A stretch of 53,155 nucleotides of DNA from a virus (Duplodnaviria; Caudoviricetes), in IMG/VR virus record IMGVR_UViG_3300029266_002291, positions 1-53,155 of that record; one strand, written 5' to 3'. The translations under genes were made by a program, and so were the position numbers. The notes under the pieces were generated by a model. The model was not told where the DNA came from and did not search any database. It saw only the letters and a list, made by a program, of their open reading frames with translations. Of the stretch, positions 1 through 53,155 are shown piece after piece (position 1 is the stretch's first letter; every line of letters begins with the position of its first letter).

Positions 1-61
1 GAGAGGGCGGGAGACGTAGCAGGCGTGGAGTTTTACGGGTTGTCACTTTCCGAGTTGGAAA

Positions 62-649
62 GTGATCAAAGAAGTGTGTTATGCATGTTTGCTATGCAAA
101 AGGAGTGCTATGCTGTCTGCTATGCCCTTCATGACCTGCAGTCGCAACGACTGCGACACCGAGATCTACGTGACCCGGCTCTCCCGGTTCGGCACGGCCT
201 ACTGCCCCGCCGTGGAGTGCCAGCGAGAGCGCAATCGGATCCGCCAGAGGTACTTCGCTGCCTCCAAGAAGACGCAGGGGATCGACGTCTATGCGCCCTA
301 CCGGGCTGGCGCCAGGAAGCGCGAGAAGAAGCGCATGGCCACCGGAGAGATCAGTTCGAAGCGAGAACGGTACGCGGACAGCTACCGGGACGGAGATGCT
401 CGGCGCCGGGCCAAGAAGCTCGGGATCGAGGCAGAGAACGTCAAGGTGCGCGAGGTCTTCGAGCGAGACGGATGGGTCTGTGGCATCTGCCAGCTCCCCG
501 TGGATCCCGAGTTGAGTTACCCCGATCCCGAGTCAGCCTCCCTCGACCACGTCGTTCCGCTGTCGAAGGGCGGCAAGCACACGAGGGCCAACTCGCGCTG
601 CTCCCACCTGAGCTGCAACGTGCGCCGCGGGGCACGAGACGAGCTCTGA
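62..649 (+). CDS. HNH endonuclease (true start may be ATG 110 or 122)
   Basis: C-terminal VFERDGWVCGIC...SLDHVVPLSKGGKHTRANSRCSHLSCN is an HNH motif; N-terminal CxxC pairs. Confidence 0.9.
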   Translation: MIKEVCYACLLCKRSAMLSAMPFMTCSRNDCDTEIYVTRLSRFGTAYCPAVECQRERNRIRQRYFAASKKTQGIDVYAPYRAGARKREKKRMATGEISSKRERYADSYRDGDARRRAKKLGIEAENVKVREVFERDGWVCGICQLPVDPELSYPDPESASLDHVVPLSKGGKHTRANSRCSHLSCNVRRGARDEL

Positions 650-659
650 AGTCGCCAGA

Positions 660-940
660 TGCCGCTTCATCAAGATTTTTTGGAACAGTCAGGAGACCGT
701 CATCAAGATCATCTAGCCCTGAACAGCACTTATAGACCCCCTAGTGACACTTTTGACACTTTGACACTTATTTAGAAATACATCCCATGAAGGATGTGCA
801 TCAAGATCAATACGGGTTACAAACATCGCATGTAGATGATCTTGTGTGATGTGCACACACCACATGGGCCGGACCTGGAAAAAAAGCGTCAGTGTCAGAC
901 AAGCCTCTGACCTGGGCTTTCTCCTGTCACTTGTGTCAGG
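660..940. other. Putative replication origin: AT-rich, with iterons
   Basis: TGACACTT x3 at about 745-769; inverted GTGTCA copies near 892 and 933; CATCAAGAT at 668, 701 and 799; 12-bp inverted pair 704-715/833-844; lies just downstream of the primase-helicase. Confidence 0.6.
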
Positions 941-943
941 ACG

Positions 944-987
944 CGCAGGAGGCCCGGTCTCAGCGATCGAGATCCGGGCCTCCTGCG
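944..987 (-). terminator. Hairpin terminator downstream of the primase-helicase
   Basis: CGCAGGAGGCCCGG (944-957) pairs with CCGGGCCTCCTGCG (974-987). Confidence 0.6.
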
Positions 988-999
988 GTGCGTTGCTGG

Positions 1000-3648
1000 C
1001 TAGCTGAGGGGGTCGCGCGCCCATCGCGGAGCCTGGAGCGCGACGGCGAAACCGCGCGCTCGGCTGGTCCGAATCTGCTCGAACCCCCGCGTCTTCATCC
1101 GTTTCGTGATCGCGTGCACGCTCATTCCGTCCCCCGCACCGCGTGCGCGAGTCCACTCGGCGTGCCGCTGGCGGATGTCGATCGTCGGCGTGAACGTCCC
1201 CTCGGCGCCGACGATCAGCTCCTCGTCCATGAACTGCCCGAACTCGTCCTCGTTGGCGATGTACCCCGAGCGCGCGACTTCGGCCTCCACGGGGCGGCTC
1301 AGGCCGTCCTGCATCCAGCGCTGCGTGCCCCTCACCGCCCACGCGAGGATCCCCGAAAGCTCCTGGCTGATGATCATGTCCTTCAGCCCCAGCACGCGCC
1401 GCTCGGGCGGCACGGGGTGCACCCACGGGATGTAGTGCAGCCGCCGGTGCACCGCGGCGTCGTCGGAGATGTGCGGGTCGTGGTTGGTCATCAGGTGGAC
1501 CTTGCCGATGACTTTGAAGTCCCGCCAGTTTTCCCCCATCCCGCGGGCGGTGATCGACGAGTCTCCCGAGAGGCGCTTCGCCAGTGCTTCATTCATCCGC
1601 GCGCCTTCGGGTGTCTCGTCCAGCGCGAGCAGGCGCCCGCCCTCCATCTTCATCAGCTCCGCCGGGTGCTCCTCGTTCCGGCGGGTCAGCAGCATGGTCG
1701 GCGGGATGGCCTTCCCGAGCTCGCCCATCAGCGTCATGAGCACCTCGTAGAACAGCGACTTGCCGGTCTGGGGGAAGCCGACGTGGAAGAACAGCACCTG
1801 CTCGGTAGTCATCCCGGTGATCGAGTAGCCGATGATCCGCTGCAGGTAGTCCCGCATGTCGACCGACGGGAAGGCGGCCTCCAGGAAGGTCTCCCACATC
1901 GGCGCCTTCGCCTCCGGGTCGTAGGGCACCTGCAGCTGCCGCCGGAACATCAGCGACGGATCGTGTGCGAGCAGCTCACCGCTCGCCAGGTCGATGACGC
2001 CGTTGACCGTGTTCAGCAGCATTGGCTCAGCGTCGAACTCCTCCGGCGCGGCGTCGAGCTCACCGATGTACTTGATCATCTTCGCTGCGGCTGCACACTT
2101 CGCCGCGGCGTTCTGCTCCTTGACCCACGTCTTGAACTCGGCCCTCTCGTTGCGCACCTTACCCCGGCCGACGACCACGTCCTCGTCGTCGTAGAAGCCA
2201 GCCTCCAGTGCGGGCAGTTGCTCGATCATCTCGACGGCGGCCTTCTCCCCGCCGGTCTTCGACTCCCTCCACGCCCCGTCGGAGTAGCGCAGCCACTTGT
2301 CGAGCGCCGGGGAGTAGCGCAGCTCGCCACCGAACATCGCACTGATCCGGTCGGCGTTCCCGCGGTCGGACCACTGGTACTTGCGCCAGGTCAGCGGCGG
2401 CGCTCCGGCAGGATCTCGTGAGTCACCGCCAGGCGCGCCATCGACTGAACCTCCCTCGGGAGCGTCCGCCACCACGCCAGCGCTGCCGGGATCGGGCTGC
2501 CTGGCGCTGCCCAGTCCGCCGTCGGTGGTGTCGGGATCAGCAGCCCCTGACCAGACGCCAGGGGCTGCTGCGTGGGGGGAGGCATCGCCTCGATGTTCCA
2601 TCGAGGTCTCGTAGCCCGGCGCGAGGGGGTCGGTGACCGTCGCGGGCGGCGGAGCAGGCTCGGCGCGGCCGACCTGGCTGTTCCACTTCTTCACGACGTC
2701 GCGCATCGTCCACCCGTCGTCGGTGGGTGCCATGTCGGCGAACAGCTCCTTGGCCCGCTCGAGCGACAGGGAGTTCCAGTCGGCCTTCGCCAGCTCCGCG
2801 AGACGGTAGGCGGCGTCGGCCTGGATCTTCTCCCACCCGCGGCCTCGCGAGTCGCTCTTGCCGACGGGCCAGTCGGCGATGTCGGCCAGCTCCTCGCGCA
2901 TCGCGGCGAGCACCGACTTCACGTAGCGGTTGCCGCGCTCCGGGGAGACCTCGACGGGATCGAGTTCGGGCTCCGGCGCGATGGCAGGCGCCGGGGGCGC
3001 GTACTCGTCGAGGACGTCTTCCAGGCGGAGCCTGTCGACCAGCTGCGACTCCTCGGCGAACTTCACGCGCACCGGGACCGGCTTGCCGTCGATCTTGAGG
3101 TTCGTCGTCCCCGGCGCCCGCAGGATCCGCGCGAGGTCGTAGACGTTGTCGACGTGCCCGCCGTGGCGCTGGGCGACGAGCTGCACGAGTTGGCCGAACC
3201 GCTCGATGAAGAAGGCAGCGCTCTTGGTGTGGGAGATCTCGCCGAAGTCGATCCGCCACCGCGGCTGCAGGCCGTGGCCGGAGGCGACGATGGCGACGGG
3301 CTGCGCGCCGATGAGCTCGGAGACCTCGGCGATCACCTCGCGGCAGACGGCGTAGCTGGCGAGCTTGCCGGGGCCCACGTCGAGGTCGGCCCACAGCGCC
3401 CGGACGCCGGTGACGTCGTCGGCGGTGCCGCGGGAGCCGGGGTCCTTCGGGCGGCGCATGGGGTTCGCGCCGATCCAGCAGTCGACGGCCTGCCGGGCGT
3501 TGATGACGTCGTGGGCGGCCGACACCTTGACGATGCGGAAGCCGAGGCCGCCGGAGGGGCGCTTCCAGTTGATGCTGATGAGATCGTCGGGCTCGAAGCC
3601 CACCACCTCCAGGTACCGGATGATGTCCGGGTTGGTCGCGTCGCTCAT
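1000..3648 (-). CDS. DNA primase-helicase (RepB-like primase + D5_N + P4-family SF3 helicase)
   Basis: ALWADLD, SGHGLQ and ARILRAPGTTNLK (RepB-type primase); DRGNADR and LLNTVNGVIDL (D5_N); GFPQTGKS Walker A; ATG 3648 overlaps the upstream stop (ATGA). Confidence 0.9.
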   Translation of the reverse strand: MSDATNPDIIRYLEVVGFEPDDLISINWKRPSGGLGFRIVKVSAAHDVINARQAVDCWIGANPMRRPKDPGSRGTADDVTGVRALWADLDVGPGKLASYAVCREVIAEVSELIGAQPVAIVASGHGLQPRWRIDFGEISHTKSAAFFIERFGQLVQLVAQRHGGHVDNVYDLARILRAPGTTNLKIDGKPVPVRVKFAEESQLVDRLRLEDVLDEYAPPAPAIAPEPELDPVEVSPERGNRYVKSVLAAMREELADIADWPVGKSDSRGRGWEKIQADAAYRLAELAKADWNSLSLERAKELFADMAPTDDGWTMRDVVKKWNSQVGRAEPAPPPATVTDPLAPGYETSMEHRGDASPHAAAPGVWSGAADPDTTDGGLGSARQPDPGSAGVVADAPEGGSVDGAPGGDSRDPAGAPPLTWRKYQWSDRGNADRISAMFGGELRYSPALDKWLRYSDGAWRESKTGGEKAAVEMIEQLPALEAGFYDDEDVVVGRGKVRNERAEFKTWVKEQNAAAKCAAAAKMIKYIGELDAAPEEFDAEPMLLNTVNGVIDLASGELLAHDPSLMFRRQLQVPYDPEAKAPMWETFLEAAFPSVDMRDYLQRIIGYSITGMTTEQVLFFHVGFPQTGKSLFYEVLMTLMGELGKAIPPTMLLTRRNEEHPAELMKMEGGRLLALDETPEGARMNEALAKRLSGDSSITARGMGENWRDFKVIGKVHLMTNHDPHISDDAAVHRRLHYIPWVHPVPPERRVLGLKDMIISQELSGILAWAVRGTQRWMQDGLSRPVEAEVARSGYIANEDEFGQFMDEELIVGAEGTFTPTIDIRQRHAEWTRARGAGDGMSVHAITKRMKTRGFEQIRTSRARGFAVALQAPRWARDPLS

Positions 3649-3824
3649 GCTGACACCGTCCGCTCTTCGAGCCACTGCTCGAGCTTGTCCTGGGGGTAGC
3701 GCACTCGCTGGCTGTCGATCCGCACGTAGGGCGGGCCCTTCTTCTTCCGGCGCCAGCGCTTCAAGGTGTCCACCGTATAGCCGACCCGCAAGGCGGCCTG
3801 GTTGGACGTGAGCATCGTGGTCAT
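3645..3824 (-). CDS. Small HTH DNA-binding protein, excisionase/MerR-like (59 aa, not in ORF track)
   Basis: MTTMLTSNQAALRVGYTVDTLKRWRRKKKGPPYVRIDSQRVRYPQDKLEQWLEE; GGAGG RBS; ATGA coupling to the primase. Confidence 0.8.
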   Translation of the reverse strand: MTTMLTSNQAALRVGYTVDTLKRWRRKKKGPPYVRIDSQRVRYPQDKLEQWLEERTVSA

Positions 3825-3918
3825 GCGACCTCCGAGGTGTTGTGGGGGGCTCTGGGGGGTGCTACGGTAGCATTCTCACAGCAAGTCACAACCCACTCGC
3901 CGACACAAGGAGCCCACC

Positions 3919-4173
3919 ATGGCCGATCCGCAGAAGCTCTACTCGAAGTCCTTCGTCAACATCGAGGACGGGGGGGCGGAGTTCACCGAGGGGCTGATCC
4001 TGTCCCACGTCAAGCTCTCCCTCGCCGCCATGGAGTCCGTCGGCGACGTCGACTGGTCGACGTTCCGGCTGGAGATCAAGCCGAGCGACGGCAGCTTCGA
4101 CGGCAGCTTCGGCACCGAGCCGCGACCGGGTCTGCTCCAGGTCGTCGCCACCGCCACCGCGACGGAGAGCTGA
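3919..4173 (+). CDS. Hypothetical protein
   Basis: AAGGAG RBS, high GC3 codon usage. Confidence 0.7.
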   Translation: MADPQKLYSKSFVNIEDGGAEFTEGLILSHVKLSLAAMESVGDVDWSTFRLEIKPSDGSFDGSFGTEPRPGLLQVVATATATES

Positions 4174-4175
4174 CC

Positions 4176-4367
4176 ATGGACCTGCAGGAGATCCACGAGG
4201 CCGTCAACCGCGGCCTGCTCACCCTCATCTACGTCCTGCTCGCGATCGTCCTCTTCGGCCTGATCAAGTTCGGGCTGCAGATCAACGACATCCTCGACAC
4301 CGTGGGCGGCTTTTTCGAGCCGCAGTGCTACCCGGTCGGCGAGACCGGCGCGGAGGTCTGCGAGTGA
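4176..4367 (+). CDS. Small membrane protein
   Basis: MDLQEIHEAVNRGLLTLIYVLLAIVLFGLIKF has a hydrophobic segment; tight gene packing. Confidence 0.65.
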   Translation: MDLQEIHEAVNRGLLTLIYVLLAIVLFGLIKFGLQINDILDTVGGFFEPQCYPVGETGAEVCE

Positions 4368-4756
4368 GCGCCGACGCCTGCCCGCCCGGCGTGCCCGAGG
4401 GCGCCCGATGCGTGACCCTGGCCCAGCTCCGCGACGAGGTGGCTAAGGAGAGCGGCAGCCTCCGGCGCGGGCCGCGCGGATCCTACCTGCGGTTCAAGAT
4501 CTGGCAGCCCAAGATGCTGTTCAGCGTGATGGGCACCGCGCGGGCTGTACTGGGCGGCGGGGTGAGCTCCGAGCACGGTCAGCGGGTGTTCGCACTGGAG
4601 TACGCCACCGGCATCCGGCGACCGGGCAGCTGGAGGGTGCTGGCGTTCACCGGCCCCAACGACTGGGCCGAGGTTCAGGTCTGGATCTGGACGCTGGACG
4701 ACGCCGAGCGTGAGCGGAAGACGCGCATCGCCGCGCGGGAAGCGAGGAGTGCATGA
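4364..4756 (+). CDS. Hypothetical protein
   Basis: GTGA overlap with the upstream gene and ATGA overlap with the helicase. Confidence 0.6.
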   Translation: MSADACPPGVPEGARCVTLAQLRDEVAKESGSLRRGPRGSYLRFKIWQPKMLFSVMGTARAVLGGGVSSEHGQRVFALEYATGIRRPGSWRVLAFTGPNDWAEVQVWIWTLDDAERERKTRIAAREARSA

Positions 4757-7317
4757 GCACGCTGACGAAGATCCTCGACCACATCGGCTTTGCGCCACGA
4801 CCGCAACAGGTCGCGCTCTACGAGGCCCTCATCGAGGCTGACGAGCAGGGGGTCGTCGCTCAGGCTGGCACCGGCTGCATCCAGGGCGACGCCGAGATCA
4901 TCATCAACCGCGGCGGCAACGGCGTTCGCCGACCACTCCGCGAGCTCGTCCACAAGTTCAACGGCGGAGTGGACGAGCGAGGGAAACGTTGGAACCTGAG
5001 AATCCCCACGATGGTCCAGCGCAAGGCTGCCGACGGGACGATCCGACTCGCCCGACTGAAGGCCGCGTGGTACAGCGGGATCAAGCAGACCTACACGGTC
5101 ACCACCTCCACCGGCCGTCAGGTCCGGGCTACAGACGAGCATCCCTTTCTGACCGAGCGCGGCTGGCTCCGGCTCGACGAACTGCAGATCGGTGAGTTGG
5201 TCCACGTCCGCGGCGAGCAGGCGGCCGGGAGGAAGTGCCAGCCGAAGCCCCAGTACGTCCAGGTGCACGGATTGGTCGGCCACCCCGGCGCGAGTCGCCG
5301 CGGCTACAAGCGCCACGGCTACCGCTACCCGCAACATCGGCTCGTGATCGAGGCCGAGATGAACGGACTGGACTACGACCTGTTCGTCAAGCGGCTGCGG
5401 GACGATGATGCTGACGACCTAGTCTTCCTGAGTTCGGAGCTCTACGCGGTTCACCACATCGACCGCGACTCGCAGAACAACGAGCGATCGAACCTGCAGG
5501 TGATGACCCACGAAGATCACCACCGCCTGCACGCCGACCTGGGTAAGACGCGGAGCGTCCTCTACAAGGCCGTCACGGAGGAGGTCGTCTCGGTCGAGCC
5601 CTACGGCATGGAGGAGACCTACGACCTGGAGGTTGAGGACGACCCACACAACTTCATCGCCAACGGCTTCGTGGTGCACAACACCGGTAAGTCGATCGCT
5701 GTACTTGCCGCGGCGGCCGACATGCGCGAGCTTCACGCAAAGCCGACCCTCGTCATCTGTCCGACCAATATCTTGCTCGACCAGTACCTCAACGTCGACG
5801 CGCCGCGAGTGTCCGAGGCGCTCGGCATCACGATCAAGTCGCTGAAGGGCCGCAACCGCTACCTCTGCAGCAATGCGCCGGGCTTCTCCGGCGTCGGCCG
5901 CCTGCCCGACGAGGTGATCGCCGCCGAGGTCGAGATGAACCAGCGGCTGCACGAGGAGGAGATCTACGAGCCGGAGAACACGCAGTGGTTCGGCTGCCCC
6001 GGCAGCGACGAGTGCGACCCGCGCAACGAGGACACCATCTGCCACTACCGTCGGGCCAAGAACGACCTCGACGGCGCCGACATCATCGTCACCAACGCGC
6101 ACCTGTTGATCATCAACGATCAGCTGCGCGGCAAGCCCCCGATCGAGCTCAAGGACAAGGAGACCGGTGAACCCATCGGCGAGTACCAGCCCAGCATCTT
6201 CCCCGAGCACGGCGCCGTCTTCGTCGACGAGGCCCACACCCTCGAGGACAACCTCCGCTCCTTCGCTACCCGAAGCATCCCTCTGGGAGCTGTTGACGGG
6301 CTGGGGCTGGGGACGTGGCTGGTCGGCCAGCAGCGCGCCCACCGCAGGGCCGTCGCCGTCACCCCCACCCGAGAACTGGCCGCGGCGCTGAAGGAGGTCG
6401 CCGACCAGCGTGACCCGGACCTCAACAAGCGGCAGAAGGAGGCCGTCGCCGCGGCGGCCTACATCATCCAGCGCGGGCAGGACAAGGCCTACGCCGAGAA
6501 CGAGGCCGTGCTCTGGTTCGACCCGCAGGAGTACCCGAAGAAGCCACGGCTGGTGAGCACCCAGATCAACCTCGCCGGTGGGGCTCGCCGGATCCTCACC
6601 GCCCAGCCATTCGGCCTCGTGTCGGGCACGGTGTCGAAGAGCCTCCGCGGCGCGCTCGGCATCACCGACGCCACCTTCCTGGATTGTGGGCACCCGTTTG
6701 ACTACGGCAAGCAGGTGACGCTGAAGATCAGCTCAAAGTCCGGCAGCTTCAAGGCGACGAAGAACAAGCCGGAGTGGACGATCGACCGGTTCAAGGAGAT
6801 CGAGGCCGCCGTCCGCGACTCCGGCGGCGGCGCGCTCCTCCTGTTCTCCAGCTACAAGGACATGGAGAACGCCTACTACTGGCTGAACAGGGCGTTGCTC
6901 GGCTCCGGGCTGGACCTGCGCACGCAAACGCGTGAGGGCGACAAGCGGGAGCTGGGCCAGTGGTTCAAGGACCACGGCAACGCCGTCCTGTTCGGCACCG
7001 AGTCCTTCGCCACCGGCTTCGACGTCCCCGGCGACGCGCTGCGCCTGGTGGTGATCTGGAAGCTGCCTTACCCTGGCCTGGACCCGGTGACGAAGGCCAT
7101 CTCGGCCCGTAGTCGCCAGCGGTACGAGGACATGATGCTAATGAAGGTCACGCAGGCCGCGGGGCGCCTGATCCGCACCTCGACCGACACCGGCACGATC
7201 TTCATCGCCGACTCCCGCGCCGAGGATGTCCTCTTCGGCCGCGACGACCCGATGATCGCCCACTTCGAGGAGATGGCCATGCCGAAGAAGAAGACCCGCG
7301 CCTGGGATGTCGAGTGA
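4753..7317 (+). CDS. DinG/XPD-family Fe-S helicase containing an intein
   Basis: PRPQQ Q-motif; spliced Walker A AGTG|TGKS; GRNRYLC...GCPG..C...C Fe-S cysteines; FVDEAH; LLFSSY; GFDVPGDAL; QAAGRLIRT. Confidence 0.9.
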   Translation: MSTLTKILDHIGFAPRPQQVALYEALIEADEQGVVAQAGTGCIQGDAEIIINRGGNGVRRPLRELVHKFNGGVDERGKRWNLRIPTMVQRKAADGTIRLARLKAAWYSGIKQTYTVTTSTGRQVRATDEHPFLTERGWLRLDELQIGELVHVRGEQAAGRKCQPKPQYVQVHGLVGHPGASRRGYKRHGYRYPQHRLVIEAEMNGLDYDLFVKRLRDDDADDLVFLSSELYAVHHIDRDSQNNERSNLQVMTHEDHHRLHADLGKTRSVLYKAVTEEVVSVEPYGMEETYDLEVEDDPHNFIANGFVVHNTGKSIAVLAAAADMRELHAKPTLVICPTNILLDQYLNVDAPRVSEALGITIKSLKGRNRYLCSNAPGFSGVGRLPDEVIAAEVEMNQRLHEEEIYEPENTQWFGCPGSDECDPRNEDTICHYRRAKNDLDGADIIVTNAHLLIINDQLRGKPPIELKDKETGEPIGEYQPSIFPEHGAVFVDEAHTLEDNLRSFATRSIPLGAVDGLGLGTWLVGQQRAHRRAVAVTPTRELAAALKEVADQRDPDLNKRQKEAVAAAAYIIQRGQDKAYAENEAVLWFDPQEYPKKPRLVSTQINLAGGARRILTAQPFGLVSGTVSKSLRGALGITDATFLDCGHPFDYGKQVTLKISSKSGSFKATKNKPEWTIDRFKEIEAAVRDSGGGALLLFSSYKDMENAYYWLNRALLGSGLDLRTQTREGDKRELGQWFKDHGNAVLFGTESFATGFDVPGDALRLVVIWKLPYPGLDPVTKAISARSRQRYEDMMLMKVTQAAGRLIRTSTDTGTIFIADSRAEDVLFGRDDPMIAHFEEMAMPKKKTRAWDVE
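4876..5682 (+). mobile_element. Class 1 intein (269 aa) with an HNH homing endonuclease, inserted in the helicase Walker A
   Basis: Starts CIQGD; block B ATDEHPFLT; ends NFIANGFVVHN followed by Thr; internal HRLV...VHHIDRDSQNNERSNL is HNH. Confidence 0.92.
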
Positions 7318-7478
7318 CCCGGTCGGAGTGGGGCTGGATCACCGTCTGCTGGCTGTCGCTGATCGCCGCGCTTGGCTTCCAGGAGCTGGCGTTCCAGGGG
7401 AGCAACTGGTGGGCCGTCCCGTCGTTCTTCTTCTTCCTGCTCGCCATGTTCTGTCTGGCGAGCGGTCCGCAACAGTGA
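7314..7478 (+). CDS. Small membrane protein (54 aa, not in ORF track)
   Basis: MTRSEWGWITVCWLSLIAALGF...AVPSFFFFLLAMFCL; GTGA overlap with the helicase stop. Confidence 0.6.
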   Translation: MTRSEWGWITVCWLSLIAALGFQELAFQGSNWWAVPSFFFFLLAMFCLASGPQQ

Positions 7479-7588
7479 TCTGGCTCCGCAGCATCCGTGA
7501 CGTCGCCTCGGAGCTCGTCTCCGCTGCGACTGCTACGCTGTACCCACTCGACGCGCAGGTCCGCGTCACCGAGACCCAGGAGGTCCCC

Positions 7589-7951
7589 ATGACACAAGCA
7601 CCGAAGGTCGTCATCCCGGTCGAGTTCGACTCCACCGAGGCGCGCAAGCAGCTCGCCGAGTTCTGCGGCCAGCGTTTCGTGATCAGCTTCAACGGCAGTC
7701 GATCATCCACTGAGTTCGTCATGACGCAGCCCCCGTTCAGGGACCTCCTGATCGAGGACCAGCTGCGGCCGAACTACCACGAGGACACCCGCCTCGTTGA
7801 CATCGTCGCGCAGTTCGGTTACATGGAGTACTCCCGCGGGTTCGAGCTCGGGAGTACTCCGAAGCCCGACGACTGGACGGAGCTGACCGACATCATCAAG
7901 AACTCGTGGCGGCGGGCCGCACGCGAGCAGCTCAAGGAGATGAACGTCTGA
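7589..7951 (+). CDS. Hypothetical protein (alternative start GTG 7475)
   Basis: AGGAGG RBS before ATG 7589; stop overlaps the next start. Confidence 0.6.
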   Translation: MTQAPKVVIPVEFDSTEARKQLAEFCGQRFVISFNGSRSSTEFVMTQPPFRDLLIEDQLRPNYHEDTRLVDIVAQFGYMEYSRGFELGSTPKPDDWTELTDIIKNSWRRAAREQLKEMNV

Positions 7952-8514
7952 TGGCTGGTGTCGGCAAGACGGGCCCGATGGCCAAGCGCGAGGCGGAGCG
8001 GATCCGCACGCCTGCGCCCGCCGGAGGTCGCGCGAAGGAGATCACGCCGGACCAGATGGAGCAGCTGCCGTTCGAGATCGAGCTGCTCGTTGAGCCGCCG
8101 GAGCCGGACGAGGCGTGGCACGACATCGCGAAGATGGTCTACGTCGCGCTGCTCCGCGACCCCGCCCGCATCTGGATGGGCCCCGCGGACTGGGCGTACT
8201 GCTACCTGATGACCGAGAGTCTCTCCCGCGAGCTGAAGCCGCAGGTCGTCGGCATCGTGGAGGGCGGCTACGACGCCGAGACCGGCGAGACGATCGCAGG
8301 GCACGTCGCCCGCGAGATCGTGCCCATGAAGGGCAACACGCTGACGGCCATCCAGAAGTGGCTGCAGTCCCTCGGCGTCACCGAGGCCGCCCGCATCGGC
8401 ATGGGCAAGGAGATCACCTTCAACCAGCTGCCGACGGCGACCGCGGAGCCCACCGAGGACGAGGTCGTCGAGACCCGCGAGGGCTTCTTCAGCATCAACG
8501 GGGGCAAGGAGTGA
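7951..8514 (+). CDS. Terminase small subunit
   Basis: GPMAKR N-terminus, DWAY and LGVTEAAR motifs resemble actinophage small terminases; lies upstream of the large subunit. Confidence 0.7.
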   Translation: MAGVGKTGPMAKREAERIRTPAPAGGRAKEITPDQMEQLPFEIELLVEPPEPDEAWHDIAKMVYVALLRDPARIWMGPADWAYCYLMTESLSRELKPQVVGIVEGGYDAETGETIAGHVAREIVPMKGNTLTAIQKWLQSLGVTEAARIGMGKEITFNQLPTATAEPTEDEVVETREGFFSINGGKE

Positions 8515-8744
8515 GCGAGGCGACGAAGAATGCTGTCGAGGACGCCCTGAAGGCACACCTGGCCGACGAAGCGCCCGACACCTACCTCACCGAGTGGGCG
8601 GTGGTAGTCACCGGCGTGACGCCACGGGACACGAACCGGTACCTCTGCTCCTATGCCACCGGCATGTCCCACCACTCGGCGGTGGGGCTGACGCTCTACC
8701 TCCATGAGGACGCCTCGACTCAGGACGAGGTGATCGACGAGTGA
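8511..8744 (+). CDS. Hypothetical protein
   Basis: GTGA overlaps at both ends; good codon bias. Confidence 0.65.
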   Translation: MSEATKNAVEDALKAHLADEAPDTYLTEWAVVVTGVTPRDTNRYLCSYATGMSHHSAVGLTLYLHEDASTQDEVIDE

Positions 8745-8953
8745 GTCAGGTCGCCTGGAACGAGCTGGAGGCCGATGACGACGCCTGGCAGACCACCTGG
8801 AGCAACGGCAACACGCAGCTGCACGTCGTGCCCGCGGGCGACCTCCTGATGCACGATGAGGTCGACTGCGCGTGCCAGCCCTACGTCGAAGACCTCGGCG
8901 AGGGCGACACCCTCTACGCCCACAACCCTTGGGACGGGCGGCCGGTGACGTGA
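8741..8953 (+). CDS. Hypothetical protein with His/Cys motif
   Basis: LHVVPAGDLLMHDEVDCACQP...YAHN. Confidence 0.65.
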   Translation: MSQVAWNELEADDDAWQTTWSNGNTQLHVVPAGDLLMHDEVDCACQPYVEDLGEGDTLYAHNPWDGRPVT

Positions 8954-9007
8954 GCATCCCCGCGTGATACTGTTCTGACATCGTTTTGTTTCTACAACCG
9001 AAAGGAG

Positions 9008-12000
9008 GTGATCCCCATCCCATCCCTTCTTGAGGAAGCGGTCAAGCCGCTCGAACCGAATGAGCCGATCCCCCAGGATCTGCTCAACACCGTGACGGTC
9101 TCGCACATCGGTCCTACCTGGGAGCCGAACCCGAACTGGAACGGCGTGAATCTGCTCGGCCCCGAAGGCAAGTACATCCTGCCGGAGTTCTCGCTGGGCT
9201 ACCAGGCATGGGCGTGGGTGCGAGAGAATCTGCTCGCACCCGACTCCAACGACGCCCAACCCACGCCATTCACGCCGACGTTCGAGCAGTACCGCTTCGT
9301 TCTCTGGTGGTACGCCGTCGATAGCCATGGCCGCTTCCTATTTCGCCGCGGTGTTCTGCAGCGATTGAAGGGGTGGGGCGATTTTTTGGCAAGGACCCTC
9401 TTGCCGCAGTCATTTCCGCGATCGAGCTGCTCGGCCCGTGCCGCTTCAAGGGTTGGGCGACCAAGGATCTCCCGCAGTACGGCCTAGACCCCCAGGGACG
9501 CGCCGTAGTGCGTCGAGGCCTGCCCGTCGCGGCCGAGAACCCCACCGCGTGGGTGCAGATCGCCGCCGTCACCAAGACGCAGCCGCTGGCGCTTGACACT
9601 CCGGTTCGGACTATCAACGGCTGGTCGACGATGGGCGAACTCAAGGTCGGCGATGCCGTTTTCGGCTCCGACGGTCAGCCTGTCCCAGTGGCTCGTGAGA
9701 CCGAGGTGATGCATGGCCTGAAGTGCTACGAGGTCTCCTTCTCCGACGGAGAGAAGATAACGGCCTCGGCTAGCCACGGCTGGACCGTCGAGGGGCGCAA
9801 CGGACACGACGACGGCTTCATCAAGGAGACGTTGTCCACCGAGGAGCTGGCCGAGCGCTGGGATCGGAAACGCTGGCGATTCCGCATCCCGATCGTGCCG
9901 ATCATCACCGAAGATCGTGACCTGCCGCTCGACCCCTACATGCTCGGGCTGTGGCTCGGGGATGGCGCGACCGCTGACTCCACGATTGCCATCGACTGGC
10001 GACTACGTGACGAGATCGAAAGCATCGTTCAGCCGTACGTCGGTCTGGATGAAGAAGTGATCTGGAAGTACCAGAAGGGGAACTCCGGCACGTTCCGCAT
10101 CAGGACACGCCAGTACGTTTGCCCGCGCGGTCATCACTACGTGGACAACTACTGCATCCAGGCGGGCAACAAGGTGTGCCGCACCTGTATTCGTCTTGGC
10201 AAGGCGGGGCGCGCAGATGCACCCACCATCCCGACGTTCCGTGAGAAGCTGCGCGACATCGGAGTGCTGGGGGACAAGCACATCCCCGACAGTTACTTCC
10301 AGGCCGGGAGCAACCAGCGCCTCGCACTGCTTCAGGGTCTGATGGACTCCGACGGTGGCATCAGCCCCGGTGGCCGCGCCACCTTCACCAACAAGAACCT
10401 TGAGCTGATTGAGGGGATCTGTGAGATTCTCTCCTCTCTGGGGATTCGATGGAATGTGCAGCCCGCCGATAATGGCGCCCAACGAGTCCAGTTCACCCCC
10501 TGGGCGGCACTCAATCCCTTCCGCCTGGGTTACAAGAGGGAGCGGGTCCAGAGGGAGCGCCGTTACGCCCATCGCAGTATCGTTGGCGTCCGCGAGGTTG
10601 AGTCGGTCCCGGTGAAGTGCATCGGCATCGATACCGATGACCACCTGTTCCAGGTCGGATACTCGGGCATTCTCACGCACAACACTCAGAACACGATGTT
10701 GTTGATGCCTGGGCTCTTTAGTGACGAATGCAAGAGCAAGGCGCACATGCGCAACGACTCCATTGGCGTCACCAAGGTGACAGCTTTCCGTGGGCGCCGT
10801 CAGATTCAGGCTGTCACCTCAAACCCCCGCGCCCTGGAGGGCGGTCGCCCCTCACTGGTGATCAAGAACGAGACCGAGCACTGGATCGAGACGAACAACG
10901 GCTGGGCCATGGACAAGGCCATTGACCGCAACGCGGCGAAGTCCCGCAAGGGCGCCGCCCGGTCGCTGGCCATCTGCAACGCCCCCGAGCCGTCCGAGGA
11001 GTCCGTCGGCCTGAAGGAGCGCAACGCCTACCTCCGCGAGGTCGAGGGCACCGCGTTCAAGACCGGCGTCCTCTACGACTCCCTGGAGTTGGCGGAGTCC
11101 GTCACCCTCTACCCGCCGGGCATCGACCACCTGGAGCCGGAGTTCCAGGAGCCACTCGTCTACGAGTGGATCGAGTACGCGATCAAGAAGGTCCGCGGCG
11201 ACTCGTGGTGGCTGGACCCCGAGCGCATCGCCGCAGACATCCTGGACACCAAGGACTCCGACAACGGCGGCCTGTCCGAGGCCCGCCGGTTCTTCTTCAA
11301 CCAGACGATCGCCGCCGAGGACGCCTGGGTCCTTCCACAGGCTGTGGATCTCGCTGTGGACCCGTTGGTCGGCGCGCTGCGCACCCGCACCGCCGACGTC
11401 ATCCGCATCGGCTGGGAGCCCGTACGCCCCGACGAGCCGATCGTCATGTTCTTCGACGGCTCGAAGTCCGACGACGCCACCGCGCTGATCGGCTGCCGCC
11501 TGTCCGACGGCTACACCTTCACCATCGGCATCTGGCAGGCCCCACCGGGCCGGAGGCGCCGCGGGAAGAACTCCTGGCTGGCTCCCCGCGGTGAGGTCGA
11601 CACGCGCGTTGACGAGGCGTTCGAGCGGTTCACCGTCGTCGCCTTCTGGGCCGACCCCAGCCACGCCAAGGACGACGAGGACGGCGCGGGCTACTGGGAC
11701 GGCTTGATCGACGAGTGGCACCGCCTGCACAAGAACGAGCTGCTGCACTGGTCGACGAAGACGGGCGCCGAGCAGCACTCCATCCTATGGGACATGTCCT
11801 CGCCGCAGCGCACCAAGATGTTCGTCGCCGCGGCCGAGCGCACGGTCGCCGAGTTCGAGCGCCGCGACGAGCACAACGACATCGCCCCCACGTTCTCCAT
11901 CGACGGCAACCCGCGCCTCATGGAGCACCTCAAGAACGCCAAGATGGCGCCGAGCAACTTCGGCGTCGGCCTGCGCAAGGAGGGCCGTGAGAGTCTGCGT

Positions 12001-12111
12001 AAGATCGACGCTGCGGTCTGCCTGGTCGGCGCCCGACTCTTGCGTCGGATTGTGCTCAATGCCGAACCCGAGCCCGAGGAGCAGAAGGGCGGTTGGGCCT
12101 GGGCCGACTGA
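9008..12111 (+). CDS. terL: Terminase large subunit, split over two frames at about 9377-9390, with an intein
   Basis: Frame 1 TFEQYRFVLWWYAVD...RRGVLQRLKGWG continues in the -1 frame as GKDPLAA; EGGRPSLVIKNETEHW Walker B region; FFDGSKSDDATAL and KIDAAV nuclease motifs; AAAGGAGG RBS. Confidence 0.92.
9583..10683 (+). mobile_element. Class 3 intein (367 aa) with a LAGLIDADG endonuclease
   Basis: Starts PLALDTPV; W in ASASHGW, C in VPVKCIGID, T in ILTHN (WCT signature); LGLWLGDG and LLQGLMDSDG; exteins join as AAVTKTQ|TQNT. Confidence 0.88.
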
Positions 12112-12148
12112 GGGTAAGCTGTGAACCACGACAATCCTGGAGGCAACC

Positions 12149-13027
12149 ATGCCCGTCAACGTCCCCACGAACGAGGAGTTCGACGCGCTGGAGAAGCGCG
12201 TCGCCGCTCTCGAGAGCATCCCCACCCAGCCGGAGCCGGAGCCGGAGCCCGAGCCGGAGCCCCCCGCCCCCGAGCCGACCCCTGAGCCCCCGGCGCCCGA
12301 GCCCGTCGGGGATCCCCGTGGACCCTCCGGCGACACCGTCATCTGGCAGTGGGACCCCGCCGAGACCCTGGCCAAGCCGGGTGTCTGGCGGCACCTCCAG
12401 AACGCCGAGACTTCGAGTTCCAACCAGCTCGTCAGCGCCTGGCCGAACGGGACGGCGACCCGGACCACGCTGCCCGTCGTCGATGGCGAGAAGGTGGTCC
12501 TCTTCGAGTGCCGCCCAGGCGACGTAGGCGGCGGCAGCGGCAACCGTTCCGAGCTGTCCGGCGCGCTGCAGTCCTGGCGGTTCAAGGAGGGCGACGAGCG
12601 GTGGTTGCAGTACCGCATCGCCTTCCCCGAGGGCTTCGAGATCACCGGGCCCGGCTTCTTCATCGTCACGCAGTTCCACTCGGGCATCGGCTCCCCGCCG
12701 GTCAGCGTGAGCTTCGACGACGCTCGGAACCTCCGTGTCGGCGGCAACGTCCCCGGCGCCCCGAGCAACCTCCTGCTCAGCAAGGCCGACTTCGACGCCC
12801 GGCGTGGCACCTGGCTCGACGTGAACCTGCACCTGATCAACTCGCAGGACCCCGCCAAGGGCGGCCTGGAGGTCCACTTGGACGGCGAGCTGGTCATCCC
12901 GTGGCACAGCCGCGCGACGATGCTCTCGGCCGAGAACTACGTCAAGATCGGCATGTACCGCAACCCCGCGATCACGTCGACCAACCGCATCGCCTTCGGC
13001 GCCGGGATGCGGCTCACCGCTCCGTGA
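12149..13027 (+). CDS. Polysaccharide-lyase-like (jelly-roll) protein with a Pro-Glu linker
   Basis: NRSEL, IVTQFH and YVKIGMYR motifs; N-terminal FDALEKRVAALE coil followed by (PE)n. Confidence 0.65.
   Translation: MPVNVPTNEEFDALEKRVAALESIPTQPEPEPEPEPEPPAPEPTPEPPAPEPVGDPRGPSGDTVIWQWDPAETLAKPGVWRHLQNAETSSSNQLVSAWPNGTATRTTLPVVDGEKVVLFECRPGDVGGGSGNRSELSGALQSWRFKEGDERWLQYRIAFPEGFEITGPGFFIVTQFHSGIGSPPVSVSFDDARNLRVGGNVPGAPSNLLLSKADFDARRGTWLDVNLHLINSQDPAKGGLEVHLDGELVIPWHSRATMLSAENYVKIGMYRNPAITSTNRIAFGAGMRLTAP
12227..12305 (+). repeat. GAGCCG/C hexamer repeats encoding a Pro-Glu linker
   Basis: QPEPEPEPEPEPPAPEPTPEPPAPEP. Confidence 0.8.
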
Positions 13028-13032
13028 TCCAT

Positions 13033-13067
13033 CGGCCCCGCCTCCAGGTCTAGCGGGGGCGGGGCCG
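13033..13067 (+). terminator. GC-rich hairpin
   Basis: CGGCCCCGCCTCC pairs with GGGGGCGGGGCCG, just after the stop at 13027. Confidence 0.55.
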
Positions 13068-13097
13068 CCTCGTCCGAGCGGAAGGTACTCTGTCAGC

Positions 13098-14528
13098 ATG
13101 GTGATGAGTCCGACGCGCGTGATCGGGAAGTGCGTCGACGACTTCCCCGCCTTCCGCCGGGCCCGCGGCCGGGCCAACTCCCTGGACTACTGGATCCGCG
13201 GGGAGCAGGGCACCGACCGCGCGATCGGCGAGGAGGGCACCGGCATCTACGTGCCGAACCCCTACTCGCAGACCGACGAGCACATCGACCTTTCGACCCG
13301 CTCCTACACCCCGTGGGCCGGTCTGGTCGTCGACACCCTCGCCCAGACCATGTTCCTCGAGGGCGTCCGCATGCCAGGTCAGCAGGAGAACCTGCAGGCG
13401 TGGGAGGCATGGCAGCGGAACAGCTGGGACGCCTACCAGGCGCAGATCTACCGCGGCGCCCTCGGCCACGGCATCGCCTACGCCTCCGCGCTGCCCGGCA
13501 ACGACCGGCTGACCGGCAAGCGGATCCCGAAGCTCAAGGGCCACTCCGCGCGCTCCATGGCCGCGTTCTACGACGAGGACGACGAGGACGAGTTCCCGAC
13601 GCACTCGATCAAGGCCACGCCGTACCGGATGGACGACGGTGAGTGGGGCTGGAACGTCCGCTACATGGACGAGGAGGCGATCCACTACCTCTCCTGCAAG
13701 GGCGACGGCACCGACACTCGCGACTGGTCCTACATCTCCTACGAGGTGCACGGCATGGGCGTTTGCCCCGTCGTGCGGTACACCAACCTCATCGACCTCG
13801 ACGGCCGCGTCACCGGTGAGATCGAGCCGGTCATCCCCGTCCTGCGGCGCATCGACCAGAACACCTACGACCGCCTGATCGTGCAGCGCTTCGGTGCGTG
13901 GAAGGTCCGGTACATCACCGGCCTGGTCAAGCCGAAGAACATGACCGAGGAGGACTATCGGAAGGGCATGGCGAAGCTGCGCGTCGGCGACTTCCTCACC
14001 TCAGAGTCCTCGGACACGAAGTTCGGCTCGCTGGAGGAGACTCAGCTGGCGGGCTTCATTGCAGCCTCCGACAAGGACTTGCGCGACCTCGCCGCGGTCC
14101 GCCAGATGCCGCCCCATGCCCTGGGCGGCGAGGCCCCGCAGATGCAGCCCGAGAGCCTTGCGGCGATCAATGCAAGCCTCATGAAGCGCTCGCTGGAGCG
14201 CCGCACGTCGTTCGGCGAGTCCCACGAGCGCCTGTTCCGCCTGTCGGCGGTGCTCATGGGCAACAGTGCCGAGGCGGAGGCCTGGAACATGCAGGTCCGT
14301 TGGCGCGACACCGAGACCCGCTCGCTTTCCCAGACGGCGGACGCGCTCGGCAAGATCGCCCAGCAGCTGAAGGTGCCCGTCGAGATGCTGTGGGAGCGCA
14401 TCGAGGGCTGGACCGACTCCGACACCGAGCGGGCCAAGGACTTGGTCGAGAGCGGCACGATCGACGCCCTGATCGCCGACTTCGAGTCCAACGGCTTGCT
14501 CAACCCCCAGCAGCCCGCTACGGTCTGA
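13098..14528 (+). CDS. Portal protein (SPP1 gp6-like)
   Basis: WAGLVVDTLAQ, HGMGVCPVVRYTN, GEIEPVI and WRDTETRS motifs; size and position fit. Confidence 0.9.
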   Translation: MVMSPTRVIGKCVDDFPAFRRARGRANSLDYWIRGEQGTDRAIGEEGTGIYVPNPYSQTDEHIDLSTRSYTPWAGLVVDTLAQTMFLEGVRMPGQQENLQAWEAWQRNSWDAYQAQIYRGALGHGIAYASALPGNDRLTGKRIPKLKGHSARSMAAFYDEDDEDEFPTHSIKATPYRMDDGEWGWNVRYMDEEAIHYLSCKGDGTDTRDWSYISYEVHGMGVCPVVRYTNLIDLDGRVTGEIEPVIPVLRRIDQNTYDRLIVQRFGAWKVRYITGLVKPKNMTEEDYRKGMAKLRVGDFLTSESSDTKFGSLEETQLAGFIAASDKDLRDLAAVRQMPPHALGGEAPQMQPESLAAINASLMKRSLERRTSFGESHERLFRLSAVLMGNSAEAEAWNMQVRWRDTETRSLSQTADALGKIAQQLKVPVEMLWERIEGWTDSDTERAKDLVESGTIDALIADFESNGLLNPQQPATV

Positions 14529-14530
14529 CG

Positions 14531-14962
14531 ATGCGTGAGATCACCCAGCTGTACGTCCAGGGATCGAACCGGACGGACGGGCACACCAACGACGGCATCC
14601 CCGGCGACTGCTGGCGGGCCGCCCTCGCCAGTTTGCTCGACCTGGACGTCGAGGAGGTTCCGCACTTCGGGCTGTACGTTTCGTGGTGGCTGGAGAGCCG
14701 TCGCTGGATGCGCAGTCGCGGGGTCGACCTGGCCTACTACTACGCCAGTGACTGGATCGGCGCGGACTCGGGTCCGCCGATGGTGCTGGATGGCCCGAGC
14801 CCCCGCGGCCCGTTCCGTCACTGTGTAGTCGGGCTCCCCGGCACCGGCGAGCTCGTCTGGGATCCGCACCCGACCCGGATGGGCCTGGTCGAGGTCGAGG
14901 GCTTCTTCATGATCACCGAGCCGTACGACAACTTGCCTGACCGCTTGATGCTGGAGGCATGA
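14531..14962 (+). CDS. Hypothetical protein, possibly a papain/C39-like peptidase
   Basis: GDCWRAALASLL...HCVV...WDPHP gives a Cys-His-Asp order. Confidence 0.55.
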   Translation: MREITQLYVQGSNRTDGHTNDGIPGDCWRAALASLLDLDVEEVPHFGLYVSWWLESRRWMRSRGVDLAYYYASDWIGADSGPPMVLDGPSPRGPFRHCVVGLPGTGELVWDPHPTRMGLVEVEGFFMITEPYDNLPDRLMLEA

Positions 14963-15324
14963 CGATGGCTGACTGTTCATTCTGCGAGATCGTCGCTGGG
15001 CGGGCCCCGGCAACCATCCTTGCAACATGGCTCGGAGCTATGGTGATTGAGCCATTGAACCCAGTTGTGCCGGGCCATGTACTTGTGATTCCGCGCGAAC
15101 ACGTCACCGACTGGGTTGATCCTGGTCGCGAGGAGCACGACGGTTACGGTCTGCGCTTCGCCGTTGCGTTGGCCCAAGAGTACGCCCGGCGTGAGAGCAT
15201 CGGCGATTGCAACCTCATCACCTCCCGAGGTCCGGCGGCGACACAGACTGTTGGACACCTTCATCTTCACATCGTTCCGCGTCATGAGGGTGATGGCCTG
15301 GCGCTGCCATGGACCGAGCAATGA
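14959..15324 (+). CDS. HIT (histidine triad) family hydrolase
   Basis: CSFC, PVVPGHVLVIPREH, QTVGHLHLHIVP. Confidence 0.92.
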   Translation: MTMADCSFCEIVAGRAPATILATWLGAMVIEPLNPVVPGHVLVIPREHVTDWVDPGREEHDGYGLRFAVALAQEYARRESIGDCNLITSRGPAATQTVGHLHLHIVPRHEGDGLALPWTEQ

Positions 15325-16205
15325 CCGCACCCACGACGAGCCTGGCCGCGCTGGACGCTCAGGCTCGGGCTGCACAGGCTCAGAACGCCGCGAAGGTGGC
15401 GGGACTGACGCTGGCGCTGTGGATGCAGACGATCGACTCCGAGAACATCTCGACGACGTCGACGGACTGGCTGACGCAGGTCGTGCAGTTCATCCTCCGT
15501 GGGCGGCAGGAGTCCTACCGGATTGCCGTCGCCTACGCCCGCGCCGTGCGCAAGATCCAGGCCCCCAGCGCGCCCGCCTTCGAGATCCCCCGTCCGCCGG
15601 ACCCGCCGCGGGAGCAGCTGCTGCGCTCCCTGATCCACACGGGGCCCCGCGAGCTGGCCGTGAACCTCGCGAAGACGCCCGACGTGGAGGAGCCACCCCC
15701 CGGTGCCCCCCCGGCCGACGTGGAGCGCGCTGAGCGGGCCCGTAGCCTCAAGGCGCAGACCCGCGATCAGCTGGTGCGCAACGCCGGGGTCAAGGCCGCC
15801 GCGTCGGCGTTTAGGTACACCGCCAACGGCGGGCGCGACACCGCAGATCTCATCGTCGTCCGCGACCCAGCGGCGATCGGCTACGTGCGGGTGACGAAGG
15901 ACAAGCCGTGTGCCTTCTGCCTGATGCTCGCCTCGCGGGGCCCTGTGTTCTCGGAGGACTCCTGGGACGAGTCGGATGCGCGCTTCACTGGGCCCGGCAA
16001 CCACAAGGCACACGATTCGTGCGCTTGCGGAATCCGCGCTGTGTACCGGCGTGGCAAGGAGAACTGGACCGACACGGCGCGGGTCGCCGATGAGCTGTGG
16101 CGCCAGATGCTGAAGGACAACCCCGGCATTGGCGGGGCGAAGGCCCGGAACAAGTTCGCCGAGCTGGCGCGCAAGGCGGGGATCGCAGACCTGTCCCGCT
16201 GGTGA
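15321..16205 (+). CDS. MuF-like / capsid maturation protein
   Basis: YVRV..KPCAFCLMLASRG...KAHDSCACG; lies between portal and scaffold. Confidence 0.8.
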   Translation: MTAPTTSLAALDAQARAAQAQNAAKVAGLTLALWMQTIDSENISTTSTDWLTQVVQFILRGRQESYRIAVAYARAVRKIQAPSAPAFEIPRPPDPPREQLLRSLIHTGPRELAVNLAKTPDVEEPPPGAPPADVERAERARSLKAQTRDQLVRNAGVKAAASAFRYTANGGRDTADLIVVRDPAAIGYVRVTKDKPCAFCLMLASRGPVFSEDSWDESDARFTGPGNHKAHDSCACGIRAVYRRGKENWTDTARVADELWRQMLKDNPGIGGAKARNKFAELARKAGIADLSRW

Positions 16206-16222
16206 GTTGCTACAGTTCATGC

Positions 16223-16540
16223 ATGACTGACGAAGGCGACGAGTACCACACTCTCGACGAGTTGTACGAGTATCGGATGCTCTACAACGCGCACGCTGCG
16301 AACGAGTGGGCTCGACACGGGACCTATCCGGTTGTGAAGTCTTGGCGCCACTCTGACGGAGAGTTGTGCTTTGACGGTGGTTGGTTCATTGTTGTAGCCA
16401 CCTTGCCAGGTGGGCAGGTGTCCAACCACTATGCAGCCGACCACTGGGGACTCTTTGACATCCCCGAGGTCGAGCTGCCTCCCGAGTATGACGGCCACAC
16501 GCCACGCGACGCTGCTGATCGTCTCCGCACTAGCCTGTAG
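16223..16540 (+). CDS. Conserved phage hypothetical protein (WDGH-like)
   Basis: HTLDELYEYR...KSWRHSDG...GQVSNHY...YDGHT; lower GC than neighbours. Confidence 0.7.
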   Translation: MTDEGDEYHTLDELYEYRMLYNAHAANEWARHGTYPVVKSWRHSDGELCFDGGWFIVVATLPGGQVSNHYAADHWGLFDIPEVELPPEYDGHTPRDAADRLRTSL

Positions 16541-16599
16541 CACGGCGTGTACGCTGGGCACTACATGGCCGCCCCGCGGCACCGATCGAGGAGGACCAG

Positions 16600-16824
16600 A
16601 TGACCGCTCCCACTCCGCGGCCCGTGACCGAGGCGCCCGCGTCCGACCCCCGTCCCGCCAGCCGTCCCGCCACCGTCGCCGGTGGCAAGGCGCACTGGGA
16701 CGCGCTGACCGCCGAGGCCGTCGCCACCGGCGGCATCCCGTGGACCGAGCTGCGTGACGGCTCCACGGCACCAACGGTGCGCGAGGCCGAGCTGCTGCCG
16801 AAGCCCTCGACCCCGGCGGTCTGA
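16600..16824 (+). CDS. Hypothetical protein
   Basis: GAGGAGG RBS, good codon bias. Confidence 0.6.
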   Translation: MTAPTPRPVTEAPASDPRPASRPATVAGGKAHWDALTAEAVATGGIPWTELRDGSTAPTVREAELLPKPSTPAV

Positions 16825-17016
16825 TCGACCCACAGGATTCCGAGCCATTCGCCGGTTGGTTGGATGGTGCAGGAATGGTGGCGACCGAAATACGCAGGCG
16901 AGACCCCGACGTGAATCCCCCCGCTGGGATAGGGTAGTCGGGGTCTTCGTCTGTCCGTGTACTCTCGAACCACTTGATCCCGAGCCGGGATCACCGACGC
17001 CCCAGGAGGGCCCGCT

Positions 17017-17607
17017 GTGGCCAAGAAGACCAAGATCGAGCTGCCGAAGTACGAGGACTGGAAGGCCCCCTGGGAGGTCGACGCCGACGGCAACGAGATC
17101 CCGGCCGAGGAGCAGCAGTTCGATGCCGCCAAGGCCCGCAAGCTCATCTTCGACCGCACCGTCGACAAGGCGCGGGTCCAGAACAGCCTCGTCGAGACGA
17201 CCGAGCGCGCCGAGGAGCTGGAGGGCCAGATCGCCGGGGCCGCGAACCCCGAGGAGCTGACCAAGGTGCAGGAGCAGCTCGCGCAGACCATCAAGGAGCG
17301 CGACGATGCCAAGAGCGGCACGGCCGCCGAGACCCTGCGCCTGCGCATCGCGCTGCGCAAGGGACTCGACGAGGACTGGGCCGACCGGCTCCGCGGTGGC
17401 ACCGAGGAGGAGCTGGAGGCCGACGCCGAGAAGCTGCTCAAGAGCTTCGGCGGCACCGGCAAGCCCGCGGCCGACGACGACAACCCGAACCCGCGCTCCA
17501 CCCCGCGGCGCACCGTCACCCCCGGCGACCCGCTCACCGGGGGTGAGCCGGACAAGAAGGAGCCGACCGAGGCCGAGGTGCTCGCGAGGTACAACGCGCG
17601 CAAGTAA
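17017..17607 (+). CDS. Scaffolding protein
   Basis: Acidic coiled coil; RLRGGTEEELEADAEKL; immediately upstream of the capsid gene. Confidence 0.85.
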   Translation: MAKKTKIELPKYEDWKAPWEVDADGNEIPAEEQQFDAAKARKLIFDRTVDKARVQNSLVETTERAEELEGQIAGAANPEELTKVQEQLAQTIKERDDAKSGTAAETLRLRIALRKGLDEDWADRLRGGTEEELEADAEKLLKSFGGTGKPAADDDNPNPRSTPRRTVTPGDPLTGGEPDKKEPTEAEVLARYNARK

Positions 17608-17689
17608 CGAGGCGTGTACTCTGACATCTGAGACGGTCCACAGGTGGGATCCGTGACCAGCCCCCCGCTAGACAAGACAGGAGACTCCA

Positions 17690-18673
17690 GTGGCCGTCCA
17701 GGTGGAGAAGTCCCGCAAGGTGCTCCCCTTCCTCTTCCCCGTGATGGAGCAGGAGTCGATCCTGTCGCTCCTCTTCACGCGGGTGGGAGACGAGACCTTC
17801 GTCAACTCCCAGGGTGACACCGTCACCATGCGCGTCGGTGGCCTCCGTGCCGTCGCCCGCAAGTACGAGTGGCGTGAGCGGCGTGCGCCGATCGTCACCG
17901 ACGACATCAAGGGTGGGCAGGGTGTCGACATCACGTTCGGTACCCACACCTACTCGGCGACCGAACTGACCGACGAGCACTACACGATGGACCCGGTCAA
18001 CCTCGCCACTGACGTCGTCATGCCGCAGGCCGAGGCCGTCGCCCATGACCTCGAGCTCGACATCCGCGACTCGTTCAACCAGATGCGCCCGAAGGTCACG
18101 CTCACCTTCAACACCGGCGACGACCCGTACGACTTCGCGGTCGACGCGCAGGCCGAGCTCGACGGCTTCCGTGTGGCCCCGAACGACGCCGGTCGCTTCT
18201 GGCTGGTCGGCGCCAACGTCGCCAAGGACATCCTCAAGAGCGACCGGATCACTCGGTTCGACTCCGCGGGTGAGGACAACCGGCTGGCGCTGCGCCGCGG
18301 TACCATCGGCGACCTGGCGGGCCTGCGGGTCGTCAAGAGCCTCGACGTCAACCCGAACTTCAGCATGGTCTCCCACAAGACCGGCCTGGTGTTCGGCAAC
18401 CTGGCGCCCAAGGTGCCCCCGGCAGGGATCGTCTCCGGTGCTCGCCTGGCGCGCAACGGCTTCTCGCTGCGGCACGTCATGGACTACGACACCGACTTCA
18501 TGAGCCTCCGGTCGGTCGTCTCGACGTTCTCCGGCGCCACCCCGATCTACGACGAGCGCGTCGGCGGCACCGGCCGCGACGCGATGGACCTGAAGGAGTA
18601 CGCCGACGGCGTGCAGCCCGTCTCGGTCCGCTTCCTCGGCGTGAACTACAACGGCACGAACGCCGACGCCTGA
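17690..18673 (+). CDS. Major capsid protein
   Basis: QGDTVTMRV, YSATELTDE, ALRRGTIGDLAGLRVV; strong codon bias; followed by a terminator. Confidence 0.85.
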   Translation: MAVQVEKSRKVLPFLFPVMEQESILSLLFTRVGDETFVNSQGDTVTMRVGGLRAVARKYEWRERRAPIVTDDIKGGQGVDITFGTHTYSATELTDEHYTMDPVNLATDVVMPQAEAVAHDLELDIRDSFNQMRPKVTLTFNTGDDPYDFAVDAQAELDGFRVAPNDAGRFWLVGANVAKDILKSDRITRFDSAGEDNRLALRRGTIGDLAGLRVVKSLDVNPNFSMVSHKTGLVFGNLAPKVPPAGIVSGARLARNGFSLRHVMDYDTDFMSLRSVVSTFSGATPIYDERVGGTGRDAMDLKEYADGVQPVSVRFLGVNYNGTNADA

Positions 18674-18686
18674 CGGCAGACGCACT

Positions 18687-18724
18687 AGCCGCCCTCCTCC
18701 GCTTCGGCAGAGGAGGGCGGCTTC
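18687..18724 (+). terminator. Intrinsic terminator after the capsid gene
   Basis: GCCGCCCTCCTC...cTTCGg...GAGGAGGGCGGC followed by TT. Confidence 0.8.
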
Positions 18725-18763
18725 GTCTATGCTGGGCCCAACGACTTCCCGAAGGAGATTCCC

Positions 18764-19108
18764 GTGCCGTTCACCACCGCTGGCCTCAACGCAGGCGTCG
18801 ACGGCATCGCGTCCGCCGGTGCCCGCATCCTCTTCTTCACCGCCGATCCCGGCACTACGATCACGAACGAGGTCTCGGGTACCGGTCGTCCGACCACCAC
18901 CTGGGCGGCAGCGTCGACCGGCTCTCGCGCGGGCTCGCAGGTCTCAGCGCCGATCCCCGCGAACACGACGGTCACCCACTGGGGCATCGGCACCGCGGCC
19001 ACTGGTGGCACCCTTCTCTACAGCGCCCCCCTGAGCGCCCCCGAGCCCTTCGGCAGCGCGGGCACCATCCAGCACACCCCGACCATCCGCGTCGAGAACC
19101 CGGCCTGA
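18764..19108 (+). CDS. Small virion structural protein (fibre-associated)
   Basis: VTHWGIGTAATGGTLLY motif common in small fibre-associated virion proteins; AAGGAG RBS. Confidence 0.6.
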   Translation: MPFTTAGLNAGVDGIASAGARILFFTADPGTTITNEVSGTGRPTTTWAAASTGSRAGSQVSAPIPANTTVTHWGIGTAATGGTLLYSAPLSAPEPFGSAGTIQHTPTIRVENPA

Positions 19109-19129
19109 CCCGAAAGGTAGGCCGACGGC

Positions 19130-22100
19130 GTGCCGATCCAGCTCCAGACCACGTCACGCGGCGAGCTGACCGCCAACGGCACCAGCGTCAGTGCACCCCT
19201 CCCCGCGGGCACCGTGGCGGGCGATGTCCTGGTCGCCGAGCTGTCCGCCCAGCACAACGTCCCGACACCCGACCAGGCGGGATGGGTGACGATCGCTGGT
19301 TCGGCGCTCAGCACCATCTCCGCAAACCTGTACCTGCGCGTGGCTACCGCCTCCGAGCCCACCACCATCACCTTCACCGGCCTACCCTCGTCCGGGCACA
19401 GTCTCCAGGTGAGCCGCTGGACCGGTGTCGACACCGCCAATCCGATCGACGTGCCGGGCGTCGGCTTCAACCAGGGCACCACGACCAACTTCATCGACGC
19501 CCCGTCGCTGAACATCGTCACCCCCGGCGCCGTGGTCGTCACCGGGCTCGGCATCCAGTCCGGCGGCTCGACGCGATTCTTTACGCCCCCCTCTGGGGTG
19601 ACGCTCGTCGTCGAGGACGACCCTGCCAGCGCCTTCTCCCGGCGCGGCTTCATCTATCAGGAGCCCCGCGCCGCTGCTGGCGCCACTGGCACCCGCCGCT
19701 TCGCCATGTCGGCGTCACTGCCGCAGGCGGGCACCGTCTTCGCGCTCCGCCCGGCGACTAGCACTGGGCCTGTCGCCCCGACCGTTAGCGCCGGGGCCGA
19801 CGCCTCGATTCTCCTCGGCAACCCTTTCGAGCGCACGGCGACCGCCACCGGCTCGCCGACCAGCTGGGAGTGGACCGTCGTCGAGGGGCCCGGCGGCATC
19901 CGGCCCATCGGCACCTCGGCCACCCTGTCGTGGACCCCCACCGAGGTCGGCAGCTACATCCTGGAGGCCACCGCCACCAACGCGGCCGGTTCCGGCTTCG
20001 ACCTCGTGACCGTGACGGTCACCGAGCCGCCGGTGATCGACGGCACGCCCGAGGTGGCCTGGACCGGGTTCAGCGCGAAGCCCAGCGGTTCGGCGCAGAC
20101 GCACAGCCTGCCCGGCGTGCAGGTCACCACAGCGGGCCAGTACGTCGCCGTCGGCGTGGTCTACAGCAACGACAACCTCCAGACCACCAGCGGCGTCACC
20201 CTGGGCGGCATCGCCCTCGCCCAGCTCGTCTCCGCGGTCGAGCAGGACGACTCCACCACCCAGATCTGGGGCGTCTACAACCCGCCCATCGGCACCTACT
20301 CGGCGACCGCGACCCTGTCCGCCCCCACCACGCTGGCCGACCAGATGCTCGGCGTCGGCGCCTGGGTCGTTTCGAACGCCGACCCGGCCGCCCCGCTCCG
20401 TGGTGTCGCGCCCGCGAACGCCGAGGCCACCACCATCACGGCCACCGCCGCCACGCAGTCGGGTGACCTCGTGGTCGGCCTGGGCCACATGGAAGCCGTC
20501 ATCGCCAGCGGTGCGACGTACGGCATGACCGGCCCGGCGGGATTGGTCCAGGACTGGAACGTCGTCCCGGCTGACGCCTCCATCGGCGCCCACGTCACCG
20601 CCACTGGTACCCAGACGTCCTTCACCTGGACGAGCTCCATCGTGGAGAAGCTCTCCGGCACCATGGCGGTCTTCGCCGCCGCCGAGGGCGGCGGCGGTAC
20701 CGCCCCCGTGCCCGCGCTGCAGTCCCGCGTGGTCGACCTGCCCACCGACACCGAGGGTGCGGTGCGGGTCCGCACCTCCGATGCGAACAGCGTGCGCCTG
20801 GTGGTCGGCATCAACGCGGCCGTCACCACCGGAGTCGTGACCGGTTCGGCGGTCACCCCCGACGCGGACGGTCGCGCCACGGTGACCGCGACCGGCCTGG
20901 CGCCCCACACCCGGTACTACTACCGCATCCAGATGACGGACAGCGCCGGGGGCACACACCTGGACACGGGCACCGTGGGCGAGTTCGTCACCGCCCCCGC
21001 ACCCATGGCGCCGACCAGCTTCGGGTTCGACTTCTCCTCCTGCTGTGACGCCGCGGACTCCACCGCCATGGCCGCCATCGCGGCCCGCAAGGACGACCTG
21101 ACGATTCACCTGGGCGACCTGTACTACCACGACGGCACGGGCACGACGCTGAGCAACTTCGAGGCGCGCATGGACGCCAAGATCACAGCGCCGCACCACG
21201 CCGCCGCCCTGGCCGTGGCGCCGTTCCTCTACACCGGCTCCGACCACGACGGCATGACCAACAACTCGTACTGGGGCGTCAACAACACGGCCTGGACGAA
21301 TTGGAACACTGCGTTCCGCTCCCGCTTCACCAGTCGGGGCATCCCCGCCACCCGGGGCGTCTACCGCACCTTCGCCTGGGGTCGCATCCGCTTCATCATC
21401 CTGGACGACCGCTCCTTCCGGACCACCACCACCGCCCTGGGTGCCACCCAGAAGCAGTGGCTCAAGGACACGATCACCGCGGCCCCTGAGCCGGTCATCG
21501 TCATCGCGTCGAGCCCGCCGTGGACGGACACCGCGGACACCAGCGGAGACGGCTGGGACGGCGTGCCCGCCGAGCGGCTGGAGCTGGCGGACTTCTTCGC
21601 AGCGTCCGGCAAGCGCATCGCCATGCTGGGCGGTGACCAGCATGCCCTGAGCATCAATAACGGCACCAGCTCCGACGGTGGGATCCACGTCTTCCAGGCG
21701 TCCCCGCTGAACAACTCGTCCAGCCACAAGGGCGTCTACACCACCGGCCCGTACCCTACGACGACCGGCGTGCAGGTGCAGCAGTACGGTCGCATCTGGG
21801 TCGACGACACCGGTTCCGACATCACGCTGACCTTCACCGGCTACTCCGCCGACAACACCGCTCGCATGACGGGCACCATGGTGTACGACGAGCCGGTCGT
21901 CCCCGAGGTCCACACCACCACCGGCACCGCGACGACCCGCGCCACGGCCACCGCCAGCAGCTCGAAGCGCGCCAACTCGACCGGCACGGCGCGTGCGCTG
22001 GCGAGCGCCAGCGGAACCTCGACGAAGCTCGCAGCGATCGCTGCGACCGCAAGCGCGACTGCTCGAGCACTCGCCTCCACGGCGAAGCGGGCTGCGACGA

Positions 22101-22852
22101 CGGGACTGGCGCGAGCCCTGCCCTCGGCGTCGGCCGCAACGAGCGCCAGTCGCGCGACCACCGGCACCGCCACGGTGGTCGCGACCGCCCAGGGCGCCAC
22201 CACGGGGGTGCACACCACCTCCGCCACTGCGGTGGCCCGCGCGTCGGTAAGCTCCGTCACGGGCAACGCCGCGGGTGAGATCCACGTCACCAGCGGCACG
22301 GCCTCCGCGGGCGCCCGCGCAACAGCGTCGACCAGCAGCACGCACACCGGCACGGGAGTCGCGAGGGCTCGTGCCTCTGCGCTGGCGAGCACCGTGACCA
22401 GTCGTGCGACGGTCGCCAGCGCCACGGTTCGCGCTGTGGCCGCCGGAACGGTCATGAGCCTGCGCCAGACTCAGGGCGCAGCCGTGGCGGGCTCCCTGGC
22501 CAGTTCCGAGACCAGCTCATTGCGCCTCACCCTCGGCGATGCCGTGGCCTACGCCACGGCGACCTCGCTGACCCAGCAGGTCGGGTACATCCCGCCGCGG
22601 ATCACCTTCGACGTCGTCGACGCCACGCTGAGCTTTGACGGCGCCAGCGACGCCACCATCCACTTCGACGGCGCCAGCGACGCGTTGATCATGAGCGACG
22701 GCGAAGGTGTGGCGATCCTTGCGCCCGAGCAGCTGGCCACCGCCGTACTGCTCGACGTGCGGGACTACGCGGCCACTCTCGCCACCGACGGCGAGAGTCA
22801 CGCTACTCTGGACAGCGACGGCGTCTCCTCAGCGACGCTCCACACCCCGTAG
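19130..22852 (+). CDS. Large multidomain virion/fibre protein with PKD/Ig-like, FN3-like and PhoD-like metallophosphatase domains and Ala/Thr/Ser repeats
   Basis: PTVSAGAD (PKD); TGLAPHTRYYYR (FN3); FSSC, HLGDLYYHD, DHD, LDDRSFR, LGATQKQWL, GGDQH (PhoD); about 20-aa A/T/S repeats. Confidence 0.75.
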   Translation: MPIQLQTTSRGELTANGTSVSAPLPAGTVAGDVLVAELSAQHNVPTPDQAGWVTIAGSALSTISANLYLRVATASEPTTITFTGLPSSGHSLQVSRWTGVDTANPIDVPGVGFNQGTTTNFIDAPSLNIVTPGAVVVTGLGIQSGGSTRFFTPPSGVTLVVEDDPASAFSRRGFIYQEPRAAAGATGTRRFAMSASLPQAGTVFALRPATSTGPVAPTVSAGADASILLGNPFERTATATGSPTSWEWTVVEGPGGIRPIGTSATLSWTPTEVGSYILEATATNAAGSGFDLVTVTVTEPPVIDGTPEVAWTGFSAKPSGSAQTHSLPGVQVTTAGQYVAVGVVYSNDNLQTTSGVTLGGIALAQLVSAVEQDDSTTQIWGVYNPPIGTYSATATLSAPTTLADQMLGVGAWVVSNADPAAPLRGVAPANAEATTITATAATQSGDLVVGLGHMEAVIASGATYGMTGPAGLVQDWNVVPADASIGAHVTATGTQTSFTWTSSIVEKLSGTMAVFAAAEGGGGTAPVPALQSRVVDLPTDTEGAVRVRTSDANSVRLVVGINAAVTTGVVTGSAVTPDADGRATVTATGLAPHTRYYYRIQMTDSAGGTHLDTGTVGEFVTAPAPMAPTSFGFDFSSCCDAADSTAMAAIAARKDDLTIHLGDLYYHDGTGTTLSNFEARMDAKITAPHHAAALAVAPFLYTGSDHDGMTNNSYWGVNNTAWTNWNTAFRSRFTSRGIPATRGVYRTFAWGRIRFIILDDRSFRTTTTALGATQKQWLKDTITAAPEPVIVIASSPPWTDTADTSGDGWDGVPAERLELADFFAASGKRIAMLGGDQHALSINNGTSSDGGIHVFQASPLNNSSSHKGVYTTGPYPTTTGVQVQQYGRIWVDDTGSDITLTFTGYSADNTARMTGTMVYDEPVVPEVHTTTGTATTRATATASSSKRANSTGTARALASASGTSTKLAAIAATASATARALASTAKRAATTGLARALPSASAATSASRATTGTATVVATAQGATTGVHTTSATAVARASVSSVTGNAAGEIHVTSGTASAGARATASTSSTHTGTGVARARASALASTVTSRATVASATVRAVAAGTVMSLRQTQGAAVAGSLASSETSSLRLTLGDAVAYATATSLTQQVGYIPPRITFDVVDATLSFDGASDATIHFDGASDALIMSDGEGVAILAPEQLATAVLLDVRDYAATLATDGESHATLDSDGVSSATLHTP

Positions 22853-22864
22853 GAGGGCAGCCTG

Positions 22865-23206
22865 GTGGCGGACTTCGTTCTGAAAGCCAACGATCGACTC
22901 CCGGCGATCAAGGCGACGCTCAACGTCCAGGGTGCGCCCGTGCCGCTGGCCGACGCGACCAAGGTCGACTTCATCATGCGGTCCAAGGGCGCCAATCAGG
23001 CCGAGCCGAAGGTCAACTCGGCGGCCGTCATCGTCGACCCGACGGGTGGCATCGTCCGCTACGACTGGGCCGTCGGCGACACGAGCACCCCGGGCAGCTA
23101 CGAGGCGGAGTGGGAGGTCACCTGGTCTGACGGCAAGACGCAGACGTTCCCGACCAAGACCTACCACACCATCGACATCCTCGCTGACCTGGACAGCGCC
23201 GCCTGA
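22865..23206 (+). CDS. BppU-like / Ig-fold virion protein
   Basis: KANDRLPAI...GIVRYDWAVGDT..GSYEAEWEVTW..KTQTFP. Confidence 0.65.
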   Translation: MADFVLKANDRLPAIKATLNVQGAPVPLADATKVDFIMRSKGANQAEPKVNSAAVIVDPTGGIVRYDWAVGDTSTPGSYEAEWEVTWSDGKTQTFPTKTYHTIDILADLDSAA

Positions 23207-23769
23207 TGGCCACCGAAGCCCCGCTCTCCTTCGACGCGACCACCACCGAGGTCGCCGAGCCGCTCCCGGCGCTCAACGCCCCGCTCACCACGCCCGCCCA
23301 GCTCGCGGTGTGGCTCGGTCTGCCGCAGATCCCGCCGGACAAGGCCGACTTCGCCGACCAGATCCTCATGGGCGTCGCCGTGGTCATCCGTATGGCGGGC
23401 GACCCGAAGTGGACGATCGACACCATCCACCCGCGGGCGAAGCTGCTGGCCGACATCAAGGCCAAGGACTTCTACCAGCACCCGAACGGCGAGCAGTCCG
23501 AGACCGTCGGCCCGCTGTCCAGTCGGTACATCGACGACGTCATGCTGCGGTACAAGCTCACCGAGGACGAGGAGCGCCTGCTGGCGGGCCTCGTCGAGGG
23601 TGACGTCAGCGAGCCCACGGTCGGCATCCCCGGCCTGTGGGTCATGTCCACCACCCGCGGGCCCGTGGAGACCCACCGCGCCAACGTGGGCGTCCTGACC
23701 GTGCCGTGGTGGCGGGGCAGCTCCTTCCCGTACTACGCCGAGGGCGCATTCGGCTCTCCGGAGGCGTAG
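23206..23769 (+). CDS. Head-to-tail adaptor
   Basis: HPNGEQSETVGPLS and LTEDE motifs; synteny. Confidence 0.7.
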   Translation: MATEAPLSFDATTTEVAEPLPALNAPLTTPAQLAVWLGLPQIPPDKADFADQILMGVAVVIRMAGDPKWTIDTIHPRAKLLADIKAKDFYQHPNGEQSETVGPLSSRYIDDVMLRYKLTEDEERLLAGLVEGDVSEPTVGIPGLWVMSTTRGPVETHRANVGVLTVPWWRGSSFPYYAEGAFGSPEA

Positions 23770-23772
23770 ACC

Positions 23773-24081
23773 GTGGAGACCATCACGATCGCTGTCCGCG
23801 CCGCGCGGCCGAAGAACTCCGACGGCGACTTCATCGGCGAGCCAAACGCGTGGATGCCGCTGTATGGCGCGATCGTGTGGCCGCGGGCCTCGGAGGAGAA
23901 GGACGGCGGCGAGGTCAACATCGACGGCTGGAACGTGAAGCTCGACTGGGGCACCACGGCCGCCGCCATCCAGTCCGACGCCCAGCTGGAGATCCTCGGC
24001 GAGGTGCACTCGGTCAGCGAGCCGCCCGCCCGCTATCTCGGCAAGGCCGTCATCCTCAAGACTCTGCACGTGAGCACCTGA
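23773..24081 (+). CDS. Head-to-tail stopper
   Basis: Size, synteny, AIVWPRAS. Confidence 0.6.
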   Translation: METITIAVRAARPKNSDGDFIGEPNAWMPLYGAIVWPRASEEKDGGEVNIDGWNVKLDWGTTAAAIQSDAQLEILGEVHSVSEPPARYLGKAVILKTLHVST

Positions 24082-24455
24082 TGCCCATCCGGGTCACGCG
24101 CTACAAGCACGACGCCGCGGGCGTGACGGCGTTCATGAACGGGCCCGAGCTGGGCGAGGCGGTCACCGAGGCGTCCCAGGATGTCGTGGCCATCGCCCGC
24201 CCCATGAGCTCCACGCTGGCGGGCAACTGGGCCGTCGAGGTCGGGCCGCCGGTCCTCATCGAGGGCTTGTCCCGCCTCACCCGCAACGTCACCAACGACC
24301 ACGAGGCCGCTGCCGCGATCGAGTTCGGCTCCGGCGTGCGCAACCGCGGCGCCACCGGCGCGAACGTCCGACCCCAGGGGGGCTACTCTGATCCGCAGCG
24401 CATCCTCGGGACGGCCGGGTCTCGCGTGGGCGACTACCAGGGAGAGCCAGGGTGA
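24081..24455 (+). CDS. Neck/tail completion protein
   Basis: AAAIEFG motif; synteny; TGATG overlap. Confidence 0.6.
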   Translation: MPIRVTRYKHDAAGVTAFMNGPELGEAVTEASQDVVAIARPMSSTLAGNWAVEVGPPVLIEGLSRLTRNVTNDHEAAAAIEFGSGVRNRGATGANVRPQGGYSDPQRILGTAGSRVGDYQGEPG

Positions 24456-24880
24456 CCTTCCCGTCGATCAAGTCCACCCGGCCGTATGGCGACGGTGTGG
24501 CCGCGGGCAAGCTCCTGCTGGCCCGCTGGTTCCCCGAGCTGGCCGACGAGCAGGATGGCACCTTCCACGTCGGACGGGTCTTCCCCAACGACCGGAACCT
24601 CATCGACATCCTGCCGTTCGTGCGAATCCGCGACATCGGCGGGAACGACAACGGGCTCAGTGACCGGCAGCTGATCGACTTCGACTTCTTTCACAAGACG
24701 TATCGCGAGGTCCGCGAGCTGGCGGACGAAGCGCGGACCCGGTTGTTGAGCTATCCTCATGTTGCAGGCTCCACGGTGATCGACCAGGTGTCAACCGCCA
24801 TGCGACCCCACGACGTCCCCTGGGACGACGACAGGATCTACAGGCAGTACAGCAGCTTCACGTTCAGCGTCCGTCGCTGA
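24452..24880 (+). CDS. Tail terminator protein
   Basis: LPFVRIRDIGG; directly upstream of the major tail gene. Confidence 0.7.
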   Translation: MTFPSIKSTRPYGDGVAAGKLLLARWFPELADEQDGTFHVGRVFPNDRNLIDILPFVRIRDIGGNDNGLSDRQLIDFDFFHKTYREVRELADEARTRLLSYPHVAGSTVIDQVSTAMRPHDVPWDDDRIYRQYSSFTFSVRR

Positions 24881-24904
24881 CAGACCCCGGAAGGAAGACA
24901 CACC

Positions 24905-25570
24905 GTGAGCTTCGAGGCACTCAGGCAGCAGCAGGACGACCTGGTCCGGAAGGTGCTCGACGGCGCCTTGTTCCGGGCCCCGATGACCGCCCCGCACATC
25001 TCCGCGGCCACCCTCTTCGCGCCCGACGGCGAGTTCCTGGAGCTCCCCCTCGGCTGGGAAGACCTCGGCCTGCTGAACACCGACGGCATGGGCCACAGCC
25101 GGTCAGTCACCAGCTCCGAGACCCCGGCCTTCGGTCGCACCTCGCCGGTCCGCTCCGACGTCTCCACCGACACCGATACGATGAGCGTCGTCTGTATCGA
25201 GACCAAGCTGTCCACCATCGAGCTGGGCACCGGCTCCGTCATCGCCCCCGGCGCGCGGGACGCGACCAACGGCTCCCTGGAGATCAAGAAGCCCCCGCGC
25301 CCGACCCCGCGGCAGTACCGCTTCTTCTCCGTCGCCAAGGACGAGACCGCCGAGGGTGACATCTACATCTGCAAGTACATGCCCAAGGGGAAGATCGGCT
25401 CCTACGGTGACCAGGCCATGAGCGTCGGCGACGACGCCTTCGGCTGGCCCGCCACGGTCACCGGTCAGGTCGACGAGACGTGGGGCGCGTCGGGCTCGTG
25501 GATCTTCGGTGGCCCGGGTTGGAACGCCCGGCTGGAGCAGATGGGGCTGACGCCCCTCGCCGTAGTGTAA
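24905..25570 (+). CDS. Major tail (tube) protein
   Basis: GWEDLGLLNTDG, SPVRSDV, WIFGGPGW. Confidence 0.85.
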   Translation: MSFEALRQQQDDLVRKVLDGALFRAPMTAPHISAATLFAPDGEFLELPLGWEDLGLLNTDGMGHSRSVTSSETPAFGRTSPVRSDVSTDTDTMSVVCIETKLSTIELGTGSVIAPGARDATNGSLEIKKPPRPTPRQYRFFSVAKDETAEGDIYICKYMPKGKIGSYGDQAMSVGDDAFGWPATVTGQVDETWGASGSWIFGGPGWNARLEQMGLTPLAVV

Positions 25571-25611
25571 GTGCTCTTTACTGAAGCCCTCTGAAGTGCC
25601 ATACTACTGGC

Positions 25612-26466
25612 ATGACAGAGGGCTTCAGTGTGTCCAGGACCAGTGCGGGCCGTCAGGTGTTGGTCGAGCGGCGTTGCAAGGACTGTGGGGCACCCCTGAC
25701 CCATGTCGGTGGCAAGGGGCGCTGGCCGGTGCGCTGCCCTGAACACCAGGCAGCTCGGCGGAACGAAGTGAACAGGGAGAAGAAGGCTAGGTACCGCGAG
25801 TCAGCTCTTGTCGGATCTCCTCGACTCTGTGCCGACTGCGCCACGCCGCTCATCAAGACTTCGCACAAGTGGCCGACGCGCTGTTCTCCATGCCAGGTTG
25901 AGCAGACCAAGAAGCGCGCGGGCGAGCGTCGAGCGATCAGGGTCAAGCCGGTTACCAGTTGCCCCGACTGCTTGAAGCCGCATCCTAGTGACGCCCCTCG
26001 TCGTCAGGGCTCTCGATGCGCTGCGTGTGCTCAAATTCGCGGGAATCAGCTTGCGGCTGAGTATCGCCGCAAGTATCCCGAACGCGACCGCGCCGTTGCT
26101 AAGGCGTACCGCGAGCGCCATCCCGACAGAGTCATCAATAGGAATCACGCTCGTCGCGTAGCGACCACCGGCGCCGAGTCGGAACAGATCCTTACCTCGG
26201 TCCTCTTGGAGCGCGACGGAACGCGCTGCTCACTCTGCCCCGAAGAGATCGACTTCGAGCTCAAGTGGCCTCACCCTGGCTCTAAGAGTCTGGACCACAT
26301 CACCCCTGTCGCCGCAGGTGGGTCGCATACGTACGACAATGTCGCTCTGGCGCACCTGGTCTGCAACATCAGCAAGAACGTGGGCGAGGCACCCAAGACG
26401 ACTTACGCCGACCTCGTGCGTGCTACCGTAGACGCTGTGACTCAGGCTTCAGCAGTACAGTCGTGA
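25612..26466 (+). CDS. Free-standing HNH endonuclease with Zn-finger repeats
   Basis: LLERDGTRCSLC...SLDHITPVAAGGSHTYDNVALAHLVCN; several CxxC pairs; atypical codon usage. Confidence 0.9.
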   Translation: MTEGFSVSRTSAGRQVLVERRCKDCGAPLTHVGGKGRWPVRCPEHQAARRNEVNREKKARYRESALVGSPRLCADCATPLIKTSHKWPTRCSPCQVEQTKKRAGERRAIRVKPVTSCPDCLKPHPSDAPRRQGSRCAACAQIRGNQLAAEYRRKYPERDRAVAKAYRERHPDRVINRNHARRVATTGAESEQILTSVLLERDGTRCSLCPEEIDFELKWPHPGSKSLDHITPVAAGGSHTYDNVALAHLVCNISKNVGEAPKTTYADLVRATVDAVTQASAVQS

Positions 26467-26468
26467 GC

Positions 26469-26510
26469 GGTGGGGCGACCCTGTCTGTGGAGGGCCAGGG
26501 TCGCCCCACC
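26469..26510 (+). terminator. 15-bp hairpin after the HNH gene
   Basis: GGTGGGGCGACCCTG pairs with CAGGGTCGCCCCACC. Confidence 0.65.
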
Positions 26511-26549
26511 TTCAACACCCCGTCCTCCACACCCTGAAGGGAGCCCGTC

Positions 26550-26762
26550 GTGGCCACCAGCAAGCCCCGTTCCACCTCGAACACCGACAAGCTCGTGCTG
26601 GTCAGCCCCGACGGCGAGGACACTCGCGAGGTGACCACCGCGGCCGACGAGGTTGCCCTGCGCTGGCGTGGCTACCTCCCCGCCGAGCAGGCCAAGCTGG
26701 AGGCCCCCGAGCCGCCCAAGCCGACGCCCCCGGCTCCCCCGTCCACCTCCAACCCCTCCTGA
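26550..26762 (+). CDS. Small hypothetical protein
   Basis: AAGGGAG RBS; LVSPDG motif. Confidence 0.65.
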   Translation: MATSKPRSTSNTDKLVLVSPDGEDTREVTTAADEVALRWRGYLPAEQAKLEAPEPPKPTPPAPPSTSNPS

Positions 26763-26779
26763 CCTGAGAGGCTCCTCCG

Positions 26780-27025
26780 ATGGCCCGTTCCACCTCCTCC
26801 GGCCCCCTGCCGCGGCTCTACAGCCCCGACGGCCGTCGGTCGATCGTCCCCACCTCGAAGGAGGAGGGTGCCACCCTCCGCGACGACGAGGGCTACACCA
26901 CCACGCCGCCGAAGAACGTCGCCACCGCGAACTCCGGCGCCGAGGGGCAGCGGCGAGCCCGCGCCTCCTCGACGACCGAGGGCTCGGAGACCAACACCGG
27001 CAGCACCACCCCGGACGAGTCCTGA
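26780..27025 (+). CDS. Small hypothetical protein, probable paralog of the upstream gene
   Basis: GAGAGG RBS; LYSPDG motif. Confidence 0.6.
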   Translation: MARSTSSGPLPRLYSPDGRRSIVPTSKEEGATLRDDEGYTTTPPKNVATANSGAEGQRRARASSTTEGSETNTGSTTPDES

Positions 27026-27030
27026 CGTGA

Positions 27031-27056
27031 GCCGCCCCCGCTTCGGCGGGGGCGGT
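27031..27056 (+). terminator. Hairpin with TTCG tetraloop
   Basis: GCCGCCCCCGC-TTCG-GCGGGGGCGGT. Confidence 0.7.
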
Positions 27057-27099
27057 ATCATCTCCTCCACCACCTCCACACAGGAAGAAGCCCTCCACC

Positions 27100-27456
27100 A
27101 TGGCTGCTGAGAACACCGTCCACCTCGACCTCGACGCGCTGGAGCGCGAGAGCGTCCAGGGTCTGCCGAAGAAGAAGAAGGACCCCTACTTCGTCGTCGC
27201 CGGTGGCAAGCGGGTCACCTTCCGCGACGCTGTCGAGCTGAACTACACCGTCCTCGCCACCATGGAGGACACCCCCGGCCGGTTCTTCCGTGCCGCGATC
27301 AAGGACCCGGCCGAGCGGACTCACTTCCTGAACTGGGCTAACGACGCCGGTGAGGACAACACCTCCGGCCTCAGCGGCGTGAAGCTCCGTGCCCTCATGG
27401 AGGGCTACCGGGACTACTACGGGCTGGACAAGATGGGAAACGCCGTCGGCTCCTAG
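27100..27456 (+). CDS. Tail assembly chaperone (G-like)
   Basis: Upstream of the tape measure gene; ends at slippery G GGA AAC. Confidence 0.85.
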   Translation: MAAENTVHLDLDALERESVQGLPKKKKDPYFVVAGGKRVTFRDAVELNYTVLATMEDTPGRFFRAAIKDPAERTHFLNWANDAGEDNTSGLSGVKLRALMEGYRDYYGLDKMGNAVGS

Positions 27457-27908
27457 CGTTACTGCAACGCTACGGAGCCGAGGTTGAGGTCGACCTCCAG
27501 ACGGTAGCCCAGCTTGACCTGGGCTACCTCTGGAGGGCTCGCAAATGGCGGAAGCTGTTGAACTTCATCGACAAGCTGCCCGCCAACTCGAAGACCAACG
27601 AGGCGATGGCCAACGACGCCGACTACGTTCGGGCGGTCCTCAAGAGCGGCACCAAGCTCAAGTCGTCGAACAACCCCGGCCTGTCCGTCTGGACGATCGA
27701 GGCCGCACTGCTGGCGCGCAACAACGATCTGCAGCAGCAGAACAACCTCCTGCTCCAGAAGATCAACTCCAAGGCCGGTGCGCAGGTGCCGCAGTTCGTC
27801 CCCGAGCCCCGGCCACTCACCGCCTTCGACGCCGTGCGCCAGGAGCGCAAGCTCGCGACTTACCATGATCTGACGTCTAAGCTGTTGGGCAGCCGCGCAG
27901 GGAAGTAG
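27100..27908 (+). CDS. Tail assembly chaperone -1 frameshift product (GT-like)
   Basis: GGGAAAC at 27435-27441; -1 frame open from 27438 (KRRRLLALLQRYGAEVEVDL...) through 27908. Confidence 0.85.
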
Positions 27909-27938
27909 CCCTCCGCACGATCCAGAAGGAGGACCGCG

Positions 27939-30900
27939 GTGCCCCCGCCATACTCGGCAGGATCCATTTTTCTGAGCGTGGTTCCATCGTTCAGGGGTGT
28001 CCCCGAGCAGATCCGCGAAGAGTTCCGCAAGATGGCCATTGACGCCGCGGACGCGCTCGACAAGCCGTTCGAGGATCGGGTCACCAAGAGCATCCCGAAG
28101 GCTGTCGAGAAGGCCGGGAAGGCCGCGGCGGAAGCGGCAGGCAAGGCAGGCGAGGAGTCCGGCAAGAAGTACGCCGGGAAGTTCGACGCCACCGTCAAGT
28201 CGGCCGTGGCCAGCCTCAACAAGAGCCTGCCGACGATCCAGCCGAAGATCGACGACAAGTCGATGAACGCTCAGCTGAAGGCGGTCGCCCGGAACCTGGC
28301 GGTGCTCACCGACTCCAAGAAGGAGATCGGGATGGAGCTGAACCCCGGCACCACCTTCGAGTTGCTGACAAAGATCGAGTCGGACCTCCGTGACATCCAG
28401 GACCGCGCCGGGAGCATGGACCTCCGCGTCAACGCCGCCGACATGATGGTGACGGTCGCCAAGGCTCGCGGAGAGCTGGAGTCGCTGAACGGGATCCAGA
28501 TTGAGCCGGAGCTGAAGCTCGACCGGCAGATGGGCGAGTTCGAGCGCACCCTGAAGAACGCCATCAAGGGCGCCACCGACCGGATCCCGCCTGTCACGCT
28601 CACGGCCGACTCCTCGGACGTCGAGAAGGAGATCAAGGACATCCGCCAGGAGCTGTTCGAGCTCGGCGACAAGGACATCGGCATCGACATCGACGCGGGC
28701 TCCGCGTTCCTGCGCCTCGGCCAGCTGCAGAGCCGCCTCCAGCTGGTGAGCGACGGCCGGTGGGGCATTGACATCAGCGTCGACGCCGCGGCAGCAGCAG
28801 CCCAGCTGGCTGGCGTGCTCGCCATGGTGGAGAAGCTCGACAACACCGAGGCCGAGATTGACATCGACGTCGACGGCAAGGCCGCCACTGCCGCGATGCG
28901 CGAGATCTCTCGCGAGGTGGGCGACGCCAGCCGACGCGCCGACGACGGCGCCAACTCCTTCCGCGCCTTCAACGCCCGCGTGCTCGGCATCGCCGCCATC
29001 GGGCCCGCCGTCATCCCCGTCCTGGGCATCCTCGCCGCCTCGATCGGCGGCCTCCTTCCGCTTCTCGCCGTCGGCGGTGCCGCAGCGGGTGTGTTCGCCC
29101 TTGGAGTGGTGGGCATCGGTGACGCGGTCGGAGCCATGGGTGACGCACAGAAGGACGCCGCCGCCGACTCGGCCGCCTACAACAAGGCCGTCACCGCCGC
29201 CACCGCTGGAGTCCGTGACGCCGAGCGCGGCCTGGCCGCGGCTCGGCGGGATGCTGGTGAGAGCGCGGAGCAGGCCAACCGCCGCGTCATGTCCGCCCTC
29301 CAGGGTGTTCAGGACGCCGAACGCGACCTGTCCGACGCGCAGCGAGATGCCCGGCAGGCCCAGGCCGACCTCACCGAGGCCCGCCGGGAGGCGGCCGACC
29401 AGGCCGAGAAGCTGGCCCTCCGCGGGCGCGACAACCTCCTCGACGCCCGCCAGGCGCAGCTCGACCTCAACGAGGCGCAGGCCGACTACGACGCGGCCCT
29501 GGCCGAAGGTGTGGCGGGCGACGCCCTGGAGCAGCTGTCCATCGACCTGGACCGCGCCCGGCTGCGCATGGATCAGGTAGCCGAGACCAACGGGGACATC
29601 GCCTTCGAGCAGCAGAAGTGGATCGACGGCGGGGTCGAGGGCTCTGACGTCGTCGTCGCCGCTCAGGAGCGCGTCGAGGAGGCCAACCGCCGGGTCGGTG
29701 ACCAGGAGCGCGCACTCGCCGAGGCCAACGTCGCCGTCGCCGAAGCCCGCGCCGAGCAGTCCCGCGCCGCGGTGGAGGCCAACGAGAGCATCCGCGACGC
29801 CCAGGAGCAGCTGGCCGAGGCGCAGCTGGCCTACACCGACGCCGTCACCCAGACTTCTACCGCGCAGGACAAGCTGGCCGAGTCCATGGCTGCCCTGTCG
29901 CCCGCGGGCCAGAGCTTCGCCGCCTACCTGTTCAGCCTCAAGCCGCTGCTCGACGAGTTCCGGGAGCGGGCGCAGGAAGGCCTACTCCCCGGCCTGCAAA
30001 CGTGGATGCAGGCGATCATCGGCACCTACGGCCCCCAGTTCCTCTCGATCGTCTCCGGCATGTCCGCCGCCATCGGCGGCATGTTCGCCTACTTCGGTGA
30101 GGTTCTTCAGCAGGAGCCGTTCCGCCAGTTCTTCGACATGGTCGAGCGCTCCGGGCCCGCCTTCATCGGGATCATGGGCGAGGTGCTCGGCAACCTCGGG
30201 CTCGGCGTGGCCAGCCTGATCGCCGCCATGGAGCCGCTCGGCTTCGTCTTCGGTCAGTGGCTCGTCGATGCGACCGCGGCCTTCGCCAACTGGGCGGACA
30301 ACCTCGCGGGCAGCGAGGGCCTCAAGGGCTTCATGGAGTTCGTCGAGCGGGTCGGCCCGAAGGTCGGCGAGTTCTTCGAGGCGCTCCTCGGAGCGATCAT
30401 CGCCATCGTCATCGCCCTGGCGCCGTTCGGCGAGGACTTGCTGGAAGGCTTCACCGCCTTCCTCAACTGGATCGCCGACATGGACACCGAGAAGCTCGGT
30501 GCCATCGTGATCGGCATCGTCGGACTCACCATCGCCTTCCAGACCATCGTCGGTCTCAACGCCCTGATCCAGGGCTTCGCCACAGTGGTCAGCCTGGCCA
30601 GCGTGGCGTTCGGTTCCGTGGCTGCCACGGCCCCCGCGGGTGCCGCAGGGCTCGTCGGGTGGAGCGGGGCGGCCACGGGCGCCACCGCCGCCTCCGGGGG
30701 GCTCCTGAGCGTCCTGGGGTCGATCGTCATCATCTCCGCCATCGTGGTCGTCGCGATCGGGCTGATCGGGCTGGCGCTCTACCTGCTCTGGCAGAACAGC
30801 GAGACCTTCCGCGACATCGTGACAGCCGTCTGGGATGCCGTCCAGTGGGCGGCCCAGCGTGTCGCGGACTTCTTCATGACCTACGTGTGGCCGATCATGC

Positions 30901-32948
30901 AGCAGGTCTGGGGCTTCATCGCCGAGACCGCTACCAGGGTCTGGAACGACGTGCTGAAGCCGATCTTCGATCTGTGGGTCGAAGTGTTCGGCTACGTCAT
31001 GAACTGGATGAAGTACGCCTGGGACATCGTCGGCAAGCCACTCTGGGACCTGATCGTCGACGTCGTCAAGACGGTGTGGGAGACCGTTCTTCAGCCGATC
31101 TTCGGGCTCATTGGCTTCGTCTTCGCCGACCTGTGGAGCACGATGACGGCGACCTGGAACGCCTGGGGGAAGCCCCTTTTCGACGGGATCATCGCAATCG
31201 TCTCCTGGTTGTGGCGCGAGGTCTTCGATCCGATCATGCGCCTCCTTCTCGAAGCCTTCAGCGGGTTCGTCTACGGCGTCGACCAAGCCTGGCAATTGCT
31301 CCTGAAGCCCGTCTTCGAGGCGTTCGGTGCAATCGTCGAAGGACTCGTCCTGATCTTCCAGGGGAGCTTCGATGGCGTCAAGATGATCTGGGACGCCCTG
31401 GTGGGCCTCTTCTTGAACCCGGTCCGCTTCGTCGTCGAGACCGTCCTGAACAAGGGCATCATCGCAGGCATCAACTGGATCGCCAGCAAGTTCGGAGCGG
31501 GCGAGCAGTGGATCGACCCCGTCCCCACCGGGTGGATCGGTGAGGCGCAGCAGTACCTCAGCTTCAACGACGCGCCCGGCCGCGCGACCGGTGGTCCGAT
31601 CCCCGGCAGCTCGCCTACGAAGACCGCGGACAACATCCCGATCTGGGCCACCGCCGGTGAGTTCATGCAGCCCGTCGACTCGGTGGAGTACTACGGCACC
31701 AACGTCATGGAGGCCATGCGCAAGCGGCTCATCCCCAAAGAAATGTTCCAGGGCCTGGCCAGTGGTGGCCTGGTGGCCCTCGGCCGCCGCCTGCAGCAGA
31801 TGGGCGGCAAGGTCAGCCGCCACTCCGCGTTCGACGGTGTGACGCCGACCAGCGGGCACGGCAAGACCTCGAAGCACTACACCGATGACGCCATCGACGT
31901 CAACACCCGGCCCGGCACCTCCGCGCTCGAGCAGCGCGAGCTGGCGCCCATGGCCGCCCTCGCACGGAGCCTCGGCTTCCGCACGATCTTCATGAGCGCC
32001 GGGCACTTCAACCACCTCCACGTCGACACCGGCAAGGGTGACAGCATCGGCCAGACGTCCGGCGAAACCGGCGCGTCGGACCCTGGCCTCCTGGAGTCCA
32101 GCTCCATCTGGGGCAAGATCGGCGACTTCGTCAGCGGGCCGGTCGACTTCCTGAAGGGCATCGCCACCAAGGCCGCCGAGGGACTCGCCGACAGCCCCCT
32201 GCTCGACATGCTGGTCAACATCCCGATGCGGATCGCCGAGAAGGCCGCTGGGTCACTCATGGATCTGCTGGGCAACATGACGAGCATCGTGGACACCACC
32301 CGCGGCGAGGAGGGCGAGTCCCTCAGTGTCACGGAGAACAAGGCTGCTGTCCGCGGCATCGCCGCACAGCGGAAGTGGGACTCCGGCGCCGAATGGACCG
32401 CCCTCGACAAACTCATCCAGAAGGAGTCCGGCTGGCGCAACGCCGCCCAGAACCCCACCTCCACCGCCTACGGCCTCTTCCAGTTCCTCAACAGCACCTG
32501 GGGGACCACCGGCTACGCCAAGACGTCGATCCCCTCGATCCAGGCGCAGGCCGGTCTGCAGTACATCGCCAACCGGTACGGCAGTCCCACCAAGGCGTGG
32601 GCGTTCCACCAGGCGAACAACTGGTACTCCGAGGGCGGAGAGGTCAAGGCCAACCAGCAGCAGGCCGACGGCTCGATCGTCCCCGACCTGCATGACCTGG
32701 GCGGCTGGATCCACCCCGGCCTGAATGTCATCATGAACCGCACGGGGCGGCCGGAGCCGGTCTTCAACCCCGAGCAGTTCGACAACATCCAGGCCCTCGC
32801 CGACGGCGGCCGTGGTGGGCCCATGATCGGCTCCCTGAGCCTGCCGATGGTCGCCGCGAACCCGCACGAGGCGGTCGACGAGGTCGTGCACCAGCTGCGC
32901 GTCTACAGTGACCAGGGCGGCGGACGCTACCGAGACCTGGGGGACTGA
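27939..32948 (+). CDS. Tape measure protein with C-terminal peptidase-like and lytic transglycosylase domains
   Basis: 1669 aa, helical, with Trp-spaced repeats; HYTDDAIDVN...HFNHLHVD; KESGW...AYGLFQF...YIANRYG. Confidence 0.92.
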   Translation: MPPPYSAGSIFLSVVPSFRGVPEQIREEFRKMAIDAADALDKPFEDRVTKSIPKAVEKAGKAAAEAAGKAGEESGKKYAGKFDATVKSAVASLNKSLPTIQPKIDDKSMNAQLKAVARNLAVLTDSKKEIGMELNPGTTFELLTKIESDLRDIQDRAGSMDLRVNAADMMVTVAKARGELESLNGIQIEPELKLDRQMGEFERTLKNAIKGATDRIPPVTLTADSSDVEKEIKDIRQELFELGDKDIGIDIDAGSAFLRLGQLQSRLQLVSDGRWGIDISVDAAAAAAQLAGVLAMVEKLDNTEAEIDIDVDGKAATAAMREISREVGDASRRADDGANSFRAFNARVLGIAAIGPAVIPVLGILAASIGGLLPLLAVGGAAAGVFALGVVGIGDAVGAMGDAQKDAAADSAAYNKAVTAATAGVRDAERGLAAARRDAGESAEQANRRVMSALQGVQDAERDLSDAQRDARQAQADLTEARREAADQAEKLALRGRDNLLDARQAQLDLNEAQADYDAALAEGVAGDALEQLSIDLDRARLRMDQVAETNGDIAFEQQKWIDGGVEGSDVVVAAQERVEEANRRVGDQERALAEANVAVAEARAEQSRAAVEANESIRDAQEQLAEAQLAYTDAVTQTSTAQDKLAESMAALSPAGQSFAAYLFSLKPLLDEFRERAQEGLLPGLQTWMQAIIGTYGPQFLSIVSGMSAAIGGMFAYFGEVLQQEPFRQFFDMVERSGPAFIGIMGEVLGNLGLGVASLIAAMEPLGFVFGQWLVDATAAFANWADNLAGSEGLKGFMEFVERVGPKVGEFFEALLGAIIAIVIALAPFGEDLLEGFTAFLNWIADMDTEKLGAIVIGIVGLTIAFQTIVGLNALIQGFATVVSLASVAFGSVAATAPAGAAGLVGWSGAATGATAASGGLLSVLGSIVIISAIVVVAIGLIGLALYLLWQNSETFRDIVTAVWDAVQWAAQRVADFFMTYVWPIMQQVWGFIAETATRVWNDVLKPIFDLWVEVFGYVMNWMKYAWDIVGKPLWDLIVDVVKTVWETVLQPIFGLIGFVFADLWSTMTATWNAWGKPLFDGIIAIVSWLWREVFDPIMRLLLEAFSGFVYGVDQAWQLLLKPVFEAFGAIVEGLVLIFQGSFDGVKMIWDALVGLFLNPVRFVVETVLNKGIIAGINWIASKFGAGEQWIDPVPTGWIGEAQQYLSFNDAPGRATGGPIPGSSPTKTADNIPIWATAGEFMQPVDSVEYYGTNVMEAMRKRLIPKEMFQGLASGGLVALGRRLQQMGGKVSRHSAFDGVTPTSGHGKTSKHYTDDAIDVNTRPGTSALEQRELAPMAALARSLGFRTIFMSAGHFNHLHVDTGKGDSIGQTSGETGASDPGLLESSSIWGKIGDFVSGPVDFLKGIATKAAEGLADSPLLDMLVNIPMRIAEKAAGSLMDLLGNMTSIVDTTRGEEGESLSVTENKAAVRGIAAQRKWDSGAEWTALDKLIQKESGWRNAAQNPTSTAYGLFQFLNSTWGTTGYAKTSIPSIQAQAGLQYIANRYGSPTKAWAFHQANNWYSEGGEVKANQQQADGSIVPDLHDLGGWIHPGLNVIMNRTGRPEPVFNPEQFDNIQALADGGRGGPMIGSLSLPMVAANPHEAVDEVVHQLRVYSDQGGGRYRDLGD

Positions 32949-33886
32949 TGGCCGAGCTCAGCGAAAAGCAGTTCGAACTCAAGGGCGTCGTCTTCGGCTG
33001 GGGCTGCCCCGTCGACGTCCATCAGGGCGGCTGGAACCCCGGCGGCAAGAACACGCGCAACCGCGACGTCGAGCACCCCACCCGCGACGGCATGCGCCCC
33101 GGCAAAGACCTGGCGGGCCCGCAGACCCACGCCTTCAGCCTGTTCGCCAACCAGGAGAACGAGCACGACGCCTGGGCGACCGTGGAGGCGCTCCAGTACG
33201 CCTGGGACGCCGACGAGGAGCGCAAGAAAGCCGGAGAGGTGCTGCCACTGCGCTACTGCATCGCCGGGCAGACTCGTCGGGTCTATGGGCGCCCGCGGCG
33301 CTGGACCCCCTCTTCTACTGAGACTGGTGTCACTGGTCGCATCGACATCGAAGCCGACTTCGTCACCGTCGACCAGATCGTCTACGAGGACGAGCTGCAG
33401 TTCGAGACCTTCCCGATTGCGATCCCGACCGACACTACCGCCGGTGTCGTGGCCCCGCTCGTACCGCCCTTCAGTAGCGCCGCCGGATCCTCCACCACGA
33501 TCTACAGCATCACCGTGGGAGGCACCCGCCCCACACCGGTGTGGATCACCTTCAAGTCGCCGTACGGACTGGCAGGGGCCAGCGTTCGTGTGACCGAGAG
33601 GAGTAAGCCAGTCGGAGCTCCGGCGGACTACAGGCTGACCGACTGGACGGCAGCGCTGCGCGACCCACTCGGCGTCAGCGACGAAGTCACGATTGACGCG
33701 CGCCCCTGGATCACTGCAGCCACCCGGTCGGACGGTAGCGGCGTCCGAGTGTCGCCACGGGTCACGCGGATCCACGAGCTGTGGCTGCCACCCGGTGGGC
33801 ACAGCGTAGCCTTCACCGGCAACGACCCCACGGGCACCGCCACGGCCACGGTAAGCTGGCGGAACGCACGCCGCTCCCCACGATAG
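32948..33886 (+). CDS. Minor tail protein (distal tail, Dit-like)
   Basis: Follows the tape measure gene; RRVYGRPRR, LWLPPGGH. Confidence 0.75.
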   Translation: MAELSEKQFELKGVVFGWGCPVDVHQGGWNPGGKNTRNRDVEHPTRDGMRPGKDLAGPQTHAFSLFANQENEHDAWATVEALQYAWDADEERKKAGEVLPLRYCIAGQTRRVYGRPRRWTPSSTETGVTGRIDIEADFVTVDQIVYEDELQFETFPIAIPTDTTAGVVAPLVPPFSSAAGSSTTIYSITVGGTRPTPVWITFKSPYGLAGASVRVTERSKPVGAPADYRLTDWTAALRDPLGVSDEVTIDARPWITAATRSDGSGVRVSPRVTRIHELWLPPGGHSVAFTGNDPTGTATATVSWRNARRSPR

Positions 33887-33895
33887 GACACCCTG

Positions 33896-34888
33896 ATGGC
33901 AGACGTGATCGGCTTCGACCCGGTGGCCTACTCGATCGACGGTGGACTCCATCCCGGTTTGCTGCTGCGCACGGCGCAGTACGCGGCCACGGGTGGGGCC
34001 GAGGGGGTCGTGTCGGCCCAGGACTGCCGAGTCCACCAGCTGGCCACGCCGGGTCGGGGGATCGCAATCGACCCTGGGGCCATCAACATCCGCAACGAGT
34101 CGGGCACCTCCCGCAACCAGACCTACGTCGCGAACGCCAGCGAGCTCACCACCCTCGATGGACCCACCAGCACGACGGTCAAGCGCAGCTACGTGGTACT
34201 GGTCCGCATCGAGGATCCCGAGTTCGGGTGGCCGCAGCCGAACGAGACGGATGCTCTCGATCACCAGTACACCAAGCCGATCTTCCACGGTCCGGTGCCG
34301 GAGTCGACGACTCACGCCAGTCAGCTGAACCTCGACTACTCCGCCTACGCCCTGGCTCGCATCGACATCCCGGCGAACACCACCACGATCACCGACGCCA
34401 TGATCACCGACCTCCGCGAAGTGGCCAACCCTCTCCGTAGGCCGAAGCTCACCGCCGTCAGCCTGACCAGCGCGACCGCCGACCACGCCGTCAACCAGGA
34501 CAGCTGGCAGAACTGGCCCTCGGCGGCGGCCCCATTCAAGGTGCCGAACTGGGCCACGGAGATGATCATACGCGTCAGGGTGAGCGGCATCTGGACCGAC
34601 ACCGGCGCCGTCGGGGCATCCCTGCGCGCCGTCTACAGCCCGTTCAACGGCGCGATCGTGGCTGCCACCGCGACCACTCCGGTGATCGAGACGACGGCCA
34701 GCGCGCAGCGGCGGCAGTACCAGATCGACGACCAGATCCCACTCCCCGCCAGCGTGCGAGGCACCACCCAGTACATCTACACGCAGGGCGCGAAGTTCCC
34801 CGGCACCGCCGGGGGCAGTGGTCGGCTGATCGCGGGTAACGGTACGCGAGTCGTCTACGACATCGAGTTCCTGCAGACGGCGGACTGA
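33896..34888 (+). CDS. Minor tail protein
   Basis: LARIDIPANTTTITDAMITDLREVANP motif. Confidence 0.8.
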   Translation: MADVIGFDPVAYSIDGGLHPGLLLRTAQYAATGGAEGVVSAQDCRVHQLATPGRGIAIDPGAINIRNESGTSRNQTYVANASELTTLDGPTSTTVKRSYVVLVRIEDPEFGWPQPNETDALDHQYTKPIFHGPVPESTTHASQLNLDYSAYALARIDIPANTTTITDAMITDLREVANPLRRPKLTAVSLTSATADHAVNQDSWQNWPSAAAPFKVPNWATEMIIRVRVSGIWTDTGAVGASLRAVYSPFNGAIVAATATTPVIETTASAQRRQYQIDDQIPLPASVRGTTQYIYTQGAKFPGTAGGSGRLIAGNGTRVVYDIEFLQTAD

Positions 34889-34889
34889 G

Positions 34890-36011
34890 ATGGCCTCCGG
34901 CGACTGGCAGTACATGGCCGCCCGAATGACCGGCGACGGCTACTTCGACATCCTCGAGACCGAGCTACCGATCACCATCGACTCGATCGACCGGTCACTG
35001 TCCGCGCCCTCCTCGATGGGCGGCGTCATCACCAACGAGGTCGAGCGACTGAAGATCGGTGGCCGCCTCCTGCTCGAACCCTGGAACACCGTCATCATCG
35101 CCGTCGCCTCCGGCTACATCCGCGGCATGACCATCTACCGGCGTCCGACTTTCAACGGTCCCACCTGGGCCCTCGACCAGATCGGTCTCAGTGGCTACCC
35201 GCTCAAGCAGATCTACGACGGCGAGAAGGTCTACATCGACACCGACCCGCTCGACATCGTCCGCGAGGTCTGGAACCACCTGCAGTCTCAGCCCGGTGGC
35301 AACCTCGGTGTCACCATCGACCAGCTGGCGAGCCCGATCCGTGTCGGCAAGCCAGCCGAGCAGGTCGAGTTCACCACCGGCGCGGGTGAGAACGTCAGCT
35401 TCGAGGCGGGTCCGCGCAAGCTGAACTGGTGGCAGACCACCGACTGCATGAAGGTCGTCAACGACTACTCCAAGGAGACGCCGTTCGACTGGCGCGAGGA
35501 TCTCTCCTGGAACGGCGACCAGCCGCACTGTCACATCGCCATGGGCTACCCCACCATCGGTGGGCGACGGACCGACCTCAACGGCTTCATCCTCGGACAG
35601 AACCTCTCCACCGAACCGGCCGCCGCGGGTGGCGAGTACGCCAACCAGCTGCACGTACTGGGCGCCGGTGAGGGGCGCGATCGCGTCCGGGGGTTTGCTC
35701 GCCGCACCGACGGTCGTATCCGTCGCGCGGAGGCCATCGAGGACGACAGCCTGGAGTCCATCCGGGCCGCCAACGTCGCCGCCGAGACCGGCCTCGCCGT
35801 CCGCCGCGGTGAGCTGACCGTCGACAACATCACGGTCTACGACCACCCGAATGCACCACTGGAGGCGATCGAGCTGGGCAACAGCTACAAGCTGTTCGCC
35901 GTGACCGAGCACTTCGAGGTCGACACCTACGTCCGCGTCGTCGCCCGGTCCGATGCGCCCGGCCAGTCGGACCACGCTACGCTGACGGTCGTGCGGGAAG
36001 AGCTGCGATGA
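34890..36011 (+). CDS. Minor tail protein (baseplate hub-like)
   Basis: DPLDIVREVWNHLQSQPGGNLG, GAGEG; synteny. Confidence 0.75.
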   Translation: MASGDWQYMAARMTGDGYFDILETELPITIDSIDRSLSAPSSMGGVITNEVERLKIGGRLLLEPWNTVIIAVASGYIRGMTIYRRPTFNGPTWALDQIGLSGYPLKQIYDGEKVYIDTDPLDIVREVWNHLQSQPGGNLGVTIDQLASPIRVGKPAEQVEFTTGAGENVSFEAGPRKLNWWQTTDCMKVVNDYSKETPFDWREDLSWNGDQPHCHIAMGYPTIGGRRTDLNGFILGQNLSTEPAAAGGEYANQLHVLGAGEGRDRVRGFARRTDGRIRRAEAIEDDSLESIRAANVAAETGLAVRRGELTVDNITVYDHPNAPLEAIELGNSYKLFAVTEHFEVDTYVRVVARSDAPGQSDHATLTVVREELR

Positions 36012-38398
36012 CCAACAGCTACGAGGAGCTGGCCAGGCGAGTCGTGCGCCTCGAGCGCCGCTTGTCGAACTCCACGCCCCAGCTGACTCACTCCACCATC
36101 GAAGGTGGCGCCCTGCCGGTGCGTGCCGAGGGTGGGCAGCTGACGGCGATCATCGGCCAGCAGTACGATGGCACGTACGGAGCCTTCACCGTCGCCGGGC
36201 CCACTCCACCGACTCCCGACGGCCCGATCGTCGAGTCGACCGTGCCCGGTGCCACCGTGACGATCCCCGGCACCTGGGAGCCGCTGCCGCCGCCCATGCC
36301 CGGTATGGCAGCCACTCCCCAGGTCGCGCCGATGGACTTCCTGCTGTACGAGGTGCACGCCGCCCCGACGCCAGACTTCTCGGCGCTCCTCTTCTCGACC
36401 CTGAAGGGCGAGGTGAAGAACGCTCGCGGTGGCGACTGCAACGTGGCCTTGCCGCCTGACACGGACTACTGGTTCCGTGTCGTCGCCCGCACGCAGTCCG
36501 GCAGGGCCAGTGCACCGAGCGCGGTGGTGGGCCCGGTGCGCGCCCGCAAGATCGTGCAGAACGAGCTGGACATCGACTTCACCCAGTTCGGCGGGGCCAA
36601 CCTCTTCTACGGCCCCACCGACCCTCGGGAAGACCCGCAGGCATCCGTGGGCACGGGCGACCTGTGGTACGCCGAGGTGGGCGCCACGGACGGCGGCACG
36701 AGGCTCTACGAGTCGCGGCGGTGGGACGGCGACACCTGGGAGCCTCTGGCTGACCAGAGCGCCAGTCAGGCCCTCGCTTCCGCGATCGGCGCGGCTGCCC
36801 TGGCGGGCAGCAAGACGCGCTGGGTCACCGCCGCGGTCGCCCCCACGCCGACGGCGGCCGAGGATGCGGAGCCGGACCTCCTGTGGTGGACCGACACTGC
36901 CAACGACAACGTCATCAAGTCCTGGCGCAGCCCCGACTGGCACGAGCAGCGGCTGGGTAACGGCGCCATCCAGCCGGGGTCGTTGGTGCTGTCCGAGCTC
37001 GCCGTTACGGGCTCGGTGACGGCCTCCCTTCTCGAAGCCCTCATGATCTTGACCAACATGCAGGTCATCGGGAACCCGCTGGGGAATCGGATCACGATCA
37101 GCGGGGTCGAGGACGAAACCTTCGGCATCCAGCAGGTGGTGGATGGCCGCGTCACCTTCCAGCTTTCCCCGGACGGCTCGACATTCTTCGCCGGGGTCCT
37201 CTCCGGCCGCTCGAACAACTACAGCGAGGCCAGCACCGGCTGGATGATCGACGCCGAGGGGGACGCCGCTTTCCAGTCCCTGCAGGTCTTCGACAGCCTC
37301 ACCACGAACAGCCTGAGCGTCTCGTCGCTCTCCGTGGGCGGAACCCCCCTCGCCGACCTGCTGGCCCAGGCTCGTCCTCGCCTGGCTGGCCGCGGCGAGA
37401 ACGACACGATCAAGCTGTCCGGGGTGACTTCGGAGACCGGCGTCGCCGAGCTGGGCTTCACCGCCTACCCCGGCGAAGAGTACGAGATCAACGTCAACGG
37501 GCCCGAGTACCTCACCACGACGACGGGGACCAGGGTCGGCTTCTACATGCGCGCCACCCTGGACGGCTCGGCTCCGTCGGTGAACTCGCTGCTGATCAAG
37601 AACTTTGGTCAGTACCCTGGCGACCCGGCGACGGCCCGGATGTTCGAGCCGATGCCGTTCTTGTGGAACCCTGGCGTCACGACCCCGACCACCTGCCGTA
37701 TCCTGCTAACCGTCTTCAAGACCGGGAGCAGCACGGATGACGGCACGATCTCCGTCAGTGCCGAAGGGACCATCCGGCGCATCCAGATGTACGCCCGCCC
37801 AGCCGGGCAGGGCTTGCCAAACTCACTCCGTGTGAACCATTCCACGGCCGTCGCCCCGCCCCCGCCGCCCCCGCCGCCGGTCCAGTACTACTCCGACATC
37901 TACTTCTCCACCTGGACCGCCAGCTACCAGGAGAACGGCAACAAGCGGATCTCCGGCGGCGACATGTATCAGGGCTACTACGAGAACTTCAACGGTAGCC
38001 AAGGGTCGATGATCGGCTTCGACCTGACGACCATCCGCAACCGACTGGCGGGTGCCACGATCAAGTGGGCCACTCTACACATCCTGAACCGACACACCTA
38101 CAACGGCACCGGGGCAACCATCCTCATCGGCACTCACGGCGCCAACGGCGAGGCGACCAACTGGAACTTGGCCCCGGCGATGAACCCGCGACGTCGCGCG
38201 GCTAACATCTCCAAGGGCGGGTGGCTGGAGATGGACGTGACCGACATGGTGACCGACATCCGCAACAACCAGCAGTCCGGGTTCACCATTGGCTACCCGC
38301 CGCCCACGGACCTCTACAACAAGGGCTACTACGGCTATTGGTTCGGCCAGAACGCCGGGATCGACCGCCCTCACTTCAAGGTTGGTTATGACAAGTAG
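36008..38398 (+). CDS. Minor tail / tail fibre protein
   Basis: FN3-like segment, beta-rich regions, poly-Pro hinge before a C-terminal domain. Confidence 0.75.
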   Translation: MTNSYEELARRVVRLERRLSNSTPQLTHSTIEGGALPVRAEGGQLTAIIGQQYDGTYGAFTVAGPTPPTPDGPIVESTVPGATVTIPGTWEPLPPPMPGMAATPQVAPMDFLLYEVHAAPTPDFSALLFSTLKGEVKNARGGDCNVALPPDTDYWFRVVARTQSGRASAPSAVVGPVRARKIVQNELDIDFTQFGGANLFYGPTDPREDPQASVGTGDLWYAEVGATDGGTRLYESRRWDGDTWEPLADQSASQALASAIGAAALAGSKTRWVTAAVAPTPTAAEDAEPDLLWWTDTANDNVIKSWRSPDWHEQRLGNGAIQPGSLVLSELAVTGSVTASLLEALMILTNMQVIGNPLGNRITISGVEDETFGIQQVVDGRVTFQLSPDGSTFFAGVLSGRSNNYSEASTGWMIDAEGDAAFQSLQVFDSLTTNSLSVSSLSVGGTPLADLLAQARPRLAGRGENDTIKLSGVTSETGVAELGFTAYPGEEYEINVNGPEYLTTTTGTRVGFYMRATLDGSAPSVNSLLIKNFGQYPGDPATARMFEPMPFLWNPGVTTPTTCRILLTVFKTGSSTDDGTISVSAEGTIRRIQMYARPAGQGLPNSLRVNHSTAVAPPPPPPPPVQYYSDIYFSTWTASYQENGNKRISGGDMYQGYYENFNGSQGSMIGFDLTTIRNRLAGATIKWATLHILNRHTYNGTGATILIGTHGANGEATNWNLAPAMNPRRRAANISKGGWLEMDVTDMVTDIRNNQQSGFTIGYPPPTDLYNKGYYGYWFGQNAGIDRPHFKVGYDK

Positions 38399-38407
38399 AG
38401 GAAGGGC

Positions 38408-38767
38408 ATGATGGCGCAGTTGTTGATCGAGGTCCCGGATGAGGTGGCGGTGCAAGTCGCTGCCGCGGTGCGCGAGCGCTATGCGGAGGTCATCCGAACG
38501 GCGTACCCTGAGGGTGTGGAAACCAACGCCCAGGCTTGGCGAGCCGTCGCAGCGTGGTGGACAGCGAACCTGCTGGCCGAGCACCATGCCGAGAAGACCC
38601 GCCAGGCTGGTCAGCAGAAGGTCGACGCGGCAGAGAGGGCCCGAGACGACGCGGTCAGGACGGCGCGCGCCAAGGCGTGGTCCACTGTTCAGGCGGTCAT
38701 GCTGCCGCCCGTCCCGCCGCCTGGCGAAGAGCCTGCACCAGGGGGCGTCGTAAGCGGCCTACCCTGA
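38408..38767 (+). CDS. Hypothetical protein
   Basis: GAGGAAGG RBS; position after the fibre gene. Confidence 0.6.
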   Translation: MMAQLLIEVPDEVAVQVAAAVRERYAEVIRTAYPEGVETNAQAWRAVAAWWTANLLAEHHAEKTRQAGQQKVDAAERARDDAVRTARAKAWSTVQAVMLPPVPPPGEEPAPGGVVSGLP

Positions 38768-38790
38768 TGTGTAACACCTGAGGAGATGCT

Positions 38791-38937
38791 GTGAGCAACA
38801 TCGTAGAGTGTAACGACGACCCGAAGCTCACTGAGGAGGAGCTGGAGGCCATCGACGTACTGGCCAAGCTCTCACCGGCGGATCGAGCCGCAGTCGAACA
38901 GCTGGCTGTCGCTCAGCGCGCGAAGGAGTCCAACTGA
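38791..38937 (+). CDS. Small hypothetical protein (48 aa, not in ORF track)
   Basis: GAGGAG RBS; MSNIVECNDDPKLTEEELEAID...; TGATG overlap with the lysin. Confidence 0.55.
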   Translation: MSNIVECNDDPKLTEEELEAIDVLAKLSPADRAAVEQLAVAQRAKESN

Positions 38938-39860
38938 TGGCCTGGATGTCTGGCGCGGTCCGCAAGCCGCTGCCCAATCCGAGCAAAACCAAGATGGCCC
39001 GTTACGACGTCGTGGTGGTCCACACGATGGTCGGCTCGCTGGTCGGCACCGATGGCTACTTCCGTGGCCTCACGAACGGCGTCAACTCCCACTTCGGCAC
39101 CGGTGGCCTCGGTGAGATCTGGCAGTGGGTGGACACTGCCGTTCGGTCTGGTGCGAACGGCGCGGGCAACCACCGCGCGATCACGATCGAAAACGCCGAC
39201 ATGGGTCCGGGTTTCAGTTCCTGGAACACCAGAGACGGCGCCGCGGTACCCGCGTTCACCCCAGCGCAGATCGAGGCCAACGCCCAGATCTGCGCCTGGG
39301 CGCACCTCGCCCATGGTGTTCCGCTGGTCGCCGTGGACACAAGTCGACCGAACGTCCGAGGCATCGGCTACCACCGCCTCGGCTGCAACCCCTGGCGAGT
39401 GCCGGACGGAGAGTTGTGGTCCTCCGCCACTGGCAAGGTGTGCCCCGGCGTGCGCCGGATCGCCCAGATCAATCAGATCATCGAGCGCGCCAAGCAAATC
39501 GTCGCTGGCGCTGACGCAGAGGAGAATGACATGTACGACGACAAGGCCCGCGGTGAGGTGGTCGGCCGTCTCGACGAGGCGATCGGGCTCCTGCGCTCCA
39601 TCCACCCGGCCGTTGCCTCCCTCCAGGTGGGCGTCATGGACCCGTCGAGCGGTGTGCGGACGCTCGTTCTCCAGCTCGCGGGCCGCGATCCCGTGGAGGT
39701 CGACAGCGCTGAACTGGTCGAGGCTCTGGCCCCGACGCTGGTGCCCGCTATCATCGCCGCACTCGACGAGAAGGCGGGGCTAACCAAGGGCGACGTGAAG
39801 GAGGCGGTCAGCGAGATCCTCGCGTCACTGCAGTCGGCGGTGACGCCGGACCCTCGCTGA
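38937..39860 (+). CDS. Endolysin, N-acetylmuramoyl-L-alanine amidase (Amidase_2)
   Basis: VVVHTM, SHFG, ITIEN, GIGYHR, KVCPG Zn-amidase motifs. Confidence 0.88.
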   Translation: MAWMSGAVRKPLPNPSKTKMARYDVVVVHTMVGSLVGTDGYFRGLTNGVNSHFGTGGLGEIWQWVDTAVRSGANGAGNHRAITIENADMGPGFSSWNTRDGAAVPAFTPAQIEANAQICAWAHLAHGVPLVAVDTSRPNVRGIGYHRLGCNPWRVPDGELWSSATGKVCPGVRRIAQINQIIERAKQIVAGADAEENDMYDDKARGEVVGRLDEAIGLLRSIHPAVASLQVGVMDPSSGVRTLVLQLAGRDPVEVDSAELVEALAPTLVPAIIAALDEKAGLTKGDVKEAVSEILASLQSAVTPDPR

Positions 39861-40330
39861 CGCCCGAGCCTGCTCTCCGGCGTCCCCGTCTTGGCCTCCC
39901 GGTCGAAGCGGGGACGTACCGGATCACGAGTGGGTTCGGGCTGCGGCGCAACGCCGACGGTACGGAGTCGATGCACCGCGGGGTCGACTTCGCGCACAAG
40001 ACCCCCGGCAAGGACTACTCCGGGGCCTCCATCTTCGCGATGGAGGACGGCGTCGTCGTCGAGGGATCCGATCGCGCGTCGGTGAGCGGTTTTGGCAACT
40101 GGGTCTGGCTGCGCCACATCATCGACGGCCAGGTGGTCGACACGATCTACGGCCACGTCTACCGGCAGGACATCACGGTAAAGAAGGGCGACCTGGTTGC
40201 CCGTGGGCAGAGGATCGCGAAGGTCGGCAACAACGGCGACTCGTCCAGTGCACACCTGCACGCCGAGGTGTGGCGGGGTGGGCGCACGGACGGCATCGCG
40301 GTGGATCCAGTACCCTGGATGGAGTCGTGA
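39857..40330 (+). CDS. M23 peptidase, second lysin module; start uncertain (CTG 39857, frameshift, or ATG 39971)
   Basis: ITSGFGLR..HRGVDF (HxxxD), YGH, HLHAEV (HxH). Confidence 0.85.
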   Translation: MTPEPALRRPRLGLPVEAGTYRITSGFGLRRNADGTESMHRGVDFAHKTPGKDYSGASIFAMEDGVVVEGSDRASVSGFGNWVWLRHIIDGQVVDTIYGHVYRQDITVKKGDLVARGQRIAKVGNNGDSSSAHLHAEVWRGGRTDGIAVDPVPWMES

Positions 40331-40545
40331 GCCTCCACGATCCCCGAGTCGGCCAGGTCGACGCCACGCCGACGGCCAAGGTCGCCGCTGGCTCACTGGC
40401 GGGCGCGGCCGTGACGATCCTGGTGTCAGTGACCAAGAGCTTCGGCTACGAGCTCGAGCCTGAGGTTGCCGCTGCACTGGTTGTCGTGGTGGGCTACGCG
40501 GCGGCGTACTTCAAGAAGAGTCGCCCCGGCGACATTGATCACTGA
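40327..40545 (+). CDS. Holin
   Basis: Two TM segments, KVAAGSLAGAAV...; basic C-terminus; follows the lysins. Confidence 0.7.
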   Translation: MSLHDPRVGQVDATPTAKVAAGSLAGAAVTILVSVTKSFGYELEPEVAAALVVVVGYAAAYFKKSRPGDIDH

Positions 40546-40571
40546 ACGTCCAGCCCACTCACAGGAACGGC

Positions 40572-40607
40572 ATGAGGCAGGTACGCTGAGATGCGTACCT
40601 GCCTCAT
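40572..40607. terminator. 15-bp perfect hairpin after the holin
   Basis: ATGAGGCAGGTACGC pairs with GCGTACCTGCCTCAT. Confidence 0.5.
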
Positions 40608-40633
40608 CGCTTTGCGTAAGGAGATGACTCGCC

Positions 40634-40978
40634 GTGGAGTTGCTCGGCATCGACCCGGCGATCCTGATCTCCCCGGCCGCACTGCTCGGCATCGTCTTTC
40701 TTGGCTTCATGCTGGGGATCTTCTTCCCTCGCGCCACGGTCACGCGACTGTGGAAGCAGCTCGACGCGCGTGAGGCGGAGAACAAGGAGCTGCGCGACAC
40801 CCTCGACACGCAGGCCGACTCGATGGAGAAGCTGGCCAGCCAGGTGGGCGACGTGAAGACCGCTCTCCAGGGGGTGCTGTACGCCATGCAGGAGATCCAG
40901 GCCGCGGGTCGCTATGCTGCAGGTATGGAGCCCGCTCCGCGGACCCTCATGCAGAAGACTCGGGACGGGGAAGCGTGA
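40634..40978 (+). CDS. Membrane-anchored coiled-coil protein (lysis cassette)
   Basis: N-terminal TM followed by a coiled coil; AAGGAG upstream. Confidence 0.7.
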   Translation: MELLGIDPAILISPAALLGIVFLGFMLGIFFPRATVTRLWKQLDAREAENKELRDTLDTQADSMEKLASQVGDVKTALQGVLYAMQEIQAAGRYAAGMEPAPRTLMQKTRDGEA

Positions 40979-41199
40979 CCACCATGTGGCTGTTCGGCAA
41001 GGAGCCGCCCGCGAGGGGGTTGGAGATCTCTGAGCACACGCGCCGCGTGCGCAGTCGAACCGAGCGCCTGGCCGAAGCGATCGAGGCCCAGGGCGTAGAG
41101 ACCCGCGCCGTCGCGCGCGAGGCCGAGCAGATCCGACAGAACAACCACTTCGGACCGGCACTCATCGCCGCGTTCTCGACCCCCCGGAGGAAGACGTGA
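40975..41199 (+). CDS. Hypothetical protein
   Basis: GTGA overlaps; RQNNHFG motif. Confidence 0.65.
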   Translation: MTTMWLFGKEPPARGLEISEHTRRVRSRTERLAEAIEAQGVETRAVAREAEQIRQNNHFGPALIAAFSTPRRKT

Positions 41200-41525
41200 T
41201 CGACGTCCTGCTGTACGCCGTCGTGGTGGTCACGCTGAGCTACCTGATCTACCGCTACCACCGGTACTCGACCTGGGAGCGAACGCCCGCGGGCCGCGCC
41301 TTCATGCTCATGAAGGTCTGCCTGCTCGCGCTAAGCCTATACGGGCTGGCCAACGTATGGTTCCTCAGCGGCACGGCCGAGGATGCGATCCGGGCGGTCA
41401 TCACGCTGTCCATCACCGGTGCGCTGATCTACCAGACCCGCGTCGTCATCGACAGCCAGGGAGGCTTCCGCCGGAGCAAGCGCGAGGCGGCCGAGCTGGA
41501 GGAGCCGCATCAGCCCATGACGTAG
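41196..41525 (+). CDS. Three-TM membrane protein (holin-like)
   Basis: Three hydrophobic helices; WERTPAGRAFM. Confidence 0.7.
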   Translation: MIDVLLYAVVVVTLSYLIYRYHRYSTWERTPAGRAFMLMKVCLLALSLYGLANVWFLSGTAEDAIRAVITLSITGALIYQTRVVIDSQGGFRRSKREAAELEEPHQPMT

Positions 41526-42115
41526 GTCATGGGGTGCTCGCCGGAGCGCATCCGCTCGAGCGGACTCTTCTCGACGTACGCCAGCGCCCTCTGCGCCACG
41601 CTCAGCTCATTCAGGAGCTTCGCCAGGGTCTTGTTGCACCCCCACTCTGGCGAGGCGCACAGCAACCCCCTGACGGCGTTCGTGCGGTGGTCGTGGTCGA
41701 CGGCCAGTCGGCGGGCCCGCGGCTTCTCCCCGCAGATGTAGCAGCGGCCCTGCTGCCACTCCAGGAGCGCGGCGTACTCCTCGGGGCTGATGTCGTACGT
41801 GCGAGCTACCTGGGAGGCCCTGGATGCCTGTGAGGCGTGCGCGCGGCACTTCGAAGCGCGGCTGTACTCGATCGGCACCTGCTGCTGGCAGCCTGAGCAC
41901 CAGCGCCAGCCGGGGTGCCACTCCCGCTCCGGCATCCGGGCGCGGTACTCATAGCCGGGCTTCCCCTCGGCGCGGGCCCGGCGGCGCTCGGCGTACATCA
42001 CTTGGTCGTCGATCGGCTGCTTGGCCAGCCAGCACCAGCTGCACCGGTGCGCGGGGAGCTTCTTCTTGCGCTTCCCGCAGTCGATGCAGAGTGCTGGTAC
42101 TGACTTCTTGCTCAT
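41510..42115 (-). CDS. Endonuclease VII-family protein
   Basis: YDISPEEYAALLEWQQGRCYIC...LAVDHDH...VRGLLC...CN. Confidence 0.9.
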   Translation of the reverse strand: MSKKSVPALCIDCGKRKKKLPAHRCSWCWLAKQPIDDQVMYAERRRARAEGKPGYEYRARMPEREWHPGWRWCSGCQQQVPIEYSRASKCRAHASQASRASQVARTYDISPEEYAALLEWQQGRCYICGEKPRARRLAVDHDHRTNAVRGLLCASPEWGCNKTLAKLLNELSVAQRALAYVEKSPLERMRSGEHPMTYVMG

Positions 42116-42116
42116 G

Positions 42117-42190
42117 TGGGGTGGTGAGGACTCGAACCCCACTCGCGCGAGTATGCCCCGCGCTCTACCGGTGACTCGTCAGTCCACCCC
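42117..42190 (-). tRNA. Degenerate tRNA-like element (CAT at the anticodon position)
   Basis: Acceptor GGGGTGG/CCACCCC+A; T-arm TGGGG-TTCGAGT-CCTCA; anticodon arm CGCGG-GGCATAC-TCGCG; D-arm non-canonical, no U33, no CCA. Confidence 0.5.
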
Positions 42191-42193
42191 AGG

Positions 42194-42217
42194 CCCTCCC
42201 CGCCGGAGCGGGGAGGG
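42194..42217 (-). terminator. Hairpin
   Basis: CCCTCCCCGC-CGGA-GCGGGGAGGG. Confidence 0.55.
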
Positions 42218-42223
42218 GGTCGA

Positions 42224-42394
42224 TCAGGTGATGCCCGCGTGGCAGATGACGGGGCCACCCCAGAAGAAGTGGCAGTGCCAGGTGGCCCTGGCCATGCCCG
42301 GCGACGGCTCGGCGCTGGCCGCGGGAGCGGCGGCGAGGCCGACGCCACCGGCGATGACGAGGCTCCCCAGCACGGCGAGCAGGCGACGGCGCAT
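42224..42394 (-). CDS. Secreted micropeptide (56 aa, not in ORF track)
   Basis: MRRRLLAVLGSLVIAGGVGLAAAPAASA|EPSPGMARATWHCHFFWGGPVICHAGIT; TGATG coupling. Confidence 0.7.
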   Translation of the reverse strand: MRRRLLAVLGSLVIAGGVGLAAAPAASAEPSPGMARATWHCHFFWGGPVICHAGIT

Positions 42395-42879
42395 CACTCG
42401 TCGCCGAACGGGTCGTCGTCGGGCGCGTCGCCGGACACGTCGGGCTCCGGCTCGGGCTCCTTGGCCTTGGCCGCCTTCGCCCGCGACTTCGGAGCGGACT
42501 TCGGCTCCTCGGCGACGGCGACGGCGTCGCCGTTCTCGCTGGCCTGGAACTCCTGCTCCGCCTGGATGGTGTCGTCGACGTCGGCCGCCGGGTCCACGAC
42601 GTCCTCAAGCGTCGGCGCCTCGTCGAGCTCGGCCTGCGCCTGGTCGTCGGGGAAGCCGTCGTCGCTGTCCTGGTTGGCGAGGTGAGCGTCGAGGTCGAAC
42701 TCCTCGGGCAGGTCGGGGTGCGCGAGGCGCCACTTCAGCTCACGCTGCGCCCGGTTCACCTCGGCGTTGGCCTCGGTCGCCTTCTCGACGGCGAGGGTGT
42801 GCTTCTTCTGGGCGCGGCCGACGACGTCGCGCGCCTTGACGGCGTCGTCGATGGCCTTCTCTGCTGCAGTCTTGGGCAT
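42394..42879 (-). CDS. Hypothetical protein, coiled coil plus acidic tail
   Basis: AGGAGG RBS; strong codon bias. Confidence 0.75.
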   Translation of the reverse strand: MPKTAAEKAIDDAVKARDVVGRAQKKHTLAVEKATEANAEVNRAQRELKWRLAHPDLPEEFDLDAHLANQDSDDGFPDDQAQAELDEAPTLEDVVDPAADVDDTIQAEQEFQASENGDAVAVAEEPKSAPKSRAKAAKAKEPEPEPDVSGDAPDDDPFGDE

Positions 42880-42972
42880 GTGAACCTCCTGGGTTCGGGG
42901 TGTTGTGGAGGGGGTGGTGCGGGCGGGCGCCGGGTGATGTGGAGAGGTCCGCCGGCGCCCGCCCGAGTCGCG

Positions 42973-43641
42973 CTAGACGACCAGTGCGTCCCCGCGCATC
43001 AGCGCGACGTCGAAGCCGGTCCGGTGGGCGAACGGCGGCTCGTCCTCGGCGTCGGCGCCGCCCGCGAACGGGTCACCGCCGGTGGTCGGCTCGGACTTGG
43101 CCGCCGGGTCACCCCAGGGGTCCGAGTCCTCCGACGCCTGGCCGGAGTTCTCGGTCAGCGGGTCGTCGTTGGTCGGCGGCAGCTCGGCGCCGACCTTGAT
43201 GACCGCCTTGAACATCTTGGGGTGGTTGCCCTTCTTGGCGGGCACCGACTTGTCGTCGCCGACGTACTGGAGGGCCAGCGTGTCGCCCGGCTTCAGGCGG
43301 TAGTTCGGGTCCTCCAGCTCTTCGCGGACCTTCTTCTGGGCCGCGACGATCTGCCGGTACATCGAGGTGGTGGCCTTCTTGCCCATCTTCTTGGCCCACA
43401 GCGACCGCTTCTCGCCGTCGTCCTCGACGGACGCGACGAGCACGAGCTTGGGGTCGCCGTTGTCCCAGCGCTCCACCTCGCCGTCGTCGTCCTTCTGCTC
43501 GAGGAGCTTGGGCCAGTCGAGCACCTTCAGCTTGACCCACTCCCCCTTGGGGTGGCCGCCGTTGGGCTCGTGGAAGGAGACCGCCGGGACGGATTCGAAG
43601 GACTCGAGGGGGTCCTGCTCGGGGCGCTGGCTGCTCGTCAT
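42973..43641 (-). CDS. Probable single-stranded DNA-binding protein
   Basis: WDNGDPK motif; acidic C-tail with DEPPF; near the exonuclease. Confidence 0.6.
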   Translation of the reverse strand: MTSSQRPEQDPLESFESVPAVSFHEPNGGHPKGEWVKLKVLDWPKLLEQKDDDGEVERWDNGDPKLVLVASVEDDGEKRSLWAKKMGKKATTSMYRQIVAAQKKVREELEDPNYRLKPGDTLALQYVGDDKSVPAKKGNHPKMFKAVIKVGAELPPTNDDPLTENSGQASEDSDPWGDPAAKSEPTTGGDPFAGGADAEDEPPFAHRTGFDVALMRGDALVV

Positions 43642-43913
43642 GTTCGTACCTCGTCTTCGTTGGGGTTCGTTGTGGTGTTGCTGAAGTCACCGTACTCGAC
43701 TCCTACTCGATGTGCAAACTCATCGAGAGTCGCTTGCAGCTCGCGCCGCATCACGGCCTTGGCCGCGGTCATCCAGAGCCCGAACTCGACGTGCCCGAGC
43801 TCTCCGCACAGGATGGTCATCCGCGCCTTGTCAACCTGGAAGGCATACCAGGGGAGCTGATCGACCTCGACCACGAGGAAGCCACCGACCCGCTGGGTCT
43901 TGCGGACGGTCAT
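43638..43913 (-). CDS. Hypothetical protein
   Basis: ATGA overlaps at both ends. Confidence 0.55.
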   Translation of the reverse strand: MTVRKTQRVGGFLVVEVDQLPWYAFQVDKARMTILCGELGHVEFGLWMTAAKAVMRRELQATLDEFAHRVGVEYGDFSNTTTNPNEDEVRT

Positions 43914-44086
43914 CGGTTGTCGATCCAGAGCTGATCGCATTCGACTGGCGTGTGGTCAGGAGGCGTCGGGTCGCCGGGCTGCCAACCCACGGGGAGCCGA
44001 GGGCCCGCGCAGAGCAGGGTGCTAGGCATGCGTCCCCGGAAGGTGGTCAGGCAGCTGGGGCACTGCCAGCCGATGAAGATCCTCAC
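43910..44086 (-). CDS. Small Cys-containing protein (58 aa, not in ORF track)
   Basis: MRIFIGWQCPSC...; fills the gap with GTGA/ATGA overlaps. Confidence 0.55.
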   Translation of the reverse strand: MRIFIGWQCPSCLTTFRGRMPSTLLCAGPRLPVGWQPGDPTPPDHTPVECDQLWIDNR

Positions 44087-44262
44087 TCTGGCGCTCGTTC
44101 GTGCGCCAGACGAAGTGCAAAAAGTCCATGCTTCATGGCGAACGACCAGGACACTTCCGAGCCAGAGTTGACCAACCCGCCTTCGTCATAGATGTCCCAC
44201 CACCACTTGAAGTGGCGACGTTCGGCACCAGGCGCCTTGTAGACCTTGAGATAGACCCTCAT
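44083..44262 (-). CDS. Small hypothetical protein (WWWDIYD)
   Basis: ATGA overlap with the exonuclease; similar to 47622-47807. Confidence 0.6.
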   Translation of the reverse strand: MRVYLKVYKAPGAERRHFKWWWDIYDEGGLVNSGSEVSWSFAMKHGLFALRLAHERAPE

Positions 44263-45320
44263 CCCTGCCCCCTCTCGCGGATGGCCTTCCAGCCGTAGGA
44301 CATCAGGTCGTCGGTCCAGACGTCCTTGAACTCGCGGTACAGCTCCTTCATGACCGCCTTGGTCGGCGTCTCCATGGCGTCGATCAGGCTGCGGACGTGG
44401 TCCTCCATCAGGAGGTCGGTGTCCAGCGGCTGCTTCTTCTTCGTCATCGTGTGCCGCTTGCGGTAGTCGCGGGCCTCGATGGCGATGCGCGCGCCGATCC
44501 GCCCCTCCTCCAGGTCCAGCGGCCACCACTCGGCCTCGACGCGGCCGTGCTCGTCGGGGTCGGCGGAGACCTGCAGTCGGATCCCGTAGTCGGGGTCGAC
44601 GTCCCACCCCTGGTCGGCGTACGTGGTGCGCAGGTGATTGCCGTCGTCGTCGACCTCGTACGGGTCGCCGCCCTCGTAGACGGCCAGCTGCACCTGGTCG
44701 GCGTCGATGTTGATGCGGCCCGACTTGAGGTCGATCAGCACCAGCTTCTTCCGCCACGGCACCTCGGCCAGGAGGTCGAAGCTGCCCGCGGACATCAGCC
44801 GGTCGTTGGCGACGAACAGCTCGCGCACCACCGGCTTGATCCGCAGGCGGTCCATGGAACGCTGGATCGCCTCGACGTGCAGCTGCATGTACTCCGGCAC
44901 GTCGGCGAGGACGTCGTCCCCCTGCTCCATGAAGCGGTGCAGCGCGGAGCCGAAGTCCCGTCGCTGGTGGGCCTTCGCACGCTCCAGGGCACGCTCCCCG
45001 ACCTCGTCGAGGATGCGGCCCTCCTCCTTGTTCCGCCCGGCGTCCCGTTCGCCGAGGCCGGTGGAGTAGGTGGAGGAACCCGCCAGCGCGCTGAGCTCGG
45101 CGTCCATGCCGGTGCCCTTGATCTTCATGCGGGTCTGCCAGAGCTGCAGCCCATGCGTGCTCTGGATCTCCTTGGCCAGCGTCGAGGCCGACGTGTAGGG
45201 CACCGGGCCCCAGCCGTCGGCGCGGTACAGCAGCGCCCGTCCCCAGCGGTCGCGGGGGACGCCGGAACGGTCGAGGGGGGTCGAGTCGTCGAGCGGATCG
45301 AGGGCGGGCATCTGGCTCAC
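44259..45320 (-). CDS. Cas4/PD-(D/E)XK-family exonuclease
   Basis: RDRWGR, GSALH, AGSFD, LIDLKSG, QLAVY. Confidence 0.85.
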   Translation of the reverse strand: MSQMPALDPLDDSTPLDRSGVPRDRWGRALLYRADGWGPVPYTSASTLAKEIQSTHGLQLWQTRMKIKGTGMDAELSALAGSSTYSTGLGERDAGRNKEEGRILDEVGERALERAKAHQRRDFGSALHRFMEQGDDVLADVPEYMQLHVEAIQRSMDRLRIKPVVRELFVANDRLMSAGSFDLLAEVPWRKKLVLIDLKSGRINIDADQVQLAVYEGGDPYEVDDDGNHLRTTYADQGWDVDPDYGIRLQVSADPDEHGRVEAEWWPLDLEEGRIGARIAIEARDYRKRHTMTKKKQPLDTDLLMEDHVRSLIDAMETPTKAVMKELYREFKDVWTDDLMSYGWKAIRERGQG

Positions 45321-45487
45321 TCCTGCGCCCCCTCGATCGCCTGGGCCTCATCCTCGGTGATGATCGCGTTGCCGCTGACGCCGAGCTCGAACACCGACTC
45401 ACGGTTGATCCAGTCGAAGTCGACCACGGTGTCGTTGTCGGCCAGCAGCTTGCGCATCACGCTGGCGAGCTCTGCGTCTCCACGCAT
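45317..45487 (-). CDS. Small hypothetical protein (56 aa, not in ORF track)
   Basis: MRGDAELASVMRKLL...; coupled overlaps. Confidence 0.55.
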   Translation of the reverse strand: MRGDAELASVMRKLLADNDTVVDFDWINRESVFELGVSGNAIITEDEAQAIEGAQE

Positions 45488-45762
45488 CACGGCTCGACCA
45501 CCACATTGACGTACGTCCGAGTGTCGCCGAGGCCGCGGGTCCAGATCGCCTCGTTGCCACCGTCGAGCGTTATGTGCTCGGGGTCGCCGCTCGGCGTCAG
45601 GCCGAGCACGCGGTGTAGGCCGCCGCCGATGGTCAGCAGGTCTTCGGAGCCCTCCGAGCTGGTCGCCAGGCGCTTGCCGGTGGTGCCGTCGAGGTACTTC
45701 CAGCGCCAGCCGCCGCCGGACATCCGCGGGCGGCTTGAGCGGTAGATGACGACGCGGTCCAT
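45487..45762 (-). CDS. Hypothetical protein, YegP/DUF1508-like
   Basis: GWRWKYLDG..GKRLATSSEG. Confidence 0.55.
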   Translation of the reverse strand: MDRVVIYRSSRPRMSGGGWRWKYLDGTTGKRLATSSEGSEDLLTIGGGLHRVLGLTPSGDPEHITLDGGNEAIWTRGLGDTRTYVNVVVEP

Positions 45763-45998
45763 CACTTCTCCGCCTGCTTCGTCCAGACCTGCCACGAGCC
45801 GGGAGCGAAGTACTGCACCAGGACGATGTTGATCAGGAACGCCTGCCAGTAGCTGACGCCCAGGTCGGGCAGGAGGGCGCCGAGCACGAGCATGAGCACC
45901 CAGGCCCGCACGAACCACAGCACGATGCTGGTGGCGAAGTTGAGACCGAACGTGCCCTTGGGCCGGACGATCGTGACCGGCATCGGCGCGGTGGTCAT
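45762..45998 (-). CDS. Membrane protein
   Basis: Two hydrophobic helices; SYWQAF. Confidence 0.65.
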   Translation of the reverse strand: MTTAPMPVTIVRPKGTFGLNFATSIVLWFVRAWVLMLVLGALLPDLGVSYWQAFLINIVLVQYFAPGSWQVWTKQAEK

Positions 45999-46510
45999 CA
46001 GCCCTTCACCACCGAGACGAACGTCCGGCCGCGCGTGTCGGCGTAGGTCATGTCCTCGGCGGTCGCGATGGCCTCCGTGTGCGCCTTCTTGAGGACATGG
46101 TGCAGGCGGTCGTTGACCTTCCTGGCCGCCCCGTGCTCCGCGTTGACCATCTCCTCCTCGGTCATCTCGTCGGTGACCCCGGCGAGCTCGATCTCGATGG
46201 CGGCCAGGTGCGCCTCGACGTTCTCCTGCATCGCTGGGGTGGCCTCGACGAGGCGGAAGTCGACCCGTGCGAGGCCGAGAAGGTTCTGCTCCTCGCGGTC
46301 GGCGACCCACTGGCGCCGGACGTAGCGGCGGGTGGCCTTCTTCTGCTCGCGCGCCGCCTGGCGGGCCCGGAGCCGCCGGACCTGACGGGCGGAGAGCTGG
46401 ACCTGCCGGTCGGCCTGGCTCGACTTGGCGGCAAGCGCTTCGGCCATCTGGGACTTCATCCGCAGCGTCTGCGCCGCTGCGTCGCTGTACTTGATCTCCA
46501 TGGTGGACAT
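45998..46510 (-). CDS. Hypothetical protein
   Basis: GAGAGG RBS; helical; good codon bias. Confidence 0.7.
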   Translation of the reverse strand: MSTMEIKYSDAAAQTLRMKSQMAEALAAKSSQADRQVQLSARQVRRLRARQAAREQKKATRRYVRRQWVADREEQNLLGLARVDFRLVEATPAMQENVEAHLAAIEIELAGVTDEMTEEEMVNAEHGAARKVNDRLHHVLKKAHTEAIATAEDMTYADTRGRTFVSVVKG

Positions 46511-46534
46511 CCTCTCGTCGTGGTGCAGTGGAAG

Positions 46535-46554
46535 TGAGTGTAGACCTACTTGTC
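46535..46554 (-). promoter_or_regulatory. Copy 1 of the 20-bp repeat TGAGTGYAGACCTACTTGTC
   Basis: 19/20 match to 47861-47880. Confidence 0.6.
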
Positions 46555-46920
46555 GAACGAGGGAAGCAGCTTCACCGCGTTCGCCAGCGCATCGTGGGCG
46601 TTGTCGATCTGCAGGTCAGTGGCATCGTCGGACTCCTCGAGGTCCACGAGGCTTCGTGCCGCGGCGATCACCTTGGCGTCGACCGCGGAACGGAGGAAGC
46701 CCAGCCGCGCGACCGCCCAGACGGTCTCGTTGCAGATCGCCCGTCGCTTGCGGTGTGCGTTCTCGTTCGAAGCGAGGTACTCCTCGAGCTGACTCTGCGC
46801 CGCCTCGGCGACCTCGGCCACCTCGCGGACCCGAATGGTCACCTGGTCCAGGGCCGCCTGCACCGAGGGCCAGACCTCCTTCGTCACGTCGCGGATCCGC
46901 AGCGTCATCGTGCTCGCCAT
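46546..46920 (-). CDS. Hypothetical protein
   Basis: TGATG coupling; codon bias. Confidence 0.65.
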   Translation of the reverse strand: MASTMTLRIRDVTKEVWPSVQAALDQVTIRVREVAEVAEAAQSQLEEYLASNENAHRKRRAICNETVWAVARLGFLRSAVDAKVIAAARSLVDLEESDDATDLQIDNAHDALANAVKLLPSFDK

Positions 46921-47120
46921 CAGAACTTCGCCGGTCGGTGGCTGGCCAGCAAGTACCTGTCCAGCTCAGCTGGATCGAACAGGTAGCGCCTGCCGATGCG
47001 GTAGTGCGGAAGTCGACCGGACGTCACATGCGTGTAGACGGTCCGCGGACTGATGCCGAGTCGAGTGGCAGCGTCCTTGACGCTGAGCAGCTCGTTCGGC
47101 AAAGGTGCTGGTGTGGTCAT
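46920..47120 (-). CDS. Excisionase-like HTH DNA-binding protein
   Basis: LLSVKDAATRLGISPRTVY...GRLPHYRIGRRYLFDPAELDRYL. Confidence 0.85.
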   Translation of the reverse strand: MTTPAPLPNELLSVKDAATRLGISPRTVYTHVTSGRLPHYRIGRRYLFDPAELDRYLLASHRPAKF

Positions 47121-47124
47121 GTGA

Positions 47125-47625
47125 TCACTTTCCTTCGTGAGTGTGGGGCAGGTCCATGAAGAGACCCCCGACGGCGTCGGGGTCGTGCATCTCCTCATGC
47201 GCCCTGGTGATCTGCACCAGGGTCTTGAAGCCGCCGTTCTCGTTCGATCCGGCGTACGTGCCGTGGTAGAAGTTCAAGTGGTCGCGGGCGATCGTGAGCG
47301 CGTCGCGCTTCCCCTTGACGGGGAACGCCGGGACGATCCACCGCTTCGCCCGCTCGGCCATGCGCTTCTCGCGCTCGTGGTCAACCAGCAGCTCGGCGCC
47401 CAGCTCGTGGCGGGCGATGAACTCGGCCTCCTCGGGCGTGGCCTCCAGGATGGTGACCTTGCGGTCCCGTGGATGCGGTCCTGTCGTGGCCTGGTGGCCG
47501 CCGCGGTCCTTGAGCCGGAAGTAGCCGCGCCTCGGGCCCGCGATCACCAGTAGCGGCTCCTTGGTGGGCGAGAGCACCACCGTGCCGACGGTGACCTCTT
47601 CCCAGGTGCCCGGACGCTCGATCAC
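47125..47625 (-). CDS. Hypothetical protein
   Basis: GTGA overlap; His-rich C-terminus. Confidence 0.65.
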   Translation of the reverse strand: MIERPGTWEEVTVGTVVLSPTKEPLLVIAGPRRGYFRLKDRGGHQATTGPHPRDRKVTILEATPEEAEFIARHELGAELLVDHEREKRMAERAKRWIVPAFPVKGKRDALTIARDHLNFYHGTYAGSNENGGFKTLVQITRAHEEMHDPDAVGGLFMDLPHTHEGK

Positions 47626-47807
47626 GAGTGGTCCTGTACCGCCCGAGAGGCTTGGGCGAGCGCCTCTTCTTGAGAACTGGCCATCCCCACGTCGACGGCG
47701 TACGTGGACGACTGGTCGAGGTCGTAGATGTCCCAGAACCACGGCAAGATCAGCATGGAGCCATCCGGTCGAGGGAGCATCTTCCACACTTTGATCTTCA
47801 GCTTCAT
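47622..47807 (-). CDS. Small hypothetical protein (WFWDIYD)
   Basis: GGAGG RBS; similar to 44083-44262. Confidence 0.65.
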   Translation of the reverse strand: MKLKIKVWKMLPRPDGSMLILPWFWDIYDLDQSSTYAVDVGMASSQEEALAQASRAVQDHS

Positions 47808-47851
47808 CTTGGCCTCCCCTCATCGGCACGGGCGGCCGATGCTGTGCATGA

Positions 47852-47882
47852 AGTGTAACCTGAGTGCAGACCTACTTGTCAA
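47852..47882 (-). promoter_or_regulatory. Sigma-A-like leftward promoter containing repeat copy 2
   Basis: Minus strand TTGACA-19 nt-TACACT (the spacer is long). Confidence 0.55.
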
Positions 47883-47898
47883 TCCCCGGAGGATCACC

Positions 47899-48129
47899 AT
47901 GGCGCGCGTCGCCCGCTTCACCCACGCCATCCCCGTGTACGAGACCCCGGAGATGCGTGAGCGCATCCTCCGCCTGGCCGACGCCGGTGAGGTCAGCCAG
48001 GCGGAGGTGGTGCGCTACGCCATCCGCAACGGGATCACCGCCGCGGAGGATCTCTGGGGTCAGCCCAGCAGCCAGACCACCAGCGCGGTCGCCGCCACGA
48101 TGAAGGGCGACAGCACCAGCGCCAGCTGA
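47899..48129 (+). CDS. Ribbon-helix-helix (CopG/Arc-like) regulator
   Basis: HAIPVYETPEMRERILRLADAGEVSQAEVVRYAI; GGAGG RBS; only plus-strand gene in the leftward arm. Confidence 0.7.
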   Translation: MARVARFTHAIPVYETPEMRERILRLADAGEVSQAEVVRYAIRNGITAAEDLWGQPSSQTTSAVAATMKGDSTSAS

Positions 48130-48524
48130 GGCGCGTCCCGCAGGAGGCCCGCGGGTCGCCGCCCCCCGTTGAAGGGTGCGGCGACCCGGACAGCCGCCCA
48201 CATCAGCCACTGGCGCACCGGGTCGACACCCTCCTCGCGCAGCACGCGCCGGAAGATCCCGTCGGCGTCCCGCGAACTCACCAGACCGAGCGGGATGCCG
48301 TGGGTGATCAGCCAGTCGTGCAGCACCGCGGCCAGCGTCCAGACGCCGGCGCGAGGCACGAACCACTGTAGGAACCACGGCACCGTGGCGAAGTCGGTGA
48401 CGTAGCCGATCGGCACCGTGAACGTCTGCGTGCGCCCCTGGTAGACCAAGTTGTGGTTGACGATCTTCCAGCGCACCGGGTCGTGACGCCGGACGGTGAA
48501 TCGCTCGGGGTTCTGGAACGGCAT
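48060..48524 (-). CDS. DUF1353-family protein
   Basis: TVPIGYVTDFATVP...AAVLHDWL...DADGIF. Confidence 0.8.
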   Translation of the reverse strand: MPFQNPERFTVRRHDPVRWKIVNHNLVYQGRTQTFTVPIGYVTDFATVPWFLQWFVPRAGVWTLAAVLHDWLITHGIPLGLVSSRDADGIFRRVLREEGVDPVRQWLMWAAVRVAAPFNGGRRPAGLLRDAPQLALVLSPFIVAATALVVWLLG

Positions 48525-48637
48525 CAGCCGAGCACCTGCACGACGGCGTAGGTGACGATGCCGAAGAACCACAGGATGATCAGCACCCCGACGACGATCG
48601 CCCAGTTCGGCGGCGGGGGCTTCGGCGAAGTGGTCAC
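48524..48637 (-). CDS. 37-aa membrane peptide (not in ORF track)
   Basis: MTTSPKPPPPNWAIVVGVLIILWFFGIVTYAVVQVLG; coupled overlaps. Confidence 0.55.
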   Translation of the reverse strand: MTTSPKPPPPNWAIVVGVLIILWFFGIVTYAVVQVLG

Positions 48638-48963
48638 GCGGTGGCCTCCTGTTCAGCTTCCCACAGCTCGCGGGCGTTGGTGCCACACTCGCTGCACTCT
48701 TCATCGTCGGCCGGAACATGGCCATCACCCCGACCTACCGCTTGGCAGGCGACGCAGGGGGTGCAGAGTGACATCCCCATCTGGGCGAACTCGGGGTCCT
48801 CGCAGATGTAGCACCCCTCCCTGTGCACCCGCGGCGTGGAGGTCCGCCCACTGGTCAGCATGAAGTAGGCGGGGTCACTGGTCGGCATCTGAGTCGACTG
48901 GCGGAGTCCTAGGCAGGTTGCCCCGCAGTCACCGCCACACCAGTGGCAGTTGCTGGCCATCAT
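48634..48963 (-). CDS. Cys-rich, putative Zn-binding protein
   Basis: Several CxxC motifs; AGGAGG RBS. Confidence 0.65.
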   Translation of the reverse strand: MMASNCHWCGGDCGATCLGLRQSTQMPTSDPAYFMLTSGRTSTPRVHREGCYICEDPEFAQMGMSLCTPCVACQAVGRGDGHVPADDEECSECGTNARELWEAEQEATA

Positions 48964-49295
48964 GACCTCCTGATCAGCCCCGGATGGGGCTCGGTTGGGC
49001 GGCGACCGCGGTTGCGGATCGCCTTCTTGGCGTCGTTGCCTTCGCGCGATGACTTCGCGCCGTGGTGAGGGTGGCACGACGCACGAAGCCCGTCAAGTCC
49101 GTGGTAGTCCGGCGCCTTCCAATGGTCGACGCCGCCGTCGGCCGGGCGGGTGCACCGGCGGAAGCTGCCGTCGTCCCGCTTGACCGGCCACTCGCACCGG
49201 CCCTTCGACCGCTTCTTGACCGCGGGGACGATCTCGGACTCCCAGTTGCCGGGCAGGGTGGCGCGACGGTTGCTGCCACGCCACCCCCCGCTCAT
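48960..49295 (-). CDS. Small HNH endonuclease (packaging-associated type)
   Basis: WRGSNRRATLPGNW...RCEW...VDH...LRASCHPHHGAKSSREG. Confidence 0.8.
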   Translation of the reverse strand: MSGGWRGSNRRATLPGNWESEIVPAVKKRSKGRCEWPVKRDDGSFRRCTRPADGGVDHWKAPDYHGLDGLRASCHPHHGAKSSREGNDAKKAIRNRGRRPTEPHPGLIRRS

Positions 49296-49296
49296 G

Positions 49297-49464
49297 TCAG
49301 CAGAAGGGGTTGATGATCCGGCACAGGTAGCCCTGGGCGGTCCAGACGGGACCGATGTAGGGCTCCTCGTCGATGACCGGCCGGGCCTGGGCCGCCGCGG
49401 GGGCGGCGACGGCGGTCAGGGCGACGGTGGCGGCGATGACGGTGGCGCGGATGAGGTTCTTCAT
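49297..49464 (-). CDS. Secreted micropeptide (55 aa, not in ORF track)
   Basis: MKNLIRATVIAATVALTAVAAPAAAQA|RPVIDEEPYIGPVWTAQGYLCRIINPFC; GAGGAGG RBS. Confidence 0.72.
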   Translation of the reverse strand: MKNLIRATVIAATVALTAVAAPAAAQARPVIDEEPYIGPVWTAQGYLCRIINPFC

Positions 49465-49466
49465 GA

Positions 49467-49841
49467 TCACACCTCCTCGATCTTCTGCAGGGTTACGGAA
49501 CCCGCGACCTCGGTGACGACCTCGAAGGTGATGAAGTCCGAGGCGATCGTCGCGCCGCGGGCCCGGAGTTCGGAGTCGGGGCCGACGTGCCAGCGCCCGA
49601 CGGAGTCCTGGTGGATGAAGGGGTGGGTGTCGAGGTACCGCTGGGTGACGGTGACCTGGTCGCTGGCGAAGATGACGCGGCCGGACTCGTCGGCCACGAG
49701 CAGGCGGCCGTCGGCGGGGTGGTGGAGAGTGGTGTTCATGGAGGCCTCCAGGGGCTCAGGGGTGATCATCGGCTCGGGGTTCTGGATGGTGAGCGTACCG
49801 GGCGGCAGGCTCCAGCTCTCGTCGTAGTAGAAGTTCGTCAC
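49467..49841 (-). CDS. Hypothetical protein (alternative start ATG 49739)
   Basis: GTGA overlap; GGAGG before the internal ATG. Confidence 0.6.
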   Translation of the reverse strand: MTNFYYDESWSLPPGTLTIQNPEPMITPEPLEASMNTTLHHPADGRLLVADESGRVIFASDQVTVTQRYLDTHPFIHQDSVGRWHVGPDSELRARGATIASDFITFEVVTEVAGSVTLQKIEEV

Positions 49842-50008
49842 TGTCGGATCGGTTCGTCGAGTTGGCAGGACCGGACTTCGTAGCCGTACATGGCTGGCCA
49901 CGGGTCTTGATCACAGGCAGCCTGCGCCGCCTGTTCGGTCGAGAAGACACCGAGAACTTCCTCGGCTCCCCAGTTGACGTTGGCGATAGCCAACCACAGA
50001 GTCGTCAC
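49838..50008 (-). CDS. Small hypothetical protein
   Basis: EEVLGVFSTEQAA motif; GTGA overlap. Confidence 0.6.
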   Translation of the reverse strand: MTTLWLAIANVNWGAEEVLGVFSTEQAAQAACDQDPWPAMYGYEVRSCQLDEPIRQ

Positions 50009-50163
50009 GTCGTGCCCTTCATGCGCCCACCGGCCATCACGCTCTCGCGAGCGGCCTTCGCGCGGCACTTGCCGCACAGGACGACCTCGAGCGCCTCGTG
50101 GTCGACCATCATCGTCTGGATGGTGGCGGGGTTGCCGCAGCGCGTACACTTCCCCATCGCCAT
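50005..50163 (-). CDS. Small Zn-finger protein
   Basis: CTRC...CGKC. Confidence 0.55.
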   Translation of the reverse strand: MAMGKCTRCGNPATIQTMMVDHEALEVVLCGKCRAKAARESVMAGGRMKGTT

Positions 50164-50576
50164 CAGTCGACCGCCTTGCCGGTCATACCGTCGACGAGCA
50201 GGGTGAGCGCGCCGGGCGGGGGCTCCGCGAGACCCTGACCGTTCCTGATGACCACCCAAAGGCTCCGGCCGCGGTACACCACGGCGGTCTCGGTGCTCGC
50301 CGAGTAGGCGATGTCGTTGATGCTCGGCTCGGCCTTGTCGACGTTGGCGTAGATCGACGGCGGCTCGACGAAGAGGCTGCGCTCGTTCGCCTTGAACGGC
50401 TCGCCGTGCTGGGTGATCGAGCGCGTGTCTCCCCCGTCGGTCCTGACGTCGATCCACTTGCCGTCGGGAAGGATGCGGATCCTGCCGACATGCGGCGGGA
50501 AGTCGCCGATGTCGGAGACGAGGACGGCGCGCTGGCCCTCGACGAGGGCGTCGATCTGGGACTGGGTGATGGTCAT
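50163..50576 (-). CDS. Hypothetical protein
   Basis: AAGGAG RBS; ATGA overlap. Confidence 0.65.
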   Translation of the reverse strand: MTITQSQIDALVEGQRAVLVSDIGDFPPHVGRIRILPDGKWIDVRTDGGDTRSITQHGEPFKANERSLFVEPPSIYANVDKAEPSINDIAYSASTETAVVYRGRSLWVVIRNGQGLAEPPPGALTLLVDGMTGKAVD

Positions 50577-51154
50577 GGGCACTCTCCTTGATCGGTGTGT
50601 ACGACGCTGTCCGCGCCGCAGTCGGGACACCAGGCCTGGCGGCCGGTGATCCACTCGGTGAGCTGCTTGGAGCCTACTTGATGAAGTAGGGGTCCGGCAA
50701 GCGTGTAGCCGTCCTGGAAGCTCCACGTCCCCTTCGGGCGGCGCTCCCAGACTGAGACGAATCGGAGATTCCGTCTCCATCCTCGCAGGATCAGCCACTC
50801 GATGCCCGCGGCCGTCTGGATGTACGTGGGCGGCTCCACGGTCCAGCCGTAGTCGCTGGCCAGTTCGGCCATGGCCCTGCCGCGGTCGGGGATCTCCGAG
50901 GCCTTCGCCAGGCGTGGCGGCACCTTGGGAGGCTCCGGCGGGGGCGGGGGACCGCTGGGCTTCTTCGCCTCCAGGGCGTCACGCCGCAGCTGTCGCTGAC
51001 GCTCCAGGGTCTCCTCGTCCACCGGCGTTCCCAGCACCGGACGGTGCGGCTCCGTCCCCGGCGGCACGCTGGTGTGCTTCCAGTCCTTGATCGGGCGCCC
51101 GTGCAGCGTCCCCGCGTAGCCGCGGACGCCCCCGCCGCACAGCCCGCACTTCAC
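50573..51154 (-). CDS. Hypothetical protein with terminal Zn-finger motifs
   Basis: CGLC at the N-terminus, CPDC..H..C at the C-terminus; Pro-rich linker. Confidence 0.65.
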   Translation of the reverse strand: MKCGLCGGGVRGYAGTLHGRPIKDWKHTSVPPGTEPHRPVLGTPVDEETLERQRQLRRDALEAKKPSGPPPPPEPPKVPPRLAKASEIPDRGRAMAELASDYGWTVEPPTYIQTAAGIEWLILRGWRRNLRFVSVWERRPKGTWSFQDGYTLAGPLLHQVGSKQLTEWITGRQAWCPDCGADSVVHTDQGECP

Positions 51155-51378
51155 AGCTCGAGGTGCCCGTTCTTGTCACCGATGACGATCTGGTTCGACC
51201 ACACCCGCACCACGAACTGCGTGCGGTCGATCGAGTCGGTCTTGGCGAAGATCCGCTTCAGGTGGGTCTTGACCGTGTCCTCGGCCACGTGGAGGCGCCG
51301 GGCCAGCTGCTGGTTCGGCAGGCCCTCCAGTGCCAGCAGTCTGGCCACCCGCATCTCGGCTTCGGTCAACGTGATCAT
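51151..51378 (-). CDS. Stand-alone LuxR/NarL-type HTH regulator
   Basis: LTEAEMRVARLLALEGLPNQQLARRLHVAEDTVKTHLKRIFAK. Confidence 0.88.
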   Translation of the reverse strand: MITLTEAEMRVARLLALEGLPNQQLARRLHVAEDTVKTHLKRIFAKTDSIDRTQFVVRVWSNQIVIGDKNGHLEL

Positions 51379-51872
51379 GTTGCCTCCTGCTGTCGGTGGA
51401 AGACCTCGCCGCAGACTGGACAAGCCCAGGTCCCATCATCGCCCCATCGGGGCCAGTGCACCGTACCGACGTCGCCCTCTTCCTGCCAGACGCCACGCTG
51501 GACGCGCTGGGCTCCCGGCGTCGACCTCGGCGTCACGGCTCCCTCCTGGCGGCGCCGGTAGTAGTCCCGCCAGTAGTGGATCTTGCACAGCCCACGGGCA
51601 TGGAAGGGCCTGCTGCACTCATCCTCCGAGCACGCGGCAGGCACCTTCAGCTGGCGCGGCATGATCCCCCTCTCCCGGCGGATCGTCTCCCGGTAGTGCG
51701 GCTCGCACTCACCCCGGCCGTAGTGTGGTCGGCTGCACCCTTCGCGAGAGCAGGGCTGCCGACCCCGCGGCTTCGTGCCGCGGGCCCGACGTCGGCCGCG
51801 CTCGTAGCACTTCGGGCACAGCCCGCGGCGGAACCCGTGCCTGGAGCCACCCCCGCACTCGGTGCACGTCAC
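51375..51872 (-). CDS. Multi-Zn-finger protein
   Basis: Repeated C..C..RGxCxxHY modules; terminal CPVC. Confidence 0.65.
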   Translation of the reverse strand: MTCTECGGGSRHGFRRGLCPKCYERGRRRARGTKPRGRQPCSREGCSRPHYGRGECEPHYRETIRRERGIMPRQLKVPAACSEDECSRPFHARGLCKIHYWRDYYRRRQEGAVTPRSTPGAQRVQRGVWQEEGDVGTVHWPRWGDDGTWACPVCGEVFHRQQEAT

Positions 51873-52006
51873 GTCTTCCCCGTGATTACGCCGCAGGGAT
51901 TGCAGAGCTTTCCCTTGTTCCACGTCGGTCCGCCGCAGCACCGGCACTCCTCGGCCTCCTCGTAGATCACCGAATCCTTGGGCGGCCGGGGGTCGATGCG
52001 GCTCAC
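51869..52006 (-). CDS. Small Zn-finger protein
   Basis: CRCC...CNPC; GTGA overlaps. Confidence 0.5.
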   Translation of the reverse strand: MSRIDPRPPKDSVIYEEAEECRCCGGPTWNKGKLCNPCGVITGKT

Positions 52007-52329
52007 AGTCCGGCCTTGATCAGAGCGTCGGCGACGTGGTGCGGGTAGGACTCTCCCAGCCGCATCCCGCCGCACAGGCAGGGGTTGATGCCCGGCCGCG
52101 GGTGCTCCAGCAGGATCGACGCCAGCAGCTCGCGGCGGGGGTTGGGCGACGCCAGCGGGCAGCTGGCCTGGTGCGTGCTGAAGTGCACCAGGTTGCAGCC
52201 GTTGGGACACGCCTGCACCGGATCGCCGTACGGGGCCATGGCGCACGGCTCGGGTGTGGCGTGCCGGCAGCTGCCGAGCTCCTCGGCGCAGTGGGGGAAC
52301 GTAGTGCCCTTGCGCAGCATGCCGCTCAC
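52003..52329 (-). CDS. Cys/His-rich hypothetical protein
   Basis: CLCG...HHVADALI; GTGA overlap. Confidence 0.55.
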   Translation of the reverse strand: MSGMLRKGTTFPHCAEELGSCRHATPEPCAMAPYGDPVQACPNGCNLVHFSTHQASCPLASPNPRRELLASILLEHPRPGINPCLCGGMRLGESYPHHVADALIKAGL

Positions 52330-52595
52330 AGCGACCGCGCCCGGAACTTGGCTTCGCGCTCGGCGATCATGGCGTCGAGGTGCGGCTTCTGCCACTCGAC
52401 GACCGGCATGTCGAACAGGGCGCGGGTCCGGCGGCGGGCGGCGTGGATGCGGCCACGGCGGGCGAGCTGCCGCCAGCCCGTCATCAGCGCCCAGACGATG
52501 CCCAGCGGCCAGGCGACGATGACCAGCACGGCGCCGATCAGGGCGGCCGTGGCGAGCTGCCAGAGGTTGACGAGGGAGTCAGGGTGCAGGGGCAT
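52326..52595 (-). CDS. Membrane protein
   Basis: N-terminal hydrophobic segment; AAGGAGG RBS. Confidence 0.65.
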   Translation of the reverse strand: MPLHPDSLVNLWQLATAALIGAVLVIVAWPLGIVWALMTGWRQLARRGRIHAARRRTRALFDMPVVEWQKPHLDAMIAEREAKFRARSL

Positions 52596-52597
52596 GG

Positions 52598-52750
52598 TCA
52601 GGCCTCCTTACCGGCGTAATAGGCGAGGTACAGGGCACTGCCGAGCAGGAAGCCGAACACGCCGTCCCACACCTCCCACCCTGCTTCGATGCAGATGAGC
52701 AGCAGAGCCTCGATGACGACGATGGTGAGTGCGATGTTCCGAGCGCGCAT
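52598..52750 (-). CDS. Small membrane protein
   Basis: Two TM segments; GAGGAG RBS. Confidence 0.6.
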   Translation of the reverse strand: MRARNIALTIVVIEALLLICIEAGWEVWDGVFGFLLGSALYLAYYAGKEA

Positions 52751-52752
52751 GA

Positions 52753-53043
52753 TCAGGACTCCTCGATCAGGTCGGGGCGGTTGTCGAGCTTGTCGACCAC
52801 CGCCTGCAGGGCCTTGGCCTTCGGACCGGTGAAGTCGTGAACGGCGTAGGCGACCACGCTGCGGACGCTCTCGCGGGTCCACGGCGCGCCGGGGATGGGC
52901 TTGACGCCGAGACTGGTGTTCTGCACCTGCTGGAAGGTGGCGATGCTCGCCGTCGTGGTGAGGATGCCCGCGTCGACGGAGAAGGGGAAGGCCTCGCGCA
53001 GCGCGGCGATCTGGGGCGGGGTGAGCTTCTTGATCTTGATCAT
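52753..53043 (-). CDS. Hypothetical protein
   Basis: GGAGG RBS; good codon bias. Confidence 0.7.
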   Translation of the reverse strand: MIKIKKLTPPQIAALREAFPFSVDAGILTTTASIATFQQVQNTSLGVKPIPGAPWTRESVRSVVAYAVHDFTGPKAKALQAVVDKLDNRPDLIEES

Positions 53044-53155
53044 GTCAGGCCTCCGGGTTGATCATGGCGGCGTACAGCTCGATGGCTGAGGTCTGGAGCT
53101 GGCGGACAGTGGGCTGCAACACGTCCCTGGCGGCGGCCCTGGCGGCGTCCCCGGC

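What the first reader, a model, noticed from the sequence alone, without database searches (positions are those of the whole stretch)
9362..9410. Terminase Walker A interrupted by an 11-nt insert with matched GGC codons: candidate ribosomal bypass or frameshift
Seen: frame 1 reads CGA TTG AAG GGG TGG GGC(9377) GAT TTT TTG, while the rest of the terminase continues in the -1 frame as GGC(9388) AAG GAC CCT. Removing exactly 11 nt (GATTTTTTGGC) restores RLKGWGKDP, the Walker A I recall for this actinophage terminase family. A one-base homopolymer error would not restore it; it would give GWGDFFGKD. A GGCAAG-GACCCT-CTTGCC hairpin begins at the second GGC, and an SD-like AAGGGGTG lies just upstream. 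Established: T4 gene 60 bypassing uses matched Gly take-off and landing codons. From memory, and needing verification, a short bypass was proposed for the terminase of a Streptomyces phage (phiHau3). Inference: an essential gene is decoded either by an 11-nt GGC-to-GGC hop, or by -1 slippage at T TTT TTG yielding a P-loop 4 aa longer. Either could throttle terminase levels or destroy a homing-endonuclease target site.
Basis: partly seen in the sequence, partly recalled or inferred. Interest (0 to 1): 0.9.

Follow-up and report, generated by a model that had tools for sequence, protein, structure and literature searches.

The report
Short coding gap in terminase P-loop
This uncultured actinobacterial phage's DNA-packaging motor gene is broken inside its ATP-binding loop by 11 extra bases that ribosomes most likely hop over, as shown for one Streptomyces phage, but here the gap lacks the slow codon that normally triggers the hop.

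Summary
terL is split between frame A (9008-9379, ends ...RLKGWG) and frame B (from 9391, KDPLAAV...). The split is an 11-nt insert, GATTTTTTGGC (9380-9390), flanked by matched GGC codons.

It is not an assembly artefact. Contigs from 3 runs in 2 studies span it unchanged.

The same junction carries 5-16-nt gaps in 67 other distinct actinophage or prophage terL loci that I collected. 56 of 56 uninterrupted homologues have an indel-free LQRLKG[W/H]GKDP. For phiHau3, mass spectrometry showed the GWG|(K)DP junction peptide (PMC10732093).

Best reading, about 0.52: peptidyl-tRNA-Gly hops from GGC 9377 to GGC 9388.

The window is atypical. 64 of 68 gaps begin with a stop codon or UUA, whereas this one begins with an ordinary GAU and holds a U6 run. 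That run makes an in-frame U_UUU_UUG heptamer. The rival is therefore a -1 slip giving GWGDFFGKDP (about 0.22), or a dead gene (about 0.16).

The phage's genuine -1 site (G_GGA_AAC plus a strong hairpin) looks quite different. The terL hairpin is no better than shuffled sequence.

Verdict: a new variant of a known kind. The scan has reported sister cases on other DNA.

The parts
9008..9379 (+). terL part 1: N-terminal 124 codons, ending in the P-loop residues ...VLQRLKGWG.
   Evidence: ORF list. phrog_9 terminase large subunit, E 5e-12. tblastn matches terL of 1407 phage records up to residue 124.
9368..9378 (+). SD-like purine run AAGGGGTGGGG, which encodes K-G-W-G. The 3' end of AAGGGG (9373) lies 6 nt before the codon that follows the take-off codon.
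   Evidence: Sequence. This is the spacing that PMC10732093 gives for the prfB stimulator. Any function here is inferred.
9377..9379 (+). Proposed take-off codon GGC (Gly124).
   Evidence: Uninterrupted relatives in the same runs align up to 9379 and then continue directly with AAAGACCC (loose end).
9380..9387 (+). Untranslated gap GATTTTTT (8 nt). With the landing codon the insert is 11 nt.
   Evidence: Absent from R4 and from 113 distinct uninterrupted loci.
9382..9388 (+). U_UUU_UUG heptamer in the zero frame. This is the rival -1 slip site, whose product would be GWGDFFGKDP.
   Evidence: One of only two TTTTTTG sites in the window. No spacer before the hairpin, and the downstream fold has z = -0.26.
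9388..9390 (+). Proposed landing codon GGC. Decoding would resume at AAG 9391.
   Evidence: It is the first GGY after the take-off codon.
9387..9406 (+). 8-bp hairpin (UGGCAAGG/UCUUGCCG) that includes the landing codon.
   Evidence: -9.8 kcal/mol, z = -0.80, 43 of 200 shuffles fold as well. Present, but not significant.
9391..9582 (+). terL part 2: KDPLAAV...AAVTKTQ. This is the start of the P-loop helix and the rest of the N-extein.
   Evidence: Alignment A1. The model of homologue P0029 has strand 113-117, loop 118-123 and helix 124-137.
9485..9487 (+). TAG that ends the zero frame if no recoding happens. The product would be 159 aa.
9583..10683 (+). Class-3-type intein (Pro1, no N-terminal nucleophile) with a LAGLIDADG endonuclease, inserted at KTQ|TQNT.
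   Evidence: Pfam LAGLIDADG_3, E 3.7e-6. Boundaries from alignment with homologues. The SASHGW, VKCIGI and LTHN|T motifs were read from the translation. The WCT rule itself is recalled, not tested.
10684..12111 (+). terL C-extein: rest of the ATPase domain plus the nuclease domain, with the stop codon.
   Evidence: 68% identical over 477 columns to uninterrupted P0029, to its end. phrog_9, E 2.8e-29.

Best explanation
The window's only large-terminase gene carries a short coding gap of the phiHau3 kind. Ribosomes translate to Gly124 (GGC 9377-9379). Peptidyl-tRNA-Gly(GCC) then unpairs, the mRNA slides 11 nt, and the tRNA re-pairs with the identical GGC at 9388-9390. Decoding resumes at AAG 9391, which restores the invariant P-loop LKGWG-KDP. 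The fused precursor then still has to splice out a class-3-type intein.

Shown: the insert, its exact position, the matched codons, the family-wide pattern, and selection on interrupted relatives.

Inferred: that the hop happens in this phage, and what drives it. The likely drivers are the features shared by all family members. These are the SD-like AAGGGG 6 nt before the A-site codon, the KGWG nascent peptide, and the AU-rich gap with no competing landing triplet. The usual slow A-site codon is absent here, so efficiency may be low.
For: (1) Position. The insert sits exactly between the Gly and Lys codons that are adjacent in R4 and in 113 distinct uninterrupted loci. Relatives' contigs in the same runs align up to 9379 and continue with AAAGACCC.

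(2) Family. I hold 68 distinct interrupted loci, counting the window. 53 have the gap after GGN and 15 have it after the preceding TGG. Gaps are 5-16 nt, plus one of 1 nt. Lengths fall in all three classes modulo 3. The 13 in-frame gaps are all stop-led.

(3) Landing. The last three gap bases are GGY after a GGY take-off in 42 of 52 class-A gaps. The other 10 match 2 of 3 bases.

(4) P-loop invariance. 56 of 56 whole homologues have LQRLKG[W/H]GKDP with no indel. 0 of 181 loci have an in-frame sense insert.

(5) Selection. Within interrupted clades, pairs without indels give dN 0.00-0.16 against dS 0.07-2.5 on both sides of the gap. The gap tagccagg / tagtcagg / tagctagg persists through this divergence.

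(6) The interrupted state changed at least 11 times on a 146-row tree, and at least 7 changes are forced by starred branches.

(7) Experiment in print. phiHau3 g6/g7 gave the junction peptide GWG|NDPLL by MS in E. coli, with K mutated to N (PMC10732093, section 3.6).

(8) The rest of the gene is intact. The C-extein is 68% identical to a whole homologue to its end.

(9) The insert is stable in contigs from 3 runs in 2 studies.

(10) The homologue model is a TerL fold (HK97 TerL, E 1e-16). GWG|K lies in the strand-loop-helix P-loop.
Against: The first gap codon is GAU. It makes up 103 of 933 Asp codons (11%) and about 0.6% of all codons in a crude gene set. I recall that the tRNA reading GAC also reads it; this is not tested. 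So the 'hungry' A-site codon is missing. That codon is a stop or UUA in 64 of 68 gaps, and AGA or CCA in two more. The literature calls it significant (PMC10732093; bioRxiv 10.1101/2022.08.31.505936, passages read).

The gap instead forms a perfect in-frame -1 heptamer on a U6 run that is very unusual for this genome. This looks non-accidental and suits slippage.

No other record holds this gap: 0 hits in IMG/VR. Its conservation therefore cannot be tested.

The local RNA structure is not above chance.

No protein or RNA evidence exists for this phage. Window versus sister L015 gives only moderate dN/dS of 0.31-0.52.
Confidence: 0.52

Rival explanations
1. A -1 shift on the U run. This could be tandem or P-site slippage at U_UUU_UUG, RNA-polymerase slippage, or T6/T7 length variation adding one U. 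All give a TerL with three extra residues in the P-loop (GWG-DFF-GKDP), and that protein would be the active or a tolerated form.
For: The heptamer is in the zero frame. T6 runs are very rare here, 2 in 53 kb, and TTT is 15 of 464 Phe codons, so the run is unlikely to be accidental. tRNA-Phe can re-pair perfectly. An SD-like run lies 8 nt upstream. No slow codon is present to launch a hop. The window is the only gap of 68 with such a run.
Against: No relative has any residue inserted here: 0 of 181 loci and 0 of 56 proteins. The insert would displace invariant R118, K120 and G121 from the GK. The hairpin starts at the last base of the heptamer with no spacer, and is not above shuffles (z = -0.80 and -0.26). 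The phage's own tail-chaperone -1 site has G_GGA_AAC and then a -28.7 kcal/mol hairpin with z = -3.99 and 0 of 200 shuffles as good. A -1 reading also leaves the exact GGC repeat and the family position unexplained.
Confidence: 0.22
2. The gene is dead or nearly so. A formerly hop-competent, stop-led gap like that of sister L015 mutated and lost its trigger. The record would then be a defective prophage, or a phage that depends on a helper's terminase.
For: The gap is unique and lacks the family's slow first codon. Its sister L015 has a stop-led 13-nt gap. The record is a linear metagenomic contig, about 90% complete, with unknown lifestyle. Contigs cannot show viability.
Against: The remaining 906 codons of frame B are open and conserved to the end. 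The intein motifs are intact. Identical sequence occurs in 2 studies, dated 2023 and 2025. The landing codon still matches the take-off codon perfectly.
Confidence: 0.16
3. A sequencing or assembly artefact, or two separate polypeptides that work without fusion.
For: Homopolymers can be miscounted. GTG 9373 opens frame B.
Against: Three independent short-read contigs carry the same 11 nt with no indel. No single-base error restores the motif. GTG 9373 overlaps the SD-like run with no spacer. A split would also cut the P-loop between the strand and the helix.
Confidence: 0.03

Closest known systems
Candidate and partly demonstrated translational bypassing in the large terminase of Streptomyces phage phiHau3, prophage StrepC.1 and an S. 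catenulae prophage (Smith et al. 2013, not held, cited via PMC10732093; Antonov et al. 2023, PMC10732093)
   Same: The same protein family and the same codon junction (GWG|KDP). The same take-off amino acid, with a landing codon read by the same tRNA-Gly. The same upstream KGWG / SD-like context. A short gap (7-10 nt there, 11 nt here).
   Different: [quoted passage not shown] A U6 run forms a -1 heptamer. The frame offset is -1 rather than +1. The phage is only about 41-45% identical to any cultured actinophage terL, comes from wastewater and urban metagenomes, and has no known host. It has only one gap (phiHau3 has two) plus an intein.
Phage T4 gene 60 50-nt bypass and its homologues (bioRxiv 10.1101/2022.08.31.505936, passages read)
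   Same: Matched Gly take-off and landing codons. An AU-rich gap. An SD element and a nascent peptide proposed as helpers. An essential phage gene, possibly linked to homing-endonuclease pressure.
   Different: The gap is 8 nt, not 47-50. No take-off stem-loop can form inside it. No stop or hungry codon. An unrelated gene. Not a member.
Synthetic 'stop-hops' and hungry-codon hops in E. coli (Weiss et al. 1987; Gallant and Lindsley; cited in PMC5009743, passages read)
   Same: Short-distance re-pairing of peptidyl-tRNA at a matched, non-overlapping codon.
   Different: Those hops need a stop or a starved codon in the A site and are inefficient. Here the A-site codon is ordinary.
Canonical -1 programmed frameshifting, for example this phage's own tail-chaperone G/GT site at 27435-27441
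   Same: An X_XXY_YYZ heptamer in the zero frame.
   Different: No spaced stimulatory structure. The product would break an invariant motif instead of making a conserved extension.

Membership tests
phiHau3-type short bypass in actinophage terL | Frame-disrupting short insert exactly between the Gly and Lys codons of GWG|KDP, relative to uninterrupted homologues | tested here: met
   The insert is 11 nt at 9380-9390.
phiHau3-type short bypass in actinophage terL | Take-off and landing codons readable by one tRNA | tested here: met
   GGC 9377 and GGC 9388. 42 of 52 family gaps land on GGY.
phiHau3-type short bypass in actinophage terL | Slow-to-decode codon (UUA, or a stop) in the A site at take-off | tested here: not met
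   The codon is GAU, 11% of Asp codons in the window. 64 of 68 gaps start with a stop or TTA.
phiHau3-type short bypass in actinophage terL | Upstream SD-like sequence and KGWG nascent peptide | tested here: met
   AAGGGGTGGGG at 9368-9378. The KGWG role is proposed in PMC5009743. Function was not tested.
phiHau3-type short bypass in actinophage terL | Local RNA structure around the gap | tested here: inconclusive
   A hairpin is present, but z = -0.80 and 43 of 200 shuffles fold as well.
phiHau3-type short bypass in actinophage terL | Junction peptide GWG-KDP in the protein | not testable with these tools
   Needs mass spectrometry. It was shown only for phiHau3 in E. coli.
T4 gene 60-type bypass | About 50-nt gap with a take-off stem-loop and a stop codon after the take-off codon | tested here: not met
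   The gap is 8 nt with no stop and no room for a stem-loop.
Canonical -1 programmed ribosomal frameshift | X_XXY_YYZ heptamer in the zero frame | tested here: met
   T TTT TTG at 9382-9388.
Canonical -1 programmed ribosomal frameshift | Stimulatory structure 5-9 nt downstream, more stable than chance | tested here: not met
   The hairpin begins at the heptamer's last base, with z = -0.26 and -0.80. The internal control site has z = -3.99.
Canonical -1 programmed ribosomal frameshift | Trans-frame product conserved in relatives | tested here: not met
   0 of 181 loci and 0 of 56 proteins have extra P-loop residues.
TerL ATPase Walker A (P-loop) | Strand-loop-helix with GK at the helix start, in a TerL fold | tested here: met
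   The P0029 model has pLDDT 88.7 with strand 113-117, loop LKGWG and helix from K124. Foldseek gives HK97 TerL at E 1e-16, plus Sf6 and T4. A residue-level superposition was not printed. Pfam TerL_ATPase is only sub-threshold (E 0.045).
Class 3 intein | No Cys/Ser/Thr at position 1, and a Trp(B)-Cys(F)-Thr(G) triplet | tested here: met
   Pro1 at 9583. SASHGW, VKCIGI and LTHN|T were read in the translation. The rule itself is recalled.

The most novel reading that the evidence does not exclude
Take-off at this P-loop Gly codon needs no slow A-site codon. In this reading, three features make it an intrinsic launch pad: the invariant KGWG nascent peptide, the SD-like AAGGGG at the prfB spacing, and Gly-tRNA in the P site. 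That would explain why at least 7-11 independent gap gains cluster on two adjacent codons of one motif. The window's GAU/U6 gap would then be the first natural short hop over an ordinary sense codon, possibly with the U run serving as a low-friction, decoy-free slide.
Probability: 0.27. Interest if true: 0.8.

Novelty: new variant of a known kind. Interest (0 to 1): 0.62.

Why it matters
Natural translational bypassing is known from very few systems. In print, the terminase case rests on three UUA-led Streptomyces examples, explained as a sensor of the host's bldA tRNA.

The collection made here shows the same P-loop junction interrupted in 68 distinct loci. Most gaps are stop-led. They use two adjacent take-off codons, the genes are under purifying selection, and one case lies in Actinoplanes, outside Streptomyces.

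The window is the sharpest test of the rule that a hop needs a hungry codon. If it still makes GWGKDP, the trigger must lie in the conserved upstream context. If it makes GWGDFFGKDP, a P-loop thought invariant tolerates three extra residues. Either way, one reporter construct and one junction peptide decide it.

There is also a practical point. Gene callers split these terminases. GreenWeasel and Triumph, for example, are annotated as 2-3 separate genes.

Tried and rejected
**Steps that led nowhere**
- megablast of 9000-9700 against phages found no match.
- Pfam on the N-terminal fragment found nothing. Pfam on whole homologues gave only a sub-threshold TerL_ATPase hit.
- phmmer of P0029 against PDB sequences gave 0 hits. 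The fold search was used instead.
- The search for related loci with the N-terminal fragment in viral contigs gave 1 distant locus, L006, which I did not use.
- A pattern for the window's own gap gave 0 hits in IMG/VR.
- The strict pattern with AAA as the Lys codon gave only 3 loci already held.
- No terminator-like or promoter-like sites were called at 9100-9700 or 400-1000.
- No tRNA genes were found in the window.
- Pfam on 9 arm ORFs found no integrase or anything else, so lifestyle and host are unresolved.
- The best cultured relative of the C-extein is only 41% identical.
- No RNA holder was listed for the stretch. Runs X1-X4 are labelled RNA-Seq but are probably DNA. Expression is untested.
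- Smith et al. 2013 (PMC3807479) is not held.
- The supplements of PMC10732093 (its lists of ter genes and gap sequences) are closed. They may name more cases than the main text does.

**Limits of my own analyses**
- In one search I compared codons without aligning. Pairs with indels (all pairs with L207, and several Streptomyces pairs) gave meaningless dN above 1.2 and are disregarded.
- In one search I dropped rows with under 80 upstream or under 100 downstream residues, and dropped duplicates, which left 146 of 169 rows. L050 (a 1-nt insert) was labelled whole.
- Also, the window's 105 residues ran about 40 residues into the intein, which inflates its branch. Its sistership to L015 rests also on 77% N-terminal identity.
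The census is therefore a collection, not a rate.
- The closest relative, P0002 (82% identity), also reads on in the -1 frame after GWG with an Arg codon first. Its DNA could not be fetched.

**Considered and rejected**
- An intron or RNA-level removal: 11 nt is too short.
- A split functional protein: it would cut the P-loop.

**Literature searches.** Whether stop-led or sense-led gaps in this family are in print was checked. Only the phiHau3 line of work turned up.
Full report
**1. The observation**

The window is one IMG/VR virus record: 53,155 nt, linear, about 90% complete, 63-70% G+C. It has a siphovirus-like module of terS-like gene, terL, portal, protease and capsid.

terL is in two frames. 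ORF 9008..9487 encodes the N-terminus up to ...RRGVLQRLKGWG and then runs on as DFLARTLL... to a TAG at 9485. ORF 9373..12111, in the -1 frame, carries GKDPLAAV... and the rest of the protein.

The DNA reads TGG GGC(9377) GATTTTTT GGC(9388) AAG GAC CCT. Intact phage R4 reads TGG GGC AAG GAC CCG at the same place. The difference is therefore an 11-nt insert, GATTTTTTGGC, whose last three bases repeat the Gly codon in front of it.

The hairpin (9387-9406, -9.8 kcal/mol) is no better than shuffled sequence, with z = -0.80 and 43 of 200 shuffles as good.

**2. Not an artefact**

Logan contigs of public runs were laid on 9000-9900. X1 record 5 (342 nt, 1 mismatch), X3 record 19 (151 nt, 0 mismatches) and X5 record 25 (163 nt, 0 mismatches, a different study) bridge the insert. 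No inserted or deleted letters were listed.

These are contigs of short-read runs, so rare variants would be invisible, and one run may be the window's own source.

The same runs hold relatives whose contigs match the window up to 9379 and then continue directly with AAAGACCC... This marks the insert boundary independently. A one-base error cannot restore the motif, since it would give GWGDFFGKDP.

**3. What the site is**

A model of the uninterrupted homologue P0029 has mean pLDDT 88.7. It matches solved large terminases: HK97 at E 1e-16, plus Sf6 gp2, T4 gp17 and D6E. In the model, GVLQR is a strand, LKGWG is a loop, and K124-D-P starts a helix. This is the P-loop arrangement.

Among 56 uninterrupted homologues, LQRLKG[W/H]GKDP has no indel, and L, Q, R, L, K, G, G, K, D and P are invariant.

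The insert therefore cuts the ATP-binding loop of an essential enzyme. The rest of the gene is sound. The C-extein is 68% identical to P0029 over 477 columns, to its end.

**4. The family picture**

Protein searches returned many N-terminal fragments that stop right after ...LKGWG or ...LKGW. I then ran pattern scans for the conserved flanks with a variable gap:
- viral contigs: 17 loci, plus 3 more with the AAA Lys codon;
- species genomes: 16 loci, 15 in Streptomyces and 1 in Actinoplanes;
- JGI metagenomes: 12 loci.

Looser scans added 18 more, and 19 of a second class with the gap one codon earlier, after TGG.

After removing duplicates I hold 181 distinct family loci: 113 whole, 53 class A (including the window) and 15 class B.

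The gaps are 5-16 nt, plus one 1-nt case. Their lengths fall in all three classes modulo 3. The 13 in-frame gaps all begin with a stop codon, so no frameshift can rescue them.

The first gap codon is TTA (24), TAG (21), TGA (14) or TAA (5) in 64 of 68. The exceptions are AGA (L314), CCA (L021), a single A (L050) and the window's GAT.

In class A, 42 of 52 gaps end in GGY after a GGY take-off, and the rest match two of three bases. GGG is never a take-off codon, although 13 of 113 whole genes use it. In class B the gap ends in AGG, TGG or TGA after the TGG take-off.

On a tree of 146 rows, the interrupted state needs at least 11 changes, and at least 7 are forced by well-supported branches.

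Within interrupted clades, pairs without indels give dN 0.00-0.16 against dS 0.07-2.5 on both sides of the gap. An 8-nt gap (tagccagg and two one-base variants) persists throughout.

These genes are alive, so the gap must be skipped.

**5. What is in print**

For phiHau3, Antonov et al. 2023 (PMC10732093; outline, sections 3.4 and 3.6 and other passages read) report full-length product. By mass spectrometry in E. coli they found a junction peptide, GWG|NDPLL..., with Lys mutated to Asn. They found only 3 of 100 Streptomyces ter genes interrupted, all UUA-led. They interpret the UUA as a sensor of the host's rare tRNA.

The 2016 review (PMC5009743, passages read) adds that the KGWG nascent peptide is likely to matter. 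My three literature searches found nothing on stop-led or sense-led gaps in this family. The supplements were closed.

The scan itself has reported sister cases on other DNA: e1-6282824, e1-3754823 and e1-5649859.

**6. How the window differs**

Its gap starts with GAU. That codon is 11% of Asp codons and about 0.6% of all codons in a crude gene set, compared with 2 TTA codons in 16,751. I recall that the tRNA for GAC also reads it. So the slow A-site codon, which both the terminase and the gene 60 literature treat as significant, is absent.

The gap instead holds a U6 run. This is one of two in 53 kb, and TTT is 3% of Phe codons. The run makes the zero-frame heptamer U_UUU_UUG. A -1 slip there would give GWG-DFF-GKDP.

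Several points count against that reading:
- No relative tolerates any extra residue here.
- The hairpin starts at the heptamer's last base, with no spacer, and is not above chance (z = -0.26).
- The phage's own tail-chaperone site shows what a programmed -1 site looks like in this genome. It has G_GGA_AAC (27435-27441), then a -28.7 kcal/mol hairpin with z = -3.99, and an open -1 frame of 157 codons ending just before the tape-measure gene.

Several points favour the hop:
- The landing codon is a perfect repeat of the take-off codon.
- It is the first GGY downstream.
- The gap holds no competing triplet.
- The 11-nt distance lies within the family range.
- AAGGGG ends 6 nt before the A-site codon, which is the spacing given for the prfB stimulator.

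The nearest held relative, L015 (77% identical over the N-terminal 90 residues), has a 13-nt TAG-led gap. This lineage has probably been gapped for some time while the gap sequence turned over. Window versus L015 gives dN/dS of 0.31, 0.52 and 0.42 for the three parts. That is purifying but not strongly so.

The closest protein, P0002 (82% identical), also reads on in the -1 frame after GWG, with an Arg codon first.

**7. Verdict**

| Reading | Probability |
|---|---|
| GGC-to-GGC hop restoring GWGKDP | about 0.52 |
| -1 slip or added U giving GWGDFFGKDP | about 0.22 |
| Recently inactivated gene | about 0.16 |
| Artefact or split protein | about 0.03 |
| Other | remainder |

The site is a member of the gap family by position, landing codon and context. 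It fails one defining feature of the published mechanism, the slow A-site codon. I therefore file it as a new variant of a known kind.

It works like a phiHau3-type hop. It is not a gene 60-type element or a canonical -1 site.

Active terminase would need two repairs: the recoding event, and splicing of the class-3-type intein 65 codons downstream.

Noticed in passing
window 9583-10683: Class-3-type intein (Pro1; Trp, Cys and Thr in blocks B, F and G) with a LAGLIDADG endonuclease, inserted at AAVTKTQ|TQNTM of terL. Relative P0031 carries a Ser1 intein at a different terL site (NE|TEHW).
   Followed up: partly
window 674-683 and 9380-9389: The 10-mer GATTTTTTGG (the gap plus the first 2 nt of the landing codon) occurs a second time, about 25 nt after the stop of ORF 62..649. 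These two places hold the only T>=6 runs in the window. My own rough estimate of the chance of a second exact copy is about 0.01. Its meaning is unknown.
   Followed up: partly
window 27435-27441 and 27442-27484: Canonical tail-assembly-chaperone -1 frameshift site: G_GGA_AAC, then a -28.7 kcal/mol hairpin (z = -3.99). The -1 frame is open for 157 codons, to just before the 1669-aa tape-measure gene.
   Followed up: yes
loci L172-L220 (IMG/VR), 19 loci, 15 distinct: A second class of terL gaps one codon upstream: TGG (Trp) take-off, a gap such as tagccagg, landing on AGG, TGG or TGA, and then GGN AAR GAY. The gap is conserved across dS 0.3-2. A contig of this kind is also present in run X1 (loose end at 9394).
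   Followed up: partly
L001, L002, L010, L012, L014, L019, L022, L025, L030, L031, L033, L034, L038: In these interrupted loci the frame after the first gap closes again after about 108-129 codons. This suggests a recurrent second gap, like phiHau3 g7/g8. I did not examine it.
   Followed up: no
L002 (GreenWeasel) and L003 (Triumph): GenBank annotations split these terminases into 2-3 'hypothetical protein' and 'terminase' genes at the gap.
   Followed up: no
window 4753-7317: An 854-aa helicase ORF with HNH-endonuclease and terminase-like PHROG hits in residues 231-321.
   Followed up: no
window 12149-13027: A polysaccharide-lyase-domain protein (PF14099, E 8e-20) is encoded between terL and the portal gene.
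   Followed up: no
L050 (metagenome contig): A terL with a single extra A between GGC and AAA GAT. This is either a homopolymer error or a +1 site.
   Followed up: no
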